From: Diadema antillarum
Lineage: Eukaryota
Reading direction: 5' to 3'
Assembly: GCF_040938485.1 (NCBI RefSeq)
Contig: NW_027271035.1
Span: 2,480,001-2,544,000, forward strand
Length of the DNA: 64,000 nt
Below the pieces are notes generated by a model. That model saw nothing but the letters and a program-made list of their open reading frames with translations, did no database searches and was not told where the DNA came from. Positions within the stretch are counted from its first letter, which is position 1, and each line of letters opens with the position of its first letter. Shown here piece after piece: positions 1 through 64,000 of the stretch. A program made the translations under genes and the position numbers.

Positions 1-13538: not shown

Positions 13539-14250
13539 CGTATCTTTATCTGTCAATCCACTTGAAAAGCAATATAGACTTCTACTCTAAATGACCCATT
13601 TGTGTTTTTATTGAATTTTATTTTCTTTTGCGTATCGGCGGGGTGTGTTTGTGTGTAATCATAGGCGAAATCCATCATTCTGACAACTTTCTGACAGCTA
13701 GTTGGCTGTCTTTATTGTTGAGGGGAAACGAAACCAGTGACCCCAGCTCCTCAATAAATTGTTATTTTCGTAGTCAAGTCATATCTTTCTCGCTAGTCTT
13801 ATCAATAGCGTATAACTACAGCATGTAGATTAGATGTCCTTACGTGCATTTCCGTAGATTTGCATAACAAAAGAATGGATCATGAGACTCGGAGAAACCT
13901 TAGGTCATTGTTCAAGCTGCGTTTGACAAAAAAGGAGCAAGCCTTGATTTGATTTATTTGATTTATCTATTTCTGAATTTTTCACAGATTAAGTATTGCA
14001 TTACAGTGAATTCTGCCAAGAACAATAACTAGATATTGCGTATACAAATCACACAATATGTACTAAAATGTACCAATTTGACATTAACAATTAAATCAGT
14101 TATTACAGAGAAATTTAGGAGATCGCCATCTTAGGCGAACTTGAGTTTTACTTTGATGGCGTCCTCTGAAAAGAATGCGTATGAGTAATTTGCCATTGCA
14201 TATAAAATTTGTAATAATACTTATTGTGGGGGAAAAATTTAGTATATATA

Positions 14251-14781
14251 CACTGCAAAAAGTCCGGTGTTAAATAGTGAACACCGAGCTGGTGTTAAAT
14301 TTTCGGTGCTCATTTATGGTGTTGAATTAACACCTCCGGGTGTCATTTCCAAATTTTAAACTGTTTTTTGAAGAGTTTCTTAGTAACTGCACTTCTTGTT
14401 GATTTTTAATTCAAACAAGACGATCAAGAATTCTACATTGAAATACTAGATTTTTGAAAAAATGTGAAATTAAATTTACACCAAAGTAACACCAGCTGGT
14501 GTGGTATCTTATTGAAGCTGGACGGGTGTTAAACCATTGATATTAACACCAACAAATATCAAATCAACACCATGTGGTGTCATTTTTTAATTAACACCAG
14601 TACAGTGTCAAAATAACACCAGGTACAGTGTCAAATTAACACCAAGAAGTGTCAGGTGAACACTTTTCAACACCATCACAGTGCATTTTCAACACCTGTG
14701 GGTGTGGTCCTTTATTGAAGTTTGATCGGTGTTAGATTTATTACCCGTGGTGTTAAATCTAACACCGATGTTTTTACAGTG
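14251..14781. mobile_element. CACTA/EnSpm-type (CMC) MITE
   Basis: Termini CACTGCAAAAA...TTTTTACAGTG, TA on both sides, many internal AACACC/GGTGTT repeats. Confidence 0.8.
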
Positions 14782-14921
14782 TATAAACAAAACAAAAAAA
14801 AAAACATTTGCGCATATAGCCTAGGTGAGTGCGTGGATAGATATGCAGTTGTTTGGGGAAGGATTTGGTATGGATTGTATGCATCCAAGTCAAACATTTG
14901 TGTATATGTAAGTATCATTTG

Positions 14922-15054
14922 CAGTGGCGGATCCAGAAAGGGGCGCACCGGGCGCGTTCCCCCTCTTTTTTCTTTTTTCTTTTTTCTTTTTTCTTTTTTT
15001 TTTTTTGGGGGGGGGGGTTCAAACAAAAGAAATAAAAAGAAAAACCCGCCCCTG
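14922..15054. mobile_element. hAT-like MITE (CAGTGGCGGATCCAG family)
   Basis: CAGTGGCGGATCCAGAAAGG ... AACCCGCCCCTG. Confidence 0.6.
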
Positions 15055-16945
15055 CGTTGTGCGTATACGAATATGCACACAGCTTGTGTACTACTGTATG
15101 TGAATTTGTATTAATGTGAGTGTGTGTGAATGTGTGTGTGTGTGGGGGGGGGGGGCATTGTGTCATTTCGGTGAATATGATAAACCGCGTATGTCTGTAT
15201 AAACTGTGTATATGTCTTAGCATGAACTATCATAGTATTCTGATATGTTTCTAATGGGGATGAGACCAAGCGATAAACAGACAATATTTTATGCAGATCA
15301 GAGAAGTGGAGAAAATCATGGAATTTGGTAGGTTGACATGTTTTGTTTTGCTGTGTTTTTTTGACCACATTAAACAAGGCGATGGTACCATCAATTCACT
15401 AATTCAAAACGATTTTTCATATATTGGAAAATATTATTGCATAAATTATTTTCATTGATAACTTGGTAGCTTACCTAGATCTTAAAAGACAAGTTATTAA
15501 TATCTATTCATTAAAACACTTCGAATCAAAAGGAATTTCAGTAAGGCGTTGTTTGCAGATAAATGAAAGACTTTGGATTCAGTCACATCATCATCATCTC
15601 GTCCATATATTATGTAAGTGTAAATGAAATTACTATTTCGTCAAGATATTTGCAACCTTGTATTTCAATACCTCTCTCTGTCTGTCTATCTGTCTGTCTA
15701 TCTCTCTGACAGTAAGTGCATGCTTTATATTTTGGTGATAAGACAAGAATTCTGGCTCGCAGATAATCGAGCTGCGCTCTCTAAACGTGGTTCCTGTTTA
15801 AATAGGCCTATCTACACATGTAACAGAAATAGACTCCAAATTTCACTGAATTAGAGTTGCGAGCAATCTTCCCCATTTCACGAGCTGTGAATGTCACTTA
15901 GAAGGGCATCACTGGTTTCCATGCGAGCCAGCAAAAATAGACAAACAGCTTAACAAACAATTGTGCGTGATAACAGCTGCATCCAACATGAACATGTGAA
16001 GACAGCGGGGCATCACGATCACGGACAGGAAGTGGTCAACAGAGTTCTGTAGATGGTAATGATGGTTGTAGGCGTGGTTGTGGTGACGGTAGGTGAGATG
16101 GCGCTGTCACCAATTAAATACGGAACAGGAATTCCTCGCGTGATTGGTGATTTTAAGAACTGACAAAATAATATAAGCCCCGGATCATGAAGAGGGTGGA
16201 AATATGAAGAGCTTGATCGCAAAACGAAATAACTCCATTTGTGTCAATTTGAAATGTTTGCGATTAAGGCTGCTTAAAAAAACACGAAGTAAATTATTGG
16301 AAACTATGGGATGTTTTTGTCCATAACCTCAAGATAGAATGCTCCTTCTTCAACAAGTGAGGTATCACCACGACGGTTTTATTTTGCTCTGATAACGGAC
16401 TTACTTTGAGATGTCTAAAAATGGTACTTAATCCGTTTTTCGATCAAATTTTTCATACCGTCATTTATTTGTTGGAACTAGGAGCACGTACAACTTCCTA
16501 TTCTCGGTAAACATATTTGCACGTTACGTACGTCTGTTTTATTCGGCATTTTCTCCTTATTTTCATAATTACTGTCCATATTCACGGCAAGGCAGTAATC
16601 CTTGCGGTACCTATGGCTAATGGATGTACATAGTTGCATAGGTGGCGTTAAGTGTGTGTGATGGTGGCACATGTGTAGATTAGGTAGTACGCGATGTGCT
16701 TGTGGTGGCAGTTACTGTAAAATACTAGTACTGTGTNNNNNNNNNNNNNNNNNNNNNNNNNNNNNNNNNNNNNNNNNNNNNNNNNNNNNNNNNNNNNNNN
16801 NNNNNNNNNNNNNNNNNNNNNNNNNNNNNNNNNNNNNNNNNNNNNNNNNNNNNNNNNNNNNNNNNNNNNNNNNNNNNNNNNNNNNNNTAGGAGTAGGTAT
16901 GCCACAAGTAGATGAAAACTTATTGGGCATTCTTGGTGTGTGCAT

Positions 16946-16950
<5 letters not shown>

Positions 16951-16996
<46 letters not shown>
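16951..16996. repeat. (GT)n microsatellite
   Basis: Direct reading. Confidence 0.95.
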
Positions 16997-16998
<2 letters not shown>

Positions 16999-17283
16999 GT
17001 GTGTAAAACACACTTTCTGTAACATCAGAATAGTGTTAATAACTTTGTTCTAAAGTATAAAAGGTTATCACCTGTATTTACACTTGAGGATATATCTACA
17101 TCATTTTAAGATTTGAAGTAGTTTAAGAATAATCAATAGGAATTTGTTCATTAATACACAAGTCAAATGATTTCAATGCCAAACATGTCAATACATGTCT
17201 ACATAACATACAAATTAATGTCAACAGAATTGTACATTATCTGTCTATCACGCCATCTACCTATCAATCAATATATTATTCGC

Positions 17284-17694
17284 TTTATATTCCACATCTA
17301 GGGTCCTAGAAATTCCCATTTTATTCCACATCTGAAACCATTTCAGCTGTCTTTAGGTATCCTTAGGCTTAGGCTACATGTGGGCGTAGATGACAAAACA
17401 ATGAATTTGCTGCGCGCACTGCGTGGCACCGAAATGAAAGTGCGTTGCACTGTGTACTATCAAGTGACCTAGGTCACATGATAGTCCACGGTGCAACGCA
17501 CTTTTATTTCGCGCGTATTCATCTTGCGTTAGGATTGTGTGGACTGTGTGGAGATCAGCGAAACAAAAGGGACTATCAACATAGAGTGTAACGAACTTTT
17601 CTTCTCAGGTGATGTGATGGGCAAAACTACACGTCATCACGTGATGAGCTCTGGACCAATCCTATTGCAACATTCTTAGTATGTGGAATATAAA
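17284..17694. mobile_element. Unclassified element with 14-bp inverted termini and a 78-bp internal palindrome
   Basis: TTTATATTCCACAT (17284-17297) / ATGTGGAATATAAA (17681-17694); palindrome 17432-17509 centred on GTGACCT-AGGTCAC. Confidence 0.55.
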
Positions 17695-17963
17695 TCTATA
17701 TATCTGTATATCATATACACAGTCACTTGCTTATCTATCCATATCATCATTTATTCACCTATTCAGTGCTGATGTCTATCATAATTGTCATGCATGCAGG
17801 TCACTCAAATTACTTACAAAGCACCTGTTCTGTTATTTAAAAAAAAAACATGAAAAAAAAATGTCATGATGTTGGAAAGGACTCTGGCTACACACATACA
17901 GTCTCTATTACAAACATATGTCACAGAGATTACCACTAGAAACAGATTTCATGAAGTATTAAC

Positions 17964-17969
17964 TTTATT
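17964..17969 (-). terminator. Candidate AK8 polyadenylation signal (AATAAA on minus strand)
   Basis: Plus-strand tttatt about 1.4 kb downstream of the AK8 stop; the first canonical hexamer I found in that direction. Confidence 0.45.
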
Positions 17970-19370
17970 ACATTTACAAATTTGTACAAATATTTTTCCT
18001 GTATCTTGCAAGGAAAATAATATAATTTGTCACTGAAGACAATAACATTGACCAGTCTAAGACACACATAACTATGGAACTGGGAATACCATTTGAAGAA
18101 ACACATACATTTTGTACACCAATGTTATTTACAATTGTTTCACAGATAAAAATAGACATTTGACAAAGGTTTGATATAATTAAAACTTGAAAAAATATGT
18201 TGGGCAAACAGTTTCCTCTGCTGTCACTGCATGGCAAACCATGAATTGTACAAACACAAAAAATTAATCATCTTTACATTACAGGATGAAGGACTATTTT
18301 TATCCACAAACCATTCCTTATGAATGTGAGATGAACCAAACCAAGGCATTCAAAAGAATGTGATGAAAACCAAGGCATTACAAAGAATTATTGTTTCTTT
18401 CTTTGTTTCTCATTGGTACACGGAGGACTGTATGCAGAAATTATAAACCGGGGATGTTTCATTTACTGGAGAGCAGTCCACATGAAGGGGGCAATTTAGA
18501 GAATATGCCGAGTCATGAGAGTGCTGTGTGTATCATGTAGATTTCCACACATTTTGTCATCTGTGAAGCCGCACTGTATTCCAAGTGTCACTCAAAAAGG
18601 GTATCAAGTGAAGAGGACAGTCCATTATGCAATACTTTCAACAAGCCTGCGATGCTTTAAATGAATACTTGCAGCCCTTAAAAACAGGCTATATCATGTC
18701 CATATAAGTTTTGTTTTTCTTAAACGGAAAATAGTATAGATCACCTTATGTCAAAGAGATATATCTACCTCAGTCAAAACATATTTGATCCAATGCACTC
18801 CGGTATGTACGGGGCAATGAGGAGCGATGGCATATACAGTGTATAAGACAAGTCCACAAAGATAAAATAATTGTTTGATGACTTCCAAAGAAAGTTGGAT
18901 GAGGGCTAGGCTCAGAAAGAAAAGCCAGACAAAGCCAGCATGTGTTGCTTATTTTCTATCATATATTTCTCAGAAAGGCAAATTCACATGGTAAAGACTG
19001 CATTGTGTACAGATAAAGTCATCCTGATACTTCAGATTTTATGGCAAAATTGAATCAAAATTGAAAAAAAGAAAGTTGCTAACAAATTCCATTACTCAGG
19101 GGAGACTGGTCCAGGTATTAAATGTCTAAAAAAACTCAGAAGCAACATACATATAACGTGTTTCATCTGAGTTTGCATAAAAGCAACTGTAAAAAAAAAA
19201 GAATGAAAAAAACTAGGATAACACATTTCATCAGGGACGTAAGAGAGGTTGGCCCATTTGTGTGTTAGTCTGTGATGAGACAAACATTTCTGCATCTCAT
19301 CAAAGTTCATCTTAGGATCATGGGAACTGGGAGAAGGAGAACAGAACACACAGGTCTCGCTCTCATCCTC

Positions 19371-19698
19371 TCATTCCTGAGCGGGTAGTTTCCGTGGCAA
19401 CGGGCTGACCAGCATGCTTTCCACAGACTCAAACACCGTATGGGGGTCCTGGTCGGCGTTGATGTGCTGCGCGTCTTCGTAGAAGTCGCCAATCTCCTCG
19501 GCATAGGTGTAGTACGCAGACAGGCGGTTGCGGATAGTCTCCTCAAAGTCGGTCGGGTGCTGGGCAAGACGCTCCTTGATGTCCGACGTCGGGGCGGGGT
19601 TGTACAGAGCATGGAAGCGGTTGCCCGTGACAACGTCCAGGGAGCGCATGGTCAGACGCTCGTAGACAGAATCATTGGGGACATCCAGGAAGAACACT
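19371..19698 (-). CDS. AK8: AK8 exon 10 (terminal)
   Basis: [47 protein letters not shown]. Confidence 0.94.
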
Positions 19699-22600
19699 CT
19701 GGGTGAAGAAAGAAAGTCAAGAAAGGAATACACAAATCAGTTTCCTTCCTCTAATAGGCAGAGATAGTGAAGACTACACATTCAGACAGCTTTAGGACAA
19801 ATGGAATGTGATTAAAATTCATATTTCATGAATAAAAGTCAACTATTTCTTTTAGTCACCATTTCACAGCTCTTCCTTCTACACAATTACTACAACAATC
19901 TGTGCTGCTGAAAATGATGCACAACTTTGATACCAAGAACTTGCGGAGGTAAGAATATTAACTTCCGGCGTTTAGCTATAATCTGAAATTATTTATGCCA
20001 TAGATGACAAAAGAAGAAAAAGAATGTGCTACACATTCTCATCAATTTCATTGCAGTTTTCTTTCACCTTATTCAGGGCTTGACACTTATATTTTTCTCA
20101 AGTGACTCATTTGAGCCACTCAAATCTTAAATTTAAAATTTTGGCGACCTGGAAAGAAATGTATTGGCACATAATAAAAGGAAACATAACAATCCATTTT
20201 GAATCTAAGCTACCCAACCAAGCCACCAAAAGATGATCTTGGTGGAAATTTGGTGGCCTGACACCAATTTCTAGCGGTCCCGGGCCATTGATAATGTCGA
20301 GCCCTGCTTTATTTACATGTCATTGCAAATTACAGAACAGCGAAATCTCTGATGCTAAGCCTAGCCAGTAGTAGCTGCAAGAGCATGTTTCTTTTATAGG
20401 AGTAGGAAAAGTTTGCTTCTTTCTCAACTCCACAACTCACCTGTTTGGCTCGTGTCCTGCTGCTGTGAGGTTCTCCGCCTGCTCCCTCGTCCGGGGAAAG
20501 CCTCGGAGCACCCAGCCTCGTGTGGAACAGTCAATCTGGCTCAGCCTCTCATCCAGGATTTTCAGCATCAGGTTATCAGGGACTAGTGAGTGAGGGGAGA
20601 GAGCAAGATGAAAACATGACCCTCTTTGCATTGATCAACCATGTGACATATTGGTGCAGAATGATAATTGGAGGCAACTACATTTAAACAACCTATCCAG
20701 ACACTATTGTCTGTTATCCACAGCCTGTATGATGATGATTGTTGGTGTGTGTGTGTGTGTGTTTGTGTGTGTGCTCTTTTTAAAGACATTCATTTCATTT
20801 AATCATTTTCTTTTAACCATTTCACGTACTTGGTAGAAGAATGATATTGACATTCATTTTCTTTGTTATTGCCATAAGCACTAAAATCTTTAGGCGAGTC
20901 ACCACTGAAGGCATTTGGAAACTGGCCAAGCAGTTTGGTCAGCAGAACGAGCAAAAGAAGAAGACAAAAACAAAAACGTTCAATAATGTTTTTATTCTTA
21001 ATTCCTCCGACAGATAGTGACTTACCAAGCATGTTCCTCTCAACGTATGGTTTGATAGCCTCTCCAATCTTGGACTCATTAGAGATGGCTTCTTTGACAA
21101 GCTGTCCTGAGGAAACTAGAAAGACAAACAGACAATAAAAAATACATGAGTATATAGAGGTTCAAGTCTTGACTCGATGTACGTTTGTTGTTACTGAAAT
21201 TTTTGCATGATAACTGTGTGGCTCAGACAGCTAAAGCTACAGAAACAGGCTACTTTACTTAAAGTGTCAAGTTTTCACTATTAAAACAATTTGTGTACTG
21301 AAAATCATTATTTATCAGCAATGTACAGCACTGTTCTTGCGCTGTGTACATTCTCACTAAATTCTTTGCAGAACAGTTGTCCTTTCTATTATGCAGCATG
21401 GTCCCTCAACACTGTCAACTGTGGCAAGTTAGACAATTAAATTGAAAATAATTGAGTTTTGATTTATTTTACATGGCTTCAGGGCAAGTAAATGCTTAAT
21501 AGTGAAAAGAACGAGAGGACTGATTGCTTGAAGTGGCCTTGGAAGGACTAGGAGACCAAGGAACTTAGGATTCAGACTCTGACAATAGCCTCCTCAATTT
21601 CTCTTAAAGGGACACAACGGAGTCATGAATATCAAAATAATGGTGAAATAGAGTAAAATGATTGCCACTTATCATAAGCATCGCAAAAAAAAAGAGGAAA
21701 GTGATAAAAAAGAGAAAACAAAAGAATTGCATGTATTCACGAGTACTTATGAAGGAATTGCCATTTGGAGCCGGACCAGTCACCACTCGTGGGTCTCAGC
21801 TACTCAGTACATTATGTGTGGAGACAGGCCTAGTGGGGAAAATGGAGGAGAGAAAGAGATTCACATACCATTGATGATGTTGTATTTGCTGGCCAAGAGA
21901 GCAGCCTGGACACTCTTGCCACTGCCTGTGGGGCCGAGGAGAATGATGCGGGGGTTGTGAGGGGCCAGCGACCGTGGCTTAGAGCTCAAGAAGGTGGTCA
22001 CTGCAGGGAGGAATGAAAAATAGACAACATGAGAATACACATAAAAGGTACAGGATGACTTACTAATAATTGAACAGATTTTAACCAAGTGTCATTAATG
22101 TACAGGTATTTACTATTCCATAATGTAAATCAATATATACATTTACTTCATTAATGTCAATGTAACATGATACCTTTACTGAAGACACCTCCATTTTCAT
22201 TTTTTTTTTTTGGGGGGGGGGAGACATTTCTTCAGCAAATTTGTAGCCTATTTCTTTTTATTTGATATAATGAATCAACAAAATACATCATGCTGTAGAA
22301 AACGAAAAATGTGACTTATAGGGAACAGAAGATAAACTCCTGTTTTGAATATCTGAGACCTTCTTCGTTAAAGCTATAAACTAGAATGGCGGAAGCTCAT
22401 TCTTGCTATGGAACTACTGGAAGTGAAGTGAATCGCTGAACAATACGTGAATCAATAGCTAGCTCTTCTCCGTACCCTGCGAGTAAACATCAGCTTTGGG
22501 CTGGTCAGCGTTAATGGCCTTGGTGTACTTCTCAAAGGCTGTCTGCAGCCCTGGGATGAATCGGTGGTACAGGACCAGACGGTCCACCATGGCAGCTTCC

Positions 22601-25600
22601 CCGCATCCTTCGGGGGGCTCAACAAGTCGCCTCTCCACATCTGCACTGCTTGGATAGTCAAACGTTGTGTGGTACACGTCTGGGTGATGAAAAGTGAAAG
22701 AGGGGAAGGAGGTAAGAGGACAATTCTGCTTGGTAATGAGACAGACACATATAATGTTATATTTCATTTCATAAACAGGTTTCTGGTTCTGTCCAGTAAG
22801 ATAAGTACGTTTACTCAATTTTGCTGTTAAACATGAAAAAGCCAATGCATACAATTACAAAATTACAAAATATTTCAGATGCTTTTAGCTAGCTACCCCT
22901 TCCCCCACAAAATAATAATGTAGCTGTTAAAAAAGCTTGACAAAGCCACTAAAGTGTGAAAACTGCAACAGCTGGGCACAAAGACCATTTTGACACATCA
23001 GTAATTTGGAAGATGACATATTCCCAACAGTCAATCAGCAGCAAATGCAACAAAAGGTTCACTAAATGAAGTTTAAAGTTATACACAAGAAAAGAAGAGA
23101 CGCAAATGATATGCAATGGATAATGCATACATGTATGAGGATACCACTATAGGTCTGCACGATATTGCAAATGCATGTCCATACAAGAATTTGTGACCAG
23201 TGGACATGGGAATTTATCACAATGCAAAATATATTTCTCCTACTACATCACCATAATGAATTGATGAAATCACATATAATTGAGCGCTACATATTACTAA
23301 CCTCCGGTTTCTGGATCAATTCTCTTTCCCATTTGCCGTTCAATGAGCACTGTATCAGGAGCTTCCAGGATAACTGACAGGAAAAAATATGAAGTAAATC
23401 TTCTAGCATAAATTCATGTCACCATTTTCCACTCAAAGGCAGAATTGGCTTCCTGATTAAAAAAAAAAATCTAAAAAATGTCCTCATAGACATTTTACAA
23501 AGCTCATTTTCATCCAGGTACTGAATGAAATGTGACATATTTAACGTCATCCACATGATTTAAGCACAACAAATTCTTGGTGAAACATCCAAGAATGAGC
23601 ACCAATTTTATATTCACAGTTCTGTAGACATTGTGGCACTTGGGACAGCAAACGCACCATTGCTAAATTATGACATAGTTCCGTGATAATATACACAAAC
23701 TGATTATAATTGTAGCAAGACGATAATAGGAAGTCAAATCTTGAAATATTACTTAATACATTGTACACCGTACACAAAGGGTAGTGCATTACTGGTTGGT
23801 CATGCATCTCACTCCTATCTGGACAGTAAGGAATAAATAACTACGCATTGACAGCCGTGAGAGATTCATCCAGCCAATCTCAATGTACATGTACCGGTGC
23901 ACAAAAAGATGTGAATCCATCAAACATGCCACTGGCAAGTCAAATGAATAAGTAAACAATGGCAGTATAGAGTACCGAAGTGATGATGTCACAGTCTTTT
24001 TTTTTAAAACTTAGTGCTGGTTCCACAAGAAATACCCTTGCACAAGCCTTCAGGCAATGGGTTGGAACAAGGTATAAGGATGGTTAGCAACCATTGCGTT
24101 CACTGATATTCGGGTTACATGAGGTTATTTAGAACCAGAGTCCATGGCAATGAATGGCTATGATGTCACACTTTGGTACGCTATACAGCCTTGCAGCAGC
24201 TGGAAACTTGGCACGTCACCAGAGGATAGCCTTACCAAAGTGCTTGGGGCTAACACCAATCTCCTGCAGGGCCAATGCCTGTTCCCTTGTGTCTGGAAAC
24301 CCATCGAACACCCAGCCTTTCCTCACACAGTCAAAGAGCTTCACCCGGTTCTGGATCAACTCCACCCACACTGGCGTTGGCACAGGCTGAAGGGTCAGAG
24401 ATGAGTGAAAGTGGTAGAGTGTTAGGAATCTCTTTGACAAGGAAATTAAAAGATGGCCAGTTTCTAGTTAAACAAGTTCAGCATGTGACTGTATACATTT
24501 GCAGCCTACCTAATTCACATGCGATATTCAAGTACCATACAGATGGAACAAGTAGATGATTGCATAATGCAAGGACCATGAGACGAATACTGCGTAGCAA
24601 TGTGTCACTTGTACATTCCTTGTAACACTGTCATTGTGAAGAGTTCTATCTTCTTAACACACTGAATTTGAGTCTAAATCCCAGTGTGTGGAGACGGGGG
24701 AAGACACATGGTTTGATCACAAACAACACTGTCCGTCCTGCTCTTTCTTTCTGTCACCATCACCCTCAATCCCAAACTCAATGCTATCCTACGGCATCTT
24801 TGATCATAATTTCAAACTGTACAAGCTAAGTCCTAGCCCCAGTTACAACACGTTGTCTCAAACATTTGGACAGAAGATGATGCTTCTATCAACACACTTG
24901 AATGTGTCGTTGTTGTTGTTTTACAAAGAAAAAGAAAAGAAGAGAGAAAAAAAATGGGTCGTTGCATGTTCCATGACACTGCAATAAGATGACAAACAGA
25001 GACAAGGACGTAGTTCAGCCACACTTGTACCCACCTCTCCCTTTGCCTGGTGGGCTTTGGCCTTGGCTGCCACAGCCGAGACATCATCTGAGAGCAAGGT
25101 CTCCTTGCTGATGTATGCTGCCCTCAGCTGGGCACTCACCATACGGGCTATAGTGGTCTTCCCTGAGGCAGGGGGCCCATGAATGATGATTGCTGGTGCT
25201 ACGAGAACATCGCAGTCACAGAGAGAAAGAGAGACAATATTTTGCATAAACTGTTTACATTGTATGGCCTCTTGACAAGATTTATTTTGGAAAGGTTTGT
25301 ACATTCATTAAAATTTGTTTGAACACAGCACTTGACATCAAAACAATTAAAATCAAATGTGGGCTCATGTCAGAGGTTAGGTAAGAAGTAACAGACCGAA
25401 ATATACATGATTCGTAGCTTTCTACACGTACAAATGAAAAGCTACGCTCAGTATGCATATCTTTCACTTGCCTTTAGATCACGGGCTATTATCCCGAGGT
25501 AATTGTAAAATTGTGAACATCATGAGATGGATATGTTCCTCACTCTCAAAACATAATATGTTCAGGTCTGACAATTTATCCTCTTGTTTTATCACACAAA

Positions 25601-28600
25601 AGTCACACAGAAGAACAGTTTCCCTCAATGACTCAACACATATAATCACTTGGTAGCAACATACACTGTATATCTGTATTCACAGAAGGAGAAGAGAAAA
25701 TATAAACTTACTGTCATTGTTGTCTCTCTTCAGCTGTTCGAGAAGGAACTCAAGAGGATCCTGTGGTTTGCTTACGAGCAGTCCCTCGATCAAGTGCTGT
25801 ATGAGTGTAAGCATGTACATTTGAAGGAGAGGGTGTGTGTAGGCATATACACAAGAAAGAGAGAGGGGGGAAAGGAGAAAGAATGTAAGAAATTGTCATT
25901 CTTACTTTAGAGCTATTGCAACAATACATGACAAGACATGATATTTCGGTCTAAACCCTACTGCATTTCTGGATGACAATATCTCCAGAAGTCTATGTCA
26001 TCACTTGTCCACTCGTTCATGTTTTCACAGAAAGGACTGAACATCAGTGAAGTTGATAGTCTTGATTGACAAAGATCTATAGATTGAAATCATTTCGAAT
26101 GTTTTCAATTGATAATGATAATTCAATAATAATATATAACACTTATATAGCGCATAATACTGACGTTTCTAAGCTTTTACATAGCCAGTCTATTGTAGAT
26201 TGAGACAAATGATTGGTGTGTCACTTTGAAACATTGACAGGACACTATTCAAAGTCAGATCTAGATGCTGTGTATTGTACATTTATTTACAATGCTAAAT
26301 CTTAAAAGGGTGCATATACTGTAAAAATTTTAATTTTTCATCAATCTACGCTGTGTAATGTACATTTATTTACAATGCTAAATCTTAAAAGGGTGTATAT
26401 ACTGTAAAAATTTTAATTTTTCATCAATCTATGCTGTGTAATGTACATTTATTTACAATGCTAAATCTTATAAGGGTGTATATACTGTACAAATTTTAAT
26501 TTTTCATCAATCTACAGATATTTTCAGGGATGAAGAGGTCACAGACATTTTTGCAAACTGATGTTTTCAACTGACACCAAGGGTAATGTATTGTAATTGC
26601 GCAATTGCTGCCTGTCCATTCACTCTGCCACTTTACTGTAGAATACATGTACATGGTGATATTTTTGCATGTTGTAAAATAAGTGGCCCGACACCAACAG
26701 TGTTTCACAAAATTCACAAAAATTAAACCCTAGCAAAAATAACAGCTTTTACACTAAAAAGCTAATAGGGCTTACCTTGTCTAAATCTTAGCACTACATC
26801 CTGACTTATGGATCCTGCTGAGTATCTTCGTAGAAGTAGAAGTAGACTCTAGCAGGACATGTGCAGCAACATATACAAATCTACTTCAGCTGGTTCCATA
26901 TCGGGTAGATTTATAGTATGTAAATTACCAATGCTAAACATTAAACAGATACAGCATGAGCCATGACTGATTGACTCTGATTATCTGAAGTGAACAGTCA
27001 TTGTCACATTAAATTCTTGGCTTAACTGCAGAATATCGAAGCAGAATATTGCGTGTGCGTGGTGTGCGTGGTGTGCGTGGTGTTGGATCTCCCAATTCTC
27101 AATCATATTTATTTCCATTTCCTGTTGATTCGGTTTTTACAACATTATTGGACAGATTGACACTCTATACTTTTCATGTGGATTTTGCCAACGGATTGGA
27201 ATCCATCGTTTTTCTGAGCCCGACTAACAGAAAGGTGCTCACCAGGATGCTGGACAAGCCATGTCGTAGACAGTGAATCATAGTCCCATTGCATTCAACT
27301 GCGTGTATATAGTTTGCGGTGGATCTGCTCTGTGCTATATGGTTACGGACAGTCGCGGACAATTTTGACAAAGATGTAAGTTCAACACCACCTGACACTA
27401 TTTCTTACCTGGGGAGAGACCAACTCAGCTGATAGTCAGCGAGTCCCTCAATATTATCTTTGCACCTACACAAAACAGTATGATTTAATTCTATCAGAAC
27501 TTTTCTGGAATATATCATTCATGTGATCTCATGCAATAATATTGAACTGACTTAGCATTCTTTTTCTTGGAAAACCTGAACATACAAGACGTCATATCAT
27601 TTACGTCTTTCTTCTTGATATTTTGCCTGTGTCATCTCGATTACATATTCAATTCCCATTTTGATACGTACTTCAGAATTTCTATTTCATTCAAAATGGC
27701 TGGCCCCAACACCAGAGCCAAAACCAACGTAGACACCGCAATATATCAAGCTGCCCAGGATTATCTGGGATCCATACTGGGCCCTCTCCTGTTTCTTTTA
27801 TATATCAATGATTTATGTTATGTATCCTCCTTCTTTAATTTTGTGTTATTTGCTGATGATACCAATATTATTTCCTCTCACAGTGATTTTAAGTACCTTG
27901 TCTCTAAAACAAATACTGAGCTTGATAAAGTGTCTGAGTGGTTTGATGCTAATAAATTAATTGTTAATTACGAAAAGACAAGCGTTATGTATTTTCGTAA
28001 ACCCACAATATCTCATGTCTTAGATGAAGTTAAAATCAAGATGAATAATGTTCAATTATGTATATCAACATCAGTTAAATTTCTAGGTATTATACTTGAT
28101 GAAAAATTAAAATTTAACGAACACCGTTTTTTGATTTGTAACAAAGTTTCCAAAAATATTGGTATATTATGCAAATTACGTACTACGCTCCCTGAAAAGC
28201 AGCTATTTATGTTGTATAATTCTCTTGTCCTCCCATATTTACAGTATTGCACCATTACATGGGCAAATGCTGGTGTTACTCATTTAGATCCCATACACAA
28301 ATTGCAAAAGAAAGCTCTACGTATATACTCTAATTCTGCTTATTTTGCCCCTTCTCAGCCTCTATTTTTTCGTTTAAAAACCTTAACAATATATGATATT
28401 TATAGATTCAAAATCGCTAATTTAATGTTCTATGTTAATAATAATTTGGCACCAGTTAATATTTCTAATTTATTTCGCCACAATAAAGATGTTCACCAAT
28501 ATAATACTCGCTCACGTTTTAAATTCAATTATCCTGCAGCTAATAGTCACTCCATATTAAAATCTGTTAAGCATGCTGGTCCCCGTATCTGGAACAACCT

Positions 28601-29954
28601 TTCAAATGACATCGCTTCTTGTTCAACCATAACTTCTTTCAAATTTAAATTGAAGAATCTTTTGATTCATATATATAAAGAAAATAACCAAGTTCAATCA
28701 TTTTATTTGATTTGAATTCCAAAAGAATTTACAATAGTTATAATATATACTCATGAATTTTATTACCAAGAGGAATATATATGCATCATGTATGTGACTG
28801 TATTTATGGGGAGGGGGGGGGGGGAGGAGGCGCGGCGTCGAACTTCACTGGGCTAAGACCTCCTTACTTATTTTTTTCCATTTCAATGTATAGTATCTTC
28901 TGTGTTTTATGTACAATTTCAAACAGTTTATTATTTTACTTCATTTAAAAATTATGTTCACTTCGTCATGTACATGTACATGCATTCTATTTATCATTGT
29001 TATCTGGGGGCTTTACGCCTTTTCAAGCAATCGCTTTTTGTAGTCCCCGTTCTCCTCATCAATACTTCTTTTTTGTTTGCTATGTTGATCTCACAATGTA
29101 TTTGTTTTATGATGATTGAGATGAATAAACGAATTGAATTGAATTGAATTGAATTGAATTGAATATTCTGTCATGAGCTGAATGTGCGCAGTGCATGCAT
29201 GCGTGCATCCATACATAAGCTACACTTGTAGCAAGGGTAAGGTAGAATCAATTTTAGCTGTGTAGAGTGGTATGGTAATTGCAACCAGCACACATATATT
29301 AAAATTTATGTGCAACGATGTGACGGGCATTCTGCAGATGTTCCTTTTTTTTTTTTTTTTTTTGGCATTAATTTTGGGGTAGACCCGTACCTGTTAGACC
29401 CTAGAATATGGTCTAGATCCTATCTATTTCACAGACCACAATGTCATCATTCTACAACTATTGTAACAGTTAATGGACCCCATTATTTAACGTTAGAGTC
29501 TATAATAAATTTACGTGTTATGTAAAATCTATCCCATCTTTTCTACTCAAAAGAACAACCCGGCGCCTGCTCTGCAAACCAATGGAAACTTCAAAACTAT
29601 GATTTTCAAAAACATCTTTACTGATTCATTTTTATTTTGGTAGTGGGTTCTATAGTCTGATATTAATTAACAGATATTTCGGGATACGGCTTTGGCTCTG
29701 CCTTTGATTTAGCCACGGCCAGCCACTCTGGCTGCGATGACAATACAGCACACACAGTATTAAACGGGTGGGACCGTAATATCACTCAACACACAGTAAC
29801 AACGCACAACTTCAATAATTATCAAGTTTTTACAACAGATATCTTGGAAGTATACCAGTATTGCTCCTACCTTGTAAAGCTCAAATATGCCATGCCTTTC
29901 AGCATACGTTCCAAACTGAGGAGGGATTCTCAAAGGCTTTTTGGTTTGATCCAT
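19371..29954 (-). CDS. AK8: Adenylate kinase 8, 10 coding exons, 483 aa
   Basis: Exons in minus-strand order: 29871-29954, 25712-25796, 25035-25198, 24236-24386, 23302-23373, 22476-22679, 21869-22000, 21026-21115, 20441-20582, 19371-19698. All introns are GT-AG with consistent phases; total 1452 nt. N-terminus [17 protein letters not shown], a dimerisation-like helix ([13 protein letters not shown]) and two AK domains ([17 protein letters not shown]; [16 protein letters not shown]) match AK8 as I recall it. Confidence 0.95.
20074..20306. mobile_element. hAT-like MITE in AK8 intron 9
   Basis: CAGGGCTTGACA ... TGTCGAGCCCTG inverted termini; imperfect TSD. Confidence 0.55.
20441..20582 (-). CDS. 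AK8: AK8 exon 9
   Basis: [43 protein letters not shown]. Confidence 0.93.
21026..21115 (-). CDS. AK8: AK8 exon 8
   Basis: [30 protein letters not shown]. Confidence 0.9.
21869..22000 (-). CDS. AK8: AK8 exon 7 (P-loop 2)
   Basis: [32 protein letters not shown]. Confidence 0.93.
22476..22679 (-). CDS. AK8: AK8 exon 6
   Basis: [12 protein letters not shown]...[13 protein letters not shown]. Confidence 0.92.
23302..23373 (-). CDS. AK8: AK8 exon 5
   Basis: [24 protein letters not shown], 72 nt, phase 1-1. Confidence 0.92.
24236..24386 (-). CDS. AK8: AK8 exon 4
   Basis: [41 protein letters not shown]. Confidence 0.92.
25035..25198 (-). CDS. AK8: AK8 exon 3 (P-loop 1)
   Basis: [18 protein letters not shown]...AKGE. 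Confidence 0.92.
25712..25796 (-). CDS. AK8: AK8 exon 2
   Basis: [28 protein letters not shown]; acceptor catacag, donor gtaagt. Confidence 0.9.
26267..26515. repeat. 83-bp tandem repeat, 3 copies (AK8 intron 1)
   Basis: Units start at 26267, 26350 and 26433. Confidence 0.93.
27567..29163 (+). mobile_element. Partial CR1-group LINE in AK8 intron 1 (antisense to AK8)
   Basis: RT homology begins abruptly at [16 protein letters not shown] (27768), includes FADDT, and is open to 28715; the 3'UTR ends in a (GAATT)n tail at 29131-29163. Confidence 0.92.
29871..29954 (-). CDS. AK8: AK8 exon 1
   Basis: [28 protein letters not shown], donor gtagga, phase 0. Confidence 0.9.
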
Positions 29955-29990
29955 ATTTTATTACAAGTTGTTGATACACGGATGAACGTC

Positions 29991-30080
29991 GTTGCCATGC
30001 AAAAAGTTAGGCTTAGGACAAGGCGTTTCTTCAAAATAGAACAGGTCGGAGAACAAAGAGTACGGTTGCCCAATGATACT
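29991..30080. promoter_or_regulatory. Candidate RFX X-box sites near the AK8 start
   Basis: GTTGCCATGCAAAA (29991-30004) and GTTGCCCAATGATAC (about 30064-30078) resemble the X-box consensus GTTNCCATGGNAAC, within 130 bp of the ATG of a motile-cilium gene. Confidence 0.45.
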
Positions 30081-31387
30081 ATCACAACGATATTTTGTTG
30101 GACTTATTGGAAAATCTGCGCTCTTCGCTTTTTAATTCTGTTTTGCGTATCAGCGACGGTGGATGATCCTATCAATTTATGAATTAAAAAATTCCTATTC
30201 TCGCAGGAGAGGGAGAGAGAGAGAAGATATGTCGAGCCGGAGAGAGAAAAGGGAGAGAGATCTCGAGAAGAGAGGGGGAGAGATAGGCCTTAGGAGGCGG
30301 TTGAATAAAACGGCACGGTTACACTGTATCAAGACATGCGAAATACCATTTTTACGCTGGTGCCATCCGCAGACTCGAAAAGAATGATTTCATATTCTGA
30401 TTCCGTCCTTCATCATAATCAATACACACAATACATGTTAATGTTATCAACATTCTGTGTAGTTGCTCTGACGTGTGCACGATGAATAACGCGCAAGTTT
30501 GAGGGGCACGACACACAGGTAGTATGCCCCCTTATCGGGTTATTTGTAACCTCTCTCTTTTTTCCGACATTTTGCCGAGAAGCAGGGGCAAAGTAATGTC
30601 AATTAAACTTATTTTAATTGTTTTCATGTATCAAATTTGATAGATTTGGTTATATTTCATGGGGATGCCGACAACGATCCGAAATTCCGGCGACATGATG
30701 AAACCATAAACAATTGGTAAATCATAAACATAGACAGGTTCACAAAATTATCTTTTTTTTCCACATAAAAATACGTATACCTAATTAGCGACTATACCGT
30801 CATTGCTAAGCCATCATAACTTTACACTAACCCTACGAGAATTAGGGATGCACTGTCCTTGTTTGATTCAGCGAAACTCCGAGTGGCAGGCTCAACAGAA
30901 AATTACAGGGCGATGCCACAATCACTTCATCTATAAGTATCTATAAGTGAAAACACTAGTTTAAGAGGACGACGATTTTTTTTTTCCTGCGTTGGGGTGG
31001 GGTAGGGGGATTTGTAGTTCTCGTAGTGCTGTGTCAGGGTTCAATGCCCGTCGAGATCCCCCCTAACCTTTGGAAAGTCATGTGGNNNNNNNNNNNNNNN
31101 NNNNNNNNNNNNNNNNNNNNNNNNNNNNNNNNNNNNNNNNNNNNNNNNNNNNNNNNNNNNNNNNNNNNNNNNNNNNNNNNNNNNNNNNNNNNNNNNNNNN
31201 NNNNNNNNNNNNNNNNNNNNNNNNNNNNNNNNNNNNNNNNNNNNNNNNNNNNNNNNNNNNNNNNNNNNATAATTTGAGAGTCAAATATGTGGGTTAGGGG
31301 CTGAAGCCAGCCCACCCCGGCCCCTCCCTTGTTCCGTTACCCCTTCTTTTTTGAAAGCATGTGGATCCTTGTAATAACACAGCTTAA

Positions 31388-31675
31388 AGGGATGGTATAG
31401 CTTTGGTTGAGATGGGGCTTCAGGTTTCCAACTTTTTTTAATACATAATTAGAAACCTCTTATAAGATATGAAAGAGCATACAATTCTAAAAGGAATTCA
31501 AAGTTTATTCAATGAAAATTGTGAATCCAAAAACAAAGAGGTCCTAACAATAGGTGAGACCCATCTTTCACTGAGACCAATTTGTTGTACTTGGTTTTTG
31601 GATATCTCAGTCATTTCAAAACCAATTTTAATCAAATAGTAAACTTTGAATATTCCCCTTAGAATTGTATCAAAT
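31388..31675. mobile_element. Truncated Kolobok-type MITE (left end only)
   Basis: TTAA|AGGGATGGTATAG start with partial inverted arms; right terminus not found. Confidence 0.4.
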
Positions 31676-34584
31676 TGCGATTCCTGCCTACGTTCAAGTT
31701 GACCTTTACAGAATAGAGTAAAATCATGCGAAGATAAGAAAGTCATAGGATTTTCAATGTGTGCACAGTTTATTTTTTAACCGCTCACTCACTTTTGGAG
31801 AAATGGTGATGTCATCTCCTCATAGACCTCTCACCAACCTTTGCAGTGATCTTCGCACATTGAGATCCTATTTAGATGTGAAATCGAAAAGAACAAATCA
31901 CGTCCTTCACTTTGAATTATTGTCATCCGGTGTTAACCTGCTACGATGGCATTTATTTCCATTGGGACTGTGTAGTTATAATTGATAAAAAACACTATTT
32001 CAGTGATATTTGTGTCCATGCGCGCGCACAAAACCAAACGAAGAGTTTTCAGGTGATGTAATATCACTTCTTCATTAATGTCAGTTTTGGCTAGCACATA
32101 CAAAATTCTTACATGGCATAACTCTTTGATTTTATTTCCGTTGTTTGACAGCTCCTTCCTTCCTTAATGTACTCTATTTTTAAAGTAAATTTGCCCATGA
32201 TGGAGTGGAGTATCTATGTTTTCTTGTTTTTTAGCTTAGCTATTGTTGCTGTTGCAAACCACAAGACAGTCTTAAAGGCGTCAGTGATAGACCCTAAAAG
32301 TCCGATAGTCGATCACATGCTCCTTGTTCCATCCTAATGAAATAGCTGCGGTCATACATAACTGGATGATGTTCTGATATGGCGGAGGATGTGGCCTAAG
32401 TAAAGTTAAAGTACATCACAGTGGTTACACAAAGGGGAAAGGGGGGGGGGCTGCAGCTCAAGCCACACCCCTCCCCCTCCTGCGCATTAAAAATATCTAT
32501 GTTGGTTATTGCGAAAAAAAATAAAGATACAAGAGAAAAATATACTGCAAACCACTAAAAACACAGGGTTCAACAGAAGGTTCCATCACCAACTCGCCCG
32601 AGCCAGCCTGTATGCCACCTTTCCTTCACATACACAAACATTAAAAAATACATTCCGTGGCCCATGTATGAAATGCTCGCCTGCAGGCTGATGGCTCTTG
32701 TACGCCACTTGCGTACGACGTAAGGATACGATCGAGCATCGTGCATTAACCGCTGATCGGCTGAAAGGATTTCATCTTGGCCAATTCCCTCTCATCAAGG
32801 AAAATCAGAGGAGAATCCCGCCGGAATACAGGAACCAACCACACGGGGCTCGGCGAGAGAATAAATCAAGTCAAAAGACTGCATACCTTATACATGCAGA
32901 TCTATTCTGGCATAGATGAGGCAGTAAAAATGACTATCGAGAGATCGTTTTGGCTCGAAATATCACAAAATATGAAATTAATCTCTTTGAAATCCCTCTG
33001 TGTTTCGTAATTCGAAGAAAGAAACGATGAGTTGCTTGGATTGTTTTTTTTTTTTCTTTCCATCAGTGAATGAACTTAATCGTATGTGATATAATGACAT
33101 CAGGAGCAAAAGTACACTACGCCATCAATGCCGATTTTTTTTTTCAACGTATTCAGGTCCATTATGTGTGGGCGGAAGGGGGGGGGGTAGCATGCCTGAT
33201 CTCTCTATGTCTATAAAGAGATCAGAGAGGGGCTGGGGATATAGACAGAAGCTCTTTCTGTATGTTGTCATTTGCAGGGGTTAATGACACTGGAAATCAT
33301 GAACGTTGCTCGAGGATCAATGTTTCACATGAAGTGTAGGTGAAAGACCCTCCTCATGTATCATTTTGCTTCCATTCCCTGCCATATAAGTGTAGATCAT
33401 ATTATTCAACTTGCGTATATTGAATAAAAGTATAGCATACACAAGACTAAAAAGCATAAGGGGCCTGTTCATATGCCAGAAATCATGTATTTCTTGAATG
33501 TGCCACCGTAATATTACAATATCGGAATATCTCTCAAGTGTATACAGCCATCAAAAGATAGTTAAAAACGACTACCTGCAAAAATGATCTCCATACATCG
33601 AGATACATTACGAAAAAAACATCAGAATCGGAAAATGATGATTATGAAATATATCCCAACATCAAGCACGCACAGACACAAACATGCGCACACATTCGCA
33701 CACAGACTCACACGCGTACACACACACACGTATACACGCTACTGGAATGTGTAAGCAGTGAAGCAATTTTGGCCCCTTGAAATCGGTGGCGCTCTCGACG
33801 ATTTCCTTTGGTCTTTGTTTTTGTCGTTTGCATGTTTTTCATCATATCATTTTGCTCACATCCCTGATAGCCCTCCAAAAGAGCAGTGCTCAGTACACCA
33901 TGGTCAAAGTGTCTGTTCGCACACTCAGCTTGCGATGTCATACGACTTTTCAACTGACTTTAAACGTCTTAAACGAAACGGTGTGTTAAATCCTACGTCA
34001 TTCGATCTTTATCTCTCGGGTAGGTGGTAGGAATAACTGCAACAAATATCATATTGAAATCGTCTGTTACAGGTTGACTACTGGATTGATTTTTGACTTC
34101 GGATCTTTTCCGGCAGCCTTAAAGGCAAGATGACAGCTCAGATCGGCTAAAGAGGTTGAGTATACACCGTATCTTATTCATGATGTGAATGGAATGCTTG
34201 CTTGACATTTTTGAACTATCACTGCAGTTAAAGTGATTATGCCAATCTTTGGAAGATTCAACTTATGGGGAAGCGGTAGACGTCACGTTGCGTATTTTTG
34301 AAAAAAACAAACAAACACACACACACACTAATCCGAGCTATACTTGTAGACGGGTAGCCTTTAACACTTCAACGAACAGACCTCCTGTGAGCGCCGGGTT
34401 TAGGACGTGCGAGGCGCCGGAATGAGCCATCCGCATTGGCAGCGGATCAATGTATTCTCGCCTTTGTTATCACTTGGATGAACAAGAAGGAAGGTGCCTT
34501 GAACCAACAGTCTAGGAACTGACCAACAATATCTAATTGCAGTCACAGACTGTCACTGGACGTGTGTCGTGCGGGCTATGTAGG

Positions 34585-34768
34585 ATGGCGTGCGGAGGTG
34601 CCAGGCGCTGGCTCGTCGTGGCCGGTGCGATGTTCGTGCTCTTCCTCGAAGCTGGAACGGCCAAGTCGTTCGGCGTGCTCCTCGTCGACGTGACCCGAAA
34701 CCTCAACGTGTCGACAGGATTCGCTGGGCTCGTCTTTGGTTCTTCGCAGGGGCTCGTGTATCTCCTCT
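34585..34768 (+). CDS. SLC16/MCT exon 1
   Basis: MACGGARRWLVVAGAMFVLFLEAGTAKSFGVLL...QGLVYLL, donor gtaagt. Confidence 0.88.
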
Positions 34769-37700
34769 GTAAGTTCAGCATCACTATGTAGGCCTATATA
34801 TACGTCTTTCATGACGTTAAAGCTATGCTGCTACCACACAGTATTATGTATTTGTTGTGCTATAAGACTCTCCTAGCATGGGACTAGCTCAGGGTTACTT
34901 TTTTTTTCGGGGGGGGGGGGGTGGAAGGTGGAGACGGGGCGAGGGTTTAAGTCATACCGTTAAAATCATGCCCCACCACGCTTACTTTCTTTCGAATATT
35001 ATGATTCGATGACCATAGTGAACTATATAATTGGTTCAAACTGTTTGACATGTGAATTATCTTTGTAACCTCATTCAATAACGTCATAACCCTAACTGTG
35101 TCAAGGACATTGGAATGTGTGTTTAATGATATGGGTTTTTTACATTTGGTTTTTATATTTGGTTTTGGTTTTATTTCTGCACTTTTCATCATTCGATTAA
35201 AAATAACATCATGAATGATATTTTCTTAACATTTTCAAAACAAACTAACATAATCAATAATATGTTTCAACATTGCGGACGAAAGTAAATACAGTGCAAA
35301 CATAACTTACAAATCTCCTATCAACGATCATAAACGACGCCAGCTAAAAGGGAATGCTTATAAGGTGAAAAATGCATCAGACCACATATCGTAAGCGTGT
35401 GCTTGAAATGATAGTGGCCCGAGGAAGTGGTAGTGGAAAGAAGAATCGAAAAAGAGAGGGAGTGTTAAGTCTGATATTGTGAAAGGTGCATCGTGATAAG
35501 TGCGGAAGTGAATGGACCTCAAAATAATGGATAACTACGAATAAAAAAGGATTCAAAAATAATTGCATCAAAACCATAATGCAAATGAGATANNNNNNNN
35601 NNNNNNNNNNNNNNNNNNNNNNNNNNNNNNNNNNNNNNNNNNNNNNNNNNNNNNNNNNNNNNNNNNNNNNNNNNNNNNNNNNNNNNNNNNNNNNNNNNNN
35701 NNNNNNNNNNNNNNNNNNNNNNNNNNNNNNNNNNNNNNNNNNNNNNNNNNNNNNNNNNNNATAATGTGTTCTGTGCCAATTGGCACTCCAAGCAGACAAA
35801 GGGTTAAGAATAACGCGTAAAGGTCATCCATAAGGTCACACCAGGAGAGGGGTAAAGGTGACAGTATGAAGTTATCAGAGTATGTATTAGTTCGATACCG
35901 TAATGCCGTGCACTTGTTTAAAACTGATAATGCGTATTTGAACAAGATATTTCAAACAGACAAAAGACATGAAATTGAGATAGTCTATACGGTATACCAT
36001 AGAGCGGGACATGAGGGGGTACTAATAGAACCCATGCCCCCTGATACAGAAGTCTTCTGAGTGTGGCCTTGTATCCCTTCATTCATACCAGACTAAAGTA
36101 AAGTTGTGACAGGTGAACAAGAGGCGTGTTATCATGCATGGCATTAGGTCTGGCATCCTTGAAAATTGGTTGATCATTCTCCGAGAAGTCAACTATCAAC
36201 TGATGTTTTATAAAGGTGTGGGTTTGTTACTGAGATATGTTAAGTATATATGGGCATTTCCGTATCAAGTCTACAATATTAATCGCATAATGCAATAATT
36301 ACAATTATTATGACAACAGTATTAAACAAGGACCGAACAGCTGTGAACATAATGCGTCTTTTCCTATGGTGACCGCATTTATCGCGACTCGAGATTAGGT
36401 GTTGAAATAGCATTGTTGTGTTGAGCTAAGATCACAGATTTCACGTTATCAAGGATGGTACAATAATAACTAGAGAGGGGCCGTCAAAGGCGGCAGACCC
36501 ACGCCTAAGTACAAAGTCGGGGTAAACATAATGTGCATTCGGTCATCTACCAGAATTCGGCCACTTAATTGCCAGTGTGCTTTATCACCAGCCAGTGAGT
36601 TCTACCAAAGATCGTACACTGAAGTGTACGATCTTTGGTTCTACAGTCACATCACACGCAAATCACATAATTACACATACGGTATTAACACTCATTCACG
36701 TACAGGAAAGTCCTTAAGTCTCCTCCAAAAATCCAACGAAAATCCCAAATTCCACCGTCAAAAGTGCAGAATCGGAACTTTTCCAAGCGCGCGCGAATTA
36801 AGTCCAGTTTTAAGAGTATTGTCTACGCGACGGGTCGCGGAAAAAGCGCTAAAAATCGAGAAATACGCCGTTTTCTTGCGGGATATTTTGATTATAGCAA
36901 GCCGAGAGTGTGATGATATCAAAGGTCGTATGAGTGTACGATCTTTGATGGTATCCACAAAAGCAAAAAAGAAAAACAAAATTTACGTACCCCCTAGGCA
37001 ATTACCCCTATGATTAGTGTCTACGGGAATTATTCAATGCAAGGGTTGAATGCAAATGTCTACTGCACCAGTATTCGGCCACCAACGAGCGCCGCAACGT
37101 CCCCGGTGCAATTTTGCACCAACAGTGTAGAGCGCGATGCATTTTCAGCGGCCTTGCACACGCATTGACATTGAGCACGCATATCGTGCAGTGTGACTGC
37201 GACCGAGCAAAATGCTCCTCCAACGAAAAAAACAATCAATGTTAATTTGAAAAATCATCAAATATCAAAGGTCGTATGAGTGTACGATCTTTGATGGTAT
37301 CCACAAAAGCAAAAAAGAAAAACAAAATTTACGTACCCCCTAGGCAATTACCCCTATGATTAGTGTCTACGGGAATTATTCAATGCAAGGGTTGAATGCA
37401 AATGTCTACTGCACCAGTATTCGGCCACCAACGAGCGCCGCAACGTCGCCGGTGCAATTTTGCACCAACAGTGTAGAGCGCGATGCATTTTCAGCGGCCT
37501 TGCACACGCATTGACATTGAGCACGCATATCGTGCAGTGTGACTGCGACCGAGCAAAATGCTCCTCCAACGAAAAAACAATCAATGTTAATTTGAAAAAT
37601 CATCAAAATACGGGCCAGTTTGTGATGACGGAGAACGAACTTTCATAAATCTAGAAGGACATAGTCCCTCAAATAGGCCTAAACGTAAATTTCGGAATTC

Positions 37701-39641
37701 TTACGAACATTTGAGCAGCGAAGTCGGATCGTTGGGGAGTTTATGTCTTCGTATGGTAGCGGAAAATCGCAAAGTGAGAAACGGGAAATTTTCGGAATGG
37801 TCACTATACCATGGGGTCAAAACTTCAAGGTCACACAGAATTTGCAAGGGTCAACCGATTATCACCAAAATCTAATCGATTCTTTCCTGTCATTATCCAA
37901 ACATTCCCTGAACATTTCGTGCAAATCCGTTTACCCGTTCTCTTGTTATCTTGTACACAAACAAACAAACAAACAAACAAACAAACAAACAAACAAACAA
38001 ACAAACAAACAAACATACGGAACCCTTTACATAACCCCCTGCCGATTTTCATCGGCGTGGGTAAAAATGAGCAACAGAGAATCGCTCAAGCTCACAGATT
38101 ATTTCATAGTACGTTAAGGACAATGGCAATGACAGATCGCTCTCCAGACCGACACAACATAATTTCTGAGCATTTCTTATTCAGTTTATAGCTATATGAC
38201 AATACCTAAAGATGGTATCTCACTGAGCGGCGAACGTTTGCGAACACAGCGAATTTGAGATTCGCCAACTTTTCTGACGAATGTTTGCGAAAAATCAAGG
38301 TTCGCTTCTGCCATTAGCGACAGTTAGCGACTTTTAGCGATATTTAGCGACAATTAGCAACACTTCAGCGAATGTTTGCGAAAGTGTTTGCGAAACACAG
38401 GTGGCGACTATTAGCGACTGTTAGCAAATGTTAGCAACAGTTTTGCAAATGTTAGCGACAGTTTTGCAAATATTAGCAACTGTTTGCAAATCCCTTGCGA
38501 CAATTTGCGAATGTTTTGGGACCTGGAAAAGTACCAGGCGATCATAGTGAGACCCTTAAAACGAACGTACAACCTTCCACTGCATTCAGATCTCCTCTGA
38601 CTACCGTTCAAGATGGATTTCCAGAATAATGGAAATGAATTTCTGCCAAGAAGAGGCTCAACGTGCTGCTATCCTTGAAGAGCTGCTTTGCCTGGCTGCT
38701 GCTACAGCCATCGTGCAGCTTAAGAGAAAGAAGATGAAGAAAAACAAGAAAGGAAGAAGAAAAGAAAAACAAGAAAGGAAGAAGAAAAGAAAGACTGTTT
38801 GGGTCAGAGAGTGGTTGTTGCAGAGGACAGACTTTGGTCAATATGAAAAGCTTTTGCAGAAATTACATGATGGAGATGTCAAGAGCTTCAAGAACTTTCT
38901 TGGAGTGGAACCTTGCCTGTTTCAGGAGCTTTTATATATATATAGGAACCATATGGTTACTTGTTCGCTAGCAGTGGCGAATCAAATAAAAATGTTAGCG
39001 ACACCGTATTACGACCGTTTGCGAATTCTTACGAGTGTTTTGCGAATGTTTGCAACTGTTAGCGAAAATACAAATTTGCAAAGAAATTTTGAACATGTTC
39101 AAAATTTCTTTGCGACAAGAAAAACTGCTTTGCGACAATAAAAACCGTTTGCGAACTTTCTTGCAACTGTTAACGAACCTTTTGCAACCCTTTACGAACC
39201 CTGGCGAAATCCCAAATTCGCTATTACGTTCGCAAACGTTCGCCGCTCAGTGAGATACCCCCTTTACCATTTCAGACCTCAGCTGGTAGACCTCAGCTGA
39301 AATCACCAACGCTTTGATAATTCAACTTGCAGCATTAGGAATTAAATATAACAGTGTAAAATAGTGTTCTATCTCGTTATCCCCCCCCATAAAAAGTATA
39401 CATATTGAATACCTTTTCCTGGAATTCAGCATATTGCGAACTCACATTTAATTTTATTTTGTGACAGATGATTTGCCTGTGACAGGGCGAATCGATAAAA
39501 TCGTTTGAATATTTTTCCCCTTTATCTGTGTGTTTTAAAATATTTGCAATGATGTTCACATCTGAATGTTTGGTTGCTTATATTTCAGTTCAATGTCTTC
39601 CAGAGTGAAAATGATACCATGAATTCTCTGCCTTGCAATGA

Positions 39642-39713
<72 letters not shown>

Positions 39714-40488
39714 TGTGTGAGATAATCCACTGAGAAGTTCATTTGTCACTTCTGTAAACGTGTAAACACTTGTCACTATGTCTATTTGCTGTTGTGTCCA
39801 CTCGTATAGTCCTACAACACTCTAAAATATTGAAGGGGGTCTCTTGAACGACCTATAGACTTGATTGATTCTATCAATATTCTTCATGAATTTTGAATGC
39901 TGCTGCTCGTTTCGTGGAAAGAACGCGCGGTGACGAATCGGTTTGATTGAATTTAGAATTCATTGTGTACAAATTGAAATGGCATAGTTCTTTCTCAGAA
40001 CTCGTGTTAAAGCTCAAACGGATTATGAATTGAGAAACAAAAGTCACCATAATGTTTCAGGACATGATGGTACGAAGCAATCCAATGTTTTTTGGACGAT
40101 ATATAGGATTATTAGAGCAGATAATTCTCCATAGAGAAAGTGGACGTTGTATGCTATCAGAAAGGTAAAATAACCACATTAAATTTCTTTATTTTCACCC
40201 CTTCTTTACTATTGTTTGGCAGGAGCGGGAAAACATATCCGTGGCAAAGCGAAATATAGATGATAGGCATCACAAATTAAGAGACATTATCAGAGGTAGT
40301 TGAGGTATATGACGTCACGATAGATCTGTAGTAATGGTTCAAACTATTGGAGAGAAAACGCGGTCTGATTAATATCGATTGCAATCATTTCCACCATATT
40401 AGCAACCCAGGCGATTTGGGTTGCTATCCGATTTCCTCTCCCGAAAGAAAGAAATGCAAGACACAAAAACACACACGCACACACACAT

Positions 40489-40536
<48 letters not shown>

Positions 40537-43500
40537 AAAATCCCTGTCCCTATTTTCCTCTCTTTGTCTTTTTCTACTTTAAATATATATACAATTTATT
40601 GTATAGATTTGTATTTTAATATGTAAACCAACAAGGAGTAAATTGTGTAATTTTGTCTGCATTTATCTTTTCAAAACACTATCAATTGTAATATAATATT
40701 TCAAAGGAGCCCTGATTCATAAGGAATACAATTCAACAAAATTTCCAAGTTGGCTTGAATAAAACGAGTAACCTCAGATGAACAAAATGATAAGGTTCAT
40801 CGAAATGAGACCTAAAGTAAATATTATGTTACAGAAGTGTGACGTTTCGTATATTATGTCTCTATCGAATATAATAGTAATATTCGTTGCAAGCACGCAC
40901 ACGAACTTGAATAGGCGATGCTGTAATTTCCTCACAGCTCTCCCATTGTGCATTAAAAAAATATTACAAAATAATGCCCTGGTCAATAGCGTGGAAACTT
41001 CCACTCTTTTGAGTCTAAGTTCATCGTTTCAAGAATATTACAAGATCGTTTTACCTCAATGCGAAGAAACGTATTTTGTTCCATTTCATGTCAACAAAGA
41101 GGGTATTTATTGCAGATTTATGTACGATTTGATGGGAGACTATTGAAGCAATGACACTATCACAAACACAGAACAACAATAACATCAACAATATCGTACT
41201 TATATAGCGCTCTTACAACGAGTGAGGATGTATCACAGCACTTACAAAAGAATATCAAACTTACATCATGTACATTAAGGTGTATAAGGGGAAAGCAACA
41301 AATGGAAAATAATTATGAAATATACATAATTAATCAATCAATTTCACTGTTGAAAAGGAAAGTCTTAAAGGATTTTTGAAAAACTGCTAGAGATGGTGAT
41401 TCCGAATACTCTGGAGGATCTGATTTCATATTAGGCGTGGGGAAGGATTTTGTCTCCTGTCCGAGTAAGAGTCCTGGGTTATATAACAAGGTTGTTTCAT
41501 GAAAACATGTACAAGTTGTGAACTTGCGTAACTTTAGCTTTGAAGAAACGAGAACATGTAAAGTTGTAAATTTGCATAACTTTGAAGAAACAATTACTGT
41601 CATTCTTGAACACTAAGTGGAAATGCACAGTAAACACAAAAGGGCGAACGACACCCCTGCCTCGCATAAAATGGAGGCACGTGGAGAAATGGACGCGTTG
41701 ATCGTATAATATAAACTAGCAGTAGAATCAAGATTGATGATGGAACGTTCACTGATCACCACCTCCGAGGCGAGTAGGTTGGCAAAGAAGCGATTAGATT
41801 TCTGTCGGCAGCCGGAATATCCGGGTTTGAGAATATAGTATATTGATATACTCCATACCTAGGAAGCATATGCCCCGGTATTGCCGCATAATAAACGCTT
41901 TATGGTTGTGATGTCAAGGGAGAGTGTCCCGAGTTATATTTCTTATTGCGTCTGCTCTTATAAATGTACCTCCTCGCAGAACATGATATTGTTGTGTTCA
42001 AATTGCCGAATTTGACCTTGTAAGTATGTGTATTCAAATTATTATTCTTTTTTAAGGAAAATGGTTCACCTTATGCAAATAATTGATATCCTGTATGATT
42101 ATAAAACATGTTCGTGTAACAATATCTCTGATTGTCAATATGATCAAAATTCTTCTTTCCTTTTATCATCTGTTCGGTGCTTCTTTCTGTGTTAAGTATC
42201 TGTAATCAAGTATGATATATCTCACAGAATAAATTCCTTGAGTGGTTCACAATATACAAGAGTGCTTTTTAGTGGACCTCTCAGTTCTTCCCCCCTCTAA
42301 ACATAACTTCGTACTTTGCCGGTATGCATGCATTATATCTATTTGTTAACTATCATTTATTTTTCAGACGGCCGAATGTATGCAAATAATACAATTCCTG
42401 ATTTATTCTATGTAATTTTAATGTTTTGTTGGAAAAAAGGAACGAAAAATTAAATGAGTTGAATTGAATTCTGCGTGTCGCATCCGGTATCCAGGTTTTA
42501 AAAATCATGACTACATGTATTCGTAGGTAGTTTGTCAATACATAGACATGTGAAGAAATTGCATATAGTTGCAAACATTGGGCAAACTTGTCTATTACAT
42601 TTAGATCAACCATATACAACTTCGCCTCTTAACTTCGCAGTGCCTAACGTGTAAAAGGTGTCAACAAAGACTGAATAATGCTACAAAAATTAAATGCCCG
42701 ACTTCAAACACAAATAACGAAAAGAACACTCAAAGAGAAGTTTGATCTGGAGCTCGAATAGTCATTTATATATTCATATTTATAACGGCTTTATTATTGT
42801 TTAAACCAAGATACAGGTTTAGTCACGGCTATTCTCTCCCATTTTACTTACGAATCTTGAGTGTAAAAAGTATACGTGCTGCTACTGAGCACAGTCCATA
42901 TACGAATCAAACTAGTCCAGTAGACGGTCCCATGCATAGACCATTAATAGTACACGACCCGGAAAATGTGTTACATATAATTTTTGTTGTTGTTGTTGTT
43001 GTCGTTGTTTTTGTAGTTGTTGATGATGATGATTCGTATGCCAGAAGGGTTTTGAAGTACATTTAGCTCTGTTGCCATCTTGGCAACCTTGGCCAACTTT
43101 TTATTAGCCAAATTAGCAAAACCATATAGCATGTGTATTATAATATGTAATATACCGCTGGTTTTAGTTAAGAAAGCCAGAAAATACGGACATAAGACGA
43201 CTTTTCAAAGGGTTTCTATCACTAGGAACCAATTTGAAATAACAATTTCTATATTGAACTATATTTTAAGAGTTGTTGGTGTTTTAGATAGCATAATTAG
43301 CATAATTACTTAATTTGCATAGGTACAATAGTCTTGCAGATGATAGTATATACCATGTACATGACGTGGAAAAGTTGTTTAGTAAAAAGGTGTTTGTTTT
43401 TGGGTTTTTTTTTATTCGTGTTGTAGATGGGTTTGAAGTACATTAACGTTATTTACCTCCTTGACAGCCTTGGGCACTTATCTTTATTAGTCTAATCAGC

Positions 43501-46500
43501 ACATCCAGCTAATAAGCAAAATATGTAATATGCTGTTACTTTCAATGCAGGTAACCTGAAAACACGGATGGGCCTAGTACAACTTTTTTAGGGTTTTCCA
43601 TGTCAAAGGAAAATCCTTGATAAGTTTTATCGTCTATGTATTCAGTCTATCCAGGTAGGCTAATAAAATAGTTGATCAAGTTTGCCAAGCAGGCAGCCCA
43701 TTTAAACTTAATTGATATCCGTATATAGAACACAAACCACAAAAGAAAACCTTGTAGGGCCTATTTAACTTTTCCGGTCCGACAAATTTCTACTCCACTA
43801 AATGAGTTTATGTCATTGTGCGGCAAGTGACCTCTAGGAACAAAACAAACCAAAAGATAATAATTATTGTGTTTTTTCCAGCTCTTTTCAGCACGCCCCT
43901 GCTAAAGCGGTTTTCCATGAGACAGCTCGCCATGGCTGGAGGCCTGATTGGCTCCGTGGGCCTCATGTTTTCCTCTCTGGCGGAGAATGGCTCCCAGTTC
44001 GCGGCGGCCATTTTGATTTACGGTGAGTAGCCCTGTACCGCCACCAACCCGTTTCATAGGTTACTACAAAACTCACGTTAGCAAATCCATACAGGTTAAA
44101 AACACAGAAACACTCTCAAACACACGCACACACGTCATGAGGAAGGGAATTTGCATCAAACCTTGATAGCGTTCATATACAACAGTCAGTTGTTTCCGTT
44201 GATTGCTTTCTCATTATGATTTCGTATGAAGTAATAAACCCCATCACTATCGCGGTTAACGTTGTCATGTACATGTAATATAGCAATGGAATATTTAGAA
44301 TATTATCCCGACATGGTTAAACGAATTCAAATCATTTAGTTATAACGATAAAATGGTTGTTCCCTTTCTCTCCTCAACCCCTTGCAATCGGCAGATATTA
44401 CGACTGTCATTAATCACACCGGATGATTGTATCCAAAGTAACCATTACAATATATCCTGGTGAGTGCGCACATATTTCTTGTGACATACTCCCCAACATT
44501 CCTGCTAGAATTACTTACGACATACACCATGTTCTGAACATTAGGAACCCTCCAGTGCCGTACGGAGGTTCAGGATTGATGGATGGCTCAAAATAGTCCT
44601 CCGTCTGAGCCTTTGTGGTACTCTTGCCACCAATATAACCTTGCTTTTGGCTATACGTATTGACATTGCAATATCACGGAATGATAGACTACCTTGGCAA
44701 TAAAGGCTGGCAGGGCTTCTCCATATTATTATTGTTTTGGAGAAGAAGACGTTGCACAAGGAGCTGTTATTTCCTACAGCATTCCGAAGATGCCTTCATT
44801 GCTCGATCTAAGTGGTTTTCTATTCCGACGATTCTTTGAATTTCTTTGAATGACCATTAGGCAATGTTAGGAGGCTGAGTACGGGGACATGTTTTATTGA
44901 GAAGCTTATAAGAAATGTCATATCTAAAGATTGTTTGTGTTTTTTGTTTGTTCGTTCGTTTGTTTGTTTGTTTGCTCGTTTACTTGTTCGGTGGTCCAAT
45001 TTCTTTGTTCATAAAAGATATAATTATGTCATTGTATGTAAGGGGATTTCACAATGTCTCTTTTGAGGCGGTTGTAGAAACGGGTACCATGCAACGGCGA
45101 AATGATATGTCTAAACTTATTGGATTGTATCATTAATCTTAAATACAATTAATGACAAGCAATTTTAACCGCCTCATCACATTGTTTACAGTCGATTACG
45201 ATACTTTTTTGATGAAGTATCTATCTATCTGATAAATTTTCAAATGCGAGTGGAATTTGACCAATCCATGATGATTGGGTGACAGTCATCTTGACATCTT
45301 TAAAGGGGCATTCCGGACGATTTTCATAATTTCACATCATGTAGTACATAAATTAACAGCTCCATGTATAGATTCGTGGAATTTATTGCGGTCCTTGAGC
45401 AGAGAAACTAATAAATTGAAAATCTTGAACAAATTACACTGAACAGTGTTGATGACACCAGAGCCTCATTTATTTCAGAAATGTAGCAGTGTAATTCCAT
45501 TACAATACCGCTTGCTCAACAAGTTCACCTGTGAAAAATCTATGCATGCTTTCTTCTTTTGTTCTGCTTCCTTGAGCCCCAACTCATACATTCTTATGGT
45601 GAGGCTGCCATGTCATTATCCTTGTTCATTGCAATTTGTTATAGATTTTGAAAACATTCTCATTCCTCATCCCAATCACTATAAATTCTGAAACTCTGTA
45701 CTCAGTTTAACTAATTTATAGTTGTTCAAATGTAAAAATCTGAAAATCATCCGGAGGTCCCCTTTAAGATACAGGAACACGTGATCTTTTGACAAATTGT
45801 GGACAATCTTCTTGCAATCATACCTGAGGGCACATCATCATTTATTTTGTTTTCTTCTATCAAAGTCGTCTGATGTGAAATTCAGAGAGAATATTGGGTT
45901 TCATTTGAGAAGGTAAATGAGCTAGTGGTCGTTATCTGCACGGCCCTAGTTGAGTGAGACAATACATTTCTGAAAGACAAATAATGTTTATCTTCTGGTT
46001 TGTCTTATAATGCTTGGTTGCCGTCATAGTCATTCATCTATAAGGGCAATATAATCTCACTCCATGTTCAACTTGACCTCAATCAATAGAGTGAAATCAA
46101 TTCTCAGAATAGTAGGCGTTTCGTGAAAAGGTGTCAATATTGAACGCAGCCGCAATCGCAGATTAGATGAAGTGATGATGTAGTCACATCACCATTCATC
46201 CATCGCTTTTTTCATTAAAAAACAAAAACAAAACAAAACAGGTATTACAAAAATCATGTGTTTGGTCGATGTTTCAGCAGCTACTAGATTCTTCTTATGA
46301 ATGTCTGAATCACATGAGCTTGATTTGGGTTCATGGGTTCGAGGCCCACGAAGCCTGACACTTTGTCCACATTGCTGCTCTCCACCCACGAGTATAAATG
46401 AGTACCTAGTAGGATGAAGCTCCCCAGGGAGTACAGAGTGAGCAATGTCAGTGCTAGTTGGAATAGGCCTATCCAGTGACCGGGGTGATTATTATACAAA

Positions 46501-49500
46501 TGATGCACAGGATAGAGTGCGTTAGTGGAGGCGTATAGCGCACTCGAGGGTATTTACAATTGTGAAACATGCACGAGGCGAAGCCGAGTGCATGTTTCAC
46601 TACATTGTAAATACCCGAGAATGAGCTATACGCCTCCACTAACGCCACGAAATAATCCTGTGCATCATTTGTTTTATAAAATGGGTCGAAAATTCGAAAA
46701 CTAACAGCATTTTCAGCGTTTTTCACGTACCTTTGTGGGTCAAGACGTCCGAAGATGTTCGTCCCAAACATTTACGCACGTCGCACTCGGAAATCCCGCA
46801 CATATAAGTATGATGGGGGAGGGGGGGGGGGGTGGGTTTCCGGACACTTAAGTTCCCGCATGAAAACTTACTTATTTTACGTAGAATATGCACCCTTTAC
46901 CTTAAATACTTGATATAGACTCCTCATATAGGCCTACTAGACAACATACTTTGAAAACGGCGTGAGAATTAACCTGCTAAATCGTTGGATTTGCCCTTCA
47001 AAGTGACTCCATGTACGCGTCCGGTCCCACAACGCTTGGTCTACTGTACTGTACGTAAGAGTATACGTACGCCACACATATTATGCATGTATGCACAAGG
47101 GAAGAAAGGCCGGCCGGCCGGCAGCCCGAACTAGAAGATGTTTACAGGATTGACAGCGCGTATGTATGCAATTCAAAGGAGCCGCCGCGCGCACAGACGA
47201 TCGGCAATAGGATTTAACACGCAGTGCAATGGGACTAGAATAACCAAAGCACACGTGACTCATTTCAGCGCTTCCTATTGGCTACATTCTTGAACCCATT
47301 TTATAATATATAGTACGCATGGTCATGATGGTATATATGCGCCTACAGGCACTCAAGTATTATTATCATTATCAACATGATTTTTATCATTAATTATTAA
47401 TCTTATTATCATCATCGTCATAATTGTTATTATTGTCTTCATCATCATCATCATCATCATTCTTACCTTTCGTGTAGTCACAGCTCGGTAATTATGGCAC
47501 AGCAATAGTGTGATGCAGAAAGTAGAGGGTTTTTCTTCTAAGTTTCAATGCGAACAAAGAAAACTTAGTGAAAATCTGTGTGTTCATTCAAGTCGGTAGG
47601 AGACTTGGAAGACGAAGACACGTTTGAACGAATCTCATTTCTCCTTGTCGTCCACAGGGGTCGGCTACAGCGCTCTTGTGATTCTGGCGAACGCATGTCC
47701 TGCAGACTACTTCCCTGATTCCTTCCAAGTAGCCTCCAGCGTCCTCATTGCAGGAGGTGGCATAGGTAACATGATCCTACCGGTCGTCACCCAGTTAATC
47801 ACTGACGCTTATGGCTGGAAGTCGGCTCTCTTGATGCTAGGGGCTCTGAATCTCCACTCCGTCGTGTACGGCGCCCTCATCAAGCCCTCGAAACCTCAAG
47901 GGCGAGTCGCTGGTAACAATCCCGAACACGCTTACAAGCCGGTGTTCCTCGAGGAAGCCAAGTGGAACGAGTCTTCTTTCGTGAGCGCGAACATAACATA
48001 CTCCAGTACGATAGCAACCTCTCTGGAGGTCGAGGACTGCCTGTGTGACGAGGACAAAGAACAAACGCCCTCGATGGAAGCAAACGTATCTGCTTCGTCT
48101 TTGGAGTCGTCAGTGAATGAAGCCGATTGTACTTACTCGTCGAACTCGAAAGGGGATCGCGTAAACTTCACCATTGCTCCTGTTTCACCGAGAGATGACG
48201 AAAGTGAAGAGAGCTGTGCATCTGAAAGTCAAAGCTCACCAAAACGCGAAGACATGGCCTCAAGAGTTATATTCTTGGCGATGGATAGTTCAGAGCGAGG
48301 TAGGCCAATAATGTCTAAGTCGTCACTTGTAGAATTATCTACGCAAAATTCGACGGGGCATTCCCCTCGCACGAGGACGGTCGTATTACAATACGAAGGT
48401 CAGTGCAAACGACAATCGCAGACGTGTTGTTCACCGGTAGCAAGACGCGGCTTTACAACCTTCCTCAAGTCATTCGACTTTTATCTCTACAGAGATTTCC
48501 CTCTCGTATTCACCGTGCTCTCTATCAACGTCGTGCTCTATGCCGTCACCTACATCGCCTGGGTTGTTTTCCTCATCCCCAATGCCGAGGCCAAGGGCAT
48601 CCCGTCGGATGAGGCTGTCTTCTTGGCGACGATCGGTGGCGTTGCCGACATCGCCGGCCGATTCGTCGCCGGATTCATTGCGGAGAAGGTCTGGATGGAT
48701 AACGATGCTTTCTACGTCGTGATGAGCGTCGTGGCGGGAGTGGCATTCCTCATCAACTACCTCGCCTCGTCGTTCTGGTTCCTGGGAATCCTTGCTGCCC
48801 TCAACGGCTTCACTCTCGGAGTGAAGACGACCCTGATCAACATCCTAGTGAAAATCAAGATTCCCGACGACCGCTTCAAGGCGGCCCTGTCCATCATTTT
48901 CTTCGTCAGTGGTGTCGGTGCTCCTGTCAGTGGAATCGTTATGGGTGAGAAAGCAATTAATTGTTTGTCTAGACTTCAATTTACTCATCAGGTGCTGGGG
49001 GAATTTTGGTACAAAACTATCATCTTGCCATCTTTTAATCGGCACATTTGAATTTCACTGCAGATCTCTTAGACAAAGATTAACCTACTAAGATCAAATG
49101 ATTAAATTCATATAATCTACACAAAATCAGAAATAAAAAAAAATGTTCCAATTTGAGAGAGAAACAGAAACATTAGTCCTCTTCAAGAATCTTGCTAACT
49201 TAAGAGACAGTTATAGATATAGCTTTTAAAAGTTTCTCTTAAAAATTCTGCAACTGACAAGAACAACCACTATCAAATTATAAAAGGTTTCATTGAATGA
49301 GGGTTCTTTCTAAACTTTATGAGCCACTAACTAGTGAAAACTTCAAATCATAGTAAAAAGAGACAACGCCAAACCACGGAAAAACGATTTCTGTGATATG
49401 ATCGGTTACATGCAAAGAAGAAAGAAACAGAATGTTTTGCATTTTTAAATAAATTAATGTATGGAAGTGTTATTGAAGACAAATAAAGAATTTTGGCAAA

Positions 49501-50717
49501 ACTTGATGAGAAATATGTGAAATTCAAATGGTTTTGTGATACTACAAAAGCATTTTTCTAATTTGAGACGTACCTGGGTCTTACTGATGAATGTATGGAA
49601 AGATCCAAGTTTAAATAGTTGATTCAGGCTTTTTAAAAAACATTTTCTACTATTTTGACATTAACTTTTATATTCAACTGAAAACAGTTAGACCACTTTA
49701 TCTGAAATCAACCTATCAACTACTGCTCTATTTCTGTTTAGCTTCATCTTTGTGATTGATTTTTAAAATGACATTTCCTATCAATTTGTCGACGGTATGG
49801 AGTGCGTCCGACAAAAGGTCATAGTTTGATTGCCTAATTACGTTCGGCTCTGACTTATTGTGCATGCAGTGAAAGCAGGATTTTTTTTCTGTCAAACATT
49901 GGAAAAATAATCTGGAGTAATGGAGACCCAGACGTTTGATGGGTTGCTCTCTCCTTCTACTTTTTCTTCGAATTGCCTCCTTTCTCCATCCTTTCCTCGT
50001 CAGCTGTTTGGTCTTTCTTTTGTCTGCACAGACAGCTTGATGTAGTCTACGATAAGCAATTAAAACAATTTGGAGCGGATGGAATAAACGATCGACAGGT
50101 GGATTTCAAAATCAATTGACGGGCACATTTGACTTCCATGAGCATTCCTAGCCTTCCTATGTGAACATGTTGTACACACGTCAAGTATTTTTAATTAAAG
50201 GTTAATATCTATACCATGTCTAGTGCTTGTAGTTGAGTTGCGGCATAATCACAGATCTAGTAATTGTACGCCGAGGACAAAAGCCAGTCTGTTTCCAAAC
50301 TTGGCTTTATTCCTGATATAAAACAACGTCCTCAATGTCATAAAAAAGGATGCATGTACCATTATATAAAAGCGGTAAGGTACTAGTATCATAATAGATT
50401 TTGGGCTTCATTAATTTCCTTGCACGAACAAAGAAACATACAAGAGAAACATACAAAGATACAACAATTGGGCAATGAGAGTGTGGTATGCGAAGGAAGA
50501 GTATGATGAAACGGATGGAAATGCTTTGTCACACCAAGGTACGCAATGTATCATTCTTCCCTCTCCTTCAGGCGCCATTTTCGACGTGACGGGGTCGTAC
50601 AACATCTCATTCTGCATCGCTGGGGTGGTGGATTTCGCAGCTGCGGCCGTGATTCTTCTACCCCACGTGAGGTGCTGCCGCAGGGAAACCTTTGGACACC
50701 GCACTTTGCCCGACTGA
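34585..50717 (+). CDS. SLC16 / monocarboxylate transporter family member, 4 coding exons, 585 aa
   Basis: Exons 34585-34768, 43882-44022, 47658-48944, 50572-50717; all introns phase 1 GT-AG; 1758 nt. 12-TM MFS pattern: TM1 FLEAGTAKSFGVLL, TM2-3 RFSMRQLAMAGGLIGSVG, AYGWKSALLMLGAL, a long Ser/Glu-rich central loop, TM8 GVADIAGRF, and GAIFDVTGSY. Orthologue not assignable. Confidence 0.92.
36468..38064 (+). mobile_element. Helentron/HINE-like non-autonomous rolling-circle element
   Basis: Subterminal inverted repeats ACCCACGCC (36497-36505) and GGCGTGGGT (38054-38062); 3' hairpin GCCGAT-TTTC-ATCGGC (38041-38056); (ACAA)n at 37957-38015; internal tandem repeat; A-rich flanks. Confidence 0.7.
36916..37607. 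repeat. 346-bp tandem repeat, 2 near-identical copies
   Basis: Units start at 36916 and 37262; the ORF track shows the same peptide twice. Confidence 0.95.
38210..39263 (+). mobile_element. PIF/Harbinger internal-deletion derivative with transposase N-terminal remnant
   Basis: About 36-bp TIR containing a perfect 32-bp core (GGTATCTCACTGAGCGGCGAACGTTTGCGAAC); flanks TAA/TTA; dense subterminal TTAGCGA/TTTGCGA repeats. 38629-38935 encodes KRKTVWVREWLLQRTDFGQYEKLLQKL..SFKNFLGVEPCLFQELL, typical of Harbinger transposase N-termini. Confidence 0.88.
39644..39719. repeat. (GT)n microsatellite
   Basis: Direct reading. Confidence 0.95.
40469..40536. repeat. (CA)n microsatellite
   Basis: Direct reading. 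Confidence 0.95.
43882..44022 (+). CDS. SLC16/MCT exon 2
   Basis: LFSTPLLKRFSMRQLAMAGGLIGSVGLMFSSLA..ILIY; acceptor ttttttccag, donor gtgagt. Confidence 0.9.
45304..45763. mobile_element. Kolobok-type MITE
   Basis: TTAA|AGGGGCATTCCGGACGATTTTCA ... TGAAAATCATCCGGAGGTCCCCT|TTAA; TTAA TSD with purine-purine termini. Confidence 0.8.
46300..46480 (+). mobile_element. Degenerate tRNA-derived SINE fragment
   Basis: B-box-like GGGTTCGAGGCCC followed by CCACATTGCTGCTCTCCACCCACGAGTATAAATGAGTACC, a core typical of invertebrate tRNA SINEs; A-box decayed. Confidence 0.5.
46492..47306. mobile_element. Unclassified non-autonomous element with a ~190-bp terminal palindrome
   Basis: Palindrome 46492-46679 centred on GGCGAAGCC; inverted repeat TTATAAAATGGGT (46674-46686) / ACCCATTTTATAA (47294-47306). 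Confidence 0.6.
47658..48944 (+). CDS. SLC16/MCT exon 3
   Basis: 1287-nt exon covering TM4-TM11 and the central loop; acceptor tccacag, donor gtgaga. Confidence 0.93.
50572..50717 (+). CDS. SLC16/MCT exon 4 (terminal)
   Basis: GAIFDVTGSYNISFCIAGVVDFAAAAVILLP...LPD*; acceptor ctctccttcag. Confidence 0.92.
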
Positions 50718-51867
50718 CGAATGAACACCTTTTGTTTTTGAATATCGAAAACTTTCAATCTTAGTTCCTGTTAGTGTATCACATGTACACATAACACACA
50801 TGCACGCGCACACACAAACTGCATTTATCCTGTTCATTATATGCACCTATACTTGCCTGTACTCTCATATACAAAATCATGTGTTTGTGTGTGTGCGCGT
50901 GTGTGTTTATATAAGTCTATCATTAATATCTGCATTTGCATTATCCCATGTATTCAAATCGTTACTGTGCGTAGTCTGACCCTGATTAATTCTGAAACAT
51001 AGTTGCTGTATTTCTCTTCGAGCCACATAGCTGCCACTGTGTTTTGTTTATCATGGCTGTCATGAAAGAGATTTCTTTTTTTTTTTTGGTGCATGTGTCA
51101 GCATGTCATCAAACTCTATGAACACGCATGGTGTTTATAACCTTGTCCTATGTGAAGAACTTGTTGGGGGAACGCAAAATATACCACTAGATTTTGATTT
51201 ATAGGTGACGTAAAATGACTATTTCGATGGATGTCGACAATGGAAAGAGATACATGTAAATATGAATCGTATACCCGTGTACTAGGCGGAATGACATCAA
51301 ACTGCATTGTTGCGTATACTTAGTCGCCGAAATGTACGGAGAAACCAGTGATAATTAATTGATACACAGATCATGCTCATACTAGCTCTCATTTGTCATT
51401 ATCCACCATGTTGGGATGAGACCGATAGAGACAGGTGTAAGAACCATCAGTCTGAGTGGCCGATTACTTGTAATTACGAGCCGACGATTATATCAACATT
51501 TTCGTCTGTTGACTGGATACATGGTATATATAGGGGTGATTACCTTCCTAGCGAATCCTAGAATCATAGTTAACAGCACATATCCTCTCTCTCTCTTATG
51601 CGCTCGTCGATTACTGGCATTAAAAAAAAAACAGTGCAACAGAGGAACGACTGAAACACTTACTGTCCATTAAAATATTCTGCAACATGAGATAAATCAT
51701 TTTCTGCATTAAGCTACTGTATAACTGTCCCCATCTCCTGAAAGTATAATACAGAGAGCAATACCATAGTAAACTTTGCAGGCAAGTGAGCAAGATGTCT
51801 TATGCTAATGATATTTTATGGCAACTATTATAACCACTGATGTCTCCATTTAAATTGGTGTGCAAAA

Positions 51868-51870
<3 letters not shown>

Positions 51871-51910
<40 letters not shown>
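51871..51910. repeat. (TA)n microsatellite
   Basis: Direct reading. Confidence 0.95.
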
Positions 51911-51913
<3 letters not shown>

Positions 51914-52539
51914 CATATATACACATGTTGCCGGCGAAAAGAGAAAAATTGCACTATTTTCTCCACGAGTTGTATAAGTAACATTCAGCGAATATTTTTC
52001 CATTATATGTTTCGCAAACAAATATATCGAATACAAAAATACCATCCAACTGATGCTGAGTTTATGGTTATAAGGTTTGCGATACTAGTATATCACTTTG
52101 TACGTGTATACGTTTTAAGTTTCATATTCAGTAATCATTATTGTTGCAAAATCACATTTATTATCAGTTGTTTCTTTTGACATTTTCTCTGTGCTTGAAA
52201 CCGAATGTCAGTACAATATATCAATGTGCAATATCATTACTTTATTTGCCAATTTATTCTGCTGTGATTGTCATAAGTTACATAAGTGGACCTATTCATC
52301 AATGCGCAAGTACATGTATGTTATTATATGTATCTGATTTATATAGGATGTTACCACGCAAGATGCAATCTCTTGAGTCACTAAAATCAGTTGCATTTCA
52401 AACTTCCTTGCGTTTATTTGGAAGGAGGCACCTAAAATATTGCGAATTTAGATGATTTTTTTTTTGATATTGTGTGCCTAGAATGTGTAATATCGAATTC
52501 GCATTAATTGTTTGTTTTCCCCTCAAATATTCTTGTCAG

Positions 52540-52678
52540 AACATAAAAATACAAATCAAATCTTACGGATGTCGCCCATTCATATTATTGAGGGCAGAAA
52601 TAATGACGAGTAAGACTTCATGTGTTTGGTGTTTATACGTGGAGGGTGCTAAGATAGGCCTACATGGATGATGGTGTG

Positions 52679-52733
<55 letters not shown>

Positions 52734-54453
52734 CGTGTGTGTTTTCAGTTTGTGTTAGAGATTTTGTGCAAGAAATTCATTCATCCGGGTACGTTAAATG
52801 AATAAATAAAGCCACTTATTACTGATGTACCTTCACGGCAACATGCAAGACCTTAACCTGTTAAGGGTTACGTAAATTCCATTTATCTGGATAAACGTCT
52901 ATGTTTATGCACATGATTGTGAACGCAGTTCAGAAGTGCTCCGTTAGAGTATCCTGATCAGTAATAGGCTCTGTTGACTTACCACAGCCGTATTCGAGTC
53001 GCTTCCGACATATTAATAGATGGCACAGGCTGCAGCTTTACTTGTGTGATGTTCGTTATTTTGAAGGTTCGTTAATCCAAAAGTAAAATAAAATAAGGTT
53101 TGCTATTTCAAAGGTTAGTTATTAAAAAAACATGCTCAAATTCCAAACAACTAGATGTTTGCTAATCCGAAAAAAAAAAATCGTTTAGCTAATCAATAAT
53201 TTGTAGCGTTATTCCGAATGTTCGTTATTCCGTAGGTTCGTAATTAAAAAAAGAAGAAAATGAAATAAGGTTCGTTATTTCAAAGGTTCGTTAATCCTGA
53301 AATGACAAGAAGTTGCGTACAATTGAACCTTAGGAAGTACAAACCTTATTACGCGCCCGCATGATTTTGATTCACACAGTTACTATAACTTATACGTCAT
53401 CGATTACCGTAACGGAGATAGCGGAAATCATCAGGCTAGAGTACCAATCCAACAGCGCCCTCTGAATCCGAAGTGCGTGGAACAAAAAATCATAACTCTG
53501 CTCCGTGGGCCTGCCCCTTGCACCGCAGATGACAAACGGAGGTAAGTGAACAATGCAAACCTTTGCGTTTATGATATCCCCTTTGTAAAGATACAAAAGA
53601 AGTCCCGTCTCATACGGGGATATTTCCTTGTCATCAGATATGACATTAGTAGAGTCGCCTCCATTACATCTCCAGTGCCCTACGGTCAGGCATTTGCAGG
53701 CTCCGATGTTACAGGTAAAGGATGAAATACCCCGAACCATTCTTAAGACTGAAAATGTCTTTGAACAGTACAATGGTGATGATAACAACGATGAACATTA
53801 TGATGATAACCCAACGCCGCGTGAGGTAGCCGGGGGGAAAAAGAGAAGATAGTCTGGTATTTAGGCGTAAACTTGGCAATACTCGCCGTCTATTGCTATC
53901 AATTTAATATGGATATTGCTTCAAAGTACAAGTATTGTAGATTACATACATCCTAGTATTCGCCAAGTTAAAAAAGGGGGAGGGGGAAGGTGCATAGTCC
54001 TTTTGGATAGGAGGGAGGTCAATTTAATGCTGTCACACAAAGCTGGTCTGAAACTAAGACTTTTGAACCCCCTGCAAAACGAGAAGGAGCTGAAGTCGTG
54101 CTTTCAAAATACATGATGTATCTCATGGCGTGGTGCATGACATACATTTGTAAGTCATGGGTCACGGGGGAAGGGGTAAAGTATACACACCGCAGTAGAT
54201 ACGAATAGGGGAAGAGTATATTAGTCAAAAACACTGCTGTGAATTGTGTATAAACATAAATGACATGAGCTCGCTTAAAATAGTGTTCTGCTCATGGGAA
54301 ATAACCGTATCTACGGATTACGTCATTGTCTGTTTACCGGCGCCCGTCCCTGAAAAAGGAGGAGCGACTAAAGGCTTATCGCAGTCTTTAATGTTGATGA
54401 TATTGTCTGTTGTGCTGACGGCAATCAATGCAGATGGGACTATTCGGAATTAA
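52540..54453 (+). CDS. Candidate orphan spliced ORF with hydrophobic C-terminus (tentative)
   Basis: Possible exons 52540-52609, 53380-53541, 53638-53714 and about 54358-54453 join in frame with donors gtaaga, gtaagt and gtaaag. No recognisable domain; the last acceptor is weak. Confidence 0.33.
52674..52742. repeat. (GT)n microsatellite
   Basis: Direct reading. Confidence 0.95.
53050..53305. repeat. Short-period GGTTCGTTA(T/A)TCC repeat array, probably a TE subterminal remnant
   Basis: Multiple ggttcgtta.. units in direct orientation. Confidence 0.6.
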
Positions 54454-55703
54454 CCCTCTGTCTCCGGCACATGAAGATGGCTATAGGGACCGAGGTGTGT
54501 TGCTTGCGATGTCCAAAAGCAGACGGGTTAGCGCTATTGTGTTTGCCTGAATAGAGCACGACTTCTTGGCTGGTTTCTTCTCTTTCATCGATTCCGTGCA
54601 GATCGATAGCCCTTTCACTCACCTGGCCAATCTAAAGGGAGAAGCCGTAGAAGTTCTCTACACAAAACCGCATGGAGATCACGCCGTTAATGTTTGTTTA
54701 TAGCGGTTAAACCGCTATGTTTTCAAACGAATGGTTGTCTCGTGAATATCCCTGCTGGTGAGGATAAATATGTATGACATTTCGACGCCCTGCTGATCAT
54801 GCGCTGCTTTTTAGTTCCATGAGCGTGACCATCGTAAGTATCCCCATCGTCACTCTTTAGCGGTGAGCTGTCACATTTGTCACTTTCGTTTCACTTCAGA
54901 GAGTAGCACTGAAATAGAAAGCCATTAGTCTTAGCGCTATCTGTATACATTTCAAGTGCCTTAATCTGTCTTTCCCGTGTTTGCCTATACTTATTGAATC
55001 ATGGTTTCATAACTGCTTTAGGATATGGAAGCTGAAATCATAACTCTTCGGAACGGAAAATACGAACTAATCATGCAGCTGAAACAATCTTAATAAATGC
55101 ATGGGTTGGTTACTTGGCAGGATTTTTTAGCTTTGTGTAGTCATTATGAATGTGTGTCACATATCACGTACGGCAATAAATGGAATTGTAAATCATTTCT
55201 CCTCTGTGATGAAAGTCTAATAGTTTATATTGACAGATACATTAACAGTTCAATTTGCACAACAGTTATATGTTTTTCTTTGAGACGGGACACTTATGAA
55301 GGAGCGATTTACAATCGTGTTATGTTTGTTTAGCATGTAGGCCTAATCAAAGGCAAGTAAAGTAGCTTGATGATACGGCTATTGATGGATAGATTTAGTC
55401 GCCATTAGTATTTTGTTGCGGGCCTATTAATGCAGTAAATCAACATTTGCCTACATGATACATGTACCTTCTAAGCAATCGTTGGCGAAAATATTGTTCA
55501 TCGATTCAATCAGGTCCAGGTAATTTCCACAATCTTCAATAAAGTACGTACAATGCTGTCTGGTTGTGCTGAACATTTAACTCACTAGCTGTTTTCAAGT
55601 CTGATAATAACTTTATCACATTAGTCTGTGGGGCCACGCAAATTTCTTGTTAGACATGGATTATCAATTAACATCGTAAGGAAGAAGGTATAGATAAGTT
55701 TAT

Positions 55704-58590
55704 TTGATATGTGTAAATTCTTTTTTAGAATCAATGGATAATATTCTGCATGTTATTAATGCTGAAAATAAATCTGTGTATTTGTTAGGTGATTTTAATT
55801 TGAATTTATTGGAGATATCTGTTTGTCATCATGTAAATAATTTTTTAGATTTATGCATGTCAAATAGTTTATACCCTTTGATTCATATTCCAACACGTGT
55901 TACACCCCAGTCAGCAACATTACTTGACAACATCTTTACCAACGTTCTTGATCAAGAAGTTGCAGGTGTACTCTTAGCAGATGTAAGTGATCATTTTCCT
56001 GTTTTTTCTGTGAGCAACATCTTATTGAAAAATAATAGTGATTCAGATATTTTTTTTACACGTGATATTAATTCTATGAATTGTGAGAAATTTGTTCAAG
56101 TGGTTAGCAACACGTGTTGGAATATTACACATGATAACTCAAATGATGCTTATAATGATTTTATTGAAAAGTTGACCAAAATATATTATGATTGCTTTCC
56201 TGTCAAGCGTGTTACAAATAAGAAAAAGTATATGCATAAGCCGTGGTTTAACACATCATTACGTAAACTTTGTAACAAAAAATGTATATTGTACAGGAAG
56301 TATGTTAAAAATCCAACTGAGTACAGATGTTTTAGGTACAAGCAATACAGAAATATGGTATCAAAAGAAATAAAGAAGGCTAAGATTTTGTATTTTAGAA
56401 ACAAATTTGAATCAGCTACAGGTAGTATGAAAAAAATGTGGAATATAGTTAGTGATATGCTTGGTACAAGAAAGAAGTCAAATGCCCTCCCTAATGTATT
56501 AAAGTGCAATAGTAAAACTGTAACTGGGCAAGATGATATATGTTTTGCTTTTAATCAGTTTTTTATTGATATTGGGCCCAAACTTGCCTCATCTTGTAAA
56601 CGAGTTGGTAATTATATGAGTAATATTAAAAGAAATGCAAGTAGTATTTTCTTTGAGCCATGTTCTCCTGATGAAATAATCCGGATTGTTAGTAATATTC
56701 AAAATGGTAAAAGTCCTGGGCATGATGAAATTGGTGTTCTGCCTATTAAAAAAGTTATTCATATTCTTTGTATTCCTTTATGTGAAATTTGTAATTTATC
56801 TATGTCAACTGGTGAAGTTCCTAATAATTTAAAAATTGCAAAAGTTATACCCATTCATAAAAATGAATCTAAGGACGATATATCAAATTATCGCCCTATA
56901 TCTATTCTTCCTTTATTTTCAAAAGTTCTCGAAAGATGTGTTTTTAATCGAGTAATAGATTTTTTAGAAAAGTGTAATATTATAACTGACAATCAATTTG
57001 GGTTTAGGCCAAAGTATTGTGTATCTTATGCATTAGTTGACTTTCTTTACAAAATATTGAATGCATTGGAAAAAAAAGAAATAACTATTGGATTATTTTT
57101 AGATCTTAGTAAGGCTTTTGATTCCCTTGATCATCATATTCTTTTAGATAAACTTTATTGTTATGGTATGAGAGGTATTGTATACAAATGGTTTCAAAGT
57201 TATTTGGATAATCGTAAACAATATGTATCAATTAATGGTTATACCTCTAATCAAAAGACAATTAAGTGTGGTGTTCCACAGGGGTCTATATTAGGCCCTT
57301 TGTTATTCATTCTGTATATTAATGATATATGTAATGTGTCTGATCGTTTAAAGTTTATTTTATATGCAGATGACACCAGTGTGTTCATGTCCAATTCTGA
57401 TATACAAATATTACAGGAACAATTTGCAAGTGAATTAAAAAAGCTAGTTTATTGGTTAGATATAAATAAGCTTGTTCTTAATATAAATAAAACAAATTTT
57501 ATGTTATTTTTAAACAAAAAAGTACATAATGATTTTGTTTATATTAAAATCAATGATGTTTTTATTAAACGTGTTCCATATGTTAAGTTTTTGGGTGTAA
57601 TAATTGATGAAAAATTGTCTTGGAACCAGCACACTGATGTTGTCTGCAACAAACTTGCAAAAAATATTGGTTTATTGTATAGATTTTATTCATATCCAAA
57701 AGAAGTTTTATTATTATTGTATAATTCTCTAATTCTGCCTTATTTGAATTATTGTATACAAATCTGGGCAAACTGTAGTGAACAAAATATGTTGAGGCTT
57801 TTTAAATTACAAAAGAAAGCAATCAGAATTGTATCTCATAGCGATTACCGTGCTCATACAATGCCAATATTTGATCGTCTGAAAATTCTTAATATTTATA
57901 ATATGTATATATATCAAAGTGCAATATTTATGTTTTCATGTTCTCATAATATGCTACCTGGAGTATTAACTAATTACTTTAAGCTCAATAGCCAGGTGCA
58001 TACATGTATAACAAGAAACTTTTTTAATTATCACTTGCCATTTGTAAGATTAAGCTCGTATCAAAAGTCAATATTTTATAATGGACCGAAAATATGGAAT
58101 GCGTTACCAGAGGAAATAAAGTCAAGTCAGACTTTTACGATTTTTAAAACCCATCTTAAGCAGTATTTAAGTGACAGACAATCTTTAGAATAAATGTATC
58201 ATAAAAAATATTTTTGATAAGATTATACATATACTTTTTGTTTAATGTGTTTGTGTGTCTATGTTTTGTTTTGTTTTTGTTTTTGTTTTTGTTTTTGTTT
58301 TTGTTTTTTTTGTGCTGCTGTTTGTAACTTTGTAATATATATGATATTCGTTTGGTACATGTTAAAGGACTTGGCTTCATATAAGGCACCGCCTTCCTGT
58401 CAAGTTCCTAATGCTTCATGATTTCTTATGTTGACGTTTATATTTTGTATCCGTTGCAGTCATATCAGTTATTTTATACAAATTTGACGACATGAATTTA
58501 AATGTTATGTATTTGTACTTATATGTAGTGTATTTTCTCTGTTTGTTTGTATGGTTTTTATGGAGTATTGAATAAATACAGAATCTCAAT
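55704..58590 (+). mobile_element. Non-LTR retrotransposon (CR1 group: L2/Crack/Daphne-like), 5'-truncated, with uninterrupted EN-RT ORF 55704-58193
   Basis: APE motifs GDFN, LDNIF, SDHFPV; RT motifs KSPGHD, NYRPISILP, QFGFR, FLDLSKAFD, GVPQGSILGP, YADD; 829 codons without a stop. AT-rich 3'UTR with AATAAA at 58571 and a short aatctcaatc tail. Confidence 0.95.
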
Positions 58591-58672
58591 CCACAAGTTC
58601 TTATTCTTATTCCTTCTTGTACAGGACGTTCCGTTTTGTGACGGCATGTTAGCTTGAGGCAAGATTGAGGAA

Positions 58673-59499
58673 ATGGCCAAAAGTCCAGAGCTGTGGCTGA
58701 AGAAGGTTGAAGAAGTCTCGGACAAGGGTGACATCCTGTGTAGTTTGAATAAAAACACGGTGCTGACCCACAGTAGCAAAGATGATAGACATTTCTACAG
58801 CAGGCTTAATGTGGCCAAGGGTACGGACACCGACATCGCCGGCTTCTCCGGGGATACGGTGATCGACAACTGCACGCGGTTCGGGCCCGACAGAGTCATC
58901 AATGTCGAGTCGGGGAACCGATTGATTATGTACAACGTGAACGGCCACTTCGTCAGCAACTTCACGATCAACAAGAATGGCAAACCTGCCAACGTTGATC
59001 AGATCACCGCCGTTGCTGTCGCTGATGACGTCGTGTTCGTCGCCGAGTTCAAACGCTACAACGGAAACATCCTCGTGGTGAAATACGCCACCGGGGAAGC
59101 TGCCATGTCCCTGCCCGTCGACGAGAAGGTGAAAGCGATCATCCCTGTGAGTACGGGCTTGATCCTCGTGCGGTTCAAGGAACGTATTGTCGCGATGGAT
59201 TTCTACAACTACCCTCGCGTCGACACCACTCCCGTAATGACAGTCGGGCGGACGCTCGTCAACACTTGCGTCAAAGGACCTCACGACGAAGTGTACGTAC
59301 TTTTCGTCAAGGGCATCACGCCAAAGGTGCTCGAAGTCGTCGTGCTTGACGACAGCTACGAAGAGATCCGGCGAACAAAAATCACACACACCATGTCAAT
59401 CCTAAGTCTGAGGGCGTTGTTCACGTCTTCAGCTGGTTATCTCATCATACAGATGGGCAACATCATACACATCTACAAATCCATGATGGAAGGACTCAA
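58673..59499 (+). CDS. Propeller exon (NHL/6-blade beta-propeller-like)
   Basis: Blade-like segments NRLIMYNVNGHFVSNF, ITAVAVADDVVFVAE and ALFTSSAGYLIIQMGNIIHIY; GC-rich codon usage like the other true exons here. Confidence 0.85.
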
Positions 59500-62029
59500 G
59501 TGAGTCATTTATTTCCACTTTGATGTGTTGCACTGCGAAGTCTGTGGTATTCTCCTTGAAATATGTATGTAATGATTATCCACACCTCAACACATCGTCT
59601 CTCTTGAAAATCAGATCAGATCATGGACAGCTCTTTGATGGTCTTTGAATACAAAGACTTTCATGGAGATATAATTTGTCAATCATAACCTCAGAAAGTG
59701 CCTGTTTGTTCCCACAGATGATGATTGATCTGGTTCCATGACATTTGCTCCTGCGACAATTACTCCCATGATATATCTGCATGCTAAGCCAAACGTAAAT
59801 TCAACCCATAAACATAACCCTAACCCTAATCCTAATTCTCACATCAAACTAAACCTAAAACCCTATCACAACCCTAACCCTAACCCTAAGTCCTTAGAGA
59901 AAATAAGACCGGAGCAATTGTCGCAGGAGCAAATGTCGTGTCACCATTGATCTATATCTATGTGTCTTGTCAGACAGGATATGAACAAAGGCTCTTGTCA
60001 CAGTAAACAGCTAGCATGTAAAGCGTTGCTTGGAAAATTGCCTTAATCCTGATTATTGGAGTGACTTTCAGAAATTGATTAAACTAACAATCTTAGGAAG
60101 GACGCCAGTTACCTGTTGCGTGAAGACGGTTTAACACACACGTATCAATTCTAATTTGGTGTCGTTGAAATGCACACAGTCAAGTCTAATGCACTCTACT
60201 GACTGGAAATGTAATAAGGATAACCATGAAATATACACGCCAGAAGGATTTACACGCCATAATGATAATCATGAAATATGTGTTTTGAGAGAATAATCCT
60301 CCCATTCTCATAAAGACTGCTTTCCTGTCCAGAAATTAATGTTGTCTATTCTTAAACAAAGTAATGATGTAACATTTTCAGGAAAAGCAAAACGCCCGGA
60401 AGAGAGGCAAGTGGTAAACGTCCGAGGAGGAAGTTGTTCGCCGATAACACCGTCCGCTCCGACCCTAAGAATCCTCAACGAGATACCAGTCAAGAACAAG
60501 TGTAAGTCGTTTGACTCACTGCGAATGAGAACAGACAGTGCATAGCAAAGGATGAATCTATATAGAAATGACCTTACAGGAGAGGCAGATGGTTAAACCG
60601 TTATTGTAGTGCTTATTTGCCATGGAGCTATGACATTTGGCTCATATGATTTGTAACAGTAAATGCGGAGACGTAGAGGATGCAACTCTGTGATTCCTAT
60701 GAATGAATTTTCGATTAGATCTCAACTAAAAAAAAAAAAAAGCGTTTTCTACCCCCACCAAGGGAAAAATGCATAATGACTATCTTTATAATTCCCATTG
60801 TTGCAATCGTACACGTCACAATGATCATTCCGATGAAATTATGCGGTCAATCATGCTGTTTGGTCTTAAGACTGTCATGGTTAGGCATAATCTTTACACA
60901 GCAGAGTTAAAAGAATATACAAAAAAAATATGAAACATAACAATTTGTGTTATCATTGCAACTGATCGACAACCAGTTACAATGAAAACACCTCAACGGA
61001 AGAATTTCATGCATTTGAAAAATTTGTATTATGTTTCATTTGGCCGGCAATAAATTGCCGGCCTTGTATACTATATTACGGAGTTTCATGGCAAGTTTTC
61101 TTTTTTTTTCCCTGTACACGTGAATCTACCATGTTTGAGATAGACCACTTTGGTAAATAATGAAATTTGATCCAGGTAAATGATTGTGATAATCCTTTCC
61201 GAAATAACAAAACGATATGGGTGATTCTCCTTTACTGCAAACAAAAATGATAAACGAACAAAATTCTGCAACACTGAAAGGAGTTGTACATAATGCTTAT
61301 CCCTCCACACAGTGAGAAGAAAACGCCAATTGAGTCAAAAGAAGACAAGGACCCTCCAGCTGAGACCTTGACAGCACAGAACATTGGACCTGTTCTTGTG
61401 GAGACCAACCATGAAGCAAAAGAACCCGACAGAACACAAACTTCCAGTGACATGTAAGTCTTCACACTATAAACTATAATGTCATCAAATTTAAAGAAAA
61501 ATGGCTTTCCGTTCTGAGTATGTTCTGTATGTTTCATTTAATTGATGTCGCTTCACATCAGTCGCAGGAAATAAGGTAATGTGGGTATACTATTCTTTCT
61601 TTATTCTACAAGCTTCCTTTAACAAACATTCTACAGGCTTCATTTTTTTATGGTGCTCTATCTTTCCATTCTGATTTTACCAATACATAATTATTAGTGT
61701 TTCATAAGAAAGTGTAAGATATTTTGTGCTGTCTAGCCGACAATGTAGGTAGGTTGTCGAAGATAATGAAGTGGAAAACATCATGTTGTCTTTGTTTCGT
61801 TGTTTTTATTTACAAGAAATGGAAAAGAACAGGAGAAAAGGGAGAATGAGGGAGAAAAACAAAAGAAGGACAGTTCTAATAGGAGTGCTTCAAAACATTT
61901 TGGCCCCGGCCCCGGCCCCAGCACCGGCACCAGCAGTGACACAGGACCTGTGCTACTTGAGACGAAAGAAAAACCAGAAAAACGACGGTAATATAAATAT
62001 GATATAATTTTATGTATATGTATATGAAT

Positions 62030-62110
<81 letters not shown>

Positions 62111-63482
62111 TTCCAAACATCGATAAAGGTATAATGCAGATTGCCCAGGCTGCATTAGCACTTACGTTTGTCAGTAACCAATAGATTATTTTAAAGAAGA
62201 GAAAAATCTGGATTGGATAACACATTGTGGAGTTTTTGTAAGCATTACATTCAGCTTATCTCTCTGTTTTGTAGTCCTCAAGGAACTCCAGGGAGGGAAA
62301 AGGAGGATACCTTGTCGCAAGAAATGGGAGAGAAATTGACCATCGCAACCAAACAAACGATCCCACCTCTGGAGTTGGATAGGAATGAAGCAGGTAACCT
62401 TAAGTGAAGTCAAACATGTTAGGGGTTATCATGCACTCTGTCTTTGCGTGTNNNNNNNNNNNNNNNNNNNNNNNNNNNNNNNNNNNNNNNNNNNNNNNNN
62501 NNNNNNNNNNNNNNNNNNNNNNNNNNNNNNNNNNNNNNNNNNNNNNNNNNNNNNNNNNNNNNNNNNNNNNNNNNNNNNNNNNNNNNNNNNNNNNNNNNNN
62601 NNNNNNNNNNNNNNNNTGCTGGAGACGAAAGCCGGTGGTCCCACTCCTATTCATGGGTTTCAGAATCATCAAACTCGATTGTGGAACAATTAGTGTAATA
62701 AGGAGCAATTGTGTTTGGAGTCCTGCTCCTATGACGTCAAACAACAACTTAAGTGTATTTTGCAACATGCATTATACATGGTCAAGATGTCATGGTGGAA
62801 GAAACAGCCATGTGTCGATGAGAAATGGTTTATGTGGCTTTTGCTGTCGGGGTTAAGGGCTTTTTGGACGCTACCAACCGTGCCTATGGCTTTAGGAATC
62901 CTTTTCTTCTCCATTTATATTGTGCACACTATTTAGTCTCAGACTTTTCACTACATTTTTGGACGAAAAGGTTAGTTTAAGTTTGAAGGTTAAAAACCTT
63001 TAGATCTTGAGCTACTTGCCATGATGTCACTTTCTGTCGTTGTGATAACCCTTGAAAACAAGTTGCAAACACTCAGTGTATTTGCTTCATATCTGATCTA
63101 TGCCAAAAATATCTTAATTACAACACAGGGAGGGCTAGCCCCGTCTTCGTATCCAAGTACATAGGCACGGAAGGTGGAGAGATCTCGAGCAAGACGTACG
63201 GGTTCTCTCTCAAGGTACCACCAGGCGCCATCCCGCGAGGTCAGAGGAAGAAGATCGGCGTCGAGCTGTCGAGAGAATCTGGCGGCTCGGCGGCGGCGGG
63301 CAGCGGCTTCTGCATTTCGCCCGACGTCCACTTCACTCCAGCGGGAATGATGCTGGAGAAGCCCGCCACGCTGACCCTACCCCACAGCCTCAGCTCGTGG
63401 TCGCAGGACATGGAGGTCTTCGTCCACCATGAGGATGACGCCGTCAGGACCGGCGGAAATGGAGCACAGAGGCTTTCCCGGC
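58673..63482 (+). CDS. Unnamed protein: NHL-like beta-propeller + charged linker + ZU5 domain (partial, 3' end not resolved)
   Basis: Exons 58673-59499, 60382-60501, 61313-61453, 61817-61987, 62275-62393, 63129-63482 join without stops (intron phases 2,2,2,2,1,1; all GT-AG; at least 577 aa). The acceptor at 58624 and an in-frame stop upstream of the ATG suggest a non-coding first exon (candidate donor at 54834). Confidence 0.78.
59732..59945. mobile_element. MITE with 8-bp TSD and internal telomere-like (AACCCT)n
   Basis: TSD ATTGATCT at 59724-59731 and 59946-59953; GG..CC termini; perfect 22-bp inverted core GACATTTGCTCCTGCGACAATT. Confidence 0.85.
62031..62104. repeat. Compound (CA)n(TA)n microsatellite
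   Basis: Direct reading. Confidence 0.95.
63129..63482 (+). CDS. ZU5-domain exon
   Basis: SKYIGTEGGEISSKTYGFSLKVPPGAIPRG...CISPDVHFTPAGMMLEKPATLTLPHS fits the ZU5 pattern (GGxL, lxiPpGAl, lSPvv..gP.G..f.kPv.LtlPH); symmetric phase-1 exon of 354 nt. Confidence 0.9.
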
Positions 63483-64000
63483 GTAAGTTCGCGTCACATT
63501 ATTTATAAGGGTTTCACCAATTTAACCTTTCGTGTCTGAATCCTACCCTCTTGCACTAGGAGTCATGAACCAAACGTTCTTCTCTTTTTCAAAAAAATTT
63601 TGAAAGAAAGTTCCTTTTTGTGTGAGTGTGCATTTGAAGAATCGTTTACATCTCCAGAGGGAAAGGTTTGCAGTGGAACCATGGTGTTCTAACTTGGTCA
63701 TGTTTACAGACAGTTGGTGGCATGTGACCAAATTGTTCTCTTTGACGTCATAAAGTTCACTTGTATATCTCGGCGGGTAAATACCAAGTCAGAATGCTAG
63801 TGGGAACTTCGAGCAATTTAAAACACCTGGATTTGAAGAGACAGAGACTTCTATTACTTGGAAGCGAGCATTTGTTGTGGGTTCCAGTGGAAATTCGCTA
63901 CAGTGTTTTCAAAGCATGAAACACAAGCAGTGTTTCTACAGAGAATAGTCATTTTGACTCCAGAGGTATCTTCTTCGGGGAAGAATGAACTATTGTATTC

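Follow-up and report, generated by a model that had tools for sequence, protein, structure and literature searches.

Modules of the type ZU5-(UPA)-death domain are known behind a receptor ectodomain (UNC5), behind ANK repeats (ankyrin) and behind LRRs (PIDD). The ZU5 domain of ankyrin binds spectrin. PIDD1, with the domain order LRR-ZU5-ZU5-UPA-death domain, is a cytosolic protein which starts with a repeat scaffold and ends with the death domain. The ankyrins (ANK repeats-ZU5-ZU5-UPA-death domain) are soluble adaptors and likewise combine an N-terminal repeat scaffold with a C-terminal ZU5/death-domain module. UNC5 is a type I membrane protein with a signal peptide, an Ig/TSP1 ectodomain and a transmembrane helix ahead of ZU5, in which the ZU5 domain is followed by a spacer and then by the death domain.

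We analyzed a window of 64,000 nucleotides from the diadematid sea urchin Diadema antillarum. It includes the first two-thirds, from the 5' end, of a single protein-coding gene. This gene corresponds to XP_071477496.1, a protein of 804 aa from Diadema antillarum, and to LOC100892972 in S. purpuratus. The gene is already present in RefSeq in the form of uncharacterized proteins of three urchin species. In our best reading its product is soluble and cytosolic, a scaffold with a PIDD- or ankyrin-like construction. It begins with a domain of about 270 aa for which the fold of a six-bladed beta-propeller is predicted. This is followed by a charged, putatively disordered linker of 130-190 aa, which contains a basic patch and a short conserved motif, and by a single ZU5 domain. 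Next, the position of UPA is taken by a conserved spacer of about 215 aa, and a death domain forms the C-terminus. With PIDD1 it would share the cytosolic location as well as the scaffold-first, death-domain-last layout. However, the scaffold is a predicted propeller instead of LRRs, only one ZU5 domain is detectable instead of two, and a long disordered linker separates the scaffold from ZU5. The ankyrins differ from the urchin protein in a similar way, having ANK repeats in place of the predicted propeller and more than a single ZU5. The order of ZU5, spacer and death domain is that of UNC5, whereas the N-terminus is a predicted cytosolic propeller and not a membrane-anchored ectodomain.

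The structural analysis of the locus confirmed the initial annotation in that six exons with AG acceptors and GT donors (58673-63482) join in frame, with matching phases and free of stop codons (Table 1). Exons 1-6 yield 275, 39, 46, 56, 39 and 117 whole codons, respectively, plus 5 junction codons. The G+C content of the exons ranged from 0.46 to 0.63, compared to 0.38 in intron 1. A stop codon in frame precedes the ATG by 18 nt, and the N-terminal MAK is that of every homolog. As had been proposed, the frame is still open at the last donor at position 63483; reading through it would reach a stop after 9 further codons. A scan for bacterial promoters and terminators upstream of the ATG gave nothing, the method being irrelevant to a eukaryote.

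Table 1. Features of the locus, with positions in the window.
Feature	Position	Strand	Description
Exon 1	58673..59499	+	Start codon and entire 275-aa N-terminal domain, predicted six-bladed beta-propeller
Exon 2	60382..60501	+	Basic linker segment KSKTPGREASGKRPRRKLFAD...; in phase; corresponds to XP_071477496.1 residues 275-316
Exon 3	61313..61453	+	Acidic/polar linker with conserved motif IGPVLVET; in phase; maps to XP_071477496.1
Candidate exon 4	61817..61987	+	171 nt, in frame; weak donor GTAATA
Exon 5	62275..62393	+	Final linker exon; corresponds to XP_071477496.1 residues 364-403
Assembly gap (N)	62452..62616	.	Within intron 5 (62394-63128); outside the coding sequence of the model
Exon 6	63129..63482	+	ZU5 domain; open phase-1 donor GTAAGT; 100% identical to XP_071477496.1 residues 403-520

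The exons were searched singly against the databases, and XP_071477496.1 served as the comparison for the joined protein. Exon by exon the identity was 93-100%, with exon 1 being 98.9% identical to residues 1-276. XP_071477496.1 shares the junctions of exons 1, 2, 3, 5 and 6 and continues beyond the window into the conserved spacer and then into the death domain. It runs from exon 5 to exon 6 with every residue accounted for, thus the assembly gap has no effect on the frame of the model. All of these junctions are predicted ones, assigned from phase, conservation and computational public models.

Orthologs with identical domain order were found in S. purpuratus (P0007, P0008) and Lytechinus variegatus (P0013). 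In total, the homolog searches (word-index and full representative search) gave six full-length proteins and four sequences available only as fragments, and the identity within the domain encoded by exon 1 was 51-56%. The two weakest matches, a WD40 protein (P0005) and a bacterial protein with Ig-like repeats (P0006), had E-values of about 7e-4 and were treated as repeat-driven noise. These searches found no relatives of the N-terminal domain outside this small urchin group; it has so far been seen only in a few sea urchins and in environmental contigs.

The end of exon 1 could also be interpreted as the end of a gene. In this case a stand-alone small propeller protein of 276 aa (58673-59503), perhaps together with some of the linker exons, would be followed by a separate ZU5-death-domain gene, and the exon chain would be a modelling artefact. 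The 276-aa ORF is indeed complete and has its own stop codon at 59501-59503, and an older annotation of S. purpuratus split the locus into LOC100892972 (413/416 aa) and LOC594757 (433 aa). However, this stop codon overlaps a consensus phase-2 donor (AAG/GTGAGT), and both the arrangement and the phase are retained in a contig of a third species (L001) at a protein identity of 56%. Downstream of this donor L001 carries homologous linker exons in matching frame, namely a basic exon with the phase of exon 2 at about 1969-2108 and a GPILLES exon. In S. purpuratus the linker was already part of the old N-terminal model, and there was overlap between the merged model and the old C-terminal one, which is the pattern produced by an assembly break. 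Furthermore, the parts are united in the present RefSeq models of three species, and each of the five junction codons in the window reproduces XP_071477496.1 exactly. We therefore regard two separate genes as highly improbable. That one gene encodes the domains in this order, as proposed by the initial annotation for the propeller-like domain, linker and ZU5, is very likely in our view, and the public model with its shared junctions supports it.

One exon of the proposed chain was not reproduced, since the public model skips exon 4. In this candidate the GPVLxET motif occurs for a second time. The candidate has a core in common with exon 3, of which it may be a decaying duplicate, unless it is a cassette exon, and it matches positions 3110-3151 of L001 weakly (E 0.001). 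The linker as a whole is 36% charged, in line with its earlier description as charged, and matched no Pfam family. Its short motif has the general form [FI]GP[VI]L[VLF][ED][ST]. It reads IGPVLVET in exon 3, was found in XP_071477496.1, P0007 and P0013 and has a related form in the GPILLES of L001.

The ZU5 domain, described as clear from the beginning, matched Pfam PF00791 with an E-value of 7e-13 (49.1 bits, cut-off 21) over profile positions 2-96 of 97. By sequence, the exon matched the solved ZU5 structures of UNC5B and ZO-1, with UNC5B being the best (E 2.5e-07), and matched ankyrin ZU5 weakly (E 0.02-1). Of the UPA and death domains which had been predicted to follow, the death domain was found in XP_071477496.1 beyond the window, with 25 bits compared to a Pfam Death cut-off of 22.6. 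In the other two species it scored slightly below this cut-off (20-22.2 bits). A sequence search of the PDB for the death-domain subtype gave no match and no close solved relative. The predicted UPA was not detectable by sequence. The spacer of about 215 aa at its position is strongly conserved among the urchins. It had no Pfam match at E-values up to 10, and the phmmer alignment to UNC5B stops at chain residue 163.

The S. purpuratus ortholog carries the automatic UniRef name of an UNC5 netrin receptor. In the hydropathy analysis of the protein sequences neither a signal peptide nor a membrane segment was found: the N-terminus is hydrophilic, and the best 19-residue window reached 1.27-1.73 and falls in a strand region with K and E residues. 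Since both elements are missing, the protein is not an UNC5 receptor. Pfam identified only ZU5 and Death in the urchin proteins and no Ig/TSP1 ectodomain, so that this identity was ruled out.

PIDD cleaves itself directly after each ZU5 domain (PMC3210808). A self-cleavage motif of the type [HS]F[STC] was absent in P0007, P0013 and P0014, and in contrast to proteins of the PIDD or NLRP1-FIIND type the urchin proteins do not end their ZU5 domain with a conserved HFS/SFS motif. The Diadema protein contains one HFT (window 63332-63340), which lies in the middle of ZU5 and is replaced by ICS in the other urchins. Being unconserved and away from the ZU5 end, it was rejected as a PIDD-like cleavage site.

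For the N-terminal domain, Pfam gave no significant family, neither for the single sequence nor for all members, and the PDB gave nothing significant by sequence or by profile, the best profile result being Thin NHL with an E-value of only 0.075. In none of the 5 members was a match to Pfam NHL (PF01436) found at E-values up to 10, and WD40 (PF00400) did not match the domain either. Traces of WD40 were limited to a WD40 protein in the whole library (E 6.8e-04) and to WDR36 in one member (E 0.029). An hhalign self-comparison detected no internal repeats. Below the threshold, most of the matches were propellers (PQQ_2, WDR36, COPA, Thin NHL and a WD40 protein).

The structure of the N-terminal domain was predicted with AlphaFold2. 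A first run with 5 sequences reached a pLDDT of 41 and a Foldseek TM of about 0.2, and it was dropped as evidence of a closed fold. The second run, based on an alignment of only 7 sequences, yielded one of five models at a pLDDT of 62, the other four being below 52. This best model is of moderate confidence (pLDDT 61.9, pTM 0.64), with residues 66-272 at about 70-84 and the first 65 residues below 50. It consists of 21 strands and no helix, with about 4 strands per 40-45 residues and with N-terminal strands available for closing the last blade. The top match in VIA-align was the NHL domain of Brat (Z 18.0, rmsd 3.6 A over 234 residues), followed by Mei-P26 NHL (Z 17.0), the YWTD propeller of ApoER2 (Z 16.9) and TRIM2 NHL (Z 16.6). 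Among the 50 matches listed most were beta-propellers, many of them six-bladed, and many six-bladed propellers scored Z 15-18 over 208-243 residues. The Foldseek matches that could be recognised were WD40, NHL or other propellers, with a TM of 0.44-0.58 for most.

The propeller of the initial annotation is supported as a six-bladed fold by the AlphaFold2 model of moderate confidence, while its assignment to the NHL type does not hold at the sequence level, where neither NHL, WD40 nor any other propeller family was significant. No structures matched the model better than the TRIM-NHL propellers (Brat, Mei-P26, TRIM2/3/71), which align over about 230 residues at Z 15.7-18.0. They are six-bladed as well and resemble the urchin domain of about 275 aa in size. 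Propellers of the YWTD and SGL type scored nearly equally against the urchin model. In contrast to the TRIM-NHL proteins, the urchin propeller is N-terminal, is not accompanied by RING, B-box or coiled coil and has no NHL repeats detectable by sequence. In the predicted model the NHL likeness is one of fold only.

A shallow, strand-rich alignment might also lead AlphaFold to a propeller by default, and the N-terminal domain of a real gene would then have another all-beta fold. The lack of a significant propeller family and of internal repeats would fit this explanation, as would the low pLDDT and low global TM to propellers of the first model and the pLDDT below 52 of four of the five models in the second run. 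We consider it unlikely, though, since the best model closes and can be superposed on Brat NHL over 234 of its 279 residues with a Z of 18, the number and spacing of the strands fit a propeller, and the weak sequence matches point mostly to propellers as well. Based on the predicted model, a six-bladed beta-propeller is the probable fold of this domain, and we hold it with good confidence.

Judged by the ZU5-UPA-DD modules of UNC5B, ankyrin and PIDD, the propeller would bind a ligand or partner, and the ZU5-spacer-death-domain module would be the signalling end. Once released or concentrated, the death domain would recruit other death-domain proteins. This sensor/adaptor mechanism is tentative, and we would put it at a little below even; an immune or cell-death role is likewise suggested by analogy. 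The explanation as a whole, comprising the gene, the domain order, the fold and this mechanism, appears moderately probable.

With the same architecture the protein could instead have a structural role like ankyrin or ZO-1, connecting the target of the propeller to a partner at the membrane or in the cytoskeleton, and take no part in immune or cell-death signalling. The best solved matches of the ZU5 profile are indeed ZO-1 and UNC5B, and a conserved self-cleavage motif of the PIDD type is missing. Furthermore, only one or two copies were found per genome, so that an expansion of the invertebrate innate-immune type, to which the initial annotation alluded, is not visible, and the good conservation of the sequence across distant urchins suits housekeeping better than an arms race. 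However, the C-terminal death domain is kept in three species, and the layout of repeat scaffold, ZU5 and death domain fits PIDD (PMC3210808) as well. A structural role is possible but, in our opinion, somewhat less likely than the sensor/adaptor reading. A more specific version of the latter seems improbable at present. Here, the propeller would act as a cytosolic receptor specific to this lineage and recognise a ligand derived from a pathogen or from damage. Binding of the ligand would free an autoinhibited ZU5-spacer-death-domain module to form a PIDDosome-like death-domain signalosome. The propeller would replace the LRRs, and the linker motif GPVLxE[ST] would serve for docking or processing.

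The architecture had been introduced as an unrecognised one. Literature searches for a propeller-ZU5-death-domain architecture found no paper describing it, but the proteins themselves were already deposited. Shuffled death-domain architectures are well known from marine invertebrates (e.g. PMC8195603), and together with the RefSeq entries this makes the find unsurprising in kind. Nevertheless, the gene adds a fourth N-terminal kind to the ZU5-(UPA)-death-domain modules, a predicted six-bladed propeller with no detectable sequence relatives. The candidate origins of this orphan propeller are de novo emergence, a fast-diverged NHL domain or something else. The architecture is shared by urchins as far apart as Diadema and Strongylocentrotus, and it offers a compact, testable case of death-fold adaptors gaining new input domains in invertebrates.

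The six-exon chain of the initial annotation was rebuilt from the DNA and could be confirmed: AG/GT was found at every exon edge, the phases match (2, 2, 2, 2, 1, then 1 out) and the frame contains no stop. The G+C content of the exons ranged from 0.46 to 0.63, compared with 0.38 in intron 1 and 0.39 in the entire window. The start codon is credible, since an in-frame stop is located 18 nt 5' of the ATG and MAK forms the N-terminus of every homolog. Read unspliced past the last donor the frame closes within 9 codons, and the gene must therefore extend past the window.

Exons of the gene and the assembly gap between them
Feature	Position	Strand	Remark
Exon 1	58673-59499	+	donor GTGAGT
Exon 2	60382-60501	+	donor GTAAGT
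Exon 3	61313-61453	+	donor GTAAGT
Candidate exon 4	61817-61987	+	donor GTAATA
Exon 5	62275-62393	+	donor GTAACC
Exon 6 (ZU5)	63129-63482	+	donor GTAAGT
N run (assembly gap)	62452-62616		within intron 5 (62394-63128)

Single exons or public proteins served as queries throughout. Scanning the library proteins with exon 1 gave three relevant entries: P0002 (804 aa, 99% identical over exon 1), P0003 (813 aa, 51%) and the fragment P0004. By exact look-up P0002 is XP_071477496.1, "uncharacterized protein [Diadema antillarum]", and P0003 falls into the S. purpuratus LOC100892972 cluster, which includes isoforms of 861 and 858 aa (P0007, P0008). In a tblastn comparison of P0002 with the window the junctions of exons 1, 2, 3, 5 and 6 were the same as initially annotated, with identities of 98.9%, 92.9%, 93.6%, 97.5% and 100%, respectively, and the computed junction codons (K, V, I, G) all equal the P0002 residues. 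Residues 364-403 of P0002 represent exon 5 and residues 403-520 exon 6, with none missing between them; the gap thus conceals no coding sequence of the P0002 model and has no bearing on the frame.

Candidate exon 4, initially counted as part of the chain, is absent from P0002. As it is 171 nt long, the frame is kept when it is skipped. Because it has a core in common with exon 3 and carries a second copy of the GPVLxET motif, it seems to have arisen long ago by tandem duplication of that exon; it may be either a cassette exon or dead. A GGCCCC/GGCACC repeat within it (61902-61935) codes for GPGPGPSTGTS, and a (CA)18(AT)23 microsatellite is located just 3' of it in intron 4 (62031-62110).

The region from the N-terminal domain through ZU5 very probably constitutes a single gene. 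An ENA contig (L001) carries an exon-1 homolog that shares 56% identity with the window and 64% with S. purpuratus. This homolog ends with AG|GTAAGC in phase 2 with a stop codon within the donor, an arrangement identical to that of the window, and is followed by a basic exon in matching frame (KGTGKSRRNSGKMRNKFY... vs KSKTPGREASGKRPRRKLF... in the window) and additionally by a GPILLESKE exon. In three genera, the current RefSeq models place the N-terminal domain, ZU5 and a death domain in one protein. The matching donor and phase, the linker exons of the contig and the joined models are indirect evidence in favour of one gene. However, an older S. purpuratus annotation had two: LOC100892972 (413/416 aa) comprised the N-terminal domain and linker, and LOC594757 (433 aa) ran from ZU5 to the death domain. 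The latter extends into the linker of the merged S. purpuratus model, a pattern as from an assembly break. After the GPILLES exon, L001 consists of repeat-rich intron sequence, with a poly-T run (2890-2930) and a 3' end filled with 'CCCCACYAGGACAACT'-like units in imperfect tandem repetition (3190-3749).

Judged by its sequence, the N-terminal domain is an orphan. Neither Pfam nor the PDB gave a significant match with the single sequence, the members or the profile, and internal repeats were not detected. Among 1.84 billion cluster representatives only urchin proteins were related to exon 1; further relatives from word-index searches were L. variegatus LOC121429753 (P0013), the S. purpuratus paralog LOC105439363 (P0014) and small fragments. 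Sub-threshold matches were mostly to propellers (PQQ_2, WDR36, COPA, Thin NHL and a WD40 protein). AlphaFold2 reached a pLDDT of 41 from 5 sequences and, in the best model from 7, a pLDDT of 61.9 and a pTM of 0.64, with residues 66-272 at about 70-84 and 21 strands but zero helix. In a fold search the better model could be superposed on six-bladed propellers; among the matches listed, Brat NHL was at the top (Z 18.0, rmsd 3.6 A, 234 residues), followed by Mei-P26 NHL (17.0), ApoER2 YWTD (16.9) and TRIM2 NHL (16.6), then by phytase, LRP4 and gluconolactonases. Foldseek was concordant, with Brat NHL giving the highest TM (0.58). Of the NHL-type propeller originally proposed, the six-bladed fold is likely according to the better predicted model, whereas the sequence gives no support for assigning the domain to the NHL repeat family.

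Exon 6 encodes the expected ZU5 domain (PF00791, E 7e-13, whole profile covered), which in a sequence search also matched the solved UNC5B ZU5 (E 2.5e-07) and ZO-1 ZU5. The death domain suspected downstream of the window is present in P0002 with a score above the Pfam cut-off; in the orthologs it scores slightly below, and a sequence search of the PDB gave no close solved relative. The spacer between both domains (about 215 aa) is strongly conserved among urchins, has no Pfam match and is, by position, a likely candidate UPA. PIDD cleaves itself directly after each ZU5 (PMC3210808). No conserved instance of the self-cleavage motif [HS]F[STC] was found in the urchin proteins: HFT occurs in Diadema only, in mid-ZU5, where other species read ICS, and PIDD-type cleavage is therefore unsupported. 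The automatic UniRef name of P0007 and P0008, "Netrin receptor UNC5", is wrong for the whole protein, since protein sequence analysis found neither signal peptide nor transmembrane segment.

The propeller of the paralog P0014 (692 aa) is 90% identical, and neither the GPVL motif nor the death domain is present in this protein. Within its spacer, about 40 residues are duplicated. P0014 could be a copy in decay or a faulty gene model.

Within intron 1, a 36-nt inverted repeat (59731-59946, 89% complementary) surrounds 144 nt in which degenerate telomere-like (AACCCT)n units form an array (59803-59889). The whole resembles a small foldback element with interstitial telomeric repeats. Directly 5' of the gene start and on the same strand, an 829-aa ORF with a reverse-transcriptase domain (55704-58193, +; RVT_1, E 1e-32) looks like a non-LTR retrotransposon, and a second RT fragment is located at 27567-28715. 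Two ORFs without introns, each of about 380 aa (982-2124 and 8411-9550, +), match 7TM receptors of the rhodopsin family (7tm_1, E 1e-35 and 3e-31) and look like a tandem GPCR gene pair. A 475-aa ORF (47624-49051, +) matches transporters of the Major Facilitator Superfamily (MFS_1, E 7e-17).

The gene is real, and no description of a propeller-ZU5-death-domain protein was found in the literature. Repeat scaffolds fused to death-fold adaptors are a well described theme in marine invertebrates (PMC8195603). From the N-terminus, the protein would have a repeat scaffold followed by a charged, flexible linker, then ZU5, the spacer and a death domain; the overall logic of this layout resembles that of PIDD and ankyrin, with LRR and ANK, respectively, as N-terminal scaffold. 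The propeller would likely provide the binding surface and the death domain the recruitment end. The ZU5-UPA-DD module of UNC5B is reportedly closed on itself (as said of the 3g5b structure), which makes a release-on-binding mechanism plausible. In the linker lie KRPRRK, which forms a basic patch, and the conserved motif [FI]GP[VI]L[VLF][ED][ST], which could be a docking site. The gene has one or two copies in each genome and is well conserved, both of which speak against expansion in an arms race. The protein could act in immune or cell-death signalling, or could form a structural link, as in ankyrin or ZO-1.
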